This document shows positions 1-64,000 of a DNA stretch of 64,000 nt, piece after piece. The position numbers were made by a program, and so were the translations under genes. Under the pieces are notes generated by a model. That model ran no database searches, was not told the DNA's origin, and saw only the letters and a program-made list of their open reading frames with translations. Source of the stretch: Vulcanimicrobiota bacterium (lineage in GTDB: Bacteria; Vulcanimicrobiota; Vulcanimicrobiia; Vulcanimicrobiales; Vulcanimicrobiaceae); NCBI GenBank assembly GCA_019236975.1, contig JAFAHZ010000024.1, positions 5,096 to 69,095 on the forward strand, read 5' to 3'. Positions within the stretch are counted from its first letter, which is position 1; every line of letters starts with the position of its first letter.

Positions 1-249
1 GGAGTCGTCGCCGAGCGTCGCCGGCGGCGGAGTGGGCCGAGCGAACGGATCGTGCCGCACAGTCAGTGCCGGGTACGCGAGCCGTTCGGGAATCGCCGGC
101 ACTTGCGGCGCCGCGAGGCGGCCACCGTTCTCGTCGAACGCGGGACCCGGAAGTGCGGCAAGCGGGACGAGCAGCAACGCCGTCGTCGACGTGGCAATCG
201 ACCACCGCAGCAGGCGCCGGCGTTGGTTAACGTTCAGGGGATCGAACAC
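1..249 (-). CDS. Partial CDS (N-terminal part only, runs off the left edge): secreted or membrane-anchored protein downstream of the pilO-like gene
   Basis: Absent from the ORF track because no stop lies in the window. The reverse strand reads GTG(249) FDPLNVNQRRRLLRWSIATSTTALLLVPLAALPGPAFDENGG..., a charged n-region followed by a hydrophobic segment, and stays open to position 1. It overlaps the upstream ORF end by 23 nt. No function can be assigned. Confidence 0.35.
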   Translation of the reverse strand, partial: MFDPLNVNQRRRLLRWSIATSTTALLLVPLAALPGPAFDENGGRLAAPQVPAIPERLAYPALTVRHDPFARPTPPPATLGDDS

Positions 250-826
250 TCGTAGCTTCCTCTCTATCGGCGCGCCGTTCGAACGGACGTAAACCAAAGT
301 ACAACGTCGCCGACACCGCGGCATCGAGCAGCGCGGCGTCGCCGTCGGTTTGCGGCGCTCGCGATAGCCGCACGGAGTCGACGCCGACGACGGTACGATG
401 TCTCGTGAGATCGGAGATAACGCTCAAAATATCGCCGTACTCGCCGCTCAGCGAAAGCGATACGGCTTGCGTTCCCGATTCTTGCGCGCTGCGGCCGCCG
501 GGAACGATTCCCCGAAAGCTGACGCGCCGGAGCTTAGACGCCGCATCGAGTTGGGTCAATAGGTCCAACGTGGGCTTTCCGCTGCCGCCCGCCCCGCGCA
601 GCTCGGTTAGGTCTCGACGAACGCGGCGAGCGGCTGCGGCAACGTCCGCACCGCGTTGCAGCGCTCGCTCGTTGCGGGCCGCTAACTGATACACGTTTGC
701 CGTCTCGACGGATACCGCGCGCACCTCGCGCTCCGACGGCGCCACGATCGTTCCGTAGCCGATTCCGCCGAGTGCGAGCACCGCAAACCAAGCCAACGTA
801 ACCGGCCGGCGCAACGGCGTATTCAC
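227..826 (-). CDS. PilO-like type IV pilus assembly protein (single N-terminal TM helix, coiled-coil region)
   Basis: Has an N-terminal TM segment (VTLAWFAVLALGGIGYG) followed by a coiled-coil-like region. It is third in a pilM-pilN-X arrangement and overlaps pilN by 4 nt. The call rests on architecture and context only. Confidence 0.5.
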   Translation of the reverse strand: MNTPLRRPVTLAWFAVLALGGIGYGTIVAPSEREVRAVSVETANVYQLAARNERALQRGADVAAAARRVRRDLTELRGAGGSGKPTLDLLTQLDAASKLRRVSFRGIVPGGRSAQESGTQAVSLSLSGEYGDILSVISDLTRHRTVVGVDSVRLSRAPQTDGDAALLDAAVSATLYFGLRPFERRADREEATSVRSPER

Positions 827-1374
827 GGCTGGCGCTCGGTGGCAACTTCGAAAGACAGCGCGCCGAGTACGCCGGCGTCTTTCGAGATCCTAACGCTAGC
901 GGGCCGCGGCATCGCCGGCGATCCGTCCAGCCGCGAAAGGAGCGTTCCAAAGCGCGCCAGGGTTTGCGCGCTTCCCTTCAGATCGTAGTCGTTTGCGTTC
1001 GCCTCCATCGCGTCGAGCGTGACGTCTGCCGGAAAGAGGTTGCCGATCTCCGCCAGGCGTTCGGCGGTCTTAGGCCCGGACAAGCGCACGTCGCGAAGCG
1101 CGCGATCTTCGGCGAGCAGAGTTTCGAGATCGCGCGACTGCACCTGCAAACGCTGCAACGCCTCGCGGCTACGCTCGAACCGGTCGTGCGCCGCGCTCAA
1201 AGCCCCCTGCGCGCCGGCGATCCGAGTGCGCTCGATTCCCGCCGCCACCACGCATAAGACGACCATCGCAACGAGCGCCGCGGCAACGTCGTGAAACCGG
1301 CGCGGCAACCGCATGGAGCGCACTGCATCGATCGCTCCGGGCGGTGCGTCGTGCAAAAAATCGAAACGCATCAC
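823..1374 (-). CDS. pilN: PilN-like fimbrial assembly protein
   Basis: Short cytoplasmic N-terminus, one TM helix (VAAALVAMVVLCVVAAGI), a coiled coil, then a PilN-type C-terminal segment (DVTLDAMEANANDYDLKGSAQTLARFGTLLSRL). The likely start is the GTG/ATG pair at 1374/1371, which overlaps the pilM stop (GTGATG). The track ORF extends further, to 1413. Confidence 0.6.
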   Translation of the reverse strand: MMRFDFLHDAPPGAIDAVRSMRLPRRFHDVAAALVAMVVLCVVAAGIERTRIAGAQGALSAAHDRFERSREALQRLQVQSRDLETLLAEDRALRDVRLSGPKTAERLAEIGNLFPADVTLDAMEANANDYDLKGSAQTLARFGTLLSRLDGSPAMPRPASVRISKDAGVLGALSFEVATERQP

Positions 1375-2342
1375 CGGCTCGCCCACGTTGCCAACGACGC
1401 CGCCAGCGTCCAATCCGGCGCGGCGGCCCGGCTAACGTCGTCCGGATACTGGCCCCCGCGCAGCAAATCGCTCACCGGTACGTCGACCATCGCACCGGTC
1501 AACGTTTCCAGCGATTCGGCCAAGCCGGCTAGACGCGCGCCGTTTCCCGTCATCGCGATCCGCCGAATGGTCAAGCGCTCGCGCAAAGCCGCGACCGCCT
1601 CGCCGACGGACGCGGCCAGCCGATCGCGAGCAGAATCGCCCGCACCCGCGGTTCCGAGGATGCGCTTGCGCCGCTCGGCTGCAGCGACGTCGATCGAAAG
1701 CGACGAGGCGATCGCGCGCGTAACGTCGGCGCCTCCCCCAGGTAACACGCGCGAAATCGGCCCCCCGGGCGAAAACGCGTGCAGCGTCGAACGTTTCCAG
1801 CCGACGTCGAGCACGGCATCCGCAAACGGAAAAGCGCGCTTCACCGCGCACGCATCGTGGTCGACGGCGACGGCCCGATACCCCGCGCGTTTCACGCACG
1901 CTACTCGCGCGTGCACGGCGTCGCTCCGCGCTACTCCTACCGCTACGAGACGTTCGTGCCGATTTACCCAGTGGGCCCGCACCAGCGTTGCTATCTCTTT
2001 CGCATCCCATGGCGAGAACCGTTCCGCTTCAAAACGAGCTGCCCGCCGCCGCTCGTACTCGTTCATCCGCGGAAACTGCAGAATCCGCAGCGCGGCGGAT
2101 TGGGACGGCAAGGATAGCACGCAGCGCCGTTCGCGCACGCCAAGTTCGCGCCGCGCGTCGTCGAGAATCGCAGCCACGACGTCGACGTCGGCGATGCGAT
2201 CCGGCTCGATGCAACCCTCCGGTACGTCGCGCACGGCAACAACGATCAATGCGACGGTTCGGTCGCGACGGCGCTCGCACGCAGCGACGCGAACGCGCGT
2301 CGAGCCCAAGTCGATGCCGAGCGGCATGATTGCAGTCCTCAC
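1371..2342 (-). CDS. pilM: Type IV pilus assembly protein PilM (actin/HSP70-fold ATPase-like)
   Basis: 323 aa. The N-terminus LGIDLGSTRVRVAA is a typical PilM/FtsA-like phosphate-1 motif. It sits directly upstream of the pilN-like gene and overlaps the peptidase gene stop by 4 nt. Confidence 0.75.
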   Translation of the reverse strand: MRTAIMPLGIDLGSTRVRVAACERRRDRTVALIVVAVRDVPEGCIEPDRIADVDVVAAILDDARRELGVRERRCVLSLPSQSAALRILQFPRMNEYERRRAARFEAERFSPWDAKEIATLVRAHWVNRHERLVAVGVARSDAVHARVACVKRAGYRAVAVDHDACAVKRAFPFADAVLDVGWKRSTLHAFSPGGPISRVLPGGGADVTRAIASSLSIDVAAAERRKRILGTAGAGDSARDRLAASVGEAVAALRERLTIRRIAMTGNGARLAGLAESLETLTGAMVDVPVSDLLRGGQYPDDVSRAAAPDWTLAASLATWASR

Positions 2343-2980
2343 CGAACGCTCGCAAGCAGGGCGTACGCGGCGCCCAACGCTAGGAATGGCGCAAAGCGCA
2401 CTTCAGACGTCCGGCGAGCGCCGCGAAAGAGTAGCACGACGGCGAACAGTGCTCCGACGACAAACGCGAAGCCGACGGCACGCAACGCGCCGCCCGTTCC
2501 CAGGCATGCGCCCAACACTAAAGCGAGTTTTACGTCGCCGAGGCCGATTCCACGCCCGCGGCTCATCGCGAAAAGCAGCCCGAGCAGCGTGCCCGCGAGG
2601 GCAGCCCCAGCGAGTGCGCCGGCAATTCGGCGATCGGCGAGCGCTGCACCCAATGCGAGACAGCTACCGGCGAGCAGAACGCGATCGAACACGTAGCCGG
2701 TTTGGAGATCGGTCACGGCGCACACCGCGCCGATCGCAAGTGCCACCGATGCGCTCCAATATGCGGCGGCATTTGAAACGGCAAGGCGAATCAGCGGCGT
2801 GGCGACCAACGCCGCCGCCACGTACGAAGCGCCCAAACGCAGCGGAACGCCGTACGAGCGCGCGCGCGATACTGCCAACGCCCCCAGCGCCGTCGCCGCG
2901 GCTGCCGTGGCGACGGCCGTCTCCAGGGCGATCACTCCGTGGCTCCCAGCCGCCGTAATGCTCGCCGTGCGGGCAGCCAC
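2339..2980 (-). CDS. A24-family prepilin peptidase (short form without the N-terminal methyltransferase/zinc region)
   Basis: Polytopic membrane protein carrying GRGIGLGDVKLALVLGACLG, the second catalytic Asp motif (GDVK) of type 4 prepilin peptidases. It lies next to pilM and a prepilin gene. Confidence 0.7.
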   Translation of the reverse strand: MAARTASITAAGSHGVIALETAVATAAAATALGALAVSRARSYGVPLRLGASYVAAALVATPLIRLAVSNAAAYWSASVALAIGAVCAVTDLQTGYVFDRVLLAGSCLALGAALADRRIAGALAGAALAGTLLGLLFAMSRGRGIGLGDVKLALVLGACLGTGGALRAVGFAFVVGALFAVVLLFRGARRTSEVRFAPFLALGAAYALLASVR

Positions 2981-3471
2981 TTCGGCGCGAAAGCGACCGC
3001 GCGACGGAAGAGTTCGATGGCGTTCGGCCGCCGGCCCAAGCGCATCGCCGCGAGTCCGGCGAACGTCAATGCCGTCGCATCGTGCGCGTGCAATCCGACG
3101 CGTGTAAAATCGGCCAGCGCGTCTTTGAGCCGCCCGCGTTCGCGGTACGCCATTGCGCGATCGAACCGCACCGCGTCGTCGTCGGCAAGCAGCAGGTAGG
3201 CCGAGGCGAGCGCGATCGCCGCGTCGACGGATTGCCGTTTACGCAGCGTTAGCGCGACGAACGCGTAGCGATCGACCGCGACGCCGTCGCACGGATTTAA
3301 ACGGACTGCTCGGTCGTAGTAACGCAGGGCATCCGACGCTCGGCCGCGATAGAGCTGTTCGTCGCCGCGCACGACTAGTGCCTGCGCCAACTGCGGTCGC
3401 AGCATCCAAGCCGCGATGATAACGCCCGCCACTGCGAGCGCAAGGCGGCGGAGAGGCGCGTCGACCTTCAT
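2932..3471 (-). CDS. Membrane-anchored TPR-repeat protein
   Basis: N-terminal TM helix followed by TPR-like helical repeats (ALRYYDRAVRLNP..., AMAYRERGRLKDALADF..., IELFRRAVAFAP). Confidence 0.55.
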   Translation of the reverse strand: MKVDAPLRRLALAVAGVIIAAWMLRPQLAQALVVRGDEQLYRGRASDALRYYDRAVRLNPCDGVAVDRYAFVALTLRKRQSVDAAIALASAYLLLADDDAVRFDRAMAYRERGRLKDALADFTRVGLHAHDATALTFAGLAAMRLGRRPNAIELFRRAVAFAPKWLPARRALRRLGATE

Positions 3472-4070
3472 GCGAGCAACGCGTAATAGGCGCCCAATGC
3501 GAGCAGCACGCCGCCGTTGACGGTTGCGGCCGCGCCGCGAGCCACGTCGTCTCTCGCAAGAGCTTCAAGGCGGGACCATCCTGCGGCTGCAACGATTAAC
3601 GGCAGGCTTTGTCCCAGTGCGAAGCAGACGAAGAGCGCGCACGCGAAGCCCGGGGCCGCGCCTGAAGCCGTTTCCGCGAGAGCGATCGCTACCGGCGCGC
3701 AACAGCCGGCGGCGCCGAGCGTACTGACGAATCCCACGAGAAACGATGCGCTCGTCCGCATGGACTGCGGCGTGCAACAGGACCGTCCCGAACGCCGCAC
3801 GATGCTCGCGATCGCGGCACACGTACACGCAACGCCGAGCGTCCAGTAGAGTGCCGGAGAAACGGCGAGCGCGCGCAGCGTACCCGCGGCGATCGTTCCG
3901 ACGGTCGCGTATCCCGCTACGGTTCCACACGTGAGTGCTGCCGGCGTGCGCCACCGCGACTCGCGGGCGCTCAGCGACGTCACTGCCAAGAATCGCGGGG
4001 CCGCGCACGGTCCGATTCCCGACAGCGTTCCCGCAACGAGTGCCGTCGCAGCTAAGGCGATGGGGTTCAA
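3468..4070 (-). CDS. CcdA/DsbD-like transmembrane thiol-disulfide electron transporter
   Basis: Six-TM-like hydrophobic protein with Cys-Pro motifs inside TM segments (GIGPCAAPRF and AAGCCAPVAI), as in the cytochrome c biogenesis CcdA/DsbD_2 family. It overlaps both flanking genes by 4 nt. Confidence 0.55.
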   Translation of the reverse strand: MNPIALAATALVAGTLSGIGPCAAPRFLAVTSLSARESRWRTPAALTCGTVAGYATVGTIAAGTLRALAVSPALYWTLGVACTCAAIASIVRRSGRSCCTPQSMRTSASFLVGFVSTLGAAGCCAPVAIALAETASGAAPGFACALFVCFALGQSLPLIVAAAGWSRLEALARDDVARGAAATVNGGVLLALGAYYALLA

Positions 4071-4534
4071 TTCGCGGCCGAAAATCCGGCCGCCGAGGTG
4101 TACTGAATGTGCGTATCCGTCGTGTTGGGGCTAATGTTCTGCAACGTCCCCGGATCGTGAATGCCCGGGCAAAGAATCGTATACGTCGCGGTCGACGAGC
4201 CGCTGCCCGTCACGGTATACGCGTAGTAGACGCCTGGGCCGCCCGCTGGATCCACCGGCGTCTGCTTCAAGTACGGCTGCAACGCCGTGTTGCTCGTATT
4301 GACCGTCCCGCTGGGCGGATAACTATCGTTGTCCGTTTCGTACAGTTCGAGCGCGGTAGCGATCTCTTTGAGATTGGCCTCGCAAGCGGCGGTCTGGGCC
4401 TGGGCGCGCGCCCGAATAAAATTCGGCACGAGAATGCTGACGAGTATGGCGATGATCGCTACGACGATCATCATTTCGATGAGCGTGAATCCTCGCTGGC
4501 CTTCCAAACGTTGCGTCTGCAGCACTTCTTCCAT
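4067..4534 (-). CDS. Prepilin-type N-terminal cleavage/methylation domain protein (type IV pilin or GspG-like pseudopilin)
   Basis: Class III signal: MEEVLQTQRLEGQRG|FTLIEMMIVVAIIAILVSILVPNF. This is followed by a GspG/PulG-like segment (AACEANLKEIATALELYETDNDSYP). A GGAGGG Shine-Dalgarno lies upstream. Confidence 0.85.
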   Translation of the reverse strand: MEEVLQTQRLEGQRGFTLIEMMIVVAIIAILVSILVPNFIRARAQAQTAACEANLKEIATALELYETDNDSYPPSGTVNTSNTALQPYLKQTPVDPAGGPGVYYAYTVTGSGSSTATYTILCPGIHDPGTLQNISPNTTDTHIQYTSAAGFSAAN

Positions 4535-4594
4535 CCCTCCGACGCAAAGGAGTGCCCGCGCGGGGCGCGCGCAAGACGCCGCGGCGAAACTGCG

Positions 4595-5746
4595 CTAGTA
4601 GGAGTTGGCTCCGGTGTGGATCGTGCTCGCACCGATACCGAAGATCACCGCAAGCGCGTTGTGGGTCTGCCCTTGCGTCGTGAGCACGTCCTCGATCTGC
4701 AGTTTGAAGGGCCGCCCCAAAAAGATGCTGGTTCCGTACACGAAGTCGCGCCCGAAGCCGCCGGCGCTCGTATTGACGCCATCCTCTCGCGCATACGCAA
4801 AGACCGATCCGCCGAGTTGATAGACGCCTTCCACATACCCGCCGCTGGATTGCATCGCCCGACCCGTTCCCAGCGGGTTCGTATCGTTGCCCGTTTGCCA
4901 CATGGCGCGCAGCGTAAACCGTCCGTGGTACGCGTTCGCTCCGTAGCCTTGACGCCAAAACTGATCGTCCGGCCCGAGCGCTCGACGCCCGGTGTACCGG
5001 TACACTTCGAAATCGGCGTTCTTCACCGTCTCGCGTCCCACGAACATCCAATCGGTGCCCGTTTGTCCGATAGGCGACCCCTGGTCGTGATTACTCAATG
5101 CGAGCACGGAAGCATTCAGCCCGCTGACTTCCTTGCCGAGCGATACCCTGATGCCGTCCATCGGCTCGTACAGATTGAACGGATTGTTCCCGACAGCTTG
5201 CACGAATACGGCGTAGTCTTGTTCGCTCAGCTTGAAGCGCTGTGGGTCGGTTGGCAAAATCAGCACCTGCTGCCCGGCACGGACGTCGATCGGGATTTTG
5301 TCCGTCCAGCTCGACGTGTATTCGAGCCACGCCTCGCGCAAATCGCCCGGCCGGCCGCCGTCGATGAAATACTGCTGCCCGTCGTATGTGAAATGCGGCC
5401 CGATGGGGCCGCCGACGAGACCGATGACCTTATCCACGATGTATTTAGGCAGTCCCGTTGGATCGGGATCGCTGAAGTACGCCGACTGCGCTTGGAGCGT
5501 CGCCGGCAAGTCGCCCCGGCCCACCAGCCGCGGAACCGCGTACCCCCGTGCTTTGAACGCCTTTCCGAAATCGGTGAGCTTGGCGGGCGTTACGTGACAC
5601 GTACCGCACGAAAGCAGCGTGCGGCGAGCGAACTCTTGCGTCGCACTCGCGGGGCGCGGATGCAGGACGCCGGCTGCCAGCAGCGCGATTGCCGCGATGC
5701 GGGCGATGCTCTTGACGATTGCCGGAACGTCGACGTTGTAAAACAC
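4595..5746 (-). other. Cyc2-like module (signal-peptide-like segment, single CXXCH, about 330 aa beta-rich, aromatic C-terminus); could be a separate product if initiated at the in-frame GTG at 5746
   Basis: The sequence (M)[34 protein letters not shown]|TQEF resembles a Sec signal peptide. CGTCH lies about 10 aa after the putative cleavage site. The remainder has alternating amphipathic strand patterns ([59 protein letters not shown]) and ends in ...GANSY. The call rests on architecture; no homology search was possible. Confidence 0.5.
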
Positions 5747-7723
5747 TGCTACCAGTTCGCGGAGCTGCTCCGACTTCGCATGCGAGCTTTGCGACGCTCG
5801 GTTCATTTCGGAAATTTGCTGCGACAGCACCCCCGTCGCGTCGGACACCTCTCGAGCGGACTTGGCCTGTGCGTCCGCAGACTCCGCAACCGGATCGATC
5901 GTGCTGCGTACCAGCGCGCTGCGCTCGCTGACGTGGCCCGCCGCCGCAGCATTTTCGCCGACAATCCTGGACACCGCCCCGATGTTCTGCGTCAGCGCGC
6001 CCGACGCGCGTTTCATCTCGTCCGAGCGATTTGCGACCTCCGCAGCGACGTCGCTCGTCTGCGCGATCGCCGCACCGAGCGCCCCGAGCGCTCCCGTCGC
6101 GTGCGCCGAGAGGACCATCCCGCTTTCGACCTGCTCCGAGGCCGACGAAATCGCCGCCGCCGCGCGCACGCTTTCCTCGCGTATCGCATCCAGGATCCGG
6201 CCGATCTCGCCGGTAGACACGCGCGATTTTTCGGCGAGCTTGCGCACCTCGTCGGCAACGACGGCGAACCCGCGCCCTTGATCGCCGGCGCGTGCGGCTT
6301 CGATCGCCGCATTGAGCGCGAGCAGATTCGTCTGATCGGCGATGTCGTGAATAACCGCAACGATCTCCGAAACTGCGCTCGAGCTGGTCTCGAGGTTCTT
6401 CATGGCCGAGTGCGCGACACCCGTGGCTTCCTTGATACGCTCCATCGCACCGGCAGTTTGCTCCACCGAGCGTTCGCCGCTTTGCGCCTCGACGCGCGCG
6501 TGCCCCGCCGCGTCCGCCAGCGTCGTCCCCATGATTGCCAACGCCGAGATTTGCTCGTCGAGCTGTCGAACCGAATCGACGGCTCCCAGCGCACCGCGCC
6601 CTTGCTCGTCGGAGGCCGCCGCAATTTGATGCGCGCTGCTCGCAAGCGCGTTGATTTCCCCGTGCGCGACCGCAATGCGCTCGGCCTGACTGTGCGCGCC
6701 GTCGGCGACGCCTTCCATCGATGCGGCGATCCGGTCGACGGCCACCGACGCCGAACCGGCCGCCGCCGACATGCGCGAATCCAGCTGCGCGAGGTCGACC
6801 GTTGCCGACGCGATGCCCGACATCACGCCGCGCAGCGTTTTGGCCATTTTGTTGAACTCCATGGAGATCAGGCCCAATCCCGCAGCTACGCCGTTGTAGC
6901 TGTTGGCAAGCTGTGCGATTTCGTCGCTGCCTTCGTCGGCGATGAACGACCGGTCCGATTCGAACGTTGCTGAAAGATCGCCCGCGCTTAGCCGGTCGAA
7001 CGCAGTCGTCAACATGGCGACGTCGTGTTCGGTCACGTCGAGCAGCGCGCGCGTAACCGACTGCAGCCGGCGCGCGATCGATCCGCCGATGAAGACGGCC
7101 GTCAACACTAACGCGAATGCCGCCGCAACGGTGCTCGCGAGCAGCGTCGTAACGAGCACGACCTGGGCCCGCTCGAACTGCGCTTCGGCAACCTTCGCCT
7201 GTTCCGTCGAGTAGCTAGCCAGCGCGTCGTTGTCGCGCCGTAAACTCTTGAACGATAGATCGGTGGCCGCCATGGCGGCGTCGACGTCGCGTGGGCGCCG
7301 AGCGCCCACCGCAATCTGCCGGTCGAAGCCTTTCTTGACGGCGTCGACGTCGGTTTCGATTTGCGCGGCCTCGATATCGACTTGCTCCAAACGCGCCGAA
7401 TCGATCGCGTTGGTTTGGTCGCTCTTATCGAGCGTCGACAGATCGCCGCTCAATGCGATTTGTGCCGCGTTTAGCGAATCTAAGTAACGCCTTTGACCCG
7501 TTGCGACGTATCCTCGCACTGCGGCCGACTGGTCCAGCATCTGGGCCATGACGTCGCGGGTCAGCGTGCTGATCGCGCCCAGGGCGGCGGCCTCGTTCGC
7601 TCGCGCGCGCATCACGGCGATGCGTCCGATGCCTACCGCCGTCACGATTCCGAGTAAGACGACGCCGATGAAAAAACCGGCACCGATCTGTACCGGAACC
7701 GGAAACCGCGATAGACCGTTCAC
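4595..7723 (-). CDS. CHASE3-HAMP methyl-accepting chemotaxis protein, read in frame into a Cyc2-like CXXCH plus beta-barrel-like module with no stop between them
   Basis: TM1 is followed by CHASE3 ([12 protein letters not shown]), TM2, HAMP, and the MCP signalling domain ([35 protein letters not shown]). The MCP part ends ...[11 protein letters not shown] and the frame continues without a stop. The likely true start is the GTG at 7723, which overlaps the upstream stop (GTGA). The track ORF start at 7897 would overlap the upstream gene. Confidence 0.8.
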
Positions 7724-8130
7724 GGCTTGGCGATTCCGCAGGCCGCCTGTGTGGCGATGTCGGCATACGACTTGTGCACGTTCACGATCAAATCGCCCGC
7801 CGTCAAACGTCCGATCGGGACGTCGAGCGTCGTCGTCGACTTGCCGTTGACGACGTCTTCGAGCGGATAGAGGGGACGAGGTTGGTACTTGTCGCACGTC
7901 CCGGTGTGAAAGTGTGCCGGCTGCTCGATAGCCGATCCGTTTACGAGGCTAACGGTTACGACGGTTTTTGCACCCTGCGCCTTCAGCGTCGCCGTTCCGG
8001 ATTCGCCGCTGCCGTTTAGTGCGTCGAGCCTCACGACCACGATCTGTCCCGTCTCCGCCGCTGCGGCCTCCACGGTGACGCCCGCGGCGCCGAGTAAGAT
8101 CAGTACTGCACCTGCAACTCGCGCGTTCAT
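7720..8130 (-). CDS. Small secreted protein with a SodC/CHRD-like fold signature
   Basis: The ATG at 8130 is preceded by AAGGTGA. Signal peptide: [25 protein letters not shown]. The motifs [17 protein letters not shown] and a C-terminal AACGIAKP resemble the HxH...C, VHxx and ACGVI motifs of Cu,Zn-SOD-like proteins, but the zinc-loop histidines are not evident. The stop overlaps the MCP start (GTGA). Confidence 0.5.
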
Positions 8131-8222
8131 CTTCACCTTCAGCGGCCCAGCAGCCGCTCGCACGCAGTGTCGCAAGCGACTGTGAATAAAGTCTGAAAAC
8201 CTTCATGCTTCTGAAACGGCGC

Positions 8223-8891
8223 TCACGGGCGCAAACGGTAGCCCACGTTCCAAATCGTTTCGATAACGCCGTCGGCGCCGCAACGCCGCAGCTTGTTGCG
8301 CAACTGACTGACGAAGACGTCGACGACGTTACTGGAGCCGGTGCGCTCCTCGCGAAGACGATCGAGAATTTGCGCGCGGGAAAGGGTCATCCCGGCATTG
8401 CGCGCCAGGTACTCGAGCAAGCGAAACTCCGTGGGGCCGAGCGTAAGCGGCACGCCTGCATATCTGGCCGTGCAGCCGGCGACGTCGACCCGCAGCAATC
8501 CGACCTCGATCGTCGTCGCGTCCCCCCGCTCGCCGGTCCGGCGCAACAGCGCGGATACCCGCGCGAGCAGTTCGTCCTCGGCGAAGGGCTTGACCAAATA
8601 GTCATCGGCGCCCGCGGCGAATCCGGCGACGCGATCTTCGATCGCATCGCGCCCCGATAGCATGAGAATCGGCACTCGCACGCCTTCACTTCGGACCCTG
8701 CGCACTAATTCGAAGCCGTCGATGCCGGGCAAGCCCACGTCGACGATTGCCGCATCGTGGACGTGGCGCCCAAGGAGTTCCAGGCCGGATGCGCCGTCGG
8801 CGGCGACGCTGACGGCGAACAACTTCGCTTCCAGCATCGAGCGAATTGCGCGCGCAGTCGAAGGATTATCCTCGACCACCAGGATCTGCAC
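8223..8891 (-). CDS. OmpR/PhoB-family response regulator (receiver plus winged-helix DNA-binding domain)
   Basis: The receiver domain reads MQILVVEDNP...DAAIVDVGLPGIDGF...LSGRD...YLVKPF. The C-terminal trans_reg_C reads LTLGPTEFRLLEYLARNAGMTLSRAQILDRL...VDVFVSQLRNKL...IETIWNVGYRL. GTG start. No histidine kinase gene is adjacent. Confidence 0.9.
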   Translation of the reverse strand: MQILVVEDNPSTARAIRSMLEAKLFAVSVAADGASGLELLGRHVHDAAIVDVGLPGIDGFELVRRVRSEGVRVPILMLSGRDAIEDRVAGFAAGADDYLVKPFAEDELLARVSALLRRTGERGDATTIEVGLLRVDVAGCTARYAGVPLTLGPTEFRLLEYLARNAGMTLSRAQILDRLREERTGSSNVVDVFVSQLRNKLRRCGADGVIETIWNVGYRLRP

Positions 8892-8914
8892 CCGGCAAAT
8901 CTATCGCAGGAACG

Positions 8915-8953
8915 TGAAGAGTTTCTGAAGGCGCAGACTTCAGAAACTCTTCA
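8915..8953. promoter_or_regulatory. Perfect 16-bp inverted repeat (TGAAGAGTTTCTGAAG-N7-CTTCAGAAACTCTTCA) in the divergent regulator/HD-GYP intergenic region; candidate operator
   Basis: Read directly from the sequence. It is relatively AT-rich for this genome and ends 2 nt before the TTG start of the HD-GYP ORF. Related half-sites (TCTGAAAAC and TCTGAAAC) occur at about 8192-8217, downstream of the regulator gene and upstream of the SodC-like gene. Confidence 0.5.
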
Positions 8954-8955
8954 TA

Positions 8956-9561
8956 TTGCCGTACCAGCATGAAGCCATGCTCTCGCAGCGCGCCGACTCC
9001 GTGCCCTTGCTCAAAATTCTGCTCGAACAGAAGAATCGCGCGACGGCCGAACACTGCGAACGCGTCATGCGGTATTCGGTACAACTCGCCTGCGAGGCGG
9101 GCGTGACGGGCGACGCCATGCACGCCGTCGCGAACGGTGCGCTTCTGCACGACATTGGAAAGCTGCACGTTCCGAGCGACCTGCTCGCCTACCCCGGGCC
9201 TCTCGAGGACGACGCGATGGCTTTGGTACGCACGCACGCGCTGCGCGGTGAGGATCTTCTACGCCGGTTTCCCGGGCTGCGGATGAAGGATATCGCTCGC
9301 ATCGTCGGAGCGCACCACGAGTGGTTCGACGGTTCGGGCTATCCGCGCGGTCTTGCCGCGCGCGCAATTCCGTACGGCGCACGCATCGTAGCGATCTGCG
9401 ATGCATTCGATGCAATGACCGCCGGCCGGTGCTACCAGCGTCCGCGCTCGTACGCCGCTGCCATCGAAGAACTCGTCGCGTGCTCGGGCACGCAGTTCGA
9501 TCCGGAACTCGTGCGCACGTTCGTCGGTATGGGCGAGCGTTATTTCAGAATCTCTTCATAG
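8956..9561 (+). CDS. HD-GYP domain protein (putative c-di-GMP phosphodiesterase), stand-alone
   Basis: Carries LLHDIGKLHVP and HHEWFDGSGYPRGL (HD and GYP motifs). The start is the TTG at 8956 or the ATG at 8977. Confidence 0.85.
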   Translation: MPYQHEAMLSQRADSVPLLKILLEQKNRATAEHCERVMRYSVQLACEAGVTGDAMHAVANGALLHDIGKLHVPSDLLAYPGPLEDDAMALVRTHALRGEDLLRRFPGLRMKDIARIVGAHHEWFDGSGYPRGLAARAIPYGARIVAICDAFDAMTAGRCYQRPRSYAAAIEELVACSGTQFDPELVRTFVGMGERYFRISS

Positions 9562-9582
9562 CCTAGCCGTAAAATCGGCGGC

Positions 9583-10677
9583 ATGATATATCGCCGCATC
9601 GCTCCCACGCACCTCACTGCGTGTGCCGCTATCGCCATGACTGCTTGCTCCGGCGGCGCACCGCGCCCGTCGTACGTTCCTCCCGCGCCGATGCGCGTTG
9701 CCGCGGAGGCTCCCAACGTAGCAAACGATACCGGCAACATTCTCATCGCCGACCAGTGGAACAATCGCGTCGTCGAAGTCGACGCACAGCACCGCATCGT
9801 TTGGCAGTTCGGTGACGGCTCGTCGATCGCCGGACCGCACTCGGTTGTCGGCGTCAACGACGCGGAGCGTTACGGCAAACTGACGCTGATTGCAGGAACG
9901 GGGTTACCGGCAGGCACGATTCCGGCGTGCAGCAAGAAACCGTGCCAAGACAATCGCGTCTTCGTCGTCGACCAAACGGGGAAAATCGTTTGGCAATACG
10001 GCAAGACCGGCGTTCCGGGATCCAAAGCGGGGTACCTCAACGCGCCGGTGAGCGCGATGCATCTGCCCAACGGCGGCGTCCTCGTCACCGACCAAGGCAA
10101 TCAGCGCGTCATCGAAATCTCGGCGTCGAAACGCATCACCTGGCAGTACGGAACAACGGGTAAGAGCGGCGCGGGTGCCGGGGAGCTGAACAATCCCAAT
10201 AGCGCGCAGCTTCTCTCCAACGGCAACGTCCTGATCGCCGACGAGAACAATAACCGTGTGCTCGAGGTGACGCCGGCTGGAAAGATCGCGTGGGAATACG
10301 GTTCGCCTAAAGACACCAAGAAGCTGGACGGTGCGGCCTATGCCAGCCGGCTATCCAACGGAAACACGCTGATCACGGATTCGCTCAATAGCCGCGTCGT
10401 CGAGGTCACGCCTTCCGGACGCGTTGCGTGGAGCTACGCCACCAACAAACAGCACGGCAGCATCTCGGCCCCGCAGCCGTCGCACGCAGTACGCCTCAAG
10501 AACGGCGACACCCTCGTGAGCAATCAGATCGACGACGAGATCGTCGAAGTGACGCCGGCCGGCAAGATCGCGTTCCAGCAGGGCAAAGTGGCCAAGCCCG
10601 GCGCGAAGTTCGACGAGCTAAACTGGCCGTACGATGCGAAGGTCGTCGGAGATTACACCGGCCTAACGACGCCGTAA
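9583..10677 (+). CDS. Secreted lipoprotein, six-bladed beta-propeller-like repeat protein (NHL/YncE-like)
   Basis: Lipobox AIAMTAC|SGG. Six repeats of roughly 45-50 aa end in NNRVVEV, DNRVFVV, NQRVIEI, NNRVLEV, NSRVVEV and DDEIVEV, each followed by a WQYG/WEYG-type motif. Confidence 0.7.
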   Translation: MIYRRIAPTHLTACAAIAMTACSGGAPRPSYVPPAPMRVAAEAPNVANDTGNILIADQWNNRVVEVDAQHRIVWQFGDGSSIAGPHSVVGVNDAERYGKLTLIAGTGLPAGTIPACSKKPCQDNRVFVVDQTGKIVWQYGKTGVPGSKAGYLNAPVSAMHLPNGGVLVTDQGNQRVIEISASKRITWQYGTTGKSGAGAGELNNPNSAQLLSNGNVLIADENNNRVLEVTPAGKIAWEYGSPKDTKKLDGAAYASRLSNGNTLITDSLNSRVVEVTPSGRVAWSYATNKQHGSISAPQPSHAVRLKNGDTLVSNQIDDEIVEVTPAGKIAFQQGKVAKPGAKFDELNWPYDAKVVGDYTGLTTP

Positions 10678-10693
10678 GCCGCGAGTCGAGCGG

Positions 10694-10770
10694 TGGCGCG
10701 CCCGGAGGGATTCGAACCCCCGATCCCAGCCTTCGGAGGGCTGTGCGTTATCCAGCTACGCTACGGGCGC
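10694..10770 (-). tRNA. tRNA-Arg (anticodon CCG)
   Basis: The reverse complement GCGCCCGTAGCGTAGCTGGATAACGCACAGCCCTCCGAAGGCTGGGATCGGGGGTTCGAATCCCTCCGGGCGCGCCA folds as a cloverleaf. Anticodon loop CTCCGAA, T-loop GGTTCGAATCC, encoded CCA. Confidence 0.85.
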
Positions 10771-10776
10771 ACGCGA

Positions 10777-11016
10777 CTACGGGCGCGGTGACTCGGGCGA
10801 GCTGCCCGCGCTCGGGATGTGTTTGAAGAGGTCGAGCTTGTGGTCGACCAGCGAACGGTAGAACTTCCGCACGCAATCCGGATGCCCGAAGAAATACGTG
10901 CGCGCGTACGCGAGATCGTCGCCGGAGCTATCCGGAACGTAGTGCGAGATTTCGATCTCTTCCATTTGGCCTCGGTCTACCGGGTGAGGACAAAAGTCGC
11001 AGGGGATGGTCGACAT
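10777..11016 (-). CDS. Small hypothetical protein (79 aa) with a CxxC...HPDC arrangement
   Basis: ORF lying between two tRNA genes. Its composition looks coding rather than Arg-rich (MSTIPCDFCPHPVDRGQMEEIEISHYVPD...HPDCVRKFYRSLVDHKLDLF). I recognise no family. Confidence 0.45.
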   Translation of the reverse strand: MSTIPCDFCPHPVDRGQMEEIEISHYVPDSSGDDLAYARTYFFGHPDCVRKFYRSLVDHKLDLFKHIPSAGSSPESPRP

Positions 11017-11080
11017 GTTCGGATGATTACCTCGGGAACGGAACCGGCCGCCATACGTCGGCGGCCGACCCCTCTAAAAC

Positions 11081-11152
11081 TGACTCGGGTAGGATTTGAA
11101 CCTACGACCTAGGGCTTATGAGTCCCCCGCTCTACCGCTGAGCTACCGAGCC
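11081..11152 (-). tRNA. tRNA-Met-type (anticodon CAT; could also be a lysidine-modified Ile2)
   Basis: The reverse complement is GGCTCGGTAGCTCAGCGGTAGAGCGGGGGACTCATAAGCCCTAGGTCGTAGGTTCAAATCCTACCCGAGTCA. Anticodon loop CTCATAA, T-loop GGTTCAAATCC. CCA is not encoded. Confidence 0.8.
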
Positions 11153-11263
11153 ACGGGCCGTGGCGTCGTTTTCGACACCGTACGATACCATGACCCGTCG
11201 CAGGCCGCAACTGGTGCGCCCGCTTTGCCCGCCAGGCTAGCCGTGGGCCGGCCATCATCGCGC

Positions 11264-12496
11264 TCAGTAGCGGATTTGGGCCAGCTGCATAGGCCCTATC
11301 TCCCCCACCCAGATCGCCGGGCGCGCACAACCCGAAACCGTTGCGTCGATGCCTGCAGGAACGGCGTTCGGCGTCGGCAGCGGAAGCTCGGTAATCGTGC
11401 CGTTTGGCTTCAGACGCCCGACCTTATCGGCGCTCGATTCCGTAAACCACACGGATTGGTCCGGCGCGATGGCGAGATCGAACGCACCGCTCCGATTCGT
11501 TGGAATTGCGTATTCCGTAACGTTCCCGTCGCCGTCCATCTTCCCGATTGCGTTTCGCCCGAAATCCGTGAACCAAACGGCATGGGCGTTTCCGGAGATG
11601 TGTGCGACGTACGAAGGGATGGTAAACGCGTGCAGGACCGAGCCTTTCGGTGCGAATTCGAACACGACGCTTTCGGAAGCCGAGCGGTGCGTTAGACCCC
11701 ACACGTGACGATGCGGACCGCGCGTTAAGAGAAGCTGATCGGAGTTGCTTTCACCATAATACGACGACGGAAGCGTCGCCGGGTTACCGGTTGCACCAGT
11801 CGGTCCGCCTCCGCCGATCCACATACGGCCGTCGGCCGCCGCAACGATCGACGTGATGACCGCGCTGCCGCCGAGCCCGAGGTTCGGATCGTATTGCGGA
11901 GGCGGAACGGATGCGGTTCCCGACGCACCATATTCTAGCTCGCCCCACGGAAAGCCGGGCTGCGTTGAATAGAAGTAATCGTACTCACTCGCCCAAACGA
12001 TCGACGGGAAGTCCTTCGCATCGATCGCGCTCACTTGGCCCGCACGGCAACCGTTTTGCGGCGTTGCCGGGCAGCAGTTCCCTGGACCGTTCGCGCATGG
12101 CACGCCGTCGGCTCCTTGCGGACTGACGCGCGTGAACGTACCCCCCGCGTAGCTACCCATCCAAAAACCGGGGTTAGGGCACGAACCGCCCGGCAGCGCG
12201 TAACAATAACTCATCGGCAACACCGGTGGATTTGCATCGAAGCTTCCGAAATACACGTTGCCTGCACCCGATACGGAAACGATAACCGGCGCGGCATCGA
12301 TGCCCGAAGGAATCGGGATTTCCGTAACGTGCACGCCCGAGATTCGCGCTGTCTGCGACGGTCGCTCCTGGGTATGAGCGCTCGGTTGCGGCACCCATCG
12401 GCTCGTGGTATTTGCCGTGCAGCCGCTCGCCACGCTCGTTACCAGCGCGCACGAAAGCAGTGCATTGCGATAACTCCGCATCATCCGCATCGTCAA
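11264..12496 (-). CDS. Secreted lipoprotein with Vgb (streptogramin lyase)-like beta-propeller repeats
   Basis: Lipobox SVASGC|T. The C-terminal half has repeats of the type AVWFTDFGRNAIGKMDGDGNVTEYAIP and SVWFTESSADKVGRLKPNGTITELPLP, characteristic of virginiamycin B lyase-like propellers. Confidence 0.7.
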   Translation of the reverse strand: MTMRMMRSYRNALLSCALVTSVASGCTANTTSRWVPQPSAHTQERPSQTARISGVHVTEIPIPSGIDAAPVIVSVSGAGNVYFGSFDANPPVLPMSYCYALPGGSCPNPGFWMGSYAGGTFTRVSPQGADGVPCANGPGNCCPATPQNGCRAGQVSAIDAKDFPSIVWASEYDYFYSTQPGFPWGELEYGASGTASVPPPQYDPNLGLGGSAVITSIVAAADGRMWIGGGGPTGATGNPATLPSSYYGESNSDQLLLTRGPHRHVWGLTHRSASESVVFEFAPKGSVLHAFTIPSYVAHISGNAHAVWFTDFGRNAIGKMDGDGNVTEYAIPTNRSGAFDLAIAPDQSVWFTESSADKVGRLKPNGTITELPLPTPNAVPAGIDATVSGCARPAIWVGEIGPMQLAQIRY

Positions 12497-12632
12497 CCTC
12501 CGAGATAACTGTAGACCCGCAGGTCACAGCGCGGTTAGGTCTGGCTGGGGAATCGTCACCCGGGACTCTCGGGGCGTGGAAGTGAGCGCAAAAAAGCAGC
12601 GCCGAAAAATCTTTCGACGCTGCGTCCGAAAA

Positions 12633-12707
12633 TCGCGGTCGGAGGGACTCGAACCCCCAACCTACAAGTTCGTAGCCTGTTGCTCTATCCAATTGAGCTA
12701 CGACCGC
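12633..12707 (-). tRNA. tRNA-Arg (anticodon ACG)
   Basis: The reverse complement is GCGGTCGTAGCTCAATTGGATAGAGCAACAGGCTACGAACTTGTAGGTTGGGGGTTCGAGTCCCTCCGACCGCGA. Anticodon loop CTACGAA. CCA is not encoded. Confidence 0.85.
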
Positions 12708-12735
12708 GCGTTCGTCACATCGCTGTGACCGACTT

Positions 12736-12825
12736 CGGAGAGAGAGGGATTCGAACCCTCGATACGACTTTACATCGTATAACGGTTTAGCAAACCGCCG
12801 CCTTCAGCCGCTCGGCCATCTCTCC
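12736..12825 (-). tRNA. tRNA-Ser (anticodon GCT), long variable arm
   Basis: The reverse complement is GGAGAGATGGCCGAGCGGCTGAAGGCGGCGGTTTGCTAAACCGTTATACGATGTAAAGTCGTATCGAGGGTTCGAATCCCTCTCTCTCCG. Anticodon loop TTGCTAA, class II variable arm. Confidence 0.85.
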
Positions 12826-12866
12826 CCGACCCGACGAGCGACTATACCACGGCTCGGCCGGATGTC

Positions 12867-13478
12867 CTAGGAGGACGTCCCGCTCGCCCCCGGCGACGAT
12901 GTCGTTGCCGGCTCGGGCGTCGGCTGCGCTTGCGCACTCGCGGGCTGCGCCATCACCAAAGGCGGCTCCGGTACGAACTCCGCGCGAACGGTCGGAACCT
13001 TCGCGGGCCGGCGGCCCATCAACGCATCGATTCCCAGCGCGCGTCCGGTCGGCAGCACGAAGTTGATTGCCGACAAGAGGAACGTCGTCAGATCGTTACC
13101 GTTCAGCGTTGCGGGCGAAATCAGCGGGCCTTTTGCCGATGCATACATCAGCGTAAGAAACATGCCGACTAGACCGCCGAGGCGGGTAAATAGTCCGAGC
13201 ACCAGTACGACGCCCACCAGCAGTTCGCCCAAACGAACGAGTTCTGCAAACAGAGCGATATTCGGCATCACCGTGCCCGAGAGAAACGGCCTTATAAAAT
13301 CTGCGCCCTGCTGCGAGCCTTGCGTAACGAGACTCACGATGGTCCCGTTGGGCGGCATGAATTTGTCGCTGTCCAGAAACTTCGGCAGCGCGTGCGCGAT
13401 CCAAATCGCACCGATCGCGATGCGGAACAGCGCAAGCCACCGCGCGTACGTTGTGGAAGCCGGAAGCGGCTTCGTCAT
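12867..13478 (-). CDS. DoxX-family membrane protein with a Pro/Ala/Ser-rich C-terminal tail
   Basis: Starting from MTKPLPASTTYARWLALFRIAIGAIWIAHALPKF... there are four TM segments of DoxX type (LVRLGELLVGVVLVLGLFTRLGGLV). This ATG overlaps the upstream stop (ATGA). The longer track ORF has an Arg-rich, non-coding-like N-terminus. Confidence 0.7.
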   Translation of the reverse strand: MTKPLPASTTYARWLALFRIAIGAIWIAHALPKFLDSDKFMPPNGTIVSLVTQGSQQGADFIRPFLSGTVMPNIALFAELVRLGELLVGVVLVLGLFTRLGGLVGMFLTLMYASAKGPLISPATLNGNDLTTFLLSAINFVLPTGRALGIDALMGRRPAKVPTVRAEFVPEPPLVMAQPASAQAQPTPEPATTSSPGASGTSS

Positions 13479-14611
13479 GCGACGACCTCCTTTCGCAGCG
13501 TTACGAGCCGCGCGATCAAACCGGCCGCCTCCCGCGCTGCATGAGGACGCGCCAAGCGCCGGGCCGCCGCTCTCATTCTTTCCCTCGCTGGGCCTTCTTT
13601 CAAAACGGCTTCCAACGCCGGTCCGAGTTCGTCGAGCGTCTTCGTTCTGATTGCGGCTCCGGCATCGCACAGCACGCGGGCATTACGCTCCTCCTGGCCG
13701 GGAAGCGGCTTGCTCAAAAGCATCGGGACTTCTGCAACCAACGCCTCGGCTGCGGTCAATCCTCCCGGCTTCGTCACCAAGACGTCGGCCGCGTGCATGT
13801 AGTCGTACACGTCGTCGACGAAGCGCAGCGCGCGCACCGGATAGCCGACGCCTTCGGCCGCCGCCAGCACGCGGCGTTCCATGCCTTTGTTGCGCCCGGC
13901 GATCACGACCGCCGCGATCGGAGCGGAGACGCCGTCGAGTCCGCGCATGATGCGTGCGAGCGGACCGATGCCCAGCCCGCCGCCCATCAGCAGCACGATG
14001 TGGCGGTCGAGCGGTAGGCTCAAGCGTTCGCGCAGACGTTCCTGCGATTCTTTGCCGCGAGCGAACTCGCCGCGCACCGGAATGCCGCACGCGACCACGC
14101 GTTCGGCGGCGACGCCGCGCGCGATCATCACGTCGCGGACCGCATCGCCGGCAACGACGTAGCCGTCGACGTTGTCGTGAATCCAAAAGGCGTGCACCGC
14201 ATAATCCGTCACGATGCCGACGACCGGCGGCGCGTCGGCGTACATCCGCTTATACTCTGCCATCGCACCGCAGGGAAACGCGTGCGTGCAGACGACGAGG
14301 TCGGGCCGTTCGCGCTCGATCAACCGGCGAAGATTGCCCGCAGTGAACTGATGCGCCCACGTCCGGAACGGCCCCACTTCCGTCGCGCGCTCCGCGCGAT
14401 GGTAGATAAAACGGTACATCTGCGGAATCGTCTTGACCATCTGCAGATAGCCATCCGAGACGACGCGCGACACCACCGGCGCGGCATACTTATACGAGTC
14501 GACGACCGTGGTGCGTACGCCGGGATCGATCTTGCGCAGCGCGGCGCACACCGCGTTCGCCGCGGAGAAGTGCCCGACGCCCACGCTCGCCGAAAGAAAC
14601 AGAACGCGAAT
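13475..14611 (-). CDS. MGDG-synthase-like / GT28-family diacylglycerol glycosyltransferase (UgtP-like)
   Basis: Carries the MGDG_synth N-domain (SVGVGHFSAANAVCAAL...YKYAAPVVSRVVSDGYLQMVKTIPQMYRFIY) plus a GT-B C-domain (VLLMGGGLGIGP...VTKPGGLTAAEAL). The first canonical start (GTG 14584) falls inside the conserved LFLSAS-G-GH loop. The in-frame ATT at 14611 would give (M)RVLFLSASVGVGH and overlaps the upstream TAA as TAATT. Confidence 0.75.
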   Translation of the reverse strand: MRVLFLSASVGVGHFSAANAVCAALRKIDPGVRTTVVDSYKYAAPVVSRVVSDGYLQMVKTIPQMYRFIYHRAERATEVGPFRTWAHQFTAGNLRRLIERERPDLVVCTHAFPCGAMAEYKRMYADAPPVVGIVTDYAVHAFWIHDNVDGYVVAGDAVRDVMIARGVAAERVVACGIPVRGEFARGKESQERLRERLSLPLDRHIVLLMGGGLGIGPLARIMRGLDGVSAPIAAVVIAGRNKGMERRVLAAAEGVGYPVRALRFVDDVYDYMHAADVLVTKPGGLTAAEALVAEVPMLLSKPLPGQEERNARVLCDAGAAIRTKTLDELGPALEAVLKEGPARERMRAAARRLARPHAAREAAGLIARLVTLRKEVVA

Positions 14612-14907
14612 TAGCTCGCCCCTCCGTCGGCGCCCGCTTCCTCGGCAAAGACCAGAAACTCGTCGAGAATCTCCTGAGCGAGCGCGTCGTCGTCGACGAG
14701 ATTGCCTTCCATGTCGGTGACGATGAACTCGCCGTCGCCTTCCTCGTGGGCGTCGTGCATGAGCACCGCGTACGAGGTATTCTCGTCAGGATCTTCGAGT
14801 ATGCCCACAACCTCGAAGGGCAGCTCGCCGCCGTCCTTCGTCTGAATGTAGAGCACTTCGCTCAGCTCGAGCGGTCCGCTGGGGTTCTCGCCATTGGAGG
14901 ACGGCAT
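14611..14907 (-). CDS. DUF1292-family protein (YrzB-like)
   Basis: Acidic 98-aa protein (LYIQTKDGGELPFEVVGILEDPDENTSYAVL...EFIVTDMEGNLVDDDALAQEILDEF). It sits next to mltG and ruvX, as in Firmicutes. Confidence 0.7.
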   Translation of the reverse strand: MPSSNGENPSGPLELSEVLYIQTKDGGELPFEVVGILEDPDENTSYAVLMHDAHEEGDGEFIVTDMEGNLVDDDALAQEILDEFLVFAEEAGADGGAS

Positions 14908-14922
14908 GCGAGTGGCTCCTTT

Positions 14923-15921
14923 TTAGTGCAGGCAGCGCGCGACGTTGGCCTGGTGTTCGGAGAGGGTCTTGGCGAAAGCGTGCCGGCCGTTGCCGCAGTA
15001 GACGTAGTAGAGAAAATCCGTCTTCGACGGCGACAGCGCGGCTTCCAGCGAGGGGAGCCCCGGATTGGCAATCGGCGTCGGCGGCAGCCCGTCGTGCGTG
15101 TAGGTATTGTATGGCGAATCGATGCGCAAGTCGGCGAAGGAAAGTTCGCTCTTGTGTTCGGGGAGCGCGTATTCGATGGTGGCGTCGACTTCGAGCGGCA
15201 TTCGGACGCGCAGCCGGTTGTAGATAACGCCCGCAATGAGCGGGCGGTCGGCGTCGGCCTTCGCTTCGCGTTCGATCAGCGACGCGACCGTTACGGCCTG
15301 CGGCACCGTAACGCCCAACCTCCGCGCACGCGCGGCCGCGTCGTGCGGAAGCTTCGCGAAGAACTCGCCGGTCAACTCGCTTTCCACCTGTTCGGGTGTC
15401 GCTCCCAGCGCGATCAGGTACGTGCTGGGAAAGAGAAAGCCTTCGAGACTGTTCGTACGCCGGCCGCCGGCGACGACGGTGTCGCGCGCAAAGGCGCGCG
15501 CGTACGCATCCGGGGAACCGATCCCGGCCTCGCCCAAGCGCGCCGCGATTTCGCGGGCTGTAAAACCTTCGGGAATGGTGACCCACGCCGCAACTTGCGC
15601 GCCGCCGGTCTGCAGCGACTCGAGCACGTCGCTTTGCGTGAGATGCGGATCGAAGCGGTACTCGCCCGCGTGAACGCCCGTCTCTTCGCCCCGCAACCGC
15701 GCCAGCAACCGAAACGAGACGACGTTGCCGATGACGCCCGCGCGCGCGAGTTCGCGTGCGACTTCCGAGAACGTCGACCCGCGCGGAATCACCACGCGCG
15801 TCTGCACGGACGGATACGAGCGATCGCGATACGCAGCGTTCGCTAGCCAACCGACGGCGAGCCCGACAGCGACGATCCCGCAGAGAAAGAGCACGCCGAT
15901 CCAGCGGAGGAGCGCCCTCAC
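14923..15921 (-). CDS. mltG: Endolytic murein transglycosylase MltG (YceG-like)
   Basis: N-terminal TM helix followed by the YceG domain (VTIPEGFTAREIA...FLFPSTY...ASLIEREA...AGVIYNRLRVRMPLEVDATIEYAL...DSPYNTYTHDGLPPTPIANPG). Confidence 0.88.
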   Translation of the reverse strand: MRALLRWIGVLFLCGIVAVGLAVGWLANAAYRDRSYPSVQTRVVIPRGSTFSEVARELARAGVIGNVVSFRLLARLRGEETGVHAGEYRFDPHLTQSDVLESLQTGGAQVAAWVTIPEGFTAREIAARLGEAGIGSPDAYARAFARDTVVAGGRRTNSLEGFLFPSTYLIALGATPEQVESELTGEFFAKLPHDAAARARRLGVTVPQAVTVASLIEREAKADADRPLIAGVIYNRLRVRMPLEVDATIEYALPEHKSELSFADLRIDSPYNTYTHDGLPPTPIANPGLPSLEAALSPSKTDFLYYVYCGNGRHAFAKTLSEHQANVARCLH

Positions 15922-16331
15922 GGCTTGTCGCCGCGGCGCCGCGCCAAGTACGTCTCCAAGATGAGCGCCGCCGCCATGGCGTCCACGGAGCGTTTTCGTT
16001 TGGCGCGCGAGACGTCGGCAGCGATGAGTGTTTTGGTGGCTTGCGCGGTGCTCATTCGTTCGTCGACGCGGTGAATCTCCCCGGCGTAGACCGACCGTAA
16101 CCGCTCGACGAACGCGTCCATTTTCTGCGCGGCGATCCCTCGCTCGCCGGCAAGCGTAATCGGATCGCCGACCACTAACTCGCGGACGCGATACTCTTCG
16201 ACGATCTCGCGCAAGCGCGCGAGATCCGCGTTGAGGTTGGTGCGTTCGATCGTGCCGGCCGGCAGCGCGAACGTGCCGGTCGGATCGGCTACGGCGATCC
16301 CGATGCGCTTGCTGCCGACGTCGAGCGCCAT
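15918..16331 (-). CDS. ruvX: Putative pre-16S rRNA nuclease / Holliday junction resolvase-like RuvX (YqgF)
   Basis: From MALDVGSKRIGIAVADPTGTFALP... with the C-terminal DERMSTAQA...VDAMAAALILETYL. The track ORF upstream of this Met is Arg-rich and unlikely to be coding. Confidence 0.85.
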   Translation of the reverse strand: MALDVGSKRIGIAVADPTGTFALPAGTIERTNLNADLARLREIVEEYRVRELVVGDPITLAGERGIAAQKMDAFVERLRSVYAGEIHRVDERMSTAQATKTLIAADVSRAKRKRSVDAMAAALILETYLARRRGDKP

Positions 16332-16341
16332 GATCGCCACG

Positions 16342-17241
16342 TTAACTCGTCTCTGCTGCCAGTTCGGCCAGATGCGCGCCGGCTTTCGGCCGGCGGCCGA
16401 GATGGTGCGCCAAAATATCCTCGATGGCGCGCGCGGCGCGCGGACGCGCCCGCACGGCCGCGGCACCCGTTTCTTTTGCGGCTCCGAGTGCCGCAAAGTT
16501 TTCGAGGTCGTCTGCGTCCAGTTCCGGCAGATCGCGCCAGCTTTCGCGGCACGCTCGATCGATCAGTCCGCCGGCCTCTGCGTCGACCCAGGCGTGCGTT
16601 CCGTCGAGCCTCGCCGTGCAGCGCACGCACGAGTCCGCCGGAGGAGCCAACCCCAGCATGTCGAGCAACCGCAGCGTAAAGCGCGGCAGGAGGGCGCCGG
16701 GCGCATCGCTTTCAGCGACGGCCGAAAGCATTCTCGCTACTAAGGCGTAGGCTTCCGGCACCGCGAGTTCCGGCTCGCAGAGAGCGTCGACGACTTCGGC
16801 GACGAGCGCCGCAACCGCATACCGTTTGGGCTCGACCAGCTTACTCCATGGCGCGTTCACGATATCCGCCGACACGATGACGTCGAGCGAACGGCCCCGA
16901 TGCATTGCCAGCTCGCACTCGTTGCCAAATTCCAAGCGTCCGGCAAAATGACTGCGCGGCCGTCGAATGCCCTTGGCTACCGCGTCGAGCTTGCCGCGAT
17001 CCAACGTAAAAAGCGTGACGATCCGGTCGGCTTCGCCGAGCTGACGGGCGCGCAGAACGATGCCACGCGTCTTATAGGCGCGTGGTTGCGTCGTGAGCCT
17101 CCACTTCGGCGGAGGTTTGCGACGGCGATCCGTTCGTATAAATGCGCACCGACAAGATCCGGCGTCCGCGCGTCCGGTCGACGCGCAAGCGCGTGTGCTC
17201 GTCGGCTTCGATTTCTTCGCCTTCGGCGGGCAGGCGGCCAA
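16342..17241 (-). CDS. recO: DNA repair protein RecO (start codon uncertain)
   Basis: The RecO N-domain reads YKTRGIVLRARQLGEADRIVTLFTLDRGKLDAVAKGIRRPRSHFAGRLE, followed by a zinc motif CVRC. The only canonical in-frame start (17241) would add about 57 Arg/Lys/Pro-rich residues and overlap the upstream gene by about 170 nt. There is no ATG, GTG or TTG near the expected start at about 17076-17100. Confidence 0.75.
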   Translation of the reverse strand: MAACPPKAKKSKPTSTRACASTGRADAGSCRCAFIRTDRRRKPPPKWRLTTQPRAYKTRGIVLRARQLGEADRIVTLFTLDRGKLDAVAKGIRRPRSHFAGRLEFGNECELAMHRGRSLDVIVSADIVNAPWSKLVEPKRYAVAALVAEVVDALCEPELAVPEAYALVARMLSAVAESDAPGALLPRFTLRLLDMLGLAPPADSCVRCTARLDGTHAWVDAEAGGLIDRACRESWRDLPELDADDLENFAALGAAKETGAAAVRARPRAARAIEDILAHHLGRRPKAGAHLAELAAETS

Positions 17242-18409
17242 ACAGCCCCACCGTATATCCGCCGATCGTTTCGAAATCGTCGCTGGGAATCTCCGTTCCG
17301 AGCTTTGCGTTCACGTCGTCGATGTTCGTGCCGGCTTCGACCACGGCTTCGGTGGGTGAGACGACGTGGATCGCCTCCTGCTCGTCGACGTCGTGCTCGT
17401 CGCGAATCTCTCCGACGATTTCTTCGAGCAAATCCTCCATGGTAACGACTCCCGCAGTGCCGCCGTACTCATCGACGACGATCGCCATCGAGAATTTGTC
17501 GCGCTGCATCTCGCGCAGCAGTTCGGCAATCTTCTTCGATTCCGGCACGTGCACGGCCGGACGCATGAGCGCCCGAACGCTCGTGTGGGCGATGGTACCG
17601 TTGGCCAGCGCGACGAGCAGCTCGCGGTCGTGGATCACGCCGGCGATATCGTCCTTCGATTCTTGATAGACCGGCAGTTTCGAGTAGCCTTCGGCGATGA
17701 CGACGTCGAGAACCCGGCGCGGTGAATCGTCGATCGAGACGGCGACCACTTCCGGCCGCGGCTTCATCACTTCGCGCACGATCGTGTCGCCGAACTCGAT
17801 GATCGAATGAATCATCTCGCGCTCGTCTTCTTCGATGACGCGCTGCTCGGCGCCGACGTTGATGACCGTGCGGATGTCTTCTTCCGTAATATAGATGTGC
17901 TGACCGTGCTTGATGCCCAGGGGCCGCAGCAGCAGCTCGGTCACGAACTGAAACGCGCGCGCGATCGGCGTCAGTACGACTGCGGCCGCCCGCATGCCGC
18001 CTCCCAAGCGAATTGCCCAGCGCTCGTTGTCGGCCGTCGCGATCGTCTTTGGAATGATTTCGCCGAAGAGCAGCATGACGACCGTCATCACCACCGTCGA
18101 AAAGACCGCGGCCAGAGGCAAGCCCAAGCTGATGGCAACGTACGTTGCCAGCGAATCCGAGGCGAGGAGCACGATCGTGTTGCCGACGAGAATCGACGTC
18201 AAGAAGCGGTTCTTGTCGTCCACCAGCTCGACGACGCGGTCGGCGCCCTTGACCTCACGTTCGGCGATGGCGCGGGCGCGAAGCCGGGAAATGGAGATCA
18301 GGGCCGCTTCGGAAGCCGCGAAGAAGGCCGCCAGGAGCACGAGCGCGGCCAGGACGGCGAACTGGAAGATCAGAGCTTCGGGGCTACTTCGGGCCGGGTC
18401 GGTATTCAA
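17072..18409 (-). CDS. CNNM/HlyC-CorC family transporter (DUF21 + CBS pair + CorC_HlyC)
   Basis: DUF21 TM region, CBS pair (TIVREVMKPRPEVVAVSID..., IAGVIHDRELL) and the CorC/HlyC C-domain (GGTAGVVTMEDLLEEIVGEIRDEHD...TIGGYTVGLFGRLPAEGEEI). Confidence 0.88.
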   Translation of the reverse strand: MNTDPARSSPEALIFQFAVLAALVLLAAFFAASEAALISISRLRARAIAEREVKGADRVVELVDDKNRFLTSILVGNTIVLLASDSLATYVAISLGLPLAAVFSTVVMTVVMLLFGEIIPKTIATADNERWAIRLGGGMRAAAVVLTPIARAFQFVTELLLRPLGIKHGQHIYITEEDIRTVINVGAEQRVIEEDEREMIHSIIEFGDTIVREVMKPRPEVVAVSIDDSPRRVLDVVIAEGYSKLPVYQESKDDIAGVIHDRELLVALANGTIAHTSVRALMRPAVHVPESKKIAELLREMQRDKFSMAIVVDEYGGTAGVVTMEDLLEEIVGEIRDEHDVDEQEAIHVVSPTEAVVEAGTNIDDVNAKLGTEIPSDDFETIGGYTVGLFGRLPAEGEEIEADEHTRLRVDRTRGRRILSVRIYTNGSPSQTSAEVEAHDATTRL

Positions 18410-18442
18410 GACGGCGCCTATTATAGCACGGCGGGGGAACGG

Positions 18443-19234
18443 TCAAAGCACCACGTGCGGCCGCACCAGGACGTAGATCGCCAGCGCCACGACCGTGCCC
18501 AGCACGCCGCCCCACAGGACCTCGAAGATGCTGTGGATCCGCGCCTCGACCCGGCTCTGAGCCACAAGGAAGGCTATCAGGTAGGCCAGGAGCCCCGGAA
18601 GCGGCTTCTGATAGAAGAACGCCACCATCGTGGCCGCCGCGAACGCGATGGCCGAGTGGCCCGAGACCGCGCCGCCTTGCAGGGGCGACCCTCGCCCGAC
18701 CCAGGCCTTGGCAAAAATGGTGACGATGGCAGCGACCGCCAGCACGATCAGCGCGGTGTTGGCCGGCACCGAGGCAACCGCATCGAACACCCGCGTGCCG
18801 CCGCCCACGATCCCCTGGTAGAAGATCAGATAGCCGGCCACCACCGCTCCGACCGCACCGATGAGTACGGCGCCTGCGGCTGCGTCCTTAGCCGTCTTCG
18901 CCAGCGGATGATGGGCAACGGTCAGCAGATCGACAATTGCCTCGACCGCAGTATTGATCAATTCCAGACTCAGCACGAGGGCGATGAGGATGACGATTGC
19001 GACGACGTAGAACCGGTCCAGCCGCAACACGAGCGTCGCCAGCAGCACGAGTGCAGCAATGACCAGGTGCAGGCGCATGTTCGGCTGGGTGCGCGTCGCG
19101 TATAAGATGCCTTCGAACGCGTGGTAGAACGAGCGGCCGAGTTTGCTCTCCGAAATAGGAACGTAATGCGGCCGTTCGGTCTTGCGCGGCTCCTCGGCCG
19201 GGTGCGGCGTCACGGCGCCGGCTCGTACGGCCAC
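18443..19234 (-). CDS. Fusion protein: DgkA-type lipid kinase domain plus PAP2-type phosphatase domain
   Basis: The N-terminal half reads SFYHAFEGILYATRTQPNMRLH...LSLELINTAVEAIVDLL...AKDAAAGAVL (prokaryotic diacylglycerol/undecaprenol kinase family). The C-terminal half reads AVSGHSAIAFAAA...LVAQSRVEARIHSIFEVLWGGVLG (PAP2 SGH and SRxxxxxH motifs). Confidence 0.7.
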   Translation of the reverse strand: MAVRAGAVTPHPAEEPRKTERPHYVPISESKLGRSFYHAFEGILYATRTQPNMRLHLVIAALVLLATLVLRLDRFYVVAIVILIALVLSLELINTAVEAIVDLLTVAHHPLAKTAKDAAAGAVLIGAVGAVVAGYLIFYQGIVGGGTRVFDAVASVPANTALIVLAVAAIVTIFAKAWVGRGSPLQGGAVSGHSAIAFAAATMVAFFYQKPLPGLLAYLIAFLVAQSRVEARIHSIFEVLWGGVLGTVVALAIYVLVRPHVVL

Positions 19235-19668
19235 GGGAGATCGATCGCCCCGGCGAGTCGCCGCTCCTCGGCGACCATGGCGTTCCGTTCGTCCGCCCGT
19301 TCGTGATCGTGACCGAGCACGTGAAGGATGCCGTGAATCAACAGACGGTAGAGCTCGTCCTGCAGCGTTGCGTCGTACTCTGCCGCTTGCCGTTTCGCCG
19401 TGTCGACCGATATGACGACGTCACCCAGCAACCGTTCACCTTTGTGAGGTATGCCGTTGCCTTCGACGAGCGAAAAGCTCAGGACGTCGGTCGCCTTGTC
19501 TTTGCCGCGATGTTCGCGATTGAGCGCTCGGATCGCCGCGTCGTCGACGAGCGTCAACGAGAGCGACGAGCGTCGCTCGCCCGCCGCCGCGAGCAGCCGC
19601 TTCGCCGTGGCAACGAGCGCTCGTCCGTCGACGCCGCTGCGGCGCACGTCGTTACGATAGTGAATCAT
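19210..19668 (-). CDS. ybeY: rRNA maturation RNase YbeY
   Basis: Zinc motif HGILHVLGHDHE. Located in the conserved phoH-ybeY-dgkA context. Confidence 0.92.
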   Translation of the reverse strand: MIHYRNDVRRSGVDGRALVATAKRLLAAAGERRSSLSLTLVDDAAIRALNREHRGKDKATDVLSFSLVEGNGIPHKGERLLGDVVISVDTAKRQAAEYDATLQDELYRLLIHGILHVLGHDHERADERNAMVAEERRLAGAIDLPWPYEPAP

Positions 19669-20612
19669 CGCGCGCCGGCGTCGTACGCCCGGATGATCTT
19701 GGCGACGAGCGGGTGACGCACGACGTCGGTATCCGTCAGTTCGATCGCCCCGACGTCGTCGATCGCAGCGAGGCGGCGCGCCGCGTCGCGCAGTCCGCTG
19801 CGCTCGCCCGACGGCAAATCGATCTGCGTCGCGTCGCCGACGACGACCATCTTGGATGCCGAGCCGAGACGCGTGAGAAACATCTTGATCTGATCGCCGG
19901 TTGCGTTCTGCGCTTCGTCTAAAATCACAAACGCGTCCGAAAGCGTTCGCCCGCGCATGTAGGCCAGCGGAGCGACTTCGAGCGTTCCGCGGTCGATATG
20001 TTTGTTGACGACGGCCGGCCCGATGAGATCGTTGAGCGCGTCGAAGAGGGGACGCATGTAGGGATCGACCTTTTCGCGCAAATCGCCGGGAAGGAATCCG
20101 AGCTTTTCACCGGCCTCGACCGCAGGACGCGAGAGCACCACCCGGGCGACCTCCCGGTTGCGCAGCGCTCGTACCGCCATAACGATCGCAAGAAACGTCT
20201 TCCCGGTGCCTGCGGGTCCGATGCCGATCGTCAACGTTTTCGATTCTATCGATTCGACGAAGGCGCGCTGACCGGAAGTACGCGGACGAACCGCGCGACC
20301 GCGCTGCGTCTGCAACAGCGTCTCGGGCAACGCGCGGCCGCCCGAACCCTCGCGAACGTCGGAGAACGCCAGCGCCACGTCGTCGGTCGTGACGTACGCT
20401 CCGCCGACGGCCGCGTCGAGCATACGCCGCACGACGTGTTCGGCGCGTTCGACGTCGTCCGGGCTGCCGCTAACCAGCAGGCGGTCGCCGTCCGCTTGCA
20501 CCGAAACGTCCAAGGCCGATTCTATCGCCGATAGGTTGCGGTCGTACTCACCGAAGAGGCGGACGCGGTCCGGAAGATCTTGCAGCCCGATCGAGCGCTG
20601 TACGGAATTCAA
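19665..20612 (-). CDS. phoH: PhoH-family ATPase
   Basis: Walker A GPAGTGKTFLAI and VILDEAQN. The TTG at 20612 lies just after the upstream stop and gives a typical length of about 315 aa. The track start at 20711 would overlap the upstream gene by 89 nt. Confidence 0.88.
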   Translation of the reverse strand: MNSVQRSIGLQDLPDRVRLFGEYDRNLSAIESALDVSVQADGDRLLVSGSPDDVERAEHVVRRMLDAAVGGAYVTTDDVALAFSDVREGSGGRALPETLLQTQRGRAVRPRTSGQRAFVESIESKTLTIGIGPAGTGKTFLAIVMAVRALRNREVARVVLSRPAVEAGEKLGFLPGDLREKVDPYMRPLFDALNDLIGPAVVNKHIDRGTLEVAPLAYMRGRTLSDAFVILDEAQNATGDQIKMFLTRLGSASKMVVVGDATQIDLPSGERSGLRDAARRLAAIDDVGAIELTDTDVVRHPLVAKIIRAYDAGAR

Positions 20613-20622
20613 GCTGCGCGAA

Positions 20623-21051
20623 TTATTCGTCGCGCAGGGCGATAGGCTTTCCGAGTACCTCGGCGGCGACGATCGCTCGTACGAGGGAGTCACGCGTACC
20701 GAACGCGGCAATGCCGCGTACGCCGGACGGACGCGGCGCGACGGCGCGCGGCATCGGCGGTGGAGGTGCGATTGGCACCGGAACCGGTTTGGGCGGCGGA
20801 GGCGGCGGAGGCGGCGCCGCCGGTCGTGCGACGGCTTGCGACTGCTGCTCGAACTGCGCCAGCAACGCCTGCAGTTGAGGAGGCATCTGCGCCGGTGGAA
20901 CGTTGCTAGTAACCCGCACGGGAGGCGCGGTGCGAACCGGTGGGGTTACCGTGCGAGCGGGCGCCCGAGCTTTCTTCGCACTCTGAACGATGCTCGAGAT
21001 CACGCCGATAACGACGAGAATGCCCCAGATGAGCGCTCCGACGTCGCGCAC
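20623..21051 (-). CDS. Membrane-anchored proline-rich protein (hypothetical)
   Basis: N-terminal TM helix (ALIWGILVVIGVISSIV), then Pro-rich linkers (PPPPPPPPKPVPVPIAPPPP) and a short conserved-looking C-terminus. It lies between floA and phoH. Confidence 0.5.
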   Translation of the reverse strand: MRDVGALIWGILVVIGVISSIVQSAKKARAPARTVTPPVRTAPPVRVTSNVPPAQMPPQLQALLAQFEQQSQAVARPAAPPPPPPPPKPVPVPIAPPPPMPRAVAPRPSGVRGIAAFGTRDSLVRAIVAAEVLGKPIALRDE

Positions 21052-21057
21052 GTGCGT

Positions 21058-22068
21058 TTACTTCGGGGCCGCAGGCGGCGGAGGTTGTGGCGCTTCGCCG
21101 CCTCCGCCCTCCACCGTGCCGCCGATCGACGAGCGCATCTCGGTATCGGCTTGAATGTTCTTCATCCGGTAGTAATCCATCACGCCCAGGCGCCCGCTGC
21201 GAAACGCTTCCGCCATCGCCTGCGGAATCTGCGCTTCGGCCTCGACGACTTTTGCTCGCATCGCTTGCGTCTCCGCCTTCTGCTCCTGTTCGGCGGCCAT
21301 TGCCGCGTACTGGCGTTCCGCAGCTTTCGCTTGCGCGATTCGGCGATCGGCCTCGGCCTGACTCGTTTGCAGTTCGGCGCCGATATTTTTTCCGACGTCC
21401 ACGTCGGCGATATCGATGGAAACGATTTCGAATGCCGTTCCCGCATCGAGGCCCTTCGCGAGCACTGCCTTGCTGATGCGATCCGGGAACTCCAGCACTT
21501 CCTTGTGATCGACGGCGGCACCGACGGCGGAGACGACGCCTTCGCCGACGCGCGCGACGATGGTGGGTTCGCTCGCACCGCCGACGTACCGGTCGAGATT
21601 GGTGCGCACCGTGATTCGCGCTTTGACGTTGAGCTGGATGCCGTTCTGGGCGACGCCCTGAAAGATCGGGGTCTCGATAACCTTGGGATTGACCGACGTC
21701 TGCACCGCTTCCAGCACGTCGCGGCCGGCAAGGTCGATCGCCGCGGCGCGCTGCCACTCCAGCGGAATCTGCGCGCGCTGCGCGGCGATCATCGCAAGCG
21801 TGACTTTGTCGACGTTACCGCCGGCTAGAAAATGCGATTGCATCTGATCGACCGTAAGATCGAGGCCGGCCTTGCGAGCGCGCACGTAGTTGGCGACGAT
21901 AACGCCCGGCGGGATCCCGATGAGGCGCATGCGCACCAGCGCGATGATACCCAGCGGAACGCCGGCCGCGATCGTCCGGATCCACAACCCGATCGGGAAG
22001 TAGTACAGGAAAACGAAAAACGCGATAACGAGGACGAAAAACAGAATAGCTGCACTGGCTGCAATCAC
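21058..22068 (-). CDS. floA: Flotillin-like protein FloA (UPF0365/YqfA)
   Basis: Near-colinear similarity to B. subtilis FloA as I remember it: [78 protein letters not shown]. Confidence 0.93.
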
Positions 22069-23363
22069 CGGTCGACCTCCACAAAAACGCGCGCGCCTTC
22101 AACGCGCGCGACGCGAATCGGAGTTCCCTGCGGGATGAACTCGCCCTGCGTGAGCACGTCCACGCGCCGCCCGTCGATCTCCGCAATGCCCGCCGGACGC
22201 AAGTACGATACCGCCGTTCCGGCCCGGCCGCGCAGTCCGCTGAAGTCGGCGCTCGTGACGTAATCGGGGCCTTGTACGGCCGACAGCGCCAACCGCTGCG
22301 CCCAAGCGTTTTGCGGCACGGCGCGCACCACGAGCGAGAACGCAATCGCCGTTAGCACGATCGCCGTTGCGAGCGTTTCGACGGCTACGACGAAAAACTG
22401 CAGTCCGAACGCGAAGAGAACGGCAAACAGCAGGCAAACCGCGCCGACGATTCCCGGCAAGCCGTGACCGGGCACGACGTGCAGCTCCCACAAAATCCCC
22501 AGAATTCCGACGACCGCGAGCACGATGACGAGGCCGTTGGAAAACCCCGCGTAAACGTGCGCGCCGAAAAAAAGCGCCAGCGACCCGATACCGACGGCGC
22601 CCGCGATTCCATGCATCGTCTGCATCTCGATCAACAGACCGAGCATGCCGAGCGACAGCAGGAGGCCGCTCACGACCGGATCGGTCGCGAACCGTGCGAT
22701 CAGTTCCGCCCACGTATATCCCGCCGTTTGCTGCGGTGCGTTTGCAAGCCCTTGGGCGGCCAGCGCGGCGTCCAGCGACGGCGCCACCGCATCGGCGATG
22801 TGGGATTGCACCGCGTCCTGCGTGTTAAGGGTAAGGAACGTCCCGCTCGGCTTGTATTCCGGCACGTCGACCGAACGATCGACCATCGCGGCCGCGAGCT
22901 TGACGTTGCGGTGATTCCGCTGTGCCGTCGACTCGAACTCCGCGCGCAGCGCGGACACCGTTTCACGCGTATCCGGATGCGGCTCGGCGGACCCAATGGA
23001 CGCACCGGGAGCCATAAGGATGCGGTTGGACGACAGCGAGATCAATGCGGCCGACGAAAACGCGCGGTGCGATACGTACGCGATGACGGGTTCGCGCGCC
23101 GAGAAGAGCGCGTCTTTGATCTGCAGCGCGGCCTGCACCAGACCGCCCAAACTATTGACATCGAGAACGACGGCGGCGGCGTGCTCGTCGTTGGCGAGCG
23201 CGACGGAACGTTCGACCATGTGCGCCATGCCCAAATCGACCGTTCCGTGAATGGGGATGACGACCACCGGGGCCCCGGGCGGGCTCGCCGCGGCGGCTAA
23301 ACCGCCGAAACCGCCGGCTATGCACGCCGACGCGATCCAAACTCTTAACCGCCGAGTGCTCAT
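22065..23363 (-). CDS. NfeD-family membrane-bound ClpP-class serine protease (YqeZ-like)
   Basis: Signal/TM segment, ClpP-like domain ([23 protein letters not shown]...[10 protein letters not shown]), multi-TM region and a C-terminal OB-fold NfeD domain ([33 protein letters not shown]). It overlaps floA by 4 nt, the classic nfeD-flotillin pairing. Confidence 0.85.
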
Positions 23364-23407
23364 GGCTCAAACTACTCCGCCCGCCGGCGGAAAGTTACCC
23401 GGCCGGG

Positions 23408-23857
23408 TTACCGGCCGCCCAGTTCCTGCTCGACGACCTTCCGAACGAGGTTCCCGTCGGCTAACCCCTTGAGCTGCGGCATAACGACTTTCATGACCGC
23501 GCCTTGATTGCGCGCGTCGGAGGGAAGCTCGGCAAGGACGCTTTGGACGATTTCGCGGACTTCAATTTCGGATTTTTGCTGCGGCAGATAGGCGAGGAGA
23601 ATCTCGCGCTCGGCCCGCTCCTTAGCGGCAAGTTCCGCGCGGCCGGCCTTCTCGAACTCCGCGAGCGAATCGCCGCGCTGCTTCACCAAGCGGCGAACGA
23701 CCTCCAGCTCGTCGTTTTCGGTAAGATCCTGGCCGGTTTCGGAGCGCTTGTACGTAAACCCGGAAAGCGCCGACCGCAGCGTATCGAGACGCATTTGGTC
23801 GCGCGCCTTCATCGCCTCCTTGAGATCGGAGGCGATGCGGTCTTTCAACGAAGCCAT
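23408..23857 (-). CDS. GatB/YqeY domain-containing protein
   Basis: Reads MASLKDRIASDLKEAMKARDQMRLDTLRSALSGF...MKVVMPQLKGLADGNLV. It sits directly downstream of rpsU, as in many Firmicutes. Confidence 0.82.
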   Translation of the reverse strand: MASLKDRIASDLKEAMKARDQMRLDTLRSALSGFTYKRSETGQDLTENDELEVVRRLVKQRGDSLAEFEKAGRAELAAKERAEREILLAYLPQQKSEIEVREIVQSVLAELPSDARNQGAVMKVVMPQLKGLADGNLVRKVVEQELGGR

Positions 23858-23860
23858 GCC

Positions 23861-24031
23861 TTAACTGCGGCGCTTGCGAGCGGCTGCCGACTTCTTCTTC
23901 CGGCGGACGCTGGGCTTTTCGTAATGCTCGTGCTTGCGCGCTTCGGCGAGTATCCCCGCCTTCTGGGTGGCCTTCTTGAAGCGGCGCAGCGCGCTCTCGA
24001 TCGATTCTCCCGGAGCAACGCGGACTTCCAT
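23861..24031 (-). CDS. rpsU: 30S ribosomal protein S21
   Basis: Absent from the ORF track (56 aa). My own translation is [56 protein letters not shown], followed by a stop. Confidence 0.88.
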
Positions 24032-24125
24032 GCTTTGAACGACCCCCTTCCGTAACGTGCGCTGGGCACGAAAAATGAGGCCCTAAGGGCCTGAGCCCAT
24101 ACGTTAGCACAGGCCCGCGGGCCCG

Positions 24126-24656
24126 TCAACGATAGAAGAGTAGTCCTCCCTCTGCAACGACTCCGCCGGTCGGCACGTGGCCGGACGTCTTCTCTCCCAT
24201 CACGTGGACGACGGGAAGCCCGGACAACAGCAGTGCGGCGTCGGCAATCAGGCGCCGGTGACATTTCCACCAAGGCGTCTCCGCGCACATCACGGCGGTC
24301 CGTACCCGCCTCACCTCGTCGACGAGCTCGCCGAACGTCGCGCGAAACGCGTCGCCCTGCATCCAGTCGGCGTAACCGCGAAAGCCGGCGTTGCGCAATC
24401 CGGTATTCGGTGAATCCTTGCGCGCGGGGCGCCGGCCGCCTAAATCCGCGGCGTGGCGATACGCAACGCCGGCATTCCCTAATTCGTTCGCGAGCGCGGC
24501 GGAAGCGAAGTGCGGATGCCGGCGGCTCGCCGGAAAGCGGCGCACGTCGACGATCGCCTCGATTCCGGCGTCGCGAACGTATGCGAGAAAATCGTCGAGA
24601 GCGGCCGCGCCGTGACCGATGGTGTAAAGCGCGCGATCGTTTAACCCGGCGGCCAC
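24126..24656 (-). CDS. DUF488-family protein
   Basis: From the GTG at 24656 (which overlaps the HIT gene end) the sequence reads (M)AAGLNDRALYTIGHG...VDVRRFPASRRHPHF...YADWMQGDAF...AVMCAETPWWKCHRRLIAD, the typical DUF488 pattern. The longer track ORF has an Arg-rich N-terminus. Confidence 0.72.
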   Translation of the reverse strand: MAAGLNDRALYTIGHGAAALDDFLAYVRDAGIEAIVDVRRFPASRRHPHFASAALANELGNAGVAYRHAADLGGRRPARKDSPNTGLRNAGFRGYADWMQGDAFRATFGELVDEVRRVRTAVMCAETPWWKCHRRLIADAALLLSGLPVVHVMGEKTSGHVPTGGVVAEGGLLFYR

Positions 24657-24988
24657 GTCATCGGGCGCCCCGCGAGTACGTGCACGTGCAGGTGATTGAC
24701 GGTCTGTCCGCCGTTGGATCCCGTGTTGATCACCAGACGGAATCCGTTTTCGCCGCCGCGTTCGCGCCCCAAACGGCTTGCGACCTCGAAGAGTTTTCCG
24801 GTCGTCGCGCCATCGCCGGCTTCGACGAGCGTTGCGATGTTGTCGTGGTGCTGCAACGGAAGAACCAGCGCGTGACACGGCGCTTGCGGATTGACGTCTT
24901 CGATCGCCAGGACGTCTTCGTCCCGGTACAGCTCCTTGGCGGGAATCTGGCCGCCGGCAATGCGGCAGAAGATACAGTCCTGGTTCAT
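24641..24988 (-). CDS. HIT-family (histidine triad) nucleotide-binding protein
   Basis: Reads MNQDCIFCRIAGGQIP...VLAIEDVNPQAPCHALVLP...GGQTVNHLHVHVLAG (HxHxHxx motif). Confidence 0.88.
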   Translation of the reverse strand: MNQDCIFCRIAGGQIPAKELYRDEDVLAIEDVNPQAPCHALVLPLQHHDNIATLVEAGDGATTGKLFEVASRLGRERGGENGFRLVINTGSNGGQTVNHLHVHVLAGRPMTWPPG

Positions 24989-24992
24989 ATCG

Positions 24993-26594
24993 TCATCCGG
25001 TGGGCCGCAGATACTCGAAGTTAATGCTGGTATCGGCGCTCGGTACGAATCCTGCGATCGACGTCCGCGCCGCAATCGGAACGGTCACGTGGACGATCGG
25101 AATCGACGGGACTCGGTCGTGGATCAACGCGTTGGCGCGCTCGTAGATTGCAGCGCGCTCGGCGGGGTCGCTCGTCGCTTGCCCTTCCAGCATCAACTGG
25201 TGATAGGCGTCGTCGCGCCAAAAGCTGTAGTTGAGCGCGTTCGGCCGCCGCGCGGAGTCTTTGTCGAGCAGCGAGTACATGAAGTTATCCGGATCGCCGT
25301 TGTCGCCGCTCCAGCCGGCCAAAACCATTTCGTGCTCGCCGTCGTGCGCTCTGTCCAGAAACACGCTCCAATCTAGCGGCTGCAGCTTCACGTCGATACC
25401 TACCGCTCGCAGCTGGCGCGCGATCGCACTGGCCACGCCTTGCGGATCGGGCATGTACGGCCGGGGAATGTTTGCGTAGGTGAGCTGCGTGTGAAAACCG
25501 TGTCGAAACCCGGCTTCCGTCAGCAGGCTGCGCGCTTCGCGGTCGTCGAGCGGATACGCCTTGACGCTGGGATTATCGCCGGACATCCCCGGCGGCGTCC
25601 AGCAGTTCGCGACGCGGGCACCGGTCGGGAAATAGGTTTTGACGATGCCTCGCACGTCGAGCGCGTAAGCGATCGCCTCGCGCACGTCGAGTTTGTCGAA
25701 CGGATGCCGGTCCATGTTCATCCCGAGGTACGCGTTGTTATTGGCCGGCTGATAGTACACGGTGATTCCGGGCGTGCGCGCGAGCAACGAGGCCGCTTCG
25801 GGCCCGGGATCGGTCAGTACGTCAACCGTGCCGTCCTTCATCGCTTCGACGCTTGCCGCCACGTCGGGAATGTCCCGCACGACCACCGTTTGATACGTTG
25901 GTTGCGTGGGATACGACGGGTTTGCGCGCAGCACGATGTGACTGCCCTTTACCCACTCCGACAGCACGTAGGGGCCCCAACCGACCGGATGCTCTGCGAA
26001 TCCCGCGAGGTCGCCGCGAATCGCCGTCGGCGAGCCGATACCGAAGGTGGGCATTGCGAGGTCGTGCAAAAATGGCGCGAACGGGCGCTGCAGCGTAAAG
26101 GCGACTCGATCGGGTGCGACGGCTTGCACGTCTTCGATCAATCCGGGGAAACCGCCGAACATGTCGCTGTAATAAGGATAGCGGAAGCTCCCGTGATACG
26201 GATTGCTGACGAGCCGCCACCGGTCGAAATTGAATTTTACCGCCGCGGCATCGACGGGCGTCCCGTCCGAAAATTTCAAACCCTTCTTGAGAACGAACGT
26301 CCAGCGCAGACCGCCGTCGCTCACGTTCCAGGACTGCGCGATCGCGGGGTCGATTTCAAAGGTTCCCGGTCGAAACTGCACCAAGCCCTTCACGATCTCT
26401 CGCGAGACGTTGAGCGACATGCCGTCGCTGGCCTGAGCGGGATCGAGCGTCACGGCGTCTTTCACTCGCGCGACGATCAACACCGGGCCCGAGCTGCCGT
26501 CGAGCGGCCGAACCGGCGCCGTTCCGCCGCACCCCGCGAGTAGTAGCCCTACTGCCACGAGCAACGCTCGTGCGCCCAAACTCTGCGTTCGCAC
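24993..26594 (-). CDS. ABC transporter substrate-binding lipoprotein, family 5 (peptide/nickel, DppA/OppA-like); no cognate permease or ATPase genes nearby
   Basis: The GTG at 26594 is preceded by GGAGGA. Lipobox LLLAGC|GG. SBP_bac_5-type motifs are present (ARVKDAVTLDPAQASDGMS..., GWGPYVLSEWVKGSHIVLRANPSY, NNAYLGMNMDRHPFDKLDVREAIAYALD). Confidence 0.82.
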   Translation of the reverse strand: MRTQSLGARALLVAVGLLLAGCGGTAPVRPLDGSSGPVLIVARVKDAVTLDPAQASDGMSLNVSREIVKGLVQFRPGTFEIDPAIAQSWNVSDGGLRWTFVLKKGLKFSDGTPVDAAAVKFNFDRWRLVSNPYHGSFRYPYYSDMFGGFPGLIEDVQAVAPDRVAFTLQRPFAPFLHDLAMPTFGIGSPTAIRGDLAGFAEHPVGWGPYVLSEWVKGSHIVLRANPSYPTQPTYQTVVVRDIPDVAASVEAMKDGTVDVLTDPGPEAASLLARTPGITVYYQPANNNAYLGMNMDRHPFDKLDVREAIAYALDVRGIVKTYFPTGARVANCWTPPGMSGDNPSVKAYPLDDREARSLLTEAGFRHGFHTQLTYANIPRPYMPDPQGVASAIARQLRAVGIDVKLQPLDWSVFLDRAHDGEHEMVLAGWSGDNGDPDNFMYSLLDKDSARRPNALNYSFWRDDAYHQLMLEGQATSDPAERAAIYERANALIHDRVPSIPIVHVTVPIAARTSIAGFVPSADTSINFEYLRPTG

Positions 26595-26611
26595 CGCCGT
26601 TCCTCCGCTTT

Positions 26612-28039
26612 TCAGCGGGCGCGAATCGCGAAGCTCCACGTCTTCGTCGTTACGTTGCCCGCCTTGTCCGAAACGCGGACCGTCACGCGCACCGGCCCGT
26701 TCCCGTACGAATACGACGGAAGGTACTGAATGAACTGCGCGGTTCGAACGCATTCCGAGGTGACGTCGCGGCCGTTGACCCAAAGCTGCGCGCTCGACGG
26801 ATTGACGGGCACGGCTCCGGAGGCAAACGCCGCGTAGATGCCGGGGCGCGACGAGTTGACGGTTGCTCCGGCGAGCGGAGCAACGTCGGAAATGCCCGGC
26901 GGCGTACTCGCTGCGGACAGCGTCTGTTCCGCTACCGCTTCGGACGGCGGTTGGCCCGAGAGTGACAGGCGCCCGACGATGGGTACGGCAGCAAAGTTTG
27001 CGCCGCGCGGAATCGCGTACTCGCCCGCGTACGTTCCCGGCGGGCCTTCCTGCATCGCCTGATCGGTGACGTACGATCCCACGTCGAACGTTGCCGAACC
27101 GCCGGCCGTGCCGTGCAAGGTTACGCGCACGACGTCGCCGGCCCGCAGCGGGCGGTTCGCGCTGTCCTCGACCGACGCGATGCTCCGATCGGTCGCCGTC
27201 GCGCTCACGCCGCTTCGACTCGCGAGCACCTCGCGCACTTCATTCGTCTCGACGTTGTACCGCACGCTTACGTCGTCGCCGGCGCGCAAATCCGAGAAGG
27301 CGGCTGCCTTACCGTTGAGCGCGACCTCCGTCGTGCGCCCGGCCGCAACGACTTGTCCGTCGTCGAGCACGAACTGGTTGCCCGCGACGGCAACGATTTT
27401 TCCGAAGCGCGATCCGAACGCGTCGATCACGTGCTCGACGCGACCGTCCTTGCGCATCTCGACGCGAGCGTAGTCGCCGGGGCGCACGTCCGCCAACTCG
27501 CCCGGCGTGGTGACGTCGGCGGCGACGTCCTGCATCTCGACGATCGCGTTGCGCGCGATCGGAATGGTCTTGGGACCGCTGTCGTAGCCGAGCGTGATCG
27601 TGGGGGGATCGGAGAGGACGTCGACTGCGGCAACCGTACCGGCCCGAACGTAACCCGCAGCGGTAGCCTCCAAGCCGTTGGCGGTCCTGCCGATAAGCTG
27701 CGCGACGATCGTCACCGTGTTCGTCTTGCGGTCGTACGACGATTGCGCTCCGAGAACGTCCGTAAAGAAATGCAAGGGCGTATACAGAACGTCTTTGACT
27801 TCGATGGTCGGCGTCACGTCAACGCTGCGCGATCCGACCTCCGTTACGACGCGGTTACCATCGCGATCGAACGGCAGCCCGAGCGCGTCGAGCGTGTGAC
27901 GGACGGGAACGTACAGCGTTCCGTTCACCATGCGCGGCGGCGGATCGATGGGAAGCTTGTCGCCGTTGATGACGATCGAGATCGGCGGCGCCGCGCCGAG
28001 AAGCAGGACTCCGAGTAACGCAGCAACGAGTGTACGCAA
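26612..28039 (-). CDS. Secreted multidomain protein with an N-terminal copper-amine-oxidase-like (stalk) domain
   Basis: Signal peptide followed by ISIVINGDKLPIDPPPRMVNGTLYVPVRHTLDALGLPFDRDGNRVV (Cu_amine_oxidN1 pattern). Several beta-rich Ig-like segments follow. Confidence 0.65.
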   Translation of the reverse strand: MRTLVAALLGVLLLGAAPPISIVINGDKLPIDPPPRMVNGTLYVPVRHTLDALGLPFDRDGNRVVTEVGSRSVDVTPTIEVKDVLYTPLHFFTDVLGAQSSYDRKTNTVTIVAQLIGRTANGLEATAAGYVRAGTVAAVDVLSDPPTITLGYDSGPKTIPIARNAIVEMQDVAADVTTPGELADVRPGDYARVEMRKDGRVEHVIDAFGSRFGKIVAVAGNQFVLDDGQVVAAGRTTEVALNGKAAAFSDLRAGDDVSVRYNVETNEVREVLASRSGVSATATDRSIASVEDSANRPLRAGDVVRVTLHGTAGGSATFDVGSYVTDQAMQEGPPGTYAGEYAIPRGANFAAVPIVGRLSLSGQPPSEAVAEQTLSAASTPPGISDVAPLAGATVNSSRPGIYAAFASGAVPVNPSSAQLWVNGRDVTSECVRTAQFIQYLPSYSYGNGPVRVTVRVSDKAGNVTTKTWSFAIRAR

Positions 28040-28042
28040 GCC

Positions 28043-29053
28043 CTACAACACCTCTCCATAGACGTCGGCCGTCGCGCGCGCGCACCGGTCCCACGTCAGC
28101 GTTTGGGCGATCCGTTTTCCTGACTTGACGAACCGGGCGCGCAGCCCCTCGTCGGCGGCCACGTCGTGCAGAATCGCCGACAACTCGGAGGCGTCGGTCG
28201 CCGCGAACGTAAGCGACGCCGGCTCCAGGACGCGCGGCACGGCGTCCTCGCACGCCACGACCGGGCAGCCGGCCGCCATCGCCTCGAGGATCGGCAGCCC
28301 AAAGCCTTCTCGCAGCGCGGGCTGCACGAGCGCGCGCGCTCCGGCATAGTAGGCTGGGAGGCGATCGTCCTCGACATCGCCTAGTGCGACGATGGACCGC
28401 TCCGCTGTCGAACGCCGCTGCAGCTCGCCGCCAAAATCGTCGGGGCCGGTGAGGTACAGGTCGAGTGCGTCGCCCTTCGGCAGCGACGACCACGCATTGA
28501 AGAGCGTCTCCAGATTTTTGTGCTTGCGATGGTTGCCGACGTAGAGCAGATACGGTCGCGCCGCCGAAACCGGCTCCGTAGCCGTAAAGAACCGCTCGTC
28601 GACGCCGAGCGGTATCACGCGAACCTTCGACGGTTTCACTCCCAAGAAACGTTCCAGATCGTCGACCGTTCGCTCGTCATCGGTGATGACGCGGCGCGCC
28701 CGCGCGCACGCCAACCGCACCACCGTCCGATAGTACGGCCCAACCTTCGCCTTGAAATACCGCGGAAACCGCAAATGGATCAGATCGTGCACCGTTATCA
28801 CCGATGGCGCCGGCGCGATCAACGGCACGTAGATGGAAAGAAAGTGCACGAGATCGACGGACGCACGCCGCATCTGCAACGGAAGCCCAACCTGCTCGCT
28901 CCATCCGAAGTTGCCGGCGCCGCCGAAGGACGCGTACTCCAACTCCGGCGCGACGCGCGGAAGCCTCGCGACGAGCTCGCGAGCGTACGACTTCATGCCC
29001 ACCGACATTTGCCTGGTCATCCGCGCGTCGAGTCCGACGAGCTTTCGCGTCAA
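28043..29053 (-). CDS. Glycosyltransferase family 4 (GT-B, Glycos_transf_1)
   Basis: The TTG at 29053 overlaps the upstream stop (TTGA). The C-terminal domain reads YLLYVGNHRKHKNLETL...ALVQPALREGFGLPILEAMAAGCPVVA (EX7E motif). Confidence 0.82.
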   Translation of the reverse strand: MTRKLVGLDARMTRQMSVGMKSYARELVARLPRVAPELEYASFGGAGNFGWSEQVGLPLQMRRASVDLVHFLSIYVPLIAPAPSVITVHDLIHLRFPRYFKAKVGPYYRTVVRLACARARRVITDDERTVDDLERFLGVKPSKVRVIPLGVDERFFTATEPVSAARPYLLYVGNHRKHKNLETLFNAWSSLPKGDALDLYLTGPDDFGGELQRRSTAERSIVALGDVEDDRLPAYYAGARALVQPALREGFGLPILEAMAAGCPVVACEDAVPRVLEPASLTFAATDASELSAILHDVAADEGLRARFVKSGKRIAQTLTWDRCARATADVYGEVL

Positions 29054-29793
29054 CGGCGCAACGCTTTCCAGGCAACGGCCGCCGGGTACGTCGCCGACCG
29101 GAATGCGATGTAGATTCCGCCGGGACCGTCGAGCAGCGCGCCCTTGGCCAACAAGAAGTACGGAAAGCGGATTGCCATCCGAAGCCACGCCGTCAGCAGC
29201 CGCACGAGCGACGGGCGCGAGCCGCCGGCTTCGATCGCCGTGTAGCGCTCGTACTTCTTGCGATACGTTGCGACGTCGGGATACGAATAGTGCAGCAGCG
29301 TCCCGCGCAGGTCGCCGATCGGCCCGCTGCATTCCCAGCGCTCGTGCAGCGCGACGTCTGCTCCGGTCGCCGGCCGCGACTCGAGCCGAGCGCAACCCGC
29401 TCGGAACACCCGCAGCAGCGATTCCCCGCTCCACAGCCGCATCGGCTTTCCGCAGAAATACGTCGTCCGCTTCAGACGGTATCCATCGACGCTCTCACCG
29501 GCGTTCTCGATTGCCTCCCGTAAGACGTCGTCCAGCGCCTCGTCGGCATCCAGCATCAGCACCCACGGTGTTTTCACCAGCGACAGCGCGTACTTTCTCG
29601 CGTCGACGAAATCCGTCCAGTCTCGCTGCACCACCTCGGCGCCCGCGCCGCGCGCAAATTGCACCGTATGATCGCGCGAACACGCGTCGAGCACGAGCAC
29701 GCGCATGTCTTTCGGCAAACTCGTGAGCGCCCGCGGAAGATTGCGCTCCTCGTCTCTGGTTAAGATGACGGCGGTAATATCTTGAGGATTCAC
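29050..29793 (-). CDS. Glycosyltransferase family 2
   Basis: Reads ITAVILTRDEERNLPRALTSL...VLVLDACSRDHT...MLDADE (GT-A fold with DxD). Confidence 0.82.
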   Translation of the reverse strand: MNPQDITAVILTRDEERNLPRALTSLPKDMRVLVLDACSRDHTVQFARGAGAEVVQRDWTDFVDARKYALSLVKTPWVLMLDADEALDDVLREAIENAGESVDGYRLKRTTYFCGKPMRLWSGESLLRVFRAGCARLESRPATGADVALHERWECSGPIGDLRGTLLHYSYPDVATYRKKYERYTAIEAGGSRPSLVRLLTAWLRMAIRFPYFLLAKGALLDGPGGIYIAFRSATYPAAVAWKALRR

Positions 29794-29836
29794 TGCTCGA
29801 GAATTCTTGAAGAGGCGCTGCGTCCCGAACCGATCG

Positions 29837-31546
<1,710 letters not shown>

Positions 31547-32437
31547 TTACTCCGGAGTAACCAGCTTGACGTAGCGAGCGAGTCCCGCGTAGTCCTCGCA
31601 GACCTCGAAGTCGAGGCGCGGAAACGCGCGTCCGACGAGGACAGCCAGCTCGTCGAAGACCGGGGGCGCGGCTTCCAGCAGCAGCATCCCTCCCGGCTTG
31701 AGCAGCCCCGGCGCCCCCGGGAGAAACTGCCGGTACGCTGCGAGTCCGTCGGGACCGCCGTCGAGCGCCTCGCGCGGCTCGAAACCGGCGGATTCGGGCG
31801 GCCGAGGCACGTCGGCACTTGGGACGTACGGCAAGTTCGCGACCACGACGTCGTACTGACGGTCACCGACCGGCGAGGCCAAGCTACCATAATGAAAGCG
31901 GCAGCGTCCGATTACGTTCAGACGCCGCGCGTTGTGCTGCGCCACCTTAATCGCAGCCGACGACGTGTCGGTTCCCTCCACGAAAACGTTCGCATTTTCC
32001 GCCGCGATCGTACATGCGATAGCGCCGCTGCCGACGCCGACGTCGAGCACCGTGACGAACTGTTTCGGGAGGCTCGGATTGACGCGCGCTTTCACGTGCG
32101 CGAGTGCTTCGTCGACTAAATGCTCGGTCTCCGGACGTGGAACGAGGACTTTTTCGTTGACGGTAAACTCGCGCCCGTAAAATCCAACCGTTCCAAGAAT
32201 GTAGGCCAGCGGCATTCCGCCGGCGCGCACGTCGCAGAGGCCGGCGAACTTCTCGGCTTGCGGTTTCGAAAGAAACGTTTCGCCGTGCGCGACGATCCAC
32301 GACCGCTCGCGCCCGAGCACGAACGCCAGCAGCTGCAGCGCGTCGCTCCGCGGGGAATCGCCGGCTTTGGCAAGCCCGACGATGCCGCGCGCCAGCGTTT
32401 GCGCTACCGTAAGGGGCCGGTAGGCCTGCGCGTTCAC
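31547..32437 (-). CDS. prmC: Release factor glutamine methyltransferase PrmC (HemK)
   Basis: SAM motif VLDVGVGSGAI and the catalytic NLPYV (NPPY-type) motif. It lies immediately downstream of prfA. Confidence 0.88.
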   Translation of the reverse strand: MNAQAYRPLTVAQTLARGIVGLAKAGDSPRSDALQLLAFVLGRERSWIVAHGETFLSKPQAEKFAGLCDVRAGGMPLAYILGTVGFYGREFTVNEKVLVPRPETEHLVDEALAHVKARVNPSLPKQFVTVLDVGVGSGAIACTIAAENANVFVEGTDTSSAAIKVAQHNARRLNVIGRCRFHYGSLASPVGDRQYDVVVANLPYVPSADVPRPPESAGFEPREALDGGPDGLAAYRQFLPGAPGLLKPGGMLLLEAAPPVFDELAVLVGRAFPRLDFEVCEDYAGLARYVKLVTPE

Positions 32438-32449
32438 CGAGGCGGATTT

Positions 32450-33547
32450 CTAGACCGCGGAGGCTTCTCCCGCGAGCAGTCGAGCGCGCTCGTCGGCCAG
32501 CAGCTCGTCGACGATCTGACCGATATCCCCGTCCATGATCCCGCGGATGTTGCCGAAGTTCCGGTTGATCCGGTGATCGGTCACGCGGTCCTGTGGAAAG
32601 TTGTACGTGCGAATCTTCTCGGATCGATCGCCGGTACCGACTTGCGAGCGCCGCATGGTTCCCAGCGCCTCCTCTTGCTCGCGTATCTTGCGATCGTAGA
32701 GCGTCGCCCGCAGCATCTGCATCGCACGCTCGCGGTTCTGCTGCTGAGAGCGCTCCTGCTGCGAGGCGACGACGATGCCGGTGGGAACGTGCGTGATGCG
32801 AATCGCCGACTCCGTCTTGTTGACGTACTGGCCGCCCGCCCCAGACGCCTTATAGGTGTCGATTTGCAGGTCGGACGGACGGATCTCGACGTCGACGTTC
32901 TCCTCGACTTCAGGGAGCACCGCAACCGTGGCCGTACTCGTGTGAATCCGGCCCTGCGCTTCGGTCGCCGGAACGCGCTGGACGCGGTGAACTCCGGATT
33001 CGTGTTTGAAATAGCGATAGGGCTCGGCGCTGCCGTTGCCTTTCACCGCAAAAACGATTTCCTTGTACCCGCCGGCATCGCTCGCGCTTTCCGACACCAG
33101 TTCGACGCGCATACCGAGACGCTCCGCGAATCGCATGTACGCCCTCGCCAGATCGCCGCCGAAGATCGCGGCCTCGTCGCCGCCGGCACCGGCACGAATC
33201 TCCACGAAGACGTCCTTGTCGTCGTCGGGATCGCGCGGAATCATGAGCTGTTGCAGTTCGGACTCGAGTGTCTCGGCACGCTCTCGGAGGTTTTGCGCTT
33301 CTTCTTCTGCGAGCGCACGCATCTCGCCGTCGCTTTCGCGCGCGAGCTGGCGGCTCGCTTCCAGCTCGCGTTCGGTCTTGACCAGTCGTCGATGCGCCTC
33401 AACCGGCGCTTCGAGCTGCGCGCGCTCCTTGACCAATGCCGTATACCGCGTTTGGTCGAAGTCGCCGGCAGGATGAGCCAACGTCGCCTCGATTTCGTCG
33501 AAGCGCCGGGACATCGTCTCGAGCCTATTGCGCAGTGCTTGATTCAT
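32450..33547 (-). CDS. prfA: Peptide chain release factor 1
   Basis: Carries PATEAQGR (PxT-type), the GGQ motif (SGAGGQYVNKTESAIRITH) and a typical RF1 N-terminus. Confidence 0.96.
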   Translation of the reverse strand: MNQALRNRLETMSRRFDEIEATLAHPAGDFDQTRYTALVKERAQLEAPVEAHRRLVKTERELEASRQLARESDGEMRALAEEEAQNLRERAETLESELQQLMIPRDPDDDKDVFVEIRAGAGGDEAAIFGGDLARAYMRFAERLGMRVELVSESASDAGGYKEIVFAVKGNGSAEPYRYFKHESGVHRVQRVPATEAQGRIHTSTATVAVLPEVEENVDVEIRPSDLQIDTYKASGAGGQYVNKTESAIRITHVPTGIVVASQQERSQQQNRERAMQMLRATLYDRKIREQEEALGTMRRSQVGTGDRSEKIRTYNFPQDRVTDHRINRNFGNIRGIMDGDIGQIVDELLADERARLLAGEASAV

Positions 33548-33721
33548 TCAAAGGCGCTCCGCCCCAGGCTCCGCGCCCCCCACGGAGCCTGCGCTGAGCT
33601 CTGTCGAAGTGTGGGGCCCCCGTACCATGGGGCGCATAAACATATTGATCATCAAACATTCCCCTAGGGCGCCCCAAACCACCGTTATCTCCTTCACCAT
33701 GATTGCGCGGGACCACGTCGG

Positions 33722-33759
33722 GCAAAATAAAGACGAGTTGCCGGTGCGGCAACTCGTCT
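33722..33759 (-). terminator. Rho-independent terminator downstream of rpmE
   Basis: On the minus strand: AGACGAGTTGCCG-CAC-CGGCAACTCGTCT (perfect 13-bp stem) followed by TTATTTT. It begins about 18 nt after the rpmE stop. Confidence 0.65.
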
Positions 33760-33776
33760 CGAATAGTACGGCGTCG

Positions 33777-34049
33777 CTAAAGGGACGCAGCGGCTTTCTT
33801 TGCGTCGCGTTGCGCCTTGCGTGCGGCGGCCTCTTCCTGCTTCTTCTTCGCAGCGGCCGAGCGCTGGTTGAACTTGTCGACGCGTCCGGCGGTATCGACC
33901 AGCTTCTGCTGGCCGGTAAAGAGCGGATGGCAAGCCGCGCAGATCTCTACCGCGATCTCGGGAAGCGTCGAGCCGGTCGTAAACGAGCTGCCGCACGCAC
34001 AGTGCACGCGGGCCTCGGGATACCATTTAGGATGGAGCTTGGTTTTCAC
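33777..34049 (-). CDS. rpmE: 50S ribosomal protein L31 (with Lys/Ala-rich C-terminal extension)
   Basis: The GTG at 34049 gives (M)[59 protein letters not shown]. The rest of the 221-aa track ORF upstream is Gly/Ala-rich and not coding-like. Confidence 0.88.
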
Positions 34050-34058
34050 AGCCTCTGC

Positions 34059-34064
34059 ATTATA
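34059..34064 (-). promoter_or_regulatory. TATAAT box 9 nt upstream of the rpmE GTG (possible leaderless or very short-leader transcript)
   Basis: The minus strand reads ...CCCTGCTATAATGCAGAGGCTGTGAAAACC. I see no convincing -35 element or Shine-Dalgarno. Confidence 0.3.
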
Positions 34065-34134
34065 GCAGGGCGCGCAAGCCCGCCGGCCGGTCGCTCCGCA
34101 GGAGCCGCCCGGACGCCGCCTAAGAGCGCAGGCC

Positions 34135-34788
34135 GTGAAGCCGATTACGATTTCCGCCCTGGTTGCGGCGCTGGCCGTTGCGGCCGGACTCGCCGCCGTT
34201 TCGCCCGCCGGGATCGGGCCGGCCGTAGCCGCAACGGCGCCCCCCACCCCGCCGCCGATCGATGCCCCCATGCCGGCGCCGACGCCGAGCTCCATCGCCC
34301 CGCCCAACGGTCCGCAGTTTCCGCCGCCGGCAACGCCGGCCGGGTCTCCCGGCGCGAGCGCCACGCCTTCGCCCACGCCCCCACCCGACGCGCGCAAGGG
34401 GCTCGAGGGGGTCTGGGAGGTGCAGATCCAGCGCGGCAGCACGACCGACTACACGCACTTTAAGCTCAACCAAGCGGGTCAGACCCTTTCGGGAACCTAC
34501 CTCGACGCTCGCGGGAAGCGCTATCCGCTGGCCGGGTCGGTCGATGGGCCATCTATCCGGCTGATCGTGACGTTGCCCGACGGGACCACCATCTTGATGG
34601 AAGGGCGCCTCGACGGCACGACCGACATGATCGGGATGCTCACGACGGCTAAGGAGCAGGTGCCGTTTACCGCCGCCTATCGTCCGAAAGAAAAATGGAT
34701 CGAGAACGTCAACCCTGCGCCCGGCGGACTCGGCGTTCCGAACAGTGGGAGCGGCTCCCCCGGCGGTTACACGCCCCCGAAGCGCTGA
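34135..34788 (+). CDS. Secreted protein with a Pro-rich linker and a C-terminal beta-rich domain (hypothetical)
   Basis: Signal peptide [22 protein letters not shown], a Pro/Ala/Thr-rich region, then [47 protein letters not shown]... I recognise no family. Confidence 0.55.
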
Positions 34789-34789
34789 A

Positions 34790-35299
34790 CTACTTTTTGG
34801 ATTCGGCTAGACGTTTCTCGACGTAAGGAACGAGCCCACCGGCATCGATCAGCGAACGCATGAACGGCGGAAACTCGGCCGCTTGATACGTCTGCCCCTT
34901 GGTGCGGTTGACGATCTTTCCGGTAGCGGGTTCGAGTTCGATCTCGTCTCCGTCGGTAATGCCGTCGACCGCCGCCTCGGATTCGAAAATCGGGAGCCCG
35001 ATGTTCAGCGCGTTGCGATAGAAAATCCGCGCGAAGCTCTTCGCTATGACGGCGGACGTTCCGGAACCCTTGATCGCGATCGGCGCGACCTCACGGCTCG
35101 AACCGCACCCGAAGTTCGTTTCGGCAACGATGACGTCGCCGGTTTTCATCTTCCGCGTATACTCCGGGTCGAGACCTTCGAGCGCGTGTTTTCCGAGCTC
35201 GACCGGATCGATGATGTTGCAGTATTTTCCGGGAATGATCACGTCGGTATCGACGTTCTTCCCGTACTTATGCGCCTTACCGCTTAGTCTGGCTTCCAC
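34790..35299 (-). CDS. leuD: 3-isopropylmalate dehydratase small subunit (LeuD type 2 / HacB-like)
   Basis: Reads GKAHKYGKNVDTDVIIPGKY...ETNFGCGSSREVAPIAIK...AKSFARIFYRNALNIGLP. GTG start with an AGAGGGGA Shine-Dalgarno. Confidence 0.88.
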   Translation of the reverse strand: MEARLSGKAHKYGKNVDTDVIIPGKYCNIIDPVELGKHALEGLDPEYTRKMKTGDVIVAETNFGCGSSREVAPIAIKGSGTSAVIAKSFARIFYRNALNIGLPIFESEAAVDGITDGDEIELEPATGKIVNRTKGQTYQAAEFPPFMRSLIDAGGLVPYVEKRLAESKK

Positions 35300-35342
35300 G
35301 AAGCGTATATCCCCTCTTATGCAAATTCAATTTTACAGGTTC

Positions 35343-35407
35343 AAAGCGAGCGGGTATGGTGCCCGAGCGATTAAACATAGTCAAAGCGAGGGCAGCATAC
35401 CCCGAGC
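35343..35407 (-). repeat. Copy A of a conserved intergenic hairpin element of about 64 nt (13-bp stem with one mismatch, conserved 25-nt loop), 2 nt after the leuC stop
   Basis: Plus strand: GCGAGC-GGGTATGGTGCCC-GAGCGATTAAACATAGTCAAAGCGA-GGGCAGCATACCC-CGAGC. See copy B at 59257-59320. Confidence 0.6.
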
Positions 35408-35409
35408 TG

Positions 35410-36693
35410 CTACACTCCTGCCAGCTCGAGAACGCGCGGGTCGGTGATTCTGCCCGAGAGCGCCGACGCCGCACAGGTTGCCGGCGACGCCAGGAACACT
35501 TCCGATTTCGGCGATCCCATACGCCCGACGTAGTTGCGGTTCGTCGTCGAGATCGCACGCTCGCCATCGCCGAGCGTTCCCATGTGACCGCCGAAGCAGG
35601 CGCCGCATCCCGGGGTGTTTACGACGCATCCCGCCGCGGCCAGCGTCGTAAGGACGCCTTCCTGCGCGGCCTGCATCCACACTTTCTGCGAACCCGGGTT
35701 GACGATCACGCGAACGTTCGATGCGATCTTCTTACCGTCGAGGATCTTAGCAACGATGCGCAGGTCCTCGATGTACCCGTTGGTGCACGATCCGACGAAC
35801 ACCTGATCGACCGAAACGTTGTCGGCCGCGACCTCGGAGATCGGATGCACGTTATCGGGCGTGTGCGGGCACGCCACTTGGGGCTCGAGCGAGCCGGCGT
35901 CGATCGTGACGACGCGCTCGTAGACGGCATCGTGGTCGGCGCGGTCGACCGCAAAATCGCGATTCGTGCGCTCCTTGACGAACGCGATCGTCTTGGCGTC
36001 GGCGTGGAAGATACCGTTCTTCGCACCGGCTTCGATTGCCATGTTTGCCATGGTGATCCGTCCCGTAATCGAGAGCTCGTCCACGGTCGTTCCATGGTAT
36101 TCGATCGCTCGATACGTCGCGCCGTCGATGCCTAGCTCGCCCACGGTGCGCAGCATCAGATCCTTTGCGTACACCATTGGGCCGAGCTTTCCGTTATAAA
36201 CGAGCTTGATCGAAGCGGGGACCTTCAGCCACACTTCGCCCAAGACGAAGGCTGCGGCGATGTCGGTCGACCCCATACCGGTTGCAAACGCGCCGAAAGC
36301 GCCGTACGTGCACGTGTGCGAATCGCCGCCGACAATCAGCTCGCCCGGAGCGACAAGCCCCTCCTCCGGCAGTACGACGTGTTCGATTCCTCCGCGTCCG
36401 ACGTCGAAGAAATGCACGATCTCCTGCTCGATCGCAAAATCTTTCATGAGCTTGGCGAGCTTTGCCGACTGAGCGTCCTTCGCGGGGACGAAGTGATCTT
36501 CGACCAGTGCGATGCGGCTGCGATCGAAGACGCGATCGGCACCCTTGATGCCGCGCATCACGCCGATCGCGACGGCAGCCGAAAGCTCGTTGGCCAATAC
36601 GAGGTCGACGTTCGCGTTGATAATTTGCCCCGGCTCGACGCGCTCGAGTCCGGCGTGCCGAGCGAGAATTTTCTCGGTGAGTGTCATGCCCAT
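35410..36693 (-). CDS. leuC: 3-isopropylmalate dehydratase large subunit (LeuC type 2 / HacA-like)
   Basis: Reads MGMTLTEKILARHAG... with the aconitase-family Fe-S ligand region (GGDSHTCTYGAFGAFATG; VFVGSCTNG). The start is the ATG at 36693 or 36687. Confidence 0.9.
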   Translation of the reverse strand: MGMTLTEKILARHAGLERVEPGQIINANVDLVLANELSAAVAIGVMRGIKGADRVFDRSRIALVEDHFVPAKDAQSAKLAKLMKDFAIEQEIVHFFDVGRGGIEHVVLPEEGLVAPGELIVGGDSHTCTYGAFGAFATGMGSTDIAAAFVLGEVWLKVPASIKLVYNGKLGPMVYAKDLMLRTVGELGIDGATYRAIEYHGTTVDELSITGRITMANMAIEAGAKNGIFHADAKTIAFVKERTNRDFAVDRADHDAVYERVVTIDAGSLEPQVACPHTPDNVHPISEVAADNVSVDQVFVGSCTNGYIEDLRIVAKILDGKKIASNVRVIVNPGSQKVWMQAAQEGVLTTLAAAGCVVNTPGCGACFGGHMGTLGDGERAISTTNRNYVGRMGSPKSEVFLASPATCAASALSGRITDPRVLELAGV

Positions 36694-36703
36694 GATAGCT
36701 CTC

Positions 36704-36709
36704 ATTATA
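36704..36709 (-). promoter_or_regulatory. TATAAT box 10 nt upstream of the leuC ATG
   Basis: The minus strand reads ...CGCCCTATAATGAGAGCTATCATGGGCATG. The divergent metY ATG is only 19 nt away on the other strand. Confidence 0.3.
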
Positions 36710-36727
36710 GGGCGAAGCACTCGGGTC

Positions 36728-37981
36728 ATGCACCTCGACCGTCAATTCGGGTTCGCCACCCGCGCCATCCATGCAGGAACGCCTCCCGACCCTGCCACCG
36801 GCTCCCGCGCGGCACCGATCTACCAAACGGCGGCGTACGTCTTCGGATCAACCGAGCAGGCGGCGGAGCTTTTTGCGCTGCGCAGCTACGGTCACATCTA
36901 CAGCCGCATCAGCAATCCCACCGTCGCAGCGTTCGAAGAACGCGTCGCCAGCTTGGAGAATGGCCTCGGCGCCATCGCGTTCTCGAGCGGCATTGCCGCG
37001 CAGCTGTGCGCGGTGCTCGCCGTCGCGCAACACGGCGATCACTTGGTCTGCTCGCAAAACGTTTACGGCGGTACCGTCACGCAGTTCACCGTGACGCTCA
37101 AACGCATGGGCATCGATGCGACGTTCGTCCCGGCCGGCGATCTCGCCGCGGTTCGTGCGGCGATCGCGCCCAATACGAAGCTCCTCTTTGCCGAAACCGT
37201 CGCAAACCCGTCGGGAGAAGTCGCCGATATCGAGGCGCTCGCGGAGATCGCGCACACCGCCGGCGTGCCGCTCGCCATCGACAATACCTTTGCAACGCCC
37301 TATCTCTGCCGCCCCATCGACCGCGGCGCCGATCTCGTGCTGCACTCGGCAACCAAGTTCATCGGGGGCCACGGTGCGGTGATCGGCGGCGTGCTCGTCG
37401 AATCCGGACGCTTTCCATGGGATAACGGACGCTTTCCGCTGCTCTCGACACCGAGTCCGGCGTATCATCAGAAGACGTTTACGGAAACCTTCGGCGAGTA
37501 CGCGTTTCTCATGCGCGCGCGCGCCGAGGTGCTGCGCGACGTCGGTGCCCAACTCGGTCCGATGGATGCGTGGCTCTTGCTGCTCGGATTGGAAACGCTC
37601 GCCGTCCGCATGGAGCGTCACGTCGCCAACACGCGTGAAATCGTCGCTTTCCTCAAATCGCGGGCGGAAGTCGCTTGGGTCAACGAGCCGCAGCTCGGAT
37701 CCATTTTTACGTTCGGTTTACGCGGCGGGCGCGACGCGGCGCGCCGTTTCATCGACGCGCTCGAACTCTGGAGCCACCTCGCCAACGTCGGCGACACCAA
37801 GAGTCTCGTCATCGCTCCTGCGTCGACGACGCATTCGCAGCTCTCGGACGACGAGTTGCGAAAAGCGGGCGTCCCTCCGGAATCCATTCGGCTCTCCGTC
37901 GGCCTAGAAGATGCTGCCGACTTGACGTGGGACCTCGAACGCGCGCTCGTCGCATCGATCGTGCCGGAGAGCGTGCGTTGA
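36728..37981 (+). CDS. metY: O-acetylhomoserine (thiol)-lyase / sulfhydrylase, PLP-dependent Cys/Met-metabolism family
   Basis: From [39 protein letters not shown]..., with SRISNPT and the PLP-lysine region [14 protein letters not shown]. The track ORF N-terminus (36512-36727) is antisense to leuC and is rejected. Confidence 0.9.
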
Positions 37982-38460
37982 TTCTGCGGACACCGGCCGA
38001 ACGCCGTGCGCTGCTGGATCGTCTGACGAGCGTTGCCGTCGTCGGCGCTTCCAACAATCCGCTGCGCCCCAGCTATACGGTCTTCTCGTACTTGCGGACG
38101 CGGACGCCCTATCGCGTCGCGCCGGTCAATCCGACGATCGAAGCGATCGACGGCGTAAAAGCGTATCCGTCGGTAAGCGCGTACGCCCGCGAAAACGGCG
38201 CGCCCGACGTCGTCGACGTCTTCCGTAAACCCAGCGACCTCGTCGCCGTCGTGGACGACGCGATTGCGGCCGGCGCGCGCGCGATCTGGTTTCAGTACGG
38301 CGTGATCAACGAAGAGGCCATTGCCAAGGCCGATGCGGCCGGGCTCGACGTCGTCGTCGACCGTTGTATGAAAGTGGAGCACGCGCGGTTTACCGGCGGC
38401 TTATCCGCGACCGGCCTCAATAGCGGCGTTCTCACGTCGCGTCTGCGCGGCCGGCCGTGA
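37978..38460 (+). CDS. CoA-binding domain protein (YccU/YneT-like, CoA_binding_2)
   Basis: The TTG at 37978 overlaps the metY stop (TTGA). The sequence reads SVAVVGASNNPLRPSYTVFSYL...VAPVNP...GVKAYPSV...PDVVDVFRKPSD...GARAIWFQYGVINEEA. Confidence 0.75.
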   Translation: MILRTPAERRALLDRLTSVAVVGASNNPLRPSYTVFSYLRTRTPYRVAPVNPTIEAIDGVKAYPSVSAYARENGAPDVVDVFRKPSDLVAVVDDAIAAGARAIWFQYGVINEEAIAKADAAGLDVVVDRCMKVEHARFTGGLSATGLNSGVLTSRLRGRP

Positions 38461-39560
38461 CCTACGCCGGCGAGTCCTTCCAACTCGACACCGAGATTCT
38501 CGCCGCGATCGATGCCTGGCATCGGAGTGGGAAGGCGATGGCCGACGGCGACTTCGACGATCTTGCGTTACGGATATTCGCTTACCAGCTGCGCTACAAC
38601 CGTCCGTACGCGCGGTACTGCGCCGGCTTTGGGATCTCGCTCGACGCGCTGCCGGCGACTTGGGATGCCATTGCGCCCGTACCGGCCGCCGGTTACAAAG
38701 AAGCGACGCTGACGACGTTCGATCCCGCCGGCGCGGCGCTTGCGTTCGAAACCAGCGGCACGACCGCCGGCTCCAGCGGGCGCCACTTCATGGAAACGCG
38801 CGCGCTGTACGATGCGGCGCTGCTCGCCGGCTTCGAGCGCAGCGTGCTCGCAGGGCGGAGTCGCCTCCGATATCTCAACGTGGTCCCTAATCCCTCCGAG
38901 CGTCCGCAATCGTCGCTCGGATACATGATGCAGCGCGTGAGCGCCACGTTTGGCGACGGCCAGACCGGATGGTACGTGCGCGGCGACGCGCTGCTGGTCG
39001 ACGCCTTCGTCGCAGACGCACGCGCCGCCATCGACGATGCCGCGCCTACGTGCCTCACCGCAACCGCATTCGCCCTTGCCGGGCTGCTCGACGAACTCGA
39101 ACGGCGCGCCCTCATGCTGCCGTTTCCCAATGGCAGCTGCATTGTGGAGACCGGAGGGTTTAAAGGGCGCGTGCGCACGGTCGAACGGCGCGAGCTGTAC
39201 GAACGCGCCGCGCGAGCCTTCGGCGTGCCGATTCGCGACATCGTTTCGGAATACGGTATGACCGAGCTGACGTCGCAGTACTACGACGCTCCCGACTCGC
39301 GAAGCGCCGTCGACGGCCGGCGAAAGCTCGGTCCGCCGTGGCTGCGTTCGCGCGTCGTCGGGCCCGACGGCAAGACGCTACCGGATGGAACCGTCGGCGC
39401 GTTAGTCCACGTCGATCTGGCGAATCGTTCGTCGTGCCTTGCCGTCGCTACCGAAGACCTGGGGGTTCGTTTCGACGACGGACTCGTGCTCATTGGGCGC
39501 GACGGCGGCGCGTCGCTGCGCGGCTGTTCGCTCGACGCCGAAACGCTGTTGCCGCGTTAA
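38457..39560 (+). CDS. LuxE-like acyl-protein synthetase / acyl-adenylate-forming enzyme
   Basis: The GTG start overlaps the upstream stop (GTGA). The N-terminal pattern FDDLALRIFAYQLRYNRPYARYCAGFGISLDALPATWDAIAPVPAAGYKE, followed by FETSGTTAGSSGRH, matches the LuxE family layout (PF04443-like) as I remember it. About 367 aa, a typical length. Confidence 0.68.
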   Translation: MTYAGESFQLDTEILAAIDAWHRSGKAMADGDFDDLALRIFAYQLRYNRPYARYCAGFGISLDALPATWDAIAPVPAAGYKEATLTTFDPAGAALAFETSGTTAGSSGRHFMETRALYDAALLAGFERSVLAGRSRLRYLNVVPNPSERPQSSLGYMMQRVSATFGDGQTGWYVRGDALLVDAFVADARAAIDDAAPTCLTATAFALAGLLDELERRALMLPFPNGSCIVETGGFKGRVRTVERRELYERAARAFGVPIRDIVSEYGMTELTSQYYDAPDSRSAVDGRRKLGPPWLRSRVVGPDGKTLPDGTVGALVHVDLANRSSCLAVATEDLGVRFDDGLVLIGRDGGASLRGCSLDAETLLPR

Positions 39561-40858
39561 CGCTTTCGCGCCGCCGGCGACGCGGAACTCGACGGCGACG
39601 GCGACGGGCTTCCGCTGGGCGTTGGTGACGGCGTCGGCGTTGGCGCCGGCGCCGGCCCGACGAACACGGCCGAGCCGCCGGCTGACGAGAGAATGGTCAC
39701 GTTCTTTCCGGCGGTTCCGGCGTGGAACGTCCGCGCGACCGCGTACCGCCCGAACGAATTCGTTCCCTGCGCGACGTTCCACGTGTTGTTGCCGAGCGCG
39801 CAGATGGACGCGCCGCTCTTGGTCACTTCGATCTCGACAACGGCGTTGCGGAAAGTGTTTCCGCCCTGCGAACCTTTGCCGCCGTAACCGAAGTCGACCG
39901 TGCACGCCTGCGATGACGACGAGGAACCGCTCGACGTCGGAGACGGTGACGGCGACGCGGACGGCGATGCGGTCGCGGAGTCGGCTCGCGGTGTAGGCGA
40001 CGGCGATGGCGACGCCGACGCCCCGAGCACGTCGGTGTATGCGTGTCCGGTCGTTTGGAACGTCTGCGACGACGCCATGATCGTGGCCGTTCCGTCGGTA
40101 CGGAAGCCGTCGGCGCCGTCCAGCACGCTATTTCCGGGTCCGCTCAACGAGATGTTCGGGGGCGAACTCGCACTCGCGATCGAAAACGCCGCGATTGCGA
40201 ATGCGGGGCCTCCGATCGAGCAGCCGGTGCACGACAGCGAACCGCCGGGAACGACGACTCCGCCGGCTCCGGAACCTCGCACGAACGCTCCGAAGGTGTT
40301 CTGATTCGCCGTAATCGAGCCGAGCGCGTCCACCGCCGCAAACGTTCCCGTCGTTACCGGCGTGCGCGTTCCGACGTAAAGCTGATCCAGCGTGGCTTGC
40401 ACGCCTTGCTGGACGACGAGCGTCGCGTAGTACGAATGCGGCGGCGCCTTCAATTGTTTTTCGAGAGTCGTATCTTCGCCGCTTCCGTTGATGAAGACAC
40501 CCTTCCTGATCGACTGTCCGTAACCGCTTCCCGAAAGAACGACGCCCGGACTGGAAACGACGATCGGAAACGTCTCGCCACTGGACGTCGAGTAGACGCC
40601 GGGGTTCAATTGAATGGTCAAGCCGGCGGTTTTCACCACTTTCAGCGCGTGCGTAATCGTCTTGAACGGCGCCGTCTGGGTGCCCGGGTTGGTATCGCTG
40701 CCTTTGACCGGATCGACGTAGTAGATCGCGATCGGGGTAGGCGTCGTCACCGGCGGCATACCGTTGCCTCCACGCCGCGTGCAGGCCGTGCTGAGCACGA
40801 GCACGCCGAGCGCGACCGCGCCGACCGTGAGAAAGAGGTGCCGCGTGAGGCTAGGCAT
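39557..40858 (-). CDS. Secreted lipoprotein with a right-handed beta-helix (DUF1565/pectin-lyase-fold-like) domain and Ser/Pro-rich linkers
   Basis: The likely start is MPSLTRHLFLTVGAVALGVLVLSTAC| (lipobox) at 40858. Then IYYVDPVKGSDTNPGTQTAPFKTITHALKVV (typical DUF1565 N-terminus), followed by SPSPSPTP and PTPTPSPTPSGSPSPSPSSS linkers. The stop overlaps the luxE-like stop (TTAA). Confidence 0.65.
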   Translation of the reverse strand: MPSLTRHLFLTVGAVALGVLVLSTACTRRGGNGMPPVTTPTPIAIYYVDPVKGSDTNPGTQTAPFKTITHALKVVKTAGLTIQLNPGVYSTSSGETFPIVVSSPGVVLSGSGYGQSIRKGVFINGSGEDTTLEKQLKAPPHSYYATLVVQQGVQATLDQLYVGTRTPVTTGTFAAVDALGSITANQNTFGAFVRGSGAGGVVVPGGSLSCTGCSIGGPAFAIAAFSIASASSPPNISLSGPGNSVLDGADGFRTDGTATIMASSQTFQTTGHAYTDVLGASASPSPSPTPRADSATASPSASPSPSPTSSGSSSSSQACTVDFGYGGKGSQGGNTFRNAVVEIEVTKSGASICALGNNTWNVAQGTNSFGRYAVARTFHAGTAGKNVTILSSAGGSAVFVGPAPAPTPTPSPTPSGSPSPSPSSSASPAARKR

Positions 40859-40922
40859 GGTCGCGGGCTTTAGGCGTCCCTGCCTTGGGAACCTCGGCAC
40901 CGAAGAAAGAACGAGATGAGAG

Positions 40923-42140
40923 ATGAGTCTCTCCGACAGGCCCGCGCGCACCATTCTGCGCGCCGTCAGCGATGCCGCGGCACGATGGACCGACGGGGAC
41001 TTTCCACCTCGCGTGCGGGCGCTCGACCGCGTCGTGCAACGCACCGGCTATTGCGAGCCGGCCGTGGAGTACGCGTTCGACGCTTTGTTCGCATCGCTGA
41101 ATGCCGCCGACCTCGAACGCGCGATCGCGCGCGAGCTCGGCGACGTTGCAGCGCTCGACGGATTCGTCATTCGCGGACGAAACCGCGAGCGCGCGCTTCC
41201 CGCCGGTCGCGTCTGCATCGTTTCGAGCCGTACGACCGTCGGCGTTGCGATCGTTCCGGCCGTCTTCGCCTTGCTCGCCAAATGCGACGTTCTCGTGAAA
41301 GACCGCGAGGACGCATTGGTTTCGGCGTTCTTCGCGACGCTCGGCGAGGAGCTGCACGATTTTCGCAACGCCGCAATAGCGCAAACGTGGGACGGCGCGG
41401 GCCGCGACCTTTCCGAATTCGACGTCGTGGCTGCGTTCGGCGACGACGAAACGCTCGCGTCGATCGCGCGCGGTCTCAATTGGAAAACGCGCTTCATCGG
41501 ATACGGCGCCAAAGCGAGCGCCGGTTACGTGGGGTGTGAATCGCTGGCGACGCGCCGCGATGCCGAGCGCGTCGCCGAAGGCGTCGCTCGCGATCTCGCG
41601 CTCTTCGAAACGGAAGGCTGCTTGAGTTTGCACGCGCTGTTCGTGGAAGCCGGCGGCGAAGTCCCACCCGGCGAGTTTGCCGAGATCCTCGCGCGCGCAG
41701 TGCGGCGCGCTGCCATCGAATTTCCACCGGCACGACCCGATGCAGCGATCGCCGCCCGCGTTGCTGCGGCGCGAGACGGTGCCTCGTTTCGCGCTTCCCA
41801 AGGGGGCTTCGCCGTGCATTCCGACGCGGAGGCTTCGTATCTCGTCGAATGCGACGCGTCCGCCGAACGGCCGCCGGATTTCTTACCGCGCGCGATTCGC
41901 CTTCAGGTCGTTGACGGTCCCGAGGCCGCAGCCGCGTATCTGCGCCGCCATCGCGTGCCGCTCGAGGCGCTCGCACTCGACGGCGTTCGCGACGACCTCA
42001 CGCGGTTCGCCGTTGGAGCGGGAGCTTCGCGCATCGCATCGTTCGGCGCGTTGCAAACGCCGGGCGCCGGAAGCCGGCACGGCGGCCGCCCGCGCATCGC
42101 CGAGTTCGTTCGCTGGGTGAGCGACGAGCGAGACGCTTAG
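40923..42140 (+). CDS. LuxC-like acyl-CoA (acyl-protein) reductase, aldehyde-forming
   Basis: 405 aa of ALDH-like fold with a candidate catalytic Cys in FETEGCLSLHALFVE. It is paired with a LuxE-like gene, the canonical LuxC/LuxE association. Family recognition is from memory only. Confidence 0.62.
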   Translation: MSLSDRPARTILRAVSDAAARWTDGDFPPRVRALDRVVQRTGYCEPAVEYAFDALFASLNAADLERAIARELGDVAALDGFVIRGRNRERALPAGRVCIVSSRTTVGVAIVPAVFALLAKCDVLVKDREDALVSAFFATLGEELHDFRNAAIAQTWDGAGRDLSEFDVVAAFGDDETLASIARGLNWKTRFIGYGAKASAGYVGCESLATRRDAERVAEGVARDLALFETEGCLSLHALFVEAGGEVPPGEFAEILARAVRRAAIEFPPARPDAAIAARVAAARDGASFRASQGGFAVHSDAEASYLVECDASAERPPDFLPRAIRLQVVDGPEAAAAYLRRHRVPLEALALDGVRDDLTRFAVGAGASRIASFGALQTPGAGSRHGGRPRIAEFVRWVSDERDA

Positions 42141-42142
42141 CG

Positions 42143-43438
42143 TTGGAAGAACTCGAACGCATCGTTACGGCCGTCCCCGGGCCGCGCAGCCGCGAGTTGG
42201 CTAGCGCGCTGCGCGCGCACGAGTCGCGCAATGTCACCTATCTGGGGGACGATTTCCCCGTCTTTTGGGAATCGGCGTCGGGCGCGCTCGTCCGCGACGT
42301 CGACGAAAATCGATACCTCGATCTGAGTGCTGCCTTCGGCGTGGCCAACGCGGGGCATGGCAACCCGTACGTCGTTACCGCTATCGCCCGCCAAGCGGAA
42401 CGGCTCGCGCACGGTATGGGCGACGTGCATCCGACCGAGACGCGCGTTCGCCTCTTGGAAAAGCTCGGCGACATTCTGCCCGAAGGGCTCGACAAGTTCT
42501 TTCTCGCGACGACCGGCTCGGAAGCCGTCGAAGCCGCGCTCAAAACGGCGATGCTCGCTACCGGCAAGGCGCGGTTTGCCGCATATCGCGGTGCCTATCA
42601 CGGATTGTCGCTCGGCGCGCTGACCGTGAGCGGCATCGATACGTTCGTCGACCCCTTCTGCAAGGTGCTGGGCGAACGCGCGATTCTTCTCGAGTATCCG
42701 CATGCGCTTGCGGGAACGACTGCCGAGGCCGCCATCGCTTCCGCGCGTGCAGAGCTCGCACTCCGGGACGACGTCGCAGCCATCCTCATCGAGCCGATTC
42801 AAGGGCGCGGCGGCTGTATCGTTCCGCCGGCCGGCTATCTCGCCGCGGTGCGCGCGCTGTGCGACGAGCGCGGGATGCTGATGATCGTCGACGAGATCTT
42901 CACCGGCTTCGGCCGTACCGGAACGCGCTTTGCGGTCGAGCACGATCGCATCGTGCCGGACATCCTCTGCATCGGCAAAGCGATGGGAAACGGTTTTCCC
43001 ATCAGTGCGGTTGCCGCACGCGCGTCCGTCATGGACGCGTGGCCGATGTCGACTGGCGAAGCGTTACACACGTCGACGTACCTCGGCAATCCTATGGGTT
43101 GCGCTGCGGCGCTGGCCACGATTCACGAACACGAACGGCTCGCGCTGCCGGAGCGCGCTCGCCGCATGGGATTGTCGCTCGGCTCGCGACTCGATGGGAT
43201 GCGCGCGCTGCGCAACGTCGCCGGCGTGCGAGGCCGCGGAATGCTCTGGGGCATCGTTATGCGCGACGGTGCGGTTGCGGAGTCGGTGGTGAAGCGCGCG
43301 CTGGCGACCGGCCTCATCGTGCTTGCCGCGGGACCGTCGGGCGACACAATTTCACTTTCTCCGCCGCTGACGATCGGCGAGGGGCAACTGAGCCGCGCCA
43401 TCGATCTCTTGGAGGCGGCAGTCAGAAGCGTCGAGTAA
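42143..43438 (+). CDS. Class-III (omega) aminotransferase, ArgD/GabT-like
   Basis: Reads NAGHGNPYVVTAI..., TTGSEAVEAALK, IVDEIFTGFGRTGTRFA, with the PLP lysine in LCIGKAMGNGFPISAV. The TTG start lies 2 nt after the luxC-like stop. Confidence 0.87.
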   Translation: MEELERIVTAVPGPRSRELASALRAHESRNVTYLGDDFPVFWESASGALVRDVDENRYLDLSAAFGVANAGHGNPYVVTAIARQAERLAHGMGDVHPTETRVRLLEKLGDILPEGLDKFFLATTGSEAVEAALKTAMLATGKARFAAYRGAYHGLSLGALTVSGIDTFVDPFCKVLGERAILLEYPHALAGTTAEAAIASARAELALRDDVAAILIEPIQGRGGCIVPPAGYLAAVRALCDERGMLMIVDEIFTGFGRTGTRFAVEHDRIVPDILCIGKAMGNGFPISAVAARASVMDAWPMSTGEALHTSTYLGNPMGCAAALATIHEHERLALPERARRMGLSLGSRLDGMRALRNVAGVRGRGMLWGIVMRDGAVAESVVKRALATGLIVLAAGPSGDTISLSPPLTIGEGQLSRAIDLLEAAVRSVE

Positions 43439-43447
43439 CCGTCGGCT

Positions 43448-44476
43448 GTGAAAGTGTATCGTATCGGTATCTCGGGCGCCGGCTTCGGGGTGCACGCGCA
43501 TCTGCCGGCGCTGCTCGCGCATCCCCGCTTCGACGTCGTCGCGCTGGCGTCGCCGCACACTGCGCCGCGCCTCGCCAAAGAGCGCAAGATTCCGCACGCG
43601 TTTGCTTCCTGCGCCGAAATGCTGAAGGGCTGCGACCTCGATGCGGTAACGGTGGCATCGCCGCCGTTCGCACACCGTGACGACCTGCTGGCCTGCCTCT
43701 CGGCGGGCAAGCACGTCCTCTGCGAAAAGCCCTTTGCGACCAGCGTTGCCGACGCACAAACGATGCACTCCGCTGCGGTAGCAGCCGGGACCGCGTGCGG
43801 CGTCGCGCACGAGTTCCGATTCGTCCCCCAAGCGCAAGCGCTGAAGGAACTCGTCGTTCACCATCACCTCGATCCGCTGCGCGACGTCGAAATCACGTCG
43901 CTGCGTCCGTTTTTGCATCGGCAAAACAAGCGCTCGCGCGGCTGGTGGTTCGAGCGCGATCGCGGCGGCGGCATCGCCGGCGCCATGTTGTCGCATCTCG
44001 TCGATCACGCAAACTGGCTGGCCGCCCGCGCTCCCGAGCGGAGCGTCGGCTTTACGCGCGTGGCAAATCCAATACGCACGGACGATGCGGGCGAGTTTCG
44101 TTCGACGGTCGACGACGGTGCCTTCGCGCTGCTCGATTACGGAGACGGGCTCGTCGCGCGCCTGGCAGTCGAGGGAACGACCGCAGCCGAGGGCTATACC
44201 TGTGCGGTGCACGGGGAGGATCGCAGCGCCGTGGCGAGCGGACCGAATATCACCGAGGTCGCACTCTTCACGGTCGACAAAGACGAAACGAGCGAGCTCG
44301 AGTGCACGCCCTTGCCGTACGCGAAGTTCGCCAGTATTAACGCCAACGTACCGTTATTGATGGAACTCTACGACGAGTTCGCCCGGGCCATCGAAGGAAA
44401 ACCCAACGCGCTGCCGACGTTCGACCAGGCCGTAGCCACGCAACGCGTCCTCGCGAGCGTGGGCTACGGAACCTAG
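43448..44476 (+). CDS. Gfo/Idh/MocA-family NAD(P)-dependent oxidoreductase
   Basis: Rossmann N-terminus YRIGISGAGFGVHAHLPAL...VTVASPPFAHRDDLLACLSAGKHVLCEKPFA (EKP motif). GTG start. Confidence 0.82.
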   Translation: MKVYRIGISGAGFGVHAHLPALLAHPRFDVVALASPHTAPRLAKERKIPHAFASCAEMLKGCDLDAVTVASPPFAHRDDLLACLSAGKHVLCEKPFATSVADAQTMHSAAVAAGTACGVAHEFRFVPQAQALKELVVHHHLDPLRDVEITSLRPFLHRQNKRSRGWWFERDRGGGIAGAMLSHLVDHANWLAARAPERSVGFTRVANPIRTDDAGEFRSTVDDGAFALLDYGDGLVARLAVEGTTAAEGYTCAVHGEDRSAVASGPNITEVALFTVDKDETSELECTPLPYAKFASINANVPLLMELYDEFARAIEGKPNALPTFDQAVATQRVLASVGYGT

Positions 44477-44481
44477 CGCGT

Positions 44482-45501
44482 TCAAGCAAGAGGCGTGCGA
44501 CAGACGAACGCGTGCGCCTTCGCGTCGTACCACCACAGGCGGTCGTAGCGATCGATCCACGCGCCGCCGATCAATCCGGCCACGGTTCCGTACTGGCCCA
44601 GCGAATGCACGCCGGCGCGATCGATACGTACGACCGACGTCGAGTACGAATCGCCGTCGCGAGCGCCGACGAGGAGCGTAGCGTTATCCGGACCCGCCGT
44701 CAGAACGCGCATCGCGCACCCATCGAGGTCCCAGGTGCGCAAAATCTTCTTGGAGCCCAGGTCGATCGATACGGCGTGTTCGCCGGCAGTAGCCCACGTT
44801 CGATCCTCGTCGCGTCCGCGGACGTCGACCGGTACGCGCCATGGGCGGCCGGTGGCACGAAAGCACGCGTTGCTCGGAACGCTCACGACGACGGAGCGTT
44901 TGTTCCAGCGATTTTCGATTGCGACGAACGGCCGCGCAGCGTCCGCGACCACGAGATACTTCTTTCCGTGCGGACCTCCCGCGAGCGCGGCGGCAAAGGG
45001 ATCGATGCCGTTGGGCACTCGCTCGGCGTACCATTTCCACACGTCGAGCACCGCTATCTGATGGCGCTGCTGCTCGGCAAAAACCAGCCACCGGTGATGG
45101 GCGTCGGCGATAACGCCCTCGGCCGGCGCGTACTGCGCGGGGAGCGCTAACGGATCGGTACGCAGCGTGCTGCCTACGCGCGTGAGGTGCGTACCGTCGC
45201 CGCCCAGGACGTAGACGGCGTTGGCGTACCAAAAGAGGCGCCCGTCGCGCGCGTCGGCGTCGCGCACGCTTTGCTTCGCCGACGGAGCTGACGCGCGCAC
45301 GATGCGGTCGCCGTCGACGTACCAGAGCGCACCGCTCGCGTCGACGACGTGCGAACCCGGCGCGGTCGACGTTTTAGCGACCGGAAACGTAAGGTCGATG
45401 TAGCGGTCCGGCTTCGCCGGCTGTCCCGCGTTCGAACACGCGCAGAGACTGCCGATCGCTGCGGCCGACGCTATGCAGGCGAGCGCTCTTTCCCAACGCA
45501 T
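44482..45501 (-). CDS. Lipoprotein, hypothetical (beta-rich)
   Basis: The likely start is MRWERALACIASAAAIGSLCAC|SNAG at 45501. The upstream part of the 484-aa track ORF is Arg/Gly-rich and overlaps cinA. I recognise no family. Confidence 0.5.
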   Translation of the reverse strand: MRWERALACIASAAAIGSLCACSNAGQPAKPDRYIDLTFPVAKTSTAPGSHVVDASGALWYVDGDRIVRASAPSAKQSVRDADARDGRLFWYANAVYVLGGDGTHLTRVGSTLRTDPLALPAQYAPAEGVIADAHHRWLVFAEQQRHQIAVLDVWKWYAERVPNGIDPFAAALAGGPHGKKYLVVADAARPFVAIENRWNKRSVVVSVPSNACFRATGRPWRVPVDVRGRDEDRTWATAGEHAVSIDLGSKKILRTWDLDGCAMRVLTAGPDNATLLVGARDGDSYSTSVVRIDRAGVHSLGQYGTVAGLIGGAWIDRYDRLWWYDAKAHAFVCRTPLA

Positions 45502-46733
45502 CGTCTCCACATAATACCCAAGCCGGCGGTCGTCGCGCGGCTCTGGATGGCACTGCGATCGCCGCGCAGCAGGAAACGCCAGGCTTGCGGGCCTTCGCTC
45601 GAATCGAGCGCGATCCACACGAGTCCGACGGGTTTCTCGGCCGAGCCGCCGCCCGGACCCGCAATGCCCGTGGTCGCTAGCGCGACGTCCGCGCCAAAAC
45701 GCCGGCGTGCACCCTGCGCCATTTCCAAGGCCACCGTTTCGCTCACCGCGCCCTCTCGCGCGATCGTCGCCGGGTCCACGCTCAGCTCCGACACTTTGAC
45801 GGCATTGTCGTAGGCTACGACGCCGCCAACGAAGCTTTTCGACGCACCGGGAACGCTCGTCAGTGCGGCTGCAATGCGTCCTCCCGTGCACGATTCGGCC
45901 ACCGCGACTTTCTCGCCGCGCGACTCGAGCGCGCAAAGAATCGCCGCTTCAATCGTCGTCTCGTCGGTGCCGAACACGAACCCTTCGAGACGCCGTTCGA
46001 TCTCGCGTTGCACGGGTCCGATAGACGCCTCGGCCTCCGCGCCCGTAGCGGCTTTGGCCATGATCTTGACGTCGGCGCGATAGTCGTGCGCCAAAACGGC
46101 AATCTTCGGATTCTCTCCCGCTCGAAACAGGTCGTCGATGCGGTGATCGATCTCGGACTCACCCACGTTGATCGTGTGGATCACGCGCGTGTAGATCGCG
46201 CTTCCCAACGCAAACCGCTCGCGCAGCAGCGGCAGCAGCCGTTCGGACAGCATCGGCTTCATCTCGCGAGGGACGCCCGGCATGCACGCCACGAATTTGC
46301 CGCGCGCGTCGAAGGCGACGAAGCCCGGTGCGGTCCCGACCGGGTTGGGAAGGGGCGTGGCGCCCGCCGGCAACTCCGCTTGCTTGCGATTGTTCGGCCG
46401 CATCGTGCGGCCGATCTGTGTGAAGAAGGCTTCCATTTGGCGCAGCGCCGGCTCGTAGAGCTCGGTGCCCACGCCCAACGCATCGCATACCGCTTCCTTT
46501 GTAAGGTCGTCGACCGTCGGCCCGAGGCCGCCCGTCGTCACCACGCCGTCAGATCGATCGAGCGCGCTCCGAATCGCCGCGGCGATGCGCTCCCGATTGT
46601 CCCCGATAGCGTGCGTGGCACGCACGTCGATACCGCTTTCCGCCAGGCGCTGTGCGACGTGCGTGGTGTTCGTGTCGAGGAGCTGACCGAGCAGCAGCTC
46701 CGTGCCGACCGCGATCAACTCAACGCTCGGCAT
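45471..46733 (-). CDS. cinA: CinA-family protein (MoCF-type domain plus PncC nicotinamide-nucleotide amidase domain)
   Basis: From MPSVELIAVGTELLLGQLLDTNTTHVAQRL...VTTGGLGPTVDDLT. The C-terminal CinA domain reads AVAESCTGGRIAAALTSVPGAS...GVVAYDN...VALATTGIAGPGGG. Confidence 0.87.
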   Translation of the reverse strand: MPSVELIAVGTELLLGQLLDTNTTHVAQRLAESGIDVRATHAIGDNRERIAAAIRSALDRSDGVVTTGGLGPTVDDLTKEAVCDALGVGTELYEPALRQMEAFFTQIGRTMRPNNRKQAELPAGATPLPNPVGTAPGFVAFDARGKFVACMPGVPREMKPMLSERLLPLLRERFALGSAIYTRVIHTINVGESEIDHRIDDLFRAGENPKIAVLAHDYRADVKIMAKAATGAEAEASIGPVQREIERRLEGFVFGTDETTIEAAILCALESRGEKVAVAESCTGGRIAAALTSVPGASKSFVGGVVAYDNAVKVSELSVDPATIAREGAVSETVALEMAQGARRRFGADVALATTGIAGPGGGSAEKPVGLVWIALDSSEGPQAWRFLLRGDRSAIQSRATTAGLGIMWRRCVGKERSPA

Positions 46734-47298
46734 GAGGCTCCGTAAACCAGTGCGGATACTCGAACTCGACGCGCGCTTCGAAACCTTCCGCGGCATCGAT
46801 CGCGTCGGCCCGGCGCACCGGCGACTCGTCGGGCGATGGGTGCTCGGCGCGCGTGCGCTCGCGCCGCCGCGCCAGCTCGGTGACGAACCGCGCGAAGCGC
46901 GCGTCCATCGCGCGCTGCAGCGCTTCCTTGAGTTTTTTCCCAGCCCGCGGCGCCAAGCCGGCCGTGGAAATCGCAACGCGGACGGGCCCCGCTTTCGCGA
47001 TTGCCGTCATCGCAACGAAACCGTACGCGGGCTGATCGATGCAGCAGAGCAGAAAACGATGCCGGTCCGCCAGCGCGCGCAGGCGCGCCGAGAGCGCCGC
47101 ATCTTGCGGCGTCGAGATCACCAGGAACGCGTCCGCCAGGTCTTCGTCGCGAAGCGCGCTCGTTTCGAGTATCCGCCGTACGATCGCGCCCGATTCCTCC
47201 AACGCCACCGTCTTGTCGGTCGCCTCGCGGTCGGCACCGATCACGACGCACGCTCTTCCGTCGAGGTTCAGCCCCACGGGGAAAAAGGGAAGGCGCAT
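46720..47298 (-). CDS. Siroheme-synthase N-terminal-domain-like protein (precorrin-2 dehydrogenase/ferrochelatase family, degenerate NAD motif)
   Basis: Reads MRLPFFPVGLNLDGRACVVIGADREATDKTVALEESGAIV...LCCIDQP...VRVAISTAGLAPRAGKKLKEAL, resembling the CysG-N/SirC layout. However, the GxGxxA loop is altered (GADREA). The ATG overlaps the nadE stop (TGATG). Confidence 0.55.
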   Translation of the reverse strand: MRLPFFPVGLNLDGRACVVIGADREATDKTVALEESGAIVRRILETSALRDEDLADAFLVISTPQDAALSARLRALADRHRFLLCCIDQPAYGFVAMTAIAKAGPVRVAISTAGLAPRAGKKLKEALQRAMDARFARFVTELARRRERTRAEHPSPDESPVRRADAIDAAEGFEARVEFEYPHWFTEPHAER

Positions 47299-48149
47299 CA
47301 ATAATCCACGGGCCGCAAGTAAAACTCGTTGATCGCCGTATTCGTCAACATTGCCGTCGTCGGTAAATGCCGTTTCCAATGCGTCGCGTCGACGCGCTTG
47401 CGTATGAGAGCGACGTCCTGCGCCGCAAAACCCCGCTCGATCAGCTGTTGGTCGGAGTAGCCGAGGAGCAACTCGGAGAGAATCGCGTCGGCCCGCGCGT
47501 ACGTGATGCCGAGATCAGCTTCGTCCGTTTGGCCTGCCTCGAGATCCGCGCTTGGCGCTTTCTCGACCAGCGCCTGCGGCACGCCCAAATAGCGCGCCAG
47601 CGCCCATACCTGTGTCTTGAACAAGTCGCCAATCGGATTGACCGGAGGCGTGTCGTCCGCGTGCCAGGTGAAATACCCGAGCATGCGCTCGGTTTTGTTT
47701 CCCGTACCGACCGGCAAGGCATCGAGCTTGGCCGATTGATCGAACAGCACGACCATCCGCATGCGCGCCATGACGTTCCCGCGCCGGCGCGGGCCGGCCT
47801 CCGGCTCGTACTGCAAGTACCCGTCGACTGCCGCCGTAATCTCGATCGTCCGCTCCAGCGTGCCGAGCGCGTCCACGACCGCTCGCGCGTCGGAGAGACT
47901 CTCGGGGCTCGACGTCGCGTACGGCATCCGAATGGCGTGCACGTTCTTTGGGCCGAGCGCGCGCGCACACAAAAACGCGGTTACGGCCGAGTCGACGCCG
48001 CCCGATAAGCCGATGACGGCGCGTTCGATCCCTCGCCGCACGATCAACTCGTCGCGCAGGAATTCCGTGAGCCACTCGGCGGTTACCGCGACGTCGATCG
48101 CCGGAGCTTGCAGCGCCGGTTTCGGTGTTTCAACGACGAGGAACGTCAC
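47298..48149 (-). CDS. nadE: NAD+ synthetase, synthetase (ATP-pyrophosphatase) subunit
   Basis: P-loop SGGVDSAV plus flanking NadE motifs (WLTEFLRDEL..., PVGTGNKTE..LGYFTWHADD, DLFKTQVWALARYLGVP). The GTG at 48149 lies 20 nt inside the upstream gene end. Confidence 0.87.
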   Translation of the reverse strand: MTFLVVETPKPALQAPAIDVAVTAEWLTEFLRDELIVRRGIERAVIGLSGGVDSAVTAFLCARALGPKNVHAIRMPYATSSPESLSDARAVVDALGTLERTIEITAAVDGYLQYEPEAGPRRRGNVMARMRMVVLFDQSAKLDALPVGTGNKTERMLGYFTWHADDTPPVNPIGDLFKTQVWALARYLGVPQALVEKAPSADLEAGQTDEADLGITYARADAILSELLLGYSDQQLIERGFAAQDVALIRKRVDATHWKRHLPTTAMLTNTAINEFYLRPVDY

Positions 48150-49035
48150 GCGACCCTCGCGGCAGCGGAAGCTCTTCGTCGAGCAGCAAATCGGGTAACG
48201 CGGCATCGAGGTCGCCGATGAGCGGCAGGCTCGCGCGCGCGATGTCGATCTCGCGCAAATCGAGATCGGCGCGCACGATGGTGGGTTCGGCCGGCGGGGC
48301 CTGCACGAGCACGACTCCACGCGGATCGATCGCGCAGGACGAGCCGGTCATTCCCTTTCCGCCTTCGAATCCGGTCAACCCGGCATACAGGACGAACACG
48401 CCGTGCTCGGCGGCCGCCAAGCGCAACATGTCGCGCCATTGCGTGATGCTGCTCAGCTCGCCTTCGCCGTCGATTCCGCGACCGGGCGACGCCGACGGCA
48501 CGATGAGCACCCGCGCGCCCTTGACCGCGGCGATCGTCGGCACGATCGCGTGCCAGGCGTCCTCGCAAATCAGCATAGCGACCTTGCCGTATCCCGTCTC
48601 GAACACGCCCAGTTTGCGCCCGCGCGAGAGAAAGCGTTCTTCGTCGAAAACGCCGTACGTCGGCAGAAACATCTTGCGGTGAACGTGAACGACGCGTTCG
48701 GTATCCGGCTCGACGCGCAGGTAGATGGCGCTGTTGTAGTACGTCCCCTCGTCGTTCTCGTAGAACCCCGAGACGATGTCGACACTCTGCGTTCCGCAAG
48801 CGTCGCGCCACGTGCGCGCCAGATCGTCCGCAAACCGTTTGGCCGGCAACGCGAGATCGTAGACGCCGCCTTCGAGAAAGTAGCCGGTAAAGGCCGCCTC
48901 GGGAAAAACGACGAGATCCGGCGGGCGCTCGGCGAGCTGTGCGAACGCTTCCCTCGCCGTTTGCAGATTCTCGGCATATCGTCCTTTGGCCGGCTTGGTT
49001 TGAACGATTGCCGCCGAAAGGCGCGCCGCTTTCAC
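48130..49035 (-). CDS. Carbon-nitrogen hydrolase (nitrilase superfamily), probable glutaminase partner of NadE
   Basis: Carries the E-K-C triad context: VVFPEAAFTGY, HRKMFLPTYGVFDEERF and VAMLICEDAWH. It is a separate ORF immediately upstream of nadE. The GTG at 49035 overlaps the upstream stop (GTGA). Confidence 0.8.
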   Translation of the reverse strand: MKAARLSAAIVQTKPAKGRYAENLQTAREAFAQLAERPPDLVVFPEAAFTGYFLEGGVYDLALPAKRFADDLARTWRDACGTQSVDIVSGFYENDEGTYYNSAIYLRVEPDTERVVHVHRKMFLPTYGVFDEERFLSRGRKLGVFETGYGKVAMLICEDAWHAIVPTIAAVKGARVLIVPSASPGRGIDGEGELSSITQWRDMLRLAAAEHGVFVLYAGLTGFEGGKGMTGSSCAIDPRGVVLVQAPPAEPTIVRADLDLREIDIARASLPLIGDLDAALPDLLLDEELPLPRGSRDVPRR

Positions 49036-50486
49036 GAAACCTCCACGCTCGTCGCCAGCTCTTTCTGTTCGTCGCCGGGCTCGCGCATGCCGCACTGCAC
49101 CGCGCACTCCTCGGCCGGATACGTCCAAATCTCGGCCAGCGTCGGATGCAAGTGGGGAATGCGCATGAACTCGGCAGCGGTAGCGTTATAGTGCATCGCG
49201 ACAATGACCTCGTGAATCAGTTCCGAGGCCTCCGGGCCGATGACGGCGGCACCCAAGATACGGCCGGTTCCCGGCTCCGTCATCATTTTTACGAAGCCCT
49301 TGGTCTTCCCGAGGCACTGTGCCTTGCCGTGTTCGGCGAAATCGTAACGCCCGCGGTGGTACTCGGCTCCGCGTTCGCGCAAACTTTTCTCCGTTTCGCC
49401 CACGACGGCGATCTGCGGGTCGCAGAACACCGTGTGCGCTGCGGTCAAGCGATAGTCGGCGGTTTCGTAACCGCTGCGGCACGCGTTCCTCGCCGCAACT
49501 TCTCCTTGATAGATCGCCACGTGCACCAGCATGTATTGCCCGGTCACGTCGCCGACCGCGAAGATCTTCGGGTTGCTCGTGCGCATCGTCGCGTCGACTT
49601 CGATTCCGCCGCGCGGATCGTAGGCGACGCCGGCGCGTTCCAGATCGAGGCCGTCGATATCGGGAGTACGGCCGAGCGCGTAAAAGATCTCTTCGGCGAC
49701 GGCCTCGCGCGGTTCGCCGCCGACCGTATATTCGATCGCCTTCGCACCGCCGCGCCGTTGCGCGCAAACGAGCGACGTGCCGGTCACGACGGAGATGCCT
49801 TCGTCGCGAAAGTAGCCCGTGAGCGCCAAACCAACGTCGTCGTCGGTCTCCGTCAGCAGGTGGCTGCTGCGAACGAGCATGGTCGTCTTCGCTCCCATTC
49901 TCGCCAAGAACTGACCGAGTTCGCACGCGGTATATCCGCCGCCCAGAACGATCGCCGACTCCGGCACGCGCTCGAGTTCCAAGACGGCGTCGCTATCGAC
50001 GTATCCGGTCTCTTCCAGCCCGGGAAGCGAACTCGGCCGAATCGCACTGCCGGTCGCGATGACGAACTGCTCGCCTTCCACCACGTCGTCGCCGACGGCG
50101 ACTTCCGTTGCCGAGAGAAAACGCGCGGTGCCCGAATACAGCGGAAACGCTTCGATCCCGCCGATGCGGTAGTCGGCAAATTCCTTAACGAGCGTCCGCT
50201 TGCGCGCGGCGATGAATGGCATATCGACGTCGATGCGGTCGGCGAGCACGCCGAGCGCCGTCGCTTTGCGCGCGTCGTAGAGCGCGTCGCTCGACGCGAG
50301 CAGCGCTTTGCTGGGCATACAGCCCCTGAGAATGCACAATCCGCCCAACGGGCCGCGGTCGATCATCGCCACGTCGCAGCCGAAGTCGCGTACGGTTCGC
50401 GCGGCGGCGTAGCCGCCGGAGCCCGCTCCTACGACGACGACGCCGTGCTTATGCCGGGCCAACTTAGCGTCCGGTCGGACGCGCAC
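49032..50486 (-). CDS. Class-I pyridine nucleotide-disulfide oxidoreductase (dihydrolipoyl dehydrogenase / glutathione-reductase-like)
   Basis: FAD motif VVVVGAGSGGYAAA, redox-active disulfide GGLCILRGCMPSK, NAD motif IVLGGGYTACE, and the dimerisation HPTLAE. An alternative TTG start at 50462 lies just after the glpX stop. Confidence 0.82.
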   Translation of the reverse strand: MRVRPDAKLARHKHGVVVVGAGSGGYAAARTVRDFGCDVAMIDRGPLGGLCILRGCMPSKALLASSDALYDARKATALGVLADRIDVDMPFIAARKRTLVKEFADYRIGGIEAFPLYSGTARFLSATEVAVGDDVVEGEQFVIATGSAIRPSSLPGLEETGYVDSDAVLELERVPESAIVLGGGYTACELGQFLARMGAKTTMLVRSSHLLTETDDDVGLALTGYFRDEGISVVTGTSLVCAQRRGGAKAIEYTVGGEPREAVAEEIFYALGRTPDIDGLDLERAGVAYDPRGGIEVDATMRTSNPKIFAVGDVTGQYMLVHVAIYQGEVAARNACRSGYETADYRLTAAHTVFCDPQIAVVGETEKSLRERGAEYHRGRYDFAEHGKAQCLGKTKGFVKMMTEPGTGRILGAAVIGPEASELIHEVIVAMHYNATAAEFMRIPHLHPTLAEIWTYPAEECAVQCGMREPGDEQKELATSVEVS

Positions 50487-51447
50487 CGAGACGATGGATC
50501 GATTCGATGAAGCGTACCGTGCCGCCGGAATGCACGTGTATGGAGTGCGTCCGCGCCTGATTGCCGAAAAAGCGCACGCCCCGAACGAGATCCCCGTCGG
50601 TAATTCCGCTGGCGCAGAAAATCACGTTGTCGCTCTTGACGAGATCGTCGATCTCGAGCACGCGGTTCAGGTCCCCGAAGCCCATCGCCACGGCGCGATC
50701 GGCTTCTTCTTGATTGCGCGGCTGTAGACGTCCCATGAAGTTTCCGCCCAAGCATTTGATCGCAGCAGCGGCCAGCACGCCTTCGGGTGCACCGCCGGTC
50801 CCCATCGCCACGTGAATCCCCGTGTTGTCGATCGCCGTCGCGATGCACGCATCGACGTCGCCGTCGGAAATGAGCCGGATGCGGGCGCCGGCCTCGCGCA
50901 CCTCTTTGATGAGTTCGGCGTGGCGCGGACGGTCGAGAATAACGACGCAGACGTCGTTGATCGGCTTTTCGAGAGCGTTGGCAACGGCTTCCAAATTCTC
51001 GCGCACCGGCGCGTCGATGTGCACGTACGGAGCGGATTTCGGACCGACGGCCAATTTCTTCATATACGAATCGGGAGCGTGCAACAAGCCGCCGCGTTCG
51101 GATATCGCCATAACCGCGATGGAATTCGGAAGACCGTTGGCGACGAGATTCGTTCCCTCGACGGGATCGACCGCGATGTCTACCTCTTCGCCTCCGGCGC
51201 CCACCTCCTCACCGATGAAGAGCATTGGAGCTTCGTCGCGCTCGCCTTCGCCGATCACGATACGGCCGCTGATTTCCATGTCGCCGAGGGCTTCGCGCAT
51301 CTTCTCGACGGCCGCCCCGTCCGCCGCGTCGCGCTCGCCGCGACCCATCCAGCGCGAAGCTGCAAGCGCGGCACTCTCCGTCACTTTGACGAAATCGAGC
51401 GAATGCACCGGGTGGTTGAAGACGGTTCCTGCCATCGTCCGTGCCAT
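50464..51447 (-). CDS. glpX: Fructose-1,6-bisphosphatase class II (GlpX)
   Basis: Reads VTESAALAASRWMGRGERDAADGAAV..., IGEGERDEAPML, DPVEGTNL, MGTGGAPEGVLAA. Full length, 327 aa. Confidence 0.92.
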   Translation of the reverse strand: MARTMAGTVFNHPVHSLDFVKVTESAALAASRWMGRGERDAADGAAVEKMREALGDMEISGRIVIGEGERDEAPMLFIGEEVGAGGEEVDIAVDPVEGTNLVANGLPNSIAVMAISERGGLLHAPDSYMKKLAVGPKSAPYVHIDAPVRENLEAVANALEKPINDVCVVILDRPRHAELIKEVREAGARIRLISDGDVDACIATAIDNTGIHVAMGTGGAPEGVLAAAAIKCLGGNFMGRLQPRNQEEADRAVAMGFGDLNRVLEIDDLVKSDNVIFCASGITDGDLVRGVRFFGNQARTHSIHVHSGGTVRFIESIHRLGARPTGR

Positions 51448-51497
51448 GTGGCCTGACCTACAAGGGATAAGGCCTATTTCCTTTAAGAAACAGCGCC

Positions 51498-53036
51498 GTG
51501 TCGGCCACGCAGCTGCGAGAAGCGACTCGACCGCGCTCGCTTCGTTTCGACGATCTGCTCGCTCCCGGAACGGGCGCGCTTTTCGCCGTAGCGTTCGCCG
51601 GTTTCACGCTGGGCTTCTTCGCGTGGTACGCTGCGATCGTTCCGCGCCATCGCGCGGCCGAAAGCGACCTCGGCCTGATCGCGCTCGCCGTGCTCGGTCC
51701 GCTGGCCGCGACGGCCGCTTGGATCGGTTACGCGCGTTACTTCTCGCGGCGGACGGGCATTACGCAGGCGCGCTCGCTGCGCTACGACGCGCTCACCTGG
51801 CTTCCGTTCTGGATTCTCTGGCTCACCTTTCTGTTACCGCCGCAGTACACGCACGGCGCGCGTCTGCTGCTGATCGCTGCCGCATCGTTCTGCGTTCTCA
51901 AGGCGCTCATCGCCGCACGTTTCAATCAAACGGTCCGCGAAGTGCTGCTCGACTTCCTTGCGACCCGCGCGGCGATCATCGTCATCGCCGAACTTGCCGC
52001 CGTCATCATCGGGCAGCGCGCGGGCACGCACGTGCAGGAATCGCGAACGCTGCTGCTCGCGGTGTGGGGCCGATGGGACGCCGTGCACTATCTCGATATC
52101 GCGACGCACGGCTACCAAGGCTACGATATGGCCTTCTTCCCGCTCTATCCGTTCCTGATCCGCGTCGTAGGCTCGCTCGCAGGAAGCCATCTCGTCGCCG
52201 GACTGCTCATCTCCAACGCCGCGTTCTTCTTCGCCTTGCTCTTCCTTTATAAGTTACTCGAGCACGAATTCGACCGTCCGGTGGCGCGGCGCGCCATCTT
52301 CTACGTCTCGGTCTTTCCAACGGCGGTCTTCTTCTCCGCGGTCTATACCGAGTCACTCTTCTTCATGCTGACCGTCGCGTCGTTTTACTACCTGCGCGCG
52401 CATCGCTGGTGGCTCGCGGGGGTCATTGGATTCTTTGCCGCGCTCACGCGCGTCGAGGGCATCCTCCTCGCCATTCCCTTCCTCATCGAATGGGCGAGCC
52501 AGTATTGGCCCGATTTGACGCGCGGCGGCGCTCAAAGGCTGCGCGCGCTCTTCGACTTGATTCCGGTCACGTTCGCGGGCCTCGGCCTCGGAGTCTATAT
52601 GGCGTACTTATGGGTGCTGCGTGCCGACCCGCTCTATTTTTCACACGTGCAAACCCACTGGAACCGGCACTTCGCGATGCCGTGGGTGAGCGTTTGGTCC
52701 GCATTTCACAAAATCGCGATCGCGACGTCGAGCCAGACCGTCGCCAACCAGTTGCTGGAGATCGCCTTTACGGCGTTGATGATCGGCGTGCTCGTCGCCG
52801 GCTGGCACAGCTTACGCCCCTCGTACATCGCGTACATGGCCCTTTCGATTTTGGTGCCGATGTGCACGTCGAGCCTCATGTCGATGCCGCGCTTCGCGCT
52901 AGTCCTCTTCCCGATGTTCGCGATCCTGGCGCGCTGGGGCGAGCGCCCCTGGGTCAACAACCTGATCCTCGCATTTTCACTTCCGCTATTGGGACTCTTT
53001 ACGGTTCTGTTCGCAGATTGGTACTGGGTTGCCTGA
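51498..53036 (+). CDS. Polytopic membrane glycosyltransferase, PIG-V-like mannosyltransferase family
   Basis: More than 10 TM segments. The motif WGRWDAVHYLDIATHGYQGYDMAFFPLYPFLIRV matches the PIG-V/GT76-type signature as I remember it. GTG start. Confidence 0.62.
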   Translation: MSATQLREATRPRSLRFDDLLAPGTGALFAVAFAGFTLGFFAWYAAIVPRHRAAESDLGLIALAVLGPLAATAAWIGYARYFSRRTGITQARSLRYDALTWLPFWILWLTFLLPPQYTHGARLLLIAAASFCVLKALIAARFNQTVREVLLDFLATRAAIIVIAELAAVIIGQRAGTHVQESRTLLLAVWGRWDAVHYLDIATHGYQGYDMAFFPLYPFLIRVVGSLAGSHLVAGLLISNAAFFFALLFLYKLLEHEFDRPVARRAIFYVSVFPTAVFFSAVYTESLFFMLTVASFYYLRAHRWWLAGVIGFFAALTRVEGILLAIPFLIEWASQYWPDLTRGGAQRLRALFDLIPVTFAGLGLGVYMAYLWVLRADPLYFSHVQTHWNRHFAMPWVSVWSAFHKIAIATSSQTVANQLLEIAFTALMIGVLVAGWHSLRPSYIAYMALSILVPMCTSSLMSMPRFALVLFPMFAILARWGERPWVNNLILAFSLPLLGLFTVLFADWYWVA

Positions 53037-53454
53037 CGTGATCGGCAGCCTCACCGCGCGCCGCGGCGTCCGGCAGTTCGTGAAGTTCGGGATCGTCGGC
53101 GCCTCCGGCTTCATCGTCAACCTCGTCATCTTTACGCTGCTGCAGCGCGTCGTTCCGGATCACACGCGTCCGCTGCAGTACAACGTCATCTACTCGATCG
53201 CGTTTTTTGCCGGCGGCGTTTCCAACTATTATTTCAATCGCGTCTGGACGTTTCGTTCGACCGGCCACGCCGTTCGCGAAGGCGCCCAGTTTCTCACCGT
53301 CTCGGCGATCGCACTGGGCGTCGGACTCGGCGTTTCGGCGCTCGTCGCACCGTGGCTAGGTCACGGGCATAAAACGTGGCTGGTCGCGACCTTGTCGGGT
53401 ATCGTCGTCAACTTCTTTCTGAATAAATATTGGACGTTCAAAGACGTTCGCTAG
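53029..53454 (+). CDS. GtrA-family membrane protein
   Basis: Reads VRQFVKFGIVGASGFIVNLVIFTLL...NYYFNRVWTF...FFLNKYWTFKD, the classic GtrA pattern. The start is the TTG at 53029 or the GTG at about 53038. Confidence 0.82.
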   Translation: MPDVIGSLTARRGVRQFVKFGIVGASGFIVNLVIFTLLQRVVPDHTRPLQYNVIYSIAFFAGGVSNYYFNRVWTFRSTGHAVREGAQFLTVSAIALGVGLGVSALVAPWLGHGHKTWLVATLSGIVVNFFLNKYWTFKDVR

Positions 53455-53562
53455 CGCGTTCTCCGCGCTGCGCTCTGCTCGTCGCGCGGGTGAACGAAGT
53501 TCTGTTCTTGTGCACATCCTGTGCGACCCGGGCTCCTCGCGACGGTCTCGGCAGGCCGCCCC

Positions 53563-55200
53563 ATGACTGACCAACGCTCTTCGCAGTCCTCTCTCTATTG
53601 GGGAATCGCGGTTACCGTAATTCTGCTGATCGGATTGGCGCTGCGGCTCAAGGGGATTCACAATCCGCTTCTCGATCATCCTGCCTGGCGACAGGGCGAT
53701 ACCGCAAGCATCGCGCGCAACTTCGCACGCCTGCAGTTTAACGTGATGTATCCGCAGACCATGTATAACGGACCGCCGCCGAACTACGTCGAGCTGGAGC
53801 TGCAGATCGTGCCGTTTCTCGCGGCCACGCTGTACAAGGTCTTCGGCGTTCACGAAGTTTTCGGACGGCTGATTTCAATCGTCTTCAGCTTGGCGACGAT
53901 CGTGACGGTCGGGTATTTTGGACGCTGGCTTTTTAGCAGCGCGCTGGCGGGCGGACTGGCCGCGTTTCTCTACGCCGCGTATCCGGGAAGCGTGTACTAC
54001 GGGCGCACGTTTACGCCGGACACGGCGATGGTGTTTTTCTTGACGGCGGCGCTCTATGCGGTCACGCGGTTCTTGCTCGAAGACGAACGCATGGCACCGC
54101 GGCCGTTGGCGCGCGTCACGGCGCTGCTCACCTTCGCGTATCTCGCGAAGCCGGTGGCAGTGCTCGGTATCGTGCCGGTGGTCGCCGCTGCGTGGGAGCG
54201 GCTGCGTGCCGGCCTTACCTTGAGGGCGAGCGCGTTTGCGGTGCTGGCGTTCGTTCCGCTCCTAGTGTTGTGGCTCTACGATCGTCGCGTCGCGTCGTAC
54301 GCCGAGTGGCATTGGGCCAGCGGTATCACGACCCTGCACGTGCTGCCCGCGTTCCGCGATGCGCTGACGAGCGCTTCGGCCTTCGGCGCGAAGCTCAACG
54401 CGTTTGCGCTGGTGCTCGGCATGTTCCGCGCGACGATGGCCGGCCCGGTCGCCGCGTTGCTGGCGCTGGCGAGTTTCGTAGCCTTGCCCTGGGTTCCGGC
54501 ACGCGCCAAGAGCGTGCTGTGGGCATGGCTGGCTGCTGCGTTGATGTACGTCTATGTCGTGGTGACGGTCGAACGGGTGGACTATTACATGTATCCACTC
54601 CTGCCGCTGTGCGCGTTGGTGACGGGTGGCGCAGGAGCGCGTTTCGTGCAGTCGATCTGGGGCGCGGATGTGGCAAAGCCGGCGCGCTTCGCTCTGCTAG
54701 CGGCCGTGCCGATCCTCGCGGCGATCGTCTTTTGGCAAGGCGTAGCGGCGGCCGCGCCATACTATCGCTATCCCAAGCCCGCGTATCGCAACGCCGTCGC
54801 GCTGGCGCACGATCTCGATCCCAACGCGCTCGTCGTCATCGGGCATTACGGCCCCGACGTGCAGTACTACATCGACCGTTTCGGCTGGGAAGAGGATCCG
54901 GCGCTATGGACGCCCTTCGATGAGGAGAGTGCGATCCGCAAAGGCTCGCGGTTTTTCATTTCGATCGAAGACAATCGACTGCGGCGCAATCTCGATTTGT
55001 GCGCGTGGCTGCAGCGCTTCCCGCTTCGTAACCCCAACGCCGAGTGGCCCGTCTACGAAACAGATCCGGCCAAGATGCTGCCCGGAGCGAATGCATTTTG
55101 GCGCGCCTTTCGCCGCGCCGAGATCGCCGGCACCCAACGCGCATTCCTCGACGCGCACCGCGCTTGTACGCTACGAGCCGATCACGTGGAACACGTATAA
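53563..55200 (+). CDS. ArnT/PMT-like glycosyltransferase family 39 (polyprenyl-phosphate-sugar dependent)
   Basis: From MTDQRSSQSSLYWGIAVTVILLIGLALRL... with RQGDTASIARNF in the first loop region, more than 10 TM segments and a C-terminal soluble domain. Confidence 0.75.
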   Translation: MTDQRSSQSSLYWGIAVTVILLIGLALRLKGIHNPLLDHPAWRQGDTASIARNFARLQFNVMYPQTMYNGPPPNYVELELQIVPFLAATLYKVFGVHEVFGRLISIVFSLATIVTVGYFGRWLFSSALAGGLAAFLYAAYPGSVYYGRTFTPDTAMVFFLTAALYAVTRFLLEDERMAPRPLARVTALLTFAYLAKPVAVLGIVPVVAAAWERLRAGLTLRASAFAVLAFVPLLVLWLYDRRVASYAEWHWASGITTLHVLPAFRDALTSASAFGAKLNAFALVLGMFRATMAGPVAALLALASFVALPWVPARAKSVLWAWLAAALMYVYVVVTVERVDYYMYPLLPLCALVTGGAGARFVQSIWGADVAKPARFALLAAVPILAAIVFWQGVAAAAPYYRYPKPAYRNAVALAHDLDPNALVVIGHYGPDVQYYIDRFGWEEDPALWTPFDEESAIRKGSRFFISIEDNRLRRNLDLCAWLQRFPLRNPNAEWPVYETDPAKMLPGANAFWRAFRRAEIAGTQRAFLDAHRACTLRADHVEHV

Positions 55201-55953
55201 CGCATTTTCGAAGGCATCGGGACCCACTTGGATCCCTCCACGAAACGGATAGTCCATCGCGATCGTCAGGAAAAGTACCAGACCGATCAACACGCTGAGT
55301 AATCCGACCATGATCTGCTGCATGAACGTGCGTTTGAAGCCGAAGAGATAGGTAAACGTGACCGTGACCAGCGCCCCGATGAAGAGCACGACCCACATGA
55401 CGGGGTTGATTCCTGTGGCTTCCATCGACAAGCGCTCGTCGCGCAGCTCGAGCGCACGATCGAGCGCGTCGAGCATTCGCCCGTGAACGTCCTGCTGACC
55501 GATGTTGGTCACGGGCAGATTTCGGACGTCGCGATCCACGGCCTCGAGCTGAAGTCGTGCCCGCGTCGATCGCTCGCCGTCTTGCATCTTCGGCCACTCG
55601 TCTTTGATGACGGTCTCGGCGTACAGGCGCAGCGCGGCGCGCAGCTCGGATCCCGACCGGAACGATCCGGAATCGCGATAGACGATCGCGAGATTCGACG
55701 CCTCGTCGTACGTTCGCGCCTCCGCCTGCTCGAAACGTTCCCAGACGCCGATGGTGACGAACGCGAGCAGTACCGCATAGATCACACCGATGACCGCCAG
55801 AATGAAGCCGGCCAACTCGTTGTGCTGCTCGCGCATGCTTTGCGGGACGAACCGCACCACGACTAACCCCAAGAGAACCGTAATCGCCAAGAATCCGCCG
55901 ATCACGACGGCGAAAGTCCACCCAAGCGTTAACGACTGGAACCAGGCAATCAT
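55171..55953 (-). CDS. DUF4239-family membrane protein
   Basis: From MIAWFQSLTLGWTFAVVIGGFLAI... with two N-terminal and two C-terminal TM helices flanking a helical domain. The ATG overlaps the upstream stop (TAATG). The 3' end overlaps the convergent GT39 gene by 30 nt. Confidence 0.6.
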   Translation of the reverse strand: MIAWFQSLTLGWTFAVVIGGFLAITVLLGLVVVRFVPQSMREQHNELAGFILAVIGVIYAVLLAFVTIGVWERFEQAEARTYDEASNLAIVYRDSGSFRSGSELRAALRLYAETVIKDEWPKMQDGERSTRARLQLEAVDRDVRNLPVTNIGQQDVHGRMLDALDRALELRDERLSMEATGINPVMWVVLFIGALVTVTFTYLFGFKRTFMQQIMVGLLSVLIGLVLFLTIAMDYPFRGGIQVGPDAFENALYVFHVIGS

Positions 55954-56606
55954 TAGGGGAGCGGTAACAGCGACGTCGTGTTCGACGTCGTCATCGTTTC
56001 GGACGTTGCCGGAACGCCCGAGGTCACCAGCTGGCGGTACGCGATCAAACGATTCGTGTTCTTGGCGACGTCCAGCTGAAGCTCGTAGCTGCGTTTGATG
56101 GCGTCGGTCAAGTCTTCCGTGTCGAACGTGTAACCGAAGCGCCGCAGACTGCGCAGCAGCAGCTTGTTGGTCGAATCGAGATCCTGATACGCCTTCTGAA
56201 TCGATACGCCGCTTTCGCGGTAGGTCGGATAGTTCGAGATGACGATCTCGCGTTTGAGCTTCGCCTGGTCGATCGTAGTTTTGAGACCGGCGAGCCGGAC
56301 GCTGGCCGGATCGACGGCGAGGCCCTGCGCGATCGTCGCCAGCGCGTCTTCGAAATCGCCCTTCGCGTACTCTTCCTTGGCCAGCCCCGCCGCCGCCTCG
56401 ACGTAGCCGGTCTGCGCGCGCACGTCGGACGGATCGACGCGCAGCGCGAGACGGTAGGCAAGCTCGGCGTCGCGGACGTTCCCGCGCTCCAGCGCCGCGT
56501 CGCCCTGATGGACCCGCGTGTTGACGATCCAGCGTTCGATGGACCCCGCACATCCGCACAGGATCGACGCGGCCAGCAGCGCGCCGGCTAACTTACAAAC
56601 GGACAT
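55953..56606 (-). CDS. Lipoprotein with TPR-like helical repeats
   Basis: Signal and lipobox: MSVCKLAGALLAASILCGC|AG. Then GNVRDAELAYRLALRVDPSDVRAQTGYVEAAAGLAKEEYAKGDFEDALATIAQGLAVDP. Confidence 0.55.
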   Translation of the reverse strand: MSVCKLAGALLAASILCGCAGSIERWIVNTRVHQGDAALERGNVRDAELAYRLALRVDPSDVRAQTGYVEAAAGLAKEEYAKGDFEDALATIAQGLAVDPASVRLAGLKTTIDQAKLKREIVISNYPTYRESGVSIQKAYQDLDSTNKLLLRSLRRFGYTFDTEDLTDAIKRSYELQLDVAKNTNRLIAYRQLVTSGVPATSETMTTSNTTSLLPLP

Positions 56607-57477
56607 GTCCCGCAAATCGTGCAACGACCTCGATGACGACTGCCGCCGGGTAGAGTATTGCCTGCGAGAGCAGCGTCCCGACGATCGCCGTCAGCGAGAG
56701 ATAGAACACCATGCTGCGAACTTCCTCGACGGTGCGCTTCCCGTGGATTGCCTGATCCGTAATCATAGCCGAGGTTGGGTCGACGAACAGCGTAAAAGCG
56801 ATAGTCCCGATCCCGTTGATGACGCCCGAAAGGCCGATAGCGGTCGCGCGCCAATGCACGTCGAGAACCGAAGCGAGGTACGATGCCTGGACGCCGATAG
56901 CGTACACGCACATCACGACGGTGTTGAAGATCAGGAGCCGCTTGGGAATCCAGCGCCAATCGAACGCTCGGATTTCACTCCACGACGGCAGCCGTTGGGC
57001 ACGAAGCACCTCGACGATCACGCTGGGCGAAGCCAGACGCGCCAACGAATGCGGAATCGAGCCGCGGAACTCAAACGAGTGCACGCCGCGGCGAAAGAGG
57101 TACGTGAACATCGGCAGCAGGAGCGCGAACGCGATCATCCCGAGCGTTCCGCCGAGGACGATGAGACGCAGCTGTATCTCGAACGTGTGCTGCCACGCCG
57201 TCACGGCCATGGAATCGGCGGCCAGCCTCACGACCGCGTTCGACGCCTGGTCCGCAAGCGGACCCACGAAAAACACCATGAACAGGTTTGCGAGACGGCC
57301 GGCGGTGACGAAAAGGTTGAACAGCGAGATCGACGTCGCGATCCGTTTGGTCTGCACGCCCGCTAACCGCGCAGCGTAAGCTCCGATCGTTATCCCTTGC
57401 GTTACGAACGTAATGGCGACGGCCCCGACGAGCCGGCCCGACCAGATCTCCGGAAGGTCGGAAGGGTTAGGGGCCAC
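56593..57477 (-). CDS. amj: Amj-family lipid II flippase (alternate to MurJ; DUF2837)
   Basis: Colinear resemblance to B. subtilis Amj (YdaH) as I remember it: AYAARLAGVQTKRIATSISLFNLFVTAGRLAN, IPKRLLIFNTVVMCVYAIGVQASYLAS, LSGVINGIGTIAFTLFVDPTSAMITDQAIHGKRT. Confidence 0.72.
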   Translation of the reverse strand: MAPNPSDLPEIWSGRLVGAVAITFVTQGITIGAYAARLAGVQTKRIATSISLFNLFVTAGRLANLFMVFFVGPLADQASNAVVRLAADSMAVTAWQHTFEIQLRLIVLGGTLGMIAFALLLPMFTYLFRRGVHSFEFRGSIPHSLARLASPSVIVEVLRAQRLPSWSEIRAFDWRWIPKRLLIFNTVVMCVYAIGVQASYLASVLDVHWRATAIGLSGVINGIGTIAFTLFVDPTSAMITDQAIHGKRTVEEVRSMVFYLSLTAIVGTLLSQAILYPAAVVIEVVARFAGHVRL

Positions 57478-57482
57478 AGGCC

Positions 57483-58766
57483 CTACGCTGCGTCACGATT
57501 CCGCGCGATCGCAGATTCGTCGAGCGGGCCTATAGCGCACAAGCCGACGTTGGCGTCGGGCAGCAGCTCGGCCGCGAGATCGCGCACTTCGTCGGCTGTG
57601 ACGGCGTCGATTCGTTCTTCGATCTCTTCCGCACTCACGTATCTCCCCAGCGCGAATTCGTTCCGTCCGAGGCGAATCATCCGGCTCGACGACGCCTCGA
57701 GCGAGAGCGTCAGGTTCCCTTTGATGTGCTCTTTGGCGAGCTGCAGCTCCGCGTCGCCCACGCGCTCGTCCGCGATGCGGTGAAACTCCTCGACGATGAG
57801 ATCGATGCAGGCCTGCACGTGCTCCGGAGACGTTCCGGCATACACGCCGAACAGCCCCGCCTCGCGATAGGCCGCTTGAAACGAGTAAACCGTATACACC
57901 AGCCCGCGCTTCTCCCGAATTTCTTGAAACAGGCGGCTCGACATCCCGCCGCCTAGAATCGTATCGAGCAGCGAGAGTGTGTAGCGGCGCTCGTCGCGCA
58001 CCGACAATCCGCGCGCGCCTACCACGACGTAGGCTTGTTCGCTGTCTTTGTGCCGAACGTGCGTGGCGGGGGTCGTCAACGGCGCTTCGGGCTCGGGCAG
58101 CGCGCAGGATCCCGAAAAGGCCGCGAACTGCTCCCGCACGAGCTGCACGAAGGACTCGTGCTCGACGTTGCCCGCAGCGGATACCACCACGGAGTTGGGC
58201 GCGTAATGCAAACGCATGTGTGCGCGTAGGTCGTCGGGAGTTACCTTGTCGATCGTATCGACGAATCCGATCGTCGGGTCGCCCAGGTTCGCCCCGTTCC
58301 ACATCGTTTGAAGAAACACGTCGTGAATGAGCTCGTCCGGGGAATCCTCGTACATTTTGATCTCTTCGAGCACGACGTTCTGTTCTTTGGCGAGTTCTTG
58401 CGGATCGAAGGTCGAATGCAAGAACATGTCGGCCAGAACGTCGAGCGCCAACGGGACGTGCCGGTCGATGACCTTCGCGTAGTAACAGGTCGTCTCTTTA
58501 TCGGTGAACGCGTTGAGGTTTCCGCCGACGCCGTCCATCGTTTCGGCGATTGCCCGCGCCGTGCGCCTCGACGTTCCTTTGAACAGCATGTGCTCGACGA
58601 GATGCGAGATGCCCCGGCGCTCGTGCGTCTCCAGGGCAGAGCCGACGTCGGCCCACACTCCGATCGTCGCCGAACGAACGCCCGGCATCGACTCGGTCAA
58701 AACCCGTAAGCCGTTGGGGAGGGTGGTCTTTCGGTAACCGTCCGGTGACATGCGACTACGGCCCAC
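57483..58766 (-). CDS. M16-family zinc metallopeptidase (insulinase-like)
   Basis: Inverted zinc motif GISHLVEHMLFKG (HxxEH), plus ...NAFTDKETTCYY and the typical two-domain length of 427 aa. Confidence 0.87.
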   Translation of the reverse strand: MGRSRMSPDGYRKTTLPNGLRVLTESMPGVRSATIGVWADVGSALETHERRGISHLVEHMLFKGTSRRTARAIAETMDGVGGNLNAFTDKETTCYYAKVIDRHVPLALDVLADMFLHSTFDPQELAKEQNVVLEEIKMYEDSPDELIHDVFLQTMWNGANLGDPTIGFVDTIDKVTPDDLRAHMRLHYAPNSVVVSAAGNVEHESFVQLVREQFAAFSGSCALPEPEAPLTTPATHVRHKDSEQAYVVVGARGLSVRDERRYTLSLLDTILGGGMSSRLFQEIREKRGLVYTVYSFQAAYREAGLFGVYAGTSPEHVQACIDLIVEEFHRIADERVGDAELQLAKEHIKGNLTLSLEASSSRMIRLGRNEFALGRYVSAEEIEERIDAVTADEVRDLAAELLPDANVGLCAIGPLDESAIARNRDAA

Positions 58767-59232
58767 TCTTGAAAGCGACGCGCGCCCAATCCTGGTCCCA
58801 GTACGGCGCCTGCGGCTTTTGCCCGCGGCGGACGCTCGTGCTGTAGACCGTTCGCGTCGTCGGTTTGGCCAAATCTCCGCTCACGACGACTCCTTTACCC
58901 ACCTCAATGGGCACGCTGGCCCAGAGGTCGATCTCCTCCGCTTCAGGGGCCGCCGCAAAGGCCCGGCTGACGAGCGCGGCAACCTCGGCGTCGAACTCCG
59001 GTCGCGTCATCGGATTGTGAAACTTGACGCCCCACACGCGAATGCCGATCAGGAGATGCTTGCCGATCTCGTTGGCGGATATTTGGCTAACTTGCGCGGA
59101 CCACGTCGTCGCGAAAATGCTGCGGCCGATCCTCTCGGCGATATCGATTCGGTTCCCGGCCGCTCGCGACACCGAATCCAACTCAGCCACAGTCGGCATA
59201 CTCGCCTGCGCCACCGTCCTCACCCCCACCAT
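58756..59232 (-). CDS. Hypothetical protein (start uncertain)
   Basis: The track ORF (to 59352) runs through repeat copy B and overlaps the proS end. The ATG at 59232, downstream of the repeat, is the more plausible start. I recognise no family. Confidence 0.45.
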   Translation of the reverse strand: MVGVRTVAQASMPTVAELDSVSRAAGNRIDIAERIGRSIFATTWSAQVSQISANEIGKHLLIGIRVWGVKFHNPMTRPEFDAEVAALVSRAFAAAPEAEEIDLWASVPIEVGKGVVVSGDLAKPTTRTVYSTSVRRGQKPQAPYWDQDWARVAFKSGP

Positions 59233-59256
59233 TATTTGCGATAGGAGGACGAGAAT

Positions 59257-59320
59257 CGCGAGCGGGTGTCTTCCCCGAGCGATTAAACATGAAGAAAAGC
59301 GAGGGGAAGACACCCCGAGC
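59257..59320 (-). repeat. Copy B of the conserved intergenic hairpin element (perfect 13-bp stem, 26-nt loop), 6 nt after the proS stop
   Basis: Plus strand: GCGAGC-GGGTGTCTTCCCC-GAGCGATTAAACATGAAGAAAAGCGA-GGGGAAGACACCC-CGAGC. The loop and flanks are shared with copy A. The stems differ at 4 positions per arm, and 3 of these are fully compensatory pairs. Confidence 0.6.
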
Positions 59321-59326
59321 AAAACG

Positions 59327-60787
59327 CTAGTACGACTGAGCAAAATACGCATTCACTTTCGCGGGTTCGCCGCACGGGATGCACGCCGTCGCGCCGGCTG
59401 CTAGATCGCGCAGAAGTCGCGTCGTCGCGCCCGTCTCCTCTTTGACGTGGGCCTCGCACTCGGGCCGCGCGCACCACGGAACGTCGATCATTCCCGCCCG
59501 GTTTTTACACATCTCGTAAAACGAAACGCGGTCGGATGCGGCAATGGTACGTTCGTCGAGGAATTGCTTCGCTTGCGCGTACAGCGAGCGTTGGATATCG
59601 TCCAGCAGTGCGGGTAGAACACGCTGCAGCGCCTCGACGGAAACGCTCTGCTTCTGCTGCGGATCGCCCTTCGCCCGATCGCGCCGGACCAGAACCGCCG
59701 TTCCCGCGTCGACGTCGCGCGGACCGATTTCGACGCGCACTGGCACGCCGCGCAAATCCCACTCGCTATACTTCCATCCGGGTTGCTCGTCGCGCACGTC
59801 GACCCTCACCCGAAAACCTGCCGCCTTTAGCGTGTCCGCAGCCTCGCGGCACGCGGCGATCGCGCGGTCGTCGTTGGTGCGAACGATCGGGACGAAGACG
59901 ACTTCGATCGGGGCCATCTTCGGTGGAATGCGCAAGCCGCGGTCGTCGCCGTGCGTCATGATCATGGCGCCGAGCATGCGCCACGACATACCCCAGGACG
60001 TCGTGTAGGCGTGTTTGATCTGCTGGTCGACGTCGGCAAACGTAATGTCGTAGGCCCGTGCAAAATTCTGCCCGAGATCGTGCGACGTAGCCGATTGCAG
60101 CGCTTTTCCGTCGGGCATTAGCGCCTCGATCGCGAACGTCTCGACCGCCCCTGGAAAACGTTCGCTCGCGCTTTTTACGCCGGCGTAAACCGGAACCGCC
60201 GCAACGTTTTCGGCGAAGTCGCGATAGACGTCCAACATCCGCAGGGTCTCTTCGCGCGCCTCTTCGGCGGACGCGTGTGCGGTGTGCCCTTCCTGCCAAA
60301 GGAATTCCATGGTGCGCAAGAACGGGCGCGTCGCTTTCTCCCAACGCAGCACGTTGGCCCATTGATTGATGAGAATGGGAAGGTCGCGGTACGACTGTAC
60401 CCACTGCGCGTACATCGTTCCGATGATCACTTCCGACGTGGGACGAATCGCCAGGCGTTCGGTCAGCTCTTCCTGACCGCCGTGCGTGACCCACGCCACT
60501 TCGGGCGCGAAGCCCTCGACGTGCTCGGCTTCCTTCATGAGCAGCGATTCGGGAATGAGCAGCGGGAAGTAAGCGTTCTCGTGACCGGTCGCCTTGAAGC
60601 GGGCGTCGAGCTCGCGCTGGAGGTTCTCCCACAACCCGAAGCCCGCTGGGCGCAATACGACGCAGCCGCGCACGGGCGAGTAGGATACCAGCTCGGCCTT
60701 CAGGCAGGCGGCGGTATACCATGCGGACAGATCGGCCGCTTTAGGAGGGATCTCCTTAACGACCGCGTTTTGCGGACCGGCGGACAT
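59327..60787 (-). CDS. proS: Proline--tRNA ligase (archaeal/eukaryote-like short form, about 486 aa)
   Basis: Reads WYTAACLKAELVSYSPVRGCVVLRPAGFGLWENLQRELDARFKATGHENAYFPLLIP..., with class II motifs, an anticodon-binding domain and a C-terminal zinc-type domain ending ...AYFAQSY. Confidence 0.92.
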   Translation of the reverse strand: MSAGPQNAVVKEIPPKAADLSAWYTAACLKAELVSYSPVRGCVVLRPAGFGLWENLQRELDARFKATGHENAYFPLLIPESLLMKEAEHVEGFAPEVAWVTHGGQEELTERLAIRPTSEVIIGTMYAQWVQSYRDLPILINQWANVLRWEKATRPFLRTMEFLWQEGHTAHASAEEAREETLRMLDVYRDFAENVAAVPVYAGVKSASERFPGAVETFAIEALMPDGKALQSATSHDLGQNFARAYDITFADVDQQIKHAYTTSWGMSWRMLGAMIMTHGDDRGLRIPPKMAPIEVVFVPIVRTNDDRAIAACREAADTLKAAGFRVRVDVRDEQPGWKYSEWDLRGVPVRVEIGPRDVDAGTAVLVRRDRAKGDPQQKQSVSVEALQRVLPALLDDIQRSLYAQAKQFLDERTIAASDRVSFYEMCKNRAGMIDVPWCARPECEAHVKEETGATTRLLRDLAAGATACIPCGEPAKVNAYFAQSY

Positions 60788-60888
60788 GACCGGCCCCGCT
60801 TTGACTCTCGCGGGCCCTACGCCTGCGGGCCCGCGAAGTCGCGACCCTTTGGACGCGTTCTGGACGCGGGTCTCTTTACAATCGCTTC

Positions 60889-61077
60889 ATGAGGGAAGCG
60901 GAGCGCCGTCGCGCGAGAGATCATCTCTTCGTCGTGAGGATGTGGCCGGACGAAACCGGCCATCCGCACGGCCGCTGGCGCGCCCAAGTGACCCACGTCA
61001 CCTCGCGCGAGCGCCACTATTTCACGAATTACGGCGAGCTTTGCGAATTTATCGATCGCTGCCGGGAGCAGCGATAA
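60889..61077 (+). CDS. Small hypothetical protein (62 aa)
   Basis: MREAERRRARDHLFVVRMWPDETGHPHGRWRAQVTHVTSRERHYFTNYGELCEFIDRCREQR. It resembles a recurrent small-protein pattern (hydrophobic-VR-W..E......WRG-V-HV-SGERRYF-.-..EL..FI) that I recall from Actinobacteria, Chloroflexi and cyanobacteria. Its function is unknown. It overlaps the convergent regulator gene end by 29 nt. Confidence 0.5.
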   Translation: MREAERRRARDHLFVVRMWPDETGHPHGRWRAQVTHVTSRERHYFTNYGELCEFIDRCREQR

Positions 61078-64000
61078 CCTCGCGCAGCGCCCGGTGAAAG
61101 GGCAGCGCCGAGTAGGCGGCAGCGTCGGCCGGATCGGTCATGCGGGCCAGGTCGGCCTCCAGCAGCGCTAACCCTCGGCGACGCCAGTGGCCGGCTGCCG
61201 CTTCGTCTCCACTCGATTCCGCGAGCCGGACGACGGTCGCGCAAAGCTGCGTCGGGTGAATCATCAGACGCTCGTGGAGCCGTAACGCCTCCTCGATCTC
61301 CGAGCGCAGTGCGAGCGCTTCGCCGGCTCGGCCCGAATCGAGCAGCGCGTCGACGAGATAGCACAACGTCAAACCGACGTCACCCCAGGCCTCACGCACC
61401 TTGGCACCTTCGAGTGCCTGGCGCAGGTGGTCGATTGCAGCGCCGAATTTGCCCGTTGCCGCTTCGGCGGCTCCCAATACCGTCAGTGCCTGATCGATGA
61501 AGCGCTTTTCCGAGACCTCGAGGCTCGATGCGTACGTCTCGCGCGCTTCGGCAAGCGCTTCTTCGTTGCGACCGAGCAGCAGCAGCGCTTCGATCCGGTT
61601 CACCCGATAGGCGCTCACGCCGTCGCTCCCCGCAAGCTGTCCGCCGTGCGAAACCGCTTGGTCGAGCCAGCGCATCGCCTCGTCGACGCGTCCGAGACGA
61701 AGCTCCAACTCGCTGCGGTTGATATACGTGACGCGCAGGTCGCGCAGCGAAGCGACCGCGGCAAAAATCTCCACGGCGCGGTCGTAGTGTTTGCGGATAG
61801 ATGCAAAATCGTGCAGCATGTACGCTGCGTGTCCGAGCGTCGAATAGGCGCGCGCTTCCAAGAACTCGTCGCCGATGCCGCGTGCCAACGCGAGCATCTC
61901 GGTGCCGATGCGTTCGAGCCAAGTCCCGTCTTCGAGCATCGCCGCCACCGTCGACTCCGACGTCAGCAGCGCCAGTTTACGATCCACCGGCGCCGCCTCT
62001 TTTTCCAAGTCTTCGCGGTACACCGCAAGCTCGGCGCGAGCCTGCTCGAGATCGCCGCGTCGTCCCAGCATGCTCACCAGCTGCTGCCCGATGCGCACGC
62101 GCAAGTCGTCGTCGTTCACGCGGCGAGCGAGATCGCGTGCCTGCCGCATCGACGCAATGCTGGCGGCGACGTCGCCGGTCGCACCCTGAAGGTAACCCAA
62201 CGCGTAGTACGCCTCGCCGGCATGGGCCAGATTGCCCGATTTCTTTGCCTGTTCGAACATCGCGTCGACGACTTTGCGCTCCATCGCGTAATCGCCGAAC
62301 TGCGCGGCGTAGCGCTCGCGCAACTTCAGTGCGGCGAAACGTTCCTGCTCGCCGAGACGCGCCGTTATCGCATCCAAACGATCGAGATCGGCCTTCCACC
62401 GCTGGACGTCGCCCGTGCGGATTTGCGCGCGAACTGCAATCTCCATGGCCTCGAATCGCGTCGGATCGTCTTGGGCCAGCGCGTACGCGGCGTAGGCGAG
62501 CGCTATAGCTTCCTCGCGCGCGTAGACGGCCAAAGCCGCAACTGCCGCTTTGACGTAGGCGACTGCGGCGCGCGTACCGTCCCCGGCGAGATTCCAATGC
62601 CGTGCAACTGCCGCCAGCAAGGCGCGGTCGAGCGTTCCACGTCGCTCCAAGACGTGCGCCGCACGGCGGTGGCGAGCGACGCGCTGGTCCGCATTCGATC
62701 CTTCGTAGAACGACGCGGCAACGAGGGCGTGCGTGAACGCGTATTCCAGCGATCCGCTGCCGGCTTCGCGCACCAGCGATCGATCGATGAGCGTGCCGAC
62801 GGCGTCGAGCACGGTGTTTTCGTCCCACCCGCCGATGTCGGCAACCACATCGGCTTCGAAGGCTTGCCCCAACACCGCTGCCGTCTCTGCGACGGCGCGG
62901 GCCACGTCGTCGAGACGCTTGGCTCGCGTTCCAATGACGTCGCCGACGGTTTGCAGTGCGACCGATTCGTCCGGCATCTCGCCGGTTTCGCGATAACCGG
63001 CCAGTAACTGCACGACGAAGAGCGGGTTTCCTTCGCTCAATCGAGCGACCGCTTCGGTCAGTCCGCCGGTCGCTTCGGGCGCGACGGTTTGCACGACGGA
63101 GCCCACGTCCTGGGCCGTTAAGCGCTCGAGCGGCACGGCAATCGCGCGGCGTTCCGACACGAGCTCGGCGCGCAGTTCGCGCAGCGGATTGCCGACCGGC
63201 GATTCTTCGCTGCGATACGATGCGACGACGAGGACGGGAAGCGTACCGACGCGGCGCGCGAGCGCCGCGACGACTTCGATGCTTGCCGGCCCCGCCCAAT
63301 GCAGGTCCTCCAGAACGACGCAAAGGGGACGCATTCCCCCAAGCTGCGCGATAGCTCGCACGAAAGACTCGAAAAGGCGCTCGCGCGCGCGGTCGTTCGG
63401 CGACGGTTCGGCGTCGGCTACGTCGGGCCGCAAGTTGTGCAGTTCCGGCAACACCGCCGAAAGTGCGGCGAGCGATCGGCGATCGACGTTCGCCTGCGCG
63501 ATTTTCGGCAAGCCGGCGCGAAGCGCCGACAGGATGGCTTGATACGGCTCCGCCTCGGGATTGCTCGTCGCGCCGATCAGCGCGTGACCGCCCTGTTCCC
63601 GAACGACCGTCACCAGTTCCGAGATGAGCCGCGATTTACCGATTCCCGCCTCGCCGGATACGAAAGCGACGGATCCGCTTTTACGCGCCGCGCGCGACCA
63701 TGCGGCCCGCAGCTTCTCGAGTTCGTGGCTGCGCCCGACCATGGGCAGTTTCCAGCCGGAGACGCCGGCGACGCGCGCTTCAAGCACGTGCTCCGCGTCG
63801 TCCGGCAACGGCAATCCCGCGCGAACCGCGTCGCGAACGGCAACCGTTTCCGGCATCGGATCGGTCGAAAACTCGTCGCGTAGACGGCGTGCAAAACGTT
63901 CGTACCCGGCAAGCGCACCGGAGCGGTCCCCCGATTCGTACTTCGCCGCCATCCATTGGCGCAACGCGTCTTCGCGCCATTCGTCGGCGGCGAGCAATCG
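61049..64000 (-). CDS. Large BTAD (SARP-type activator domain)-AAA/NB-ARC-like ATPase-TPR regulator; the 5' end lies beyond the window
   Basis: The visible N-terminal part reads EDALRQWMAAKYESGDRSGALAGYERFARRLRDEFSTDPMPETVAV (BTAD). Walker A is FVSGEAGIGKSRLISEL. There is a long TPR-like C-terminal half. The frame is still open at 64000. Confidence 0.82.
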   Translation of the reverse strand, partial: RLLAADEWREDALRQWMAAKYESGDRSGALAGYERFARRLRDEFSTDPMPETVAVRDAVRAGLPLPDDAEHVLEARVAGVSGWKLPMVGRSHELEKLRAAWSRAARKSGSVAFVSGEAGIGKSRLISELVTVVREQGGHALIGATSNPEAEPYQAILSALRAGLPKIAQANVDRRSLAALSAVLPELHNLRPDVADAEPSPNDRARERLFESFVRAIAQLGGMRPLCVVLEDLHWAGPASIEVVAALARRVGTLPVLVVASYRSEESPVGNPLRELRAELVSERRAIAVPLERLTAQDVGSVVQTVAPEATGGLTEAVARLSEGNPLFVVQLLAGYRETGEMPDESVALQTVGDVIGTRAKRLDDVARAVAETAAVLGQAFEADVVADIGGWDENTVLDAVGTLIDRSLVREAGSGSLEYAFTHALVAASFYEGSNADQRVARHRRAAHVLERRGTLDRALLAAVARHWNLAGDGTRAAVAYVKAAVAALAVYAREEAIALAYAAYALAQDDPTRFEAMEIAVRAQIRTGDVQRWKADLDRLDAITARLGEQERFAALKLRERYAAQFGDYAMERKVVDAMFEQAKKSGNLAHAGEAYYALGYLQGATGDVAASIASMRQARDLARRVNDDDLRVRIGQQLVSMLGRRGDLEQARAELAVYREDLEKEAAPVDRKLALLTSESTVAAMLEDGTWLERIGTEMLALARGIGDEFLEARAYSTLGHAAYMLHDFASIRKHYDRAVEIFAAVASLRDLRVTYINRSELELRLGRVDEAMRWLDQAVSHGGQLAGSDGVSAYRVNRIEALLLLGRNEEALAEARETYASSLEVSEKRFIDQALTVLGAAEAATGKFGAAIDHLRQALEGAKVREAWGDVGLTLCYLVDALLDSGRAGEALALRSEIEEALRLHERLMIHPTQLCATVVRLAESSGDEAAAGHWRRRGLALLEADLARMTDPADAAAYSALPFHRALREVIAAPGSDR

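Follow-up and report, generated by a model that had tools for sequence, protein, structure and literature searches.

Can a single bacterial reading frame encode both an inner-membrane chemoreceptor and an outer-membrane cytochrome-porin? An ORF in the window (the whole stretch of 64,000 nucleotides analysed here) raises this question: a two-TM HAMP-MCP chemoreceptor is followed, with no stop between, by a signal-peptide-like segment (…|TQEF), a single CXXCH motif and what is predicted to be a 16-strand barrel. The initial annotation had read the second part as a Cyc2-like module and offered three explanations: (a) a true fusion with cleavage at an internal signal peptide, (b) internal initiation, or (c) a lost stop codon or assembly error. 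Cyc2 is the chief marker for inferring microbial iron oxidation from genomes and, to our knowledge, its physiological wiring is known in only a few Proteobacteria. We found that the chemoreceptor and the Cyc2-like porin form a real, inherited gene fusion in one Eremiobacterota lineage, here on a Baltobacteraceae chromosome.

The fusion ORF and its chemoreceptor half

The fusion ORF (7723..4595, minus strand) has 1042 codons in a single frame, within an open frame that extends over 4595..7897. Translation probably starts at GTG 7723, in a GTGA overlap with the stop of the 151-aa gene upstream, and the gene calls of the orthologs P0258 and P0262 start at the homologous position. Gene callers give the fusion product as a 1040-aa 'MCP'.

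The chemoreceptor part, delimited by Pfam and hydropathy, covers residues 1-659 (5747..7723, minus strand, as are all its domains) and ends ...LRELVA. Two hydropathy peaks mark TM1 (about 7690-7622; residues 8-38) and TM2 (about 7156-7082; residues 186-218), with the periplasmic sensor between them (about 7621-7157). They are followed by a probable HAMP domain (about 7012-6881) and the MCP signalling domain (6517-5963; Pfam MCPsignal PF00015, E 3e-39, 135 bits with a cut-off of 34.6). The CHASE3-HAMP-MCP architecture first assigned to this part holds firmly for the signalling domain, whereas HAMP (23.5 bits, cut-off 25) and CHASE3 (24.1 bits, cut-off 28) score slightly under their Pfam cut-offs. 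The codon read-out of the junction bore out that the frame continues past the usual end of an MCP.

The Cyc2-like module

The C-terminal 383 aa match homologs at E values down to 1e-201, and C47, C50 and H51 are invariant across 20 homologs (alignment A1); a chance ORF is therefore dismissed, and the module proposed initially exists. The three invariant residues belong to the haem c attachment motif CGTCH (residues 706-710; 5594..5608, minus strand), which lies in a short cytochrome domain (5641-5555). As had been noted, this heme-c motif is single: it is the only CXXCH of the whole 1042-aa product and carries both of its cysteines. The window's cytochrome domain aligns to IPAFARQTGAACLSCH..FPALNAFGRSFK of Zetaproteobacterial Cyc2.

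A predicted 16-strand outer-membrane beta-barrel follows (4598..5503, minus strand), ending ...GANSY before the stop codon at 4595-4597. AlphaFold2 modelled the Cyc2-like module with 16 strands (pLDDT 73, pTM 0.71; barrel blocks mostly at pLDDT 64-91). A Foldseek search against the PDB matched the 16-strand porins BpsOmp38, Omp32, PorB, OprP (2o4v, E 4e-10), OprO (4rjw, E 8e-10) and OmpF, with E values from 4e-11 to 1e-9. Both results agree with the barrel that had been proposed after the haem motif.

For the relationship to Cyc2, the family alignment A1 was compared by hhalign with A2, an alignment of Zetaproteobacterial Cyc2 sequences found by searching with the PV-1 mass-spectrometry peptides of Keffer et al. 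(Table S1, PMC8406198); A2 includes the M. ferrinatatus CP-8 protein, and the peptide search gave Mariprofundus isolates, not PV-1 itself. The probability was 98.2% (E 2.8e-14), and 96.9% (E 1.3e-10) when signal peptides were left out. A plain HMM of A2 gave just 16.6 bits on the window protein, limited to the cytochrome region. Pfam and NCBIfam gave zero matches for the C-terminal 383 aa, a PDB sequence-profile search with the module gave chance CXXCH matches only (E at least 0.2), and a search from the distant member P0018 gave unnamed proteins only, a few with porin Pfam matches and none with a Cyc2 name.

Upstream of CXXCH, Cyc2 carries the motif AxPxFAR[Q/K][T/Y], with PxFAR[Q/K][T/Y] as a hard filter (Keffer et al. 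2021, PMC8406198; FeGenie definition). The window reads A-T-Q-E-F-A-R-R-T and misses the strict motif at two positions (P to Q, and Q/K to R), with the same FAR-to-CXXCH spacing as PV-1 (FAR-xx-xxx-C). Distant family members match or nearly match it (AMPAFARKY in P0018, AIPVFAHRY in P0013). The PxL motif after CXXCH is shifted in the window (CH-VT-PAKL), with its Pro one position off. Its Leu is invariant (L57); the Pro is absent in the closest homologs (VGVKL) and present in P0012-P0019 (VIPHL, PQL) and in Zetaproteobacterial Cyc2 (FPAL). In length, the module has 383 aa from GTG 5746 and a predicted 348 aa when mature, standalone homologs have 362-387 aa, and the Cyc2 definition asks for at least 365 aa.

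The Cyc2-like reading is thus upheld by the predicted signal peptide, the single N-terminal CXXCH, the predicted 16-strand barrel and the hhalign result, but the strict motif is missed, so the module is not a textbook member. Its sequence marks it as a homolog of bona fide Zetaproteobacterial Cyc2 that has diverged.

Conservation of the fusion

Most relatives have separate genes in different frames with a 1-4-nt overlap, and one indel error could mimic a fusion. This favours an artefact or a decaying gene, that is, a lost stop, a sequencing or assembly indel, or a pseudogene. The in-frame junction was nevertheless present in five independent assemblies, all metagenome-derived: the window, the MEGAHIT-style contigs L002 and L096 (=P0262), the JGI contig P0001, and L001 (=P0258), which lies on a 3.9-Mb contig. 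The four fused relatives share 44-74% identity with the window in the MCP half and 40-85% in the Cyc2-like half; respectively, L002 shares 74% and 85%, L001 58% and 68%, and L096 44% and 42%. The two halves diverge in parallel among the fused sequences, both remain intact, with conservation extending across more than 1000 codons, and a library of 1.84 billion proteins holds two fused representatives. An artefact is consequently so improbable that we reject it, and option (c) with it. A metagenome scan with a junction-spanning query retrieved distant relatives only and no further fusions.

Comparing orthologs for a stop between the two halves, as had been suggested, also revealed the unfused arrangement. 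Twelve more distant Eremiobacterota loci (L003, L005, L009-L011, L016, L017, L022, L024, L026, L028, L044) carry the small secreted protein, the MCP and the cytochrome-porin as separate genes. Their MCP and porin genes meet in an ATGA overlap (nine loci) or a TGATG overlap (two), or lie 5 nt apart (one). The ancestral state is an operon in which P151, the small secreted protein, is followed by the MCP and the Cyc2-like porin, with the MCP stop overlapping the porin start (ATGA). Such an overlap points to translational coupling of the two genes, and it means that one small indel could yield the fusion.

MCPsignal was the sole recurrent upstream neighbour of Cyc2-like genes (12 of the 62 scanned), any other family appearing at most twice. 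The functional link between chemoreceptor and porin that had been suggested for the window gains strength from this operon, conserved in distant relatives, and the part concerning iron or redox taxis is one that we infer. Because close standalone paralogs of the Cyc2-like module occur in other gene contexts, the fusion may have arisen more than once, or the change may have run the other way, and a neighbour-joining tree is compatible with one event as with two.

The junction and its predicted internal signal peptide

The junction (5642..5746, minus strand; codon read-out) takes in the final two MCP residues (VF), then a short linker and, last, the predicted internal signal peptide, which coincides with the third hydrophobic peak of the fusion (residues 672-688). 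Read by hand, the predicted signal peptide has an n-region ...KSIAR, a 12-residue h-region and a c-region HPRPASA, and signal peptidase I is predicted to cut between 5642 and 5641 (ASA|TQEF), after residue 694. Standalone homologs and Zetaproteobacterial Cyc2 have N-terminal signal peptides that align with it, those of Cyc2 ending ...SEA|IPAFAR. The C-terminus of an MCP is cytoplasmic, and the internal signal peptide would therefore have the normal orientation.

The Sec-signal layout noted earlier before TQEF recurs, with its A-x-A, in L002, P0001, L001 and L096. All five fused junctions have an Arg ahead of an h-region of 12-15 residues, small residues at -3 and -1 (ASA, ALA, ADA, ASA, ASA) and a Pro or Gly upstream of the A-x-A, and their h-regions are not lengthened into a stable TM helix.

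These features bear on whether the product stays whole. An uncleaved fusion would have three inner-membrane TMs and a barrel in the outer membrane or the periplasm, physically coupling receptor and porin. The ORF is continuous and conserved, as this would have it, and cleavage is itself a prediction. But the A-x-A is kept in 5/5 sequences and the h-region is as short as in the cleaved standalone homologs. Moreover, about 45 residues, including the haem domain, separate the site from the first strand, probably too few to span the periplasm with the haem domain docked on the barrel. We regard an uncleaved product as very improbable.

The module could also be made mainly from its own start, as in CheA-L/CheA-S, with the fusion as a minor or tolerated by-product. 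GTG 5746, the only possible canonical internal start in the window's junction, would give a plausible 35-residue signal peptide and a 383-aa precursor, and in-frame start codons occur in the linkers of L002 (GTG, ATG, GTG) and L001 (two GTG) as well. The missing Shine-Dalgarno sequence is uninformative here, since it is weak or absent upstream of most candidate starts examined in the window (most of them unverified). On the other hand, GTG is a common Val codon at 64% GC, and the candidate starts differ in position between orthologs. The codon read-out confirmed that no ATG, GTG or TTG follows GTG 5746 within the signal-like segment. In L096, whose linker has an in-frame length change relative to the other fused members, there is none anywhere between the MCP end and the cleavage site, which leaves translation within the fusion as the only way to make its module. 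With no stop, each ribosome translating the MCP reads into the module, and the fusion product is made regardless. Internal initiation as the main route is thus unlikely; among the initial options, (a) is favoured, and (b) is possible in the window, and likewise in L001 and L002, but not general, given L096.

A candidate polyprotein

We consider it fairly probable that the fusion is a polyprotein from which signal peptidase I makes two products, a chemoreceptor of the inner membrane and a Cyc2-like protein of the outer one. Both genes would have come into one frame through a small indel towards the 3' end of the MCP gene, and the ribosome would make a single 1042-aa chain. The chemoreceptor would lodge in the inner membrane, its signalling hairpin facing the cytoplasm. 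The signal peptide, having been retained, would act as a third, N-in/C-out membrane segment and carry the C-terminal 348 residues through Sec, and signal peptidase I would cut after ASA (residue 694). In the periplasm, the released module would gain one haem c on CGTCH and would then be inserted in the outer membrane as a 16-strand barrel; an outer membrane with LPS is present in the phylum's cultured member (PMC9758169). The outcome would be the two proteins of the separate-gene relatives, in a fixed 1:1 ratio. After cleavage, the signal peptide would hang on the receptor C-terminus by just 5-14 linker residues, a tether that might crowd the signalling hairpin. From the sequences and the predicted structure, we infer export via the internal signal, cleavage, haem attachment, the outer-membrane location and a sensory link between porin and receptor.

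P151 and the gene neighbourhood

The first gene of the cluster (8223..8891, minus strand) encodes an OmpR-type response regulator (Pfam Response_reg 1e-27, Trans_reg_C 1.6e-21), in line with the regulator recognised initially; L002 has the same regulator upstream, at 71% identity. P151 follows (7720..8175, minus strand; probable start ATG 8130, MNARVAG...), a small secreted protein with a conserved QPxHxHxGTC...NVH...C signature. In its alignment (A3), H88, H90 and C94 are invariant and H134 and C146 nearly so. The family has sub-threshold Pfam matches to CHRD (7/13 members, best E 0.002) and Sod_Cu (one member, E 0.0075), and AlphaFold2 from a single sequence gave pLDDT 43. The genes earlier called SodC-like and CcdA-like are present, but these labels are weak and correspond to sub-threshold matches only. 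In 11 loci P151 precedes the MCP gene; in L004, L007 and L008, which have no MCP there, it precedes a Cyc2-like gene.

Directly downstream of the fusion lies a pilin/pseudopilin-like gene (4067..4534, minus strand; N_methyl 6e-9, GspG TIGR01710 7e-16), followed by a type IV pilus assembly cluster (227-4070) with PilD, PilM, PilN and PilO matches. Beside the fusion in L001 there were no pilin, DsbD or TPR matches. The type IV pilus genes do not adjoin the fusion in L001 or L096, and we rejected them as part of the system.

Possible function

Our literature searches yielded no prior description of a link or fusion between Cyc2 and a chemoreceptor. Here, translational coupling and, later, gene fusion have tied a Cyc2 homolog to a chemoreceptor. 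In Eremiobacterota, an abundant, almost uncultured soil phylum, this connects an extracellular-electron protein with behaviour in a concrete way that can be put to the test.

The module may be a Cyc2 homolog with a job other than energy-conserving Fe(II) oxidation: a conduit for redox or metal sensing or for detoxification, or a haem-carrying porin. The strict Cyc2 motif is missed, and at 348 aa the predicted mature protein is short. With 4520 cluster representatives the family is very large; it occurs in many gene contexts and appears multi-copy in Eremiobacterota (two fetched loci each in several MAGs). The genes that recur beside it encode signalling proteins, either an MCP or a response regulator together with a histidine kinase, and the window has no respiratory genes near the fusion. 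However, the cytochrome domain, the conserved functional part of Cyc2, is retained, and MAG surveys assign Cyc2 and predicted iron oxidation to Eremiobacterota/Baltobacteraceae (PMC8357290, PMC13594681). We take a job other than iron oxidation as a serious possibility, somewhat short of probable.

A more far-reaching reading is that the fusion is an obligate polyprotein building a trans-envelope sensory device, in which an iron oxidase homolog would be wired directly into iron or redox taxis. The outer-membrane Cyc2-like haem-porin would sample extracellular Fe(II) or redox state, and electrons or a signal would pass to the co-encoded, His/Cys-rich periplasmic P151. The state of P151 would be read by the periplasmic domain of the chemoreceptor from the same chain, anchored a third time by the cleaved signal peptide, and the receptor would steer type-IV-pilus motility in this flagellum-less phylum. 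Taken as a whole, this chain of steps is doubtful, and we hold it to be quite unlikely.

For genome surveys, length and N-terminal-motif filters such as FeGenie's may misjudge a Cyc2-like module hidden in this way.

Comparison with known systems

With canonical two-TM MCPs (Tar/Tsr; PilJ-type), the fusion shares TM1, TM2 and the signalling hairpin with its conserved tip, along with a probable periplasmic sensor and HAMP. PilJ-type receptors control type IV pili. Unlike the canonical receptors, the fusion lacks a CheR-binding tail, reads on past the C-terminal helix without a stop and adds a third hydrophobic segment and a module predicted to be exported.

With Cyc2 of Mariprofundus ferrooxydans PV-1 and Acidithiobacillus ferrooxidans, where the signal peptide is cleaved right before the FAR motif, the module shares a single CXXCH some 12 residues after the mature N-terminus, the FAR-x2-x3-CxxCH...L-x-x-FG-[KR]-x-F pattern and a 16-strand OprP/OprO-like barrel with a C-terminal aromatic residue (PMC8406198). 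In contrast to Cyc2, it is the C-terminal third of a chemoreceptor ORF with an internal signal peptide, and this putative iron oxidase relative is shorter (348 aa mature), with a shifted PxL (PAKL) and the A-T-Q-E-FAR-R-T motif.

The unfused operons have the same gene order as the fusion, with identities of 53-64% for P151, 35-43% for the MCP and 34-39% for the cytochrome-porin. Unlike in the fusion, their MCP ends in TGA after a 10-35-residue tail, and the porin has its own ATG in a different frame, overlapping the MCP stop.

A parallel in layout is FbcH of Bradyrhizobium japonicum, a cytochrome b/c1 precursor that, from work by Thony-Meyer et al. in 1989-1991, is said to be split at an internal signal peptide. 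In both cases one ORF encodes an inner-membrane protein ending in the cytoplasm, then an internal signal peptide and a c-type cytochrome, exported in FbcH and predicted to be so in the fusion. This layout (cytoplasm-ending upstream part, internal n/h/c signal, AxA) is found in the five fused sequences, with the topology deduced from MCP architecture. The FbcH products, cleaved by signal peptidase, both belong to one inner-membrane complex, whereas the fusion has a chemoreceptor upstream, a putative outer-membrane barrel downstream and a predicted cleavage; if true, it would be a rare natural bacterial ORF that supplies both the inner and the outer membrane via an internal signal peptide.

Chemoreceptor gene continuing into a Cyc2-like module

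The ORF listing of the window displayed a single minus-strand ORF spanning 4595..7897. Its biologically sensible start is putatively GTG 7723, since this codon forms a GTGA overlap with the stop of the upstream gene for P151 (a 151-aa small secreted protein) and matches the independently called starts of the orthologs P0258 (MNPLVRFPVAVQIG...) and P0262 (MLSRLPVFAQIG...). Counted from there, the product has 1042 aa. It carries an MCP signalling domain (Pfam, E 3e-39), with HAMP and CHASE3 scoring slightly under their cut-offs, and in the hydropathy profile residues 8-38 and 186-218 stand out as strong TM segments, with a shorter, third hydrophobic stretch at 672-688.

The C-terminal 383 aa had no Pfam or NCBIfam match. 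Clear homologs were retrieved (E down to 1e-201), nearly all of them standalone proteins of 362-387 aa from Eremiobacterota/Baltobacteraceae, each with its own N-terminal signal peptide and an invariant C-x-x-C-H. AlphaFold2 on a 20-sequence alignment predicted a 16-strand barrel (pLDDT 73, pTM 0.71) with a low-confidence haem region, as expected without the cofactor. Foldseek against the PDB matched 16-strand porins, including OprP (2o4v) and OprO (4rjw), both of which Keffer et al. had found to be structurally homologous to the porin domain of Cyc2 (PMC8406198). Other fusion architectures occur in this family as well: in P0323 (652 aa) and P0335 (600 aa), the Cyc2-like barrel is extended at its C-terminal side by a stretch with one or two extra cytochrome c-like CXXCH motifs (for example, HSCAQCHGAGG and NCTSCHGAAG).

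Conservation of the fusion

The same in-frame junction was found in four assemblies besides the window. The Cyc2-like half of P0001 (JGI contig) is 78% identical to that of the window. For the MCP and Cyc2-like halves, respectively, identities are 74 and 85% in L002 (a Baltobacteraceae MAG whose contig stops within the barrel), 58 and 68% in L001 (P0258; 1043 aa, on a 3.9-Mb contig), and 44 and 42% in L096 (P0262; 1035 aa), so that both halves diverge in parallel. Moreover, when 1.84 billion cluster representatives were searched exhaustively with HMMER, 4520 matched the Cyc2-like family at E <= 1e-3, with at least two fused ones among the top matches. The shared junction, the parallel divergence and the fused representatives rule out both an assembly artefact and a pseudogene of recent origin, and with them the lost stop or assembly error that the initial annotation had considered.

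Junction and probable route to two proteins

The codon read-out of the window junction was CTG GTA GCA GTG TTT TAC AAC GTC GAC GTT CCG GCA ATC GTC AAG AGC ATC GCC CGC ATC GCG GCA ATC GCG CTG CTG GCA GCC GGC GTC CTG CAT CCG CGC CCC GCG AGT GCG and, past the predicted cleavage site, ACG CAA GAG TTC, its GTG being GTG 5746. It presented no stop codon and no ATG, GTG or TTG downstream of GTG 5746. This is in line with the initial annotation, which had described both features of an ORF running past the MCP end into a signal-like segment, together with a single heme-c motif; that motif, CGTCH (5608-5594), is indeed the only CXXCH and supplies the sole two cysteines of the entire protein.

The five fused sequences have all retained an Arg immediately ahead of an h-region that is just 12-15 residues long, a c-region with a Pro or Gly, and small residues at -3 and -1 (ASA, ALA, ADA, ASA, and ASA). 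The predicted cleavage site has the exact position seen in standalone homologs and in Zetaproteobacterial Cyc2 (...A, then [IT]xxFAR). Since all these features are kept, the junction segment is predicted to be still a cleavable signal peptide that has not turned into a permanent anchor; an uncleaved tether between receptor and cytochrome-porin is unlikely.

Internal initiation would provide the Cyc2-like protein from its own start codon. Candidate starts exist: the window and L002 encode the V of VF by GTG, and further GTG or ATG codons occur in L001 and L002. Internal initiation may add to a polyprotein route in some members. However, these starts are not conserved among orthologs, and L096 has none from the MCP end to the cleavage site; its linker, though shorter by several codons, still keeps the reading frame. 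With the signal features retained, internal starts not conserved and L096 lacking any, we favour, at the sequence level, the polyprotein route.

The C-terminus of an MCP is cytoplasmic, so a hydrophobic segment placed after it is oriented N-in/C-out, as a signal peptide is. The whole fusion would be translated as one chain, the internal signal would direct Sec translocation of the C-terminal 348 residues, and signal peptidase I would cut after A694. Such processing has a precedent in FbcH, the cytochrome b/c1 precursor of Bradyrhizobium. The released module would acquire its haem in the periplasm, and its barrel would be inserted into the outer membrane; an outer membrane with LPS is present in the phylum's only cultured member (PMC9758169).

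Unfused relatives and origin

We gathered 79 genomic loci with a Cyc2-like family member. An MCP lay directly upstream in 14 of them (2 fused and 12 separate), usually preceded by a P151 homolog. In a Pfam scan, MCPsignal was found in the upstream neighbour at 12 of 62 loci, and every other family at two at most. The porin gene was in a different frame from the MCP in all 12 separate loci, its ATG overlapping the MCP stop as ATGA (9 loci) or TGATG (2), or lying 5 nt downstream (1). Such an arrangement is the signature of translational coupling. Unfused MCPs end in ...AFRF plus a weakly conserved tail of 10-35 residues; fused ones read ...VFRN.D and continue into the signal peptide. An indel of one or two bases in the MCP tail would be enough to produce the fusion.

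Some standalone paralogs nest inside the clade holding the fused sequences (neighbour-joining tree), so the tree leaves room for one or more fusions and for fissions as well. The N-terminus of the standalone homolog P0002 (L080:851-2014; MNARLLIASLVRMPANAQRFRIAVAL) resembles the MCP tail and linker of fused genes (...RLRKLVGVFRNMEVPALRDNVIRIAAMAL), and an HNH endonuclease gene lies upstream; P0002 may be the relic of a broken fusion. Near paralogs in L080, L085, L097, and L099 stand on their own.

The nearest standalone paralogs (62-69% identity; L081:1786-7113, L082, L084, and L086) directly follow an OmpR-type regulator and a HisKA kinase, which is a second recurrent tie of the Cyc2-like module to signalling genes. 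Farther upstream are an SCO1/SenC gene (L081 and L082) and a Lipoprotein_15 gene (L081 and L084), accompanied by a 375-aa protein without Pfam match. At the locus of standalone P0011 (L097), the Cyc2-like gene is followed, after about 2.5 kb, by genes for a CheY-like receiver and a CheC/CheX phosphatase (L097:9660-10624), a proximity that may be coincidental.

P151, neighbourhood and function

The signature QPxHxHxGTC...NVH...C of P151 is conserved (window 7720-8175, minus strand; L004, L007, L008, and L096:165-566), with H88, H90, and C94 invariant and H134 and C146 nearly so. Similarity to CHRD and Cu/Zn-SOD was sub-threshold only, and AlphaFold2 from the single sequence gave a pLDDT of only 43. 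P151 may act in the periplasm as a metal or redox partner, since it is also found upstream of Cyc2-like genes lacking an MCP. The recurrent, later fused pairing, together with the frequent presence of P151, argues that receptor and cytochrome-porin act together. It is reasonable to hypothesise that they serve in the sensing of Fe(II) or redox gradients, or in taxis toward them.

The fusion gene is immediately followed by a type IV pilus cluster (227-4534, minus strand): a pilin/GspG-like gene (4067-4534), a DsbD_2-like membrane protein (3468-4070; E 0.0047, under the cut-off), a TPR protein (2932-3471), the prepilin peptidase PilD (2339-2980), PilM (1371-2342), PilN (823-1413), and PilO (227-826). 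The cultured relative moves by type IV pili alone (PMC9758169). We do not count this cluster in the system because pilus genes are absent beside the fusion in L001 and L096.

An HD_5 (HD-GYP-type) protein (8956-9561, plus strand; E 4e-34) is encoded divergently from the OmpR-type regulator, followed by an NHL/beta-propeller secreted protein (9583-10677). The remainder of the window is housekeeping, with no che or respiratory genes among 25 of its 52 Pfam families. A 1012-codon frame (3935-6973, plus strand) was dismissed as an Arg/Ala/Pro/Gly-rich, GC-rich shadow ORF, since it is wholly antisense to the MCP gene, which has strong domain support.

Comparison with known Cyc2

The porin part of Cyc2 is poorly conserved. 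Since Pfam has no Cyc2 model, we recovered reference sequences by searching with the mass-spectrometry peptides of Cyc2 from Mariprofundus ferrooxydans PV-1 (Table S1, PMC8406198), and aligned 17 Zetaproteobacterial Cyc2, including M. ferrinatatus CP-8 and M. aestuarium. Profile-profile comparison with the window family gave 98.2% probability (E 2.8e-14), and 96.9% (E 1.3e-10, 97 columns) without signal peptides. A plain HMM of the reference set scored the window protein at only 16.6 bits, all within the cytochrome region, consistent with that poor conservation.

Cyc2 is defined by a signal peptide, AxPxFAR[Q/K][T/Y] before CXXCH, PxL after it, and a 16-strand porin (PMC8406198). Compared with PV-1 (...FARQT-GAA-CLSCH-FQTF-PALNAFGR), the window module, which reads A-T-Q-E-FAR-R-T ahead of CGTCH and PAKL behind it, has equal spacing before CXXCH and shares FAR, L, and FG; it departs from the consensus in having Gln for the Pro of AxPxFAR, Arg for [Q/K], and a displaced PxL. 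Full or near agreement with the consensus is seen among more distant family members (P0012-P0019). Thus, the Cyc2-like reading of the initial annotation holds for architecture, barrel and profile homology and fails on the strict motif, and we conclude that the module is a divergent Cyc2 homolog with Cyc2 architecture, and not a member in the strict sense of the published filter.

The literature searched contained no description of the conserved P151-MCP-Cyc2-like operon, nor of its merging into one ORF that contains an internal signal peptide. In MAG surveys, Eremiobacterota/Baltobacteraceae had earlier been assigned Cyc2-like genes and a predicted capacity for iron oxidation (PMC8357290, PMC13594681), so the family itself is not new there. 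What appears to be new is the operon with MCP and P151 and its fused form, of relevance to the fields of iron oxidation, chemosensing and protein targeting.

Follow-up and report, generated by a model that had tools for sequence, protein, structure and literature searches.

The LuxE-like, LuxC-like and class-III aminotransferase genes encoded in the window, i.e., the entire 64,000-nucleotide stretch of DNA analyzed here, most likely form a conserved three-enzyme unit that converts an acid to an amine. With a probability of roughly 0.55, this operon would convert 7-carboxy-7-deazaguanine (CDG), the product of QueD and QueE, via 7-formyl-7-deazaguanine to preQ1 (7-aminomethyl-7-deazaguanine) without QueC and QueF. 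The identities of the genes, their catalytic residues, the conservation of the operon and its phyletic and contextual patterns were observed directly and are described below.

All seven open reading frames of a preliminary description of this DNA were found at the coordinates assigned to them. On the + strand, metY, encoding an O-acetylhomoserine sulfhydrylase (36728..37981; TIGR01326, 546 bits, above cut-off), is followed by the gene for a stand-alone CoA_binding_2 protein (37978..38460; PF13380, E 8.6e-37) and by that for the LuxE-like enzyme of 367 aa (38457..39560; assigned by NCBIfam LuxE and an ortholog profile against 7XC6_E). Reading of the sequence returned the TTGA overlap described for metY and the CoA-binding gene (37978-37981) and the GTGA overlap between the latter and the LuxE-like gene (38457-38460). 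In addition, a TTAA stop/stop overlap (39557-39560) was read between the LuxE-like gene and an antisense gene for a DUF1565 beta-helix lipoprotein (39557..40858, − strand; PF07602, E 3.8e-19). Back on the + strand, the gene for the LuxC-like reductase of 405 aa (40923..42140; PF05893, E 1.5e-40) is separated by 2 nt from that for the omega-type class-III aminotransferase (42143..43438; PF00202, E 3.9e-97), which in turn precedes the gene for a Gfo/Idh/MocA NAD(P) oxidoreductase (43448..44476; PF01408, PF22725, PF02894) by 9 nt; both gaps had been described correctly. The antisense gene likely starts at MPSLTRHLF..., and its product carries a signal peptide and the lipobox LSTAC. It is limited to the window's genus and one further genome (G013), with LuxE and LuxC genes being adjacent or overlapping elsewhere, and is a recent lineage-specific insertion between them. 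Besides the LuxE-like and LuxC-like genes, metY, the CoA-binding gene, the beta-helix lipoprotein gene, the aminotransferase gene, the Gfo gene, a hypothetical gene and cinA were found in and around the cluster. Among the flanking genes inspected at the locus, neither luxA/luxB nor the gene of the LuxD thioesterase adjoined the cluster, as stated earlier.

When the LuxE-like enzyme was searched as a single sequence, no match to PF04443 was obtained at E<=0.01, and its full-length match to NCBIfam LuxE (NF052244; E 1.2e-5) reached 24.5 bits with a cut-off of 550. The ortholog profile, in comparison, matched LuxE (chain E of PDB 7XC6) over residues 34-359 with an E value of 5.7e-25, and relatives with 35-43% identity cleared the Pfam LuxE cut-off (PF04443). 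Thus, the assignment was weak from the single sequence and solid from the ortholog profile. Alignment of 13-15 orthologs revealed invariant K236 (ETGGFKGR), R348 and C357 (LRGCSLDAE), the counterparts of LuxE K238, R355 and C364 (PMC9157457). The catalytic Lys/Arg pair of LuxE and the acylated cysteine of its C-terminal TRxxKGCxLS motif are present, the ANL C-terminal subdomain is missing, and the length is close to the ~370 aa of the family. LuxE::LuxC fusion proteins occur in the LuxE-like family, as do, elsewhere, Zn-ADH::LuxE fusions. Judged by its sequence, the enzyme is a member of the LuxE superfamily and not a LuxE equivalog, and the genomic context argues against an action on long-chain fatty acids.

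The LuxC-like reductase scored 139.8 bits against PF05893 (cut-off 21), and its profile matched 7XC6_A with an E value of 2e-19, aligning Cys233 (EGCLS) to the catalytic cysteine. Thus, the family identities first proposed for the pair hold, since ortholog profiles match the LuxC-LuxE complex 7XC6 and the catalytic residues are kept; the Pfam check was positive for LuxC, and for LuxE it was negative with the single sequence and positive with the relatives of 35-43% identity. The match to 7XC6_A stops at residue 447 of the 477-residue chain, with nothing past it. In LuxC, the C-terminal oligomerisation segment P460-P488 closes a 40-Angstrom hydrophobic acyl cleft (PMC9157457). Since the LuxC-like reductase, which is about 70–80 residues shorter than LuxC, lacks this segment, it suits a non-fatty substrate. 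The module shares its two protein families with LuxC-LuxE of luminous bacteria (Photobacterium phosphoreum, PDB 7XC6; PMC9157457): the LuxE proteins have in common the missing ANL C-terminal subdomain, the Lys/Arg pair and a C-terminal acylated cysteine (RGCSL motif), the LuxC proteins are ALDH-fold reductases with a catalytic cysteine, and the genes are adjacent or fused. However, the similarity is only about 20–25%, with single-sequence HMM scores far under the equivalog cut-offs, and the module differs from the lux systems in having no luxA/B/D beside it, in its coupling to a dedicated aminotransferase and in its predicted substrate, which is not a fatty acid.

For the aminotransferase, no NCBIfam equivalog above cut-off was found. 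The nearest solved structures were PatA (4UOX) and GabT (1SF2) of E. coli (E about 6e-69 to 6e-61), with which it shares the fold, the PLP lysine and the omega-amine/aldehyde chemistry. PLP Lys268 and Asp239 (GabT numbering) are kept in the window's enzyme and in all module-linked homologs. Unlike GabT, these enzymes carry the signature R141L, E211R, Q242F/Y, R398S/T/A and I50F; the window's enzyme has L at 141, R at 211 (EPIQGRGG) and S at 398 in a robust local alignment. It thus has neither the Arg398/Glu211 switch nor the Arg/Lys141 of the GabT/PatA/ArgD type. With positions 141, 211, 242 and 398 replaced, recognition of substrate and donor must differ, and the loss of both carboxylate-binding arginines together with an aromatic/hydrophobic pocket suits a non-carboxylated substrate. 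The signature is common to module-linked homologs in at least six phyla and was found in no other class-III enzyme of the window's genome. By these residues, the aminotransferase is classed as a distinct, module-linked class-III subfamily. A canonical ArgD/GabT, named beforehand as an outcome that would speak against the module, was ruled out by the missing equivalents of GabT R141 and R398. Since K236, R348 and C357 of the LuxE-like enzyme, Cys233 of the LuxC-like reductase and the PLP Lys/Asp of the aminotransferase are all kept, the parts appear competent for the chemistry.

The LuxE-LuxC-aminotransferase triad was present in 41/41 genomes of the Eremiobacterota class, where it is a single-copy, universal, housekeeping-style operon in small genomes, and it was also found in 12 or more phylum-level groups besides. 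Triads with the same aminotransferase signature were found in Spirochaetota, Omnitrophota, Verrucomicrobiota, Myxococcota and delta/proteobacterial MAGs; at the loci of Verrucomicrobiota or Gemmatimonadota, as far as the loci themselves extend, the aminotransferase gene is not adjacent to LuxE/LuxC. The order LuxE-LuxC-aminotransferase-Gfo was syntenic in 19 of the 20 relatives examined, mostly with 4-nt overlaps, an arrangement far beyond chance. The preliminary description had also counted metY and the CoA-binding gene as module members and had called for gene-neighborhood statistics. Synteny supported LuxE, LuxC and the aminotransferase in many phyla and Gfo in families f1 and f2, but not metY and the CoA-binding gene. 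Upstream of the cluster, f2 and two further genomes (G003, G010) lack this pair, no other phylum examined has it near the module, and it stays together where LuxE is inverted (L058, L060); no CoA-binding homolog was found near the module outside f1. According to this distribution, metY and the CoA-binding gene form a pair of their own that neighbors the conserved module without belonging to it, so the hint of an amino-acid-derived substrate drawn from the coupling to metY falls. The proposed logic of carboxylate activation, reduction to the aldehyde and conversion to a primary amine fits, with LuxE, LuxC and one aminotransferase subfamily staying together across phyla.

The Gfo protein combines an N-terminal Rossmann domain with a C-terminal alpha/beta domain (PF01408, 83.9 bits; PF22725, 53.2 bits; PF02894, 43.6 bits), and its best PDB match reached only an E value of 8e-18. 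Its gene comes after the aminotransferase gene at every f1 and f2 locus, overlapping it by 4 nt in 9/19; in f3, an MFS_3 transporter ('secretion effector') stands in its place, and a paralog with 60% identity is encoded on contig C129. By gene order, Gfo is a lineage-specific co-translated accessory, and it may act on the aldehyde or on an alcohol formed as a side product.

The window's genome possesses adjacent queD and queE as well as tgt, queA and queG, while no queC, queF or yhhQ was found. Within the class (n = 41), QueD/QueE and QueA were present in 41/41 and Tgt in 38/41 genomes. The QueF HMM yielded 0/41, whereas the same search was positive in 7/14 control genomes. QueC was convincing in 2/41 (G014, G040), the weak matches being MnmA/NadE-type proteins; the canonical de novo set with both QueC and QueF was not found in the class. 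Because five of the class genomes are single contigs, incompleteness does not explain the gap. Thus, with QueD, QueE and Tgt kept and QueC and QueF missing, the hole matches the predicted preQ1 chemistry exactly. Neither the triad nor the hole varies within the class, both being universal there. In 50 genomes from 12 other phylum-level groups, picked for having LuxE, Tgt was found in 49, QueE in 45 and QueC in 4 (QueE and QueC with E. coli queries only), and QueF in 0–1, with only FolE-like partial matches. Fisher's test for QueF in these 50 genomes versus the 10 bacterial ones among the controls, which comprise only 14 model genomes, gave p about 5e-8, a value not corrected for phylogeny. Two of the four QueC cases were strong matches in triad loci (L075, L109). 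A gene encoding QueD (PF01242; 51–64% identical to E. coli QueD) directly follows LuxC in eight Verrucomicrobiota loci, overlapping it in three. In L074, one 122-aa ORF separates the aminotransferase gene from a QueE-like radical-SAM gene on its upstream side, and in f3 the triad lies ~18–20 kb from queE. In the class, the cluster adjoins no que gene, and the neighbors of queDE are unrelated. A search for preQ1 riboswitches at 36 sources (the window, 5 class loci and 30 outside loci) was negative throughout.

In the proposed scheme, the LuxE-like enzyme would adenylate the carboxylate of CDG and hold the product in thioester linkage to its C-terminal Cys357. The acyl group would be handed to Cys233 of the LuxC-like reductase, which would free the aldehyde, 7-formyl-7-deazaguanine, with NAD(P)H, and the dedicated aminotransferase would convert it to the primary amine preQ1. 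We infer from comparative evidence which substrate and amino donor are used, in which direction the reactions run and that each catalytic step of this scheme takes place. The module would stand in for QueC (CDG to preQ0) and QueF (preQ0 to preQ1) in queuosine tRNA modification, sharing with them the start at CDG, the end at preQ1, the initial activation of the CDG carboxylate by ATP and the use of NAD(P)H. It belongs, however, to protein families unrelated to the ATP-dependent QueC and the NADPH nitrile reductase QueF, and it would proceed through an aldehyde instead of a nitrile, with nitrogen from PLP transamination instead of ammonia. The module would use one NAD(P)H and one ATP; the canonical route uses two NAD(P)H and two ATP. 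The intermediate 7-formyl-7-deazaguanine has been described as a compound that QueF mutants release (PMC13740343). No publication describing the route from CDG via 7-formyl-7-deazaguanine to preQ1 was found, and the literature searched agrees with the earlier remark that non-luminous LuxCE pairs are essentially uncharacterised.

A tentative alternative, possible although it was given clearly less than even odds, is that the triad converts another small non-fatty carboxylic acid to an aldehyde and an amine (or alcohol). Candidates for this acid include a cofactor, an envelope precursor and a secreted compound; Gfo, or the MFS_3 exporter of f3, would then be a true pathway member, and the queuosine hole would be filled otherwise or by salvage. 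The preQ1 scheme needs neither a Gfo gene tightly coupled in translation to the aminotransferase gene nor Zn-ADH::LuxE fusions; both fit such a generic aldehyde/alcohol pathway slightly better, and the replacement of Gfo by the transporter, the lack of que-gene adjacency in the class and the differing neighbors across phyla (FHA-GGDEF, LpxK, ABC transporters) point the same way. Moreover, panD is missing class-wide while panB/panC are kept, so other pathway holes exist; beta-alanine or GABA-type products, however, are disfavored by the lack of an Arg141 equivalent. Neither the near-perfect absence of QueF/QueC from 91 LuxE-bearing genomes that keep QueE/Tgt nor the overlap of queD with LuxC in Verrucomicrobiota is accounted for by another acid.

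Activation and reduction of a fatty acid, followed by transamination to a fatty amine or amino alcohol as for the tambjamine tail, is unlikely. It draws on the homology to the LuxC-LuxE fatty acid reductase, on the hydrophobic character of aminotransferase residues 50, 141 and 242, and on TabE (LuxC-like) and the omega-transaminase TabA, which make dodecylamine for tambjamine BE-18591 in Streptomyces (bioRxiv 10.1101/2025.08.11.669332). Like the module, TabE/TabA lead from a thioester via an aldehyde to a primary amine with an ALDH-superfamily reductase and a class-III transaminase, but they take an acyl-ACP/CoA substrate from fatty acid synthase without LuxE and belong to a secondary-metabolite cluster, not a conserved housekeeping operon. 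The missing cleft element of the LuxC-like reductase, the absence of linked thioesterase, ACP or lipid genes and the single-copy, universal occurrence of the operon disagree with a lipid substrate, which also leaves the que-gene anticorrelation and the queD linkage unexplained; the fatty amine suggested earlier is thus an improbable product, the comparative evidence favoring CDG. Less probable still is an amino-acid version developed from the preliminary description, in which the module, functionally tied to metY, would work like ArgB-ArgC-ArgD, LysZ-LysY-LysJ or ProB-ProA but with an adenylating enzyme, and would use glutamate, aspartate or aminoadipate. It would be in line with the lack of proB/proA in 39/41 relatives and of the whole arginine pathway in the window's genus, and with the start/stop overlaps joining metY, the CoA-binding gene and LuxE. 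However, genomes that lack the arginine pathway and proC have the cluster just as regularly as those that encode them, it also occurs in two genomes with proBA (G008, G018), and asd, hemA and hemL are present canonically. As conservation of the module does not extend to metY and the CoA-binding gene, and as the arginines for binding amino-acid carboxylates are missing from the aminotransferase, an amino-acid substrate appears largely refuted, principally by the phyletic pattern.

If the conversion of CDG to preQ1 by the LuxE-LuxC-aminotransferase operon is true, it would constitute a preQ1 pathway independent of QueC and QueF, filling the queuosine step whose usual enzymes these bacteria lack.

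The LuxE-like, LuxC-like and class-III aminotransferase (AT3) genes of the window may together form a route from 7-carboxy-7-deazaguanine (CDG) to 7-aminomethyl-7-deazaguanine (preQ1) that replaces QueC and QueF, a reading drawn from sequence comparison to which we give a probability of about 0.55. The window lies on contig C150 of a MAG of 3.19 Mb in 336 contigs, which is assigned to the phylum Eremiobacterota because close homologs of its proteins carry the names Baltobacteraceae, Tumulicola or Lustribacter. ORF listing combined with Pfam and NCBIfam scans identified metY (36728-37981, + strand; TIGR01326), a gene for a CoA_binding_2 protein (37978-38460, +; PF13380) and the LuxE-like gene (38457-39560, +), followed on the opposite strand by a DUF1565 beta-helix lipoprotein gene (39557-40858, -), for which the start and the lipobox were read. 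Downstream are the LuxC-family gene (40923-42140, +; PF05893, E = 1.5e-40), the AT3 gene (42143-43438, +; PF00202, E = 4e-97) and a gene for a Gfo/Idh/MocA oxidoreductase (43448-44476, +; PF01408 and C-terminal domains). The junctions, with TTGA, GTGA and TTAA overlaps and gaps of 2 nt and 9 nt, were as given in the preliminary description. In a promoter and terminator scan of 36400-46200, matches were no more frequent than in shuffled sequence. Convergent with the Gfo gene, with the stop codons 5 nt apart, is a 484-aa ORF (44482-45936, -) that extends into the start region annotated for cinA (ORF 45471-46976); it had no Pfam or NCBIfam match, and its conservation was limited to the genus of the window.

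The LuxE-LuxC-AT3 triad was present in all 41 Eremiobacterota genomes of the class, and the LuxC-like gene was single-copy in every member of the window's family (f1) and order (f2). Synteny mapping revealed the order LuxE-LuxC-AT3-Gfo in 19 of 20 loci, with 4-nt overlaps between LuxE and LuxC, between LuxC and AT3 and often between AT3 and Gfo. The sister lineage (f3) seemed at first to lack the cluster, an impression overturned by searching with a LuxE profile and inspecting the loci: the triad was found there in 11/11 genomes, followed by an MFS_3 transporter gene. At one f3 locus (L055), a divergent GAF-GGDEF-HD gene adjoins the triad. A paralog of the cluster Gfo/Idh/MocA gene, 60% identical, is encoded elsewhere in the window's genome (C129:16540-17556); the class-III aminotransferase homologues of this genome all lie on other contigs.

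It had been proposed that the module is co-translated with metY. The pair of metY and the CoA-binding gene precedes the cluster in most f1 genomes, is not found there in f2 or in the genomes G003 and G010, and is intact in two other Eremiobacterota MAGs in which LuxE is inverted. On this synteny, membership of the two genes in the module was rejected, and the pair is regarded as a separate unit. The beta-helix lipoprotein, which has Pro/Ser/Thr-rich linkers, was limited to the window's genus and one further genome (G013), and its gene is thus an insertion. Being antisense, it splits an otherwise overlapping LuxE/LuxC pair, so that transcription of LuxC must start from a separate promoter within the divergent 64-nt spacer (40859-40922). 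Thus, metY and the genes for the CoA-binding and beta-helix proteins are bystanders.

The LuxE and LuxC family identities proposed from the sequence were borne out by profile searches. As a single sequence, the LuxE-like protein matched LuxE models weakly; an alignment of 15 orthologs matched the LuxE chain of 7XC6, the cryo-EM structure of a LuxC-LuxE complex (PMC9157457), over nearly its full length with E = 5.7e-25. Mutagenesis of LuxE has shown the importance of K238, R355 and the acylated C364 of the C-terminal KGCxLS motif (PMC9157457). The corresponding residues of the LuxE-like protein, K236, R348 and C357, were invariant in the orthologs. The LuxC-like profile matched chain A of 7XC6 with E = 2e-19, and Cys233 aligned with the catalytic cysteine. 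This alignment ends before the C-terminal segment of LuxC, which closes a 40-Angstrom hydrophobic acyl cleft (PMC9157457). Among 1.84 billion library representatives, 694 clusters (50% identity, E<=1e-30) belonged to the LuxE-like family, and 7 of 10 long members tested were LuxE::LuxC fusions. The two genes also share one frame at locus L104 of the Verrucomicrobiaceae. AT3::LuxE fusions, suspected from long ORFs, proved to be mostly ORF-calling artefacts, the genes lying in different frames.

Among solved structures, those of E. coli putrescine aminotransferase and GabT come nearest to AT3. Compared with E. coli GabT, AT3 enzymes have Leu in place of R141, Arg in place of E211 (motif EPIQGRGG), Phe/Tyr/Trp in place of Q242, Ser/Thr/Ala in place of R398 and Phe in place of I50. 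The replacements of R141 and R398 leave AT3 without both GabT/ArgD-type arginines for the carboxylates of substrate and co-substrate, and its pocket is predicted from the alignment to be aromatic and hydrophobic. This signature was common to the window protein and all AT3-upstream-type homologs aligned, from Eremiobacterota f1-f3, Spirochaetales, Omnitrophota, Verrucomicrobiae, Myxococcota and delta/proteobacteria; in the window's genome only the cluster enzyme carries it. The missing arginines and the pocket residues ruled out a canonical ArgD or GabT, and they argue against omega-amino acids as the likely products.

Housekeeping roles were also considered. The proB/proA genes were absent from 39/41 class genomes, and the arginine pathway (argB/C/E/G/H, OTC) was absent from the window's genus (G000-G003), from roughly half of f1 and from every f3 genome, with proC co-varying with it. 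These losses suggest auxotrophy for arginine and possibly proline, or formation of proline from ornithine. The cluster was present whether or not the arginine pathway, proBA or proC were; the analogy with ArgBCD or ProBA logic was therefore abandoned. Replacement of HemA/HemL or Asd was rejected because asd, hemA and hemL are all present canonically. A supply of beta-alanine might be considered, since panB/panC occur in 41/41 genomes and pyruvoyl-type panD is absent from 40/41 (present in G021 only); however, nothing positive ties this gap to the module, and AT3 lacks the carboxylate-binding arginine, so the proposal stands without positive support.

The queuosine pathway (FolE, QueD, QueE, QueC, QueF, Tgt, QueA and QueG/H) is considered completely resolved, and genomes with QueD/QueE and Tgt but without QueC/QueF are usually read as incomplete or as salvagers. 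The window's genome encodes adjacent QueD and QueE on contig C262, as well as Tgt, QueA and QueG; no QueC, QueF or YhhQ-type transporter was found in it. Across the class, queD/queE and queA were present in 41/41 genomes and tgt in 38/41, several genomes being single-contig assemblies. The QueF HMM had no match in any of the 41 genomes and matched 7/14 control genomes. QueC matches were convincing only in two (G014 and G040), the ubiquitous matches of 20-31 bits being MnmA- and NadE-type PP-loop enzymes. Since queD/queE, tgt and queA are kept without QueC and QueF, the pathway hole sits at the conversion of a carboxylate to an aminomethyl group, exactly the chemistry predicted for the triad. 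In the class, the operon was not adjacent to que genes, and the neighbours of queDE (beta-lactamase-fold, MqnA/B-like, NamZ and DUF4438 genes) were uninformative. Rfam at gathering thresholds, run on the window, on the que loci and on 30 loci of the module, found no riboswitch and gave tRNAs only.

Beyond the phylum, one genome per GTDB species was scanned, and 80 of more than 596 LuxE-like relatives found were retained, from Gemmatimonadota, Verrucomicrobiota, Myxococcota, Acidobacteriota, Sumerlaeota, Chloroflexota, Bacteroidota, Spirochaetota, Omnitrophota and others. In most of the retained loci, LuxE is followed by LuxC; about 24 loci have an adjacent AT3 homolog (35-48% identical), usually in the order AT3-LuxE-LuxC. 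In eight Verrucomicrobiota loci, queD (PF01242; 51-64% identical to E. coli QueD) lies directly after LuxC, overlapping it in three. At L074, a locus of the Verrucomicrobiae, a QueE-like radical-SAM gene closely precedes AT3, the two being separated by a single 122-aa ORF. These queD and queE neighbourhoods support the queuosine reading independently of the gene-presence pattern. An apparent recurrence of Gfo at L074 was dismissed, the gene not being an ortholog of that of the window. In Bacteroidota, Sumerlaeota and Acidobacteriota, the genes around LuxE were mostly uninformative. In two Sumerlaeota loci (L069:9145-10353 and L070), a class I/II aminotransferase gene (PF00155) follows LuxE where LuxC or the class-III enzyme was expected, and an HD-domain phosphohydrolase gene precedes LuxE. 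Three Myxococcota loci (L102, L116 and L124) carry an FHA-GGDEF diguanylate cyclase gene directly upstream of the module aminotransferase.

Of 50 LuxE-bearing genomes from 12 other phylum-level groups, 49 carried Tgt, 45 QueE and only 4 QueC. QueF was absent, the only matches, one of 27 bits and thirteen weaker, being partial and lying in ORFs of about 200 aa typical of FolE. Relative to ten bacterial controls, the depletion of QueF gave a Fisher p of ~5e-8, a value that ignores phylogenetic dependence and relies on a small control set. The few LuxE-bearing genomes with QueC carry it beside an extra QueE copy and lack QueF (G053, C16:108192-110656; G085, C44:6510-7842), which points to a distinct preQ0-based system, for instance one for DNA modification.

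In the proposed route, the LuxE-like enzyme would adenylate CDG and form a CDG thioester on Cys357. The acyl group would pass to Cys233 of the minimal LuxC-like reductase, where reduction with NAD(P)H would release free 7-formyl-7-deazaguanine. This aldehyde is a known hydrolysis product released by QueF mutants (PMC13740343). The 'arginine-swapped' AT3 would then transaminate it to preQ1, from which Tgt, QueA and QueG would complete queuosine. Every catalytic step is what we infer from the observed residues, conservation, pathway hole and linkage.

The main competitor, a triad acting on another small acid, is considered clearly less probable than the preQ1 route. It is kept alive by three features: the preQ1 scheme leaves the tightly coupled Gfo gene without a role, the replacement of Gfo by MFS_3 in f3 hints at an exporter in the module, and Zn-ADH::LuxE fusions (P0152 and P0197 of the representative library, with a zinc-type alcohol dehydrogenase N-terminal to the LuxE-like domain) hint at an alcohol/aldehyde oxidoreductase. 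A fatty amine as product, which the kinship with LuxC and LuxE would bring to mind, is improbable; the LuxC-like alignment stops short of the cleft-closing segment. The amino-acid-derived substrate at which the coupling to metY had hinted is the least probable, metY being a bystander. The nearest chemical precedent to the triad is the TabE/TabA pair of tambjamine biosynthesis. In the papers searched, LuxE/LuxC were nowhere tied to queuosine and no aldehyde route to preQ1 was described; non-luminous LuxC/LuxE genes appeared solely as annotated members of flagellin glycosylation islands (PMC4875605).

Although its parts belong to known superfamilies, the pathway role of the triad is potentially new. 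That a preQ1 route independent of QueC and QueF is the normal one in Eremiobacterota and across much of Verrucomicrobiota, Gemmatimonadota, Myxococcota and further phyla that are largely uncultured, and gives the widespread non-luminous LuxCE pairs their first assigned physiological role, is a proposal whose chances we consider evenly balanced. If the CDG-to-preQ1 reading is true, it would define a new subfamily of class-III aminotransferases with a relocated substrate-binding arginine, and biocatalysis would gain a natural ATP/NADPH/PLP cascade that turns a heteroaromatic acid into an aminomethyl group and could be used instead of nitrile reductases. It would also explain a recurrent "missing gene" problem in at least 13 phylum-level groups.
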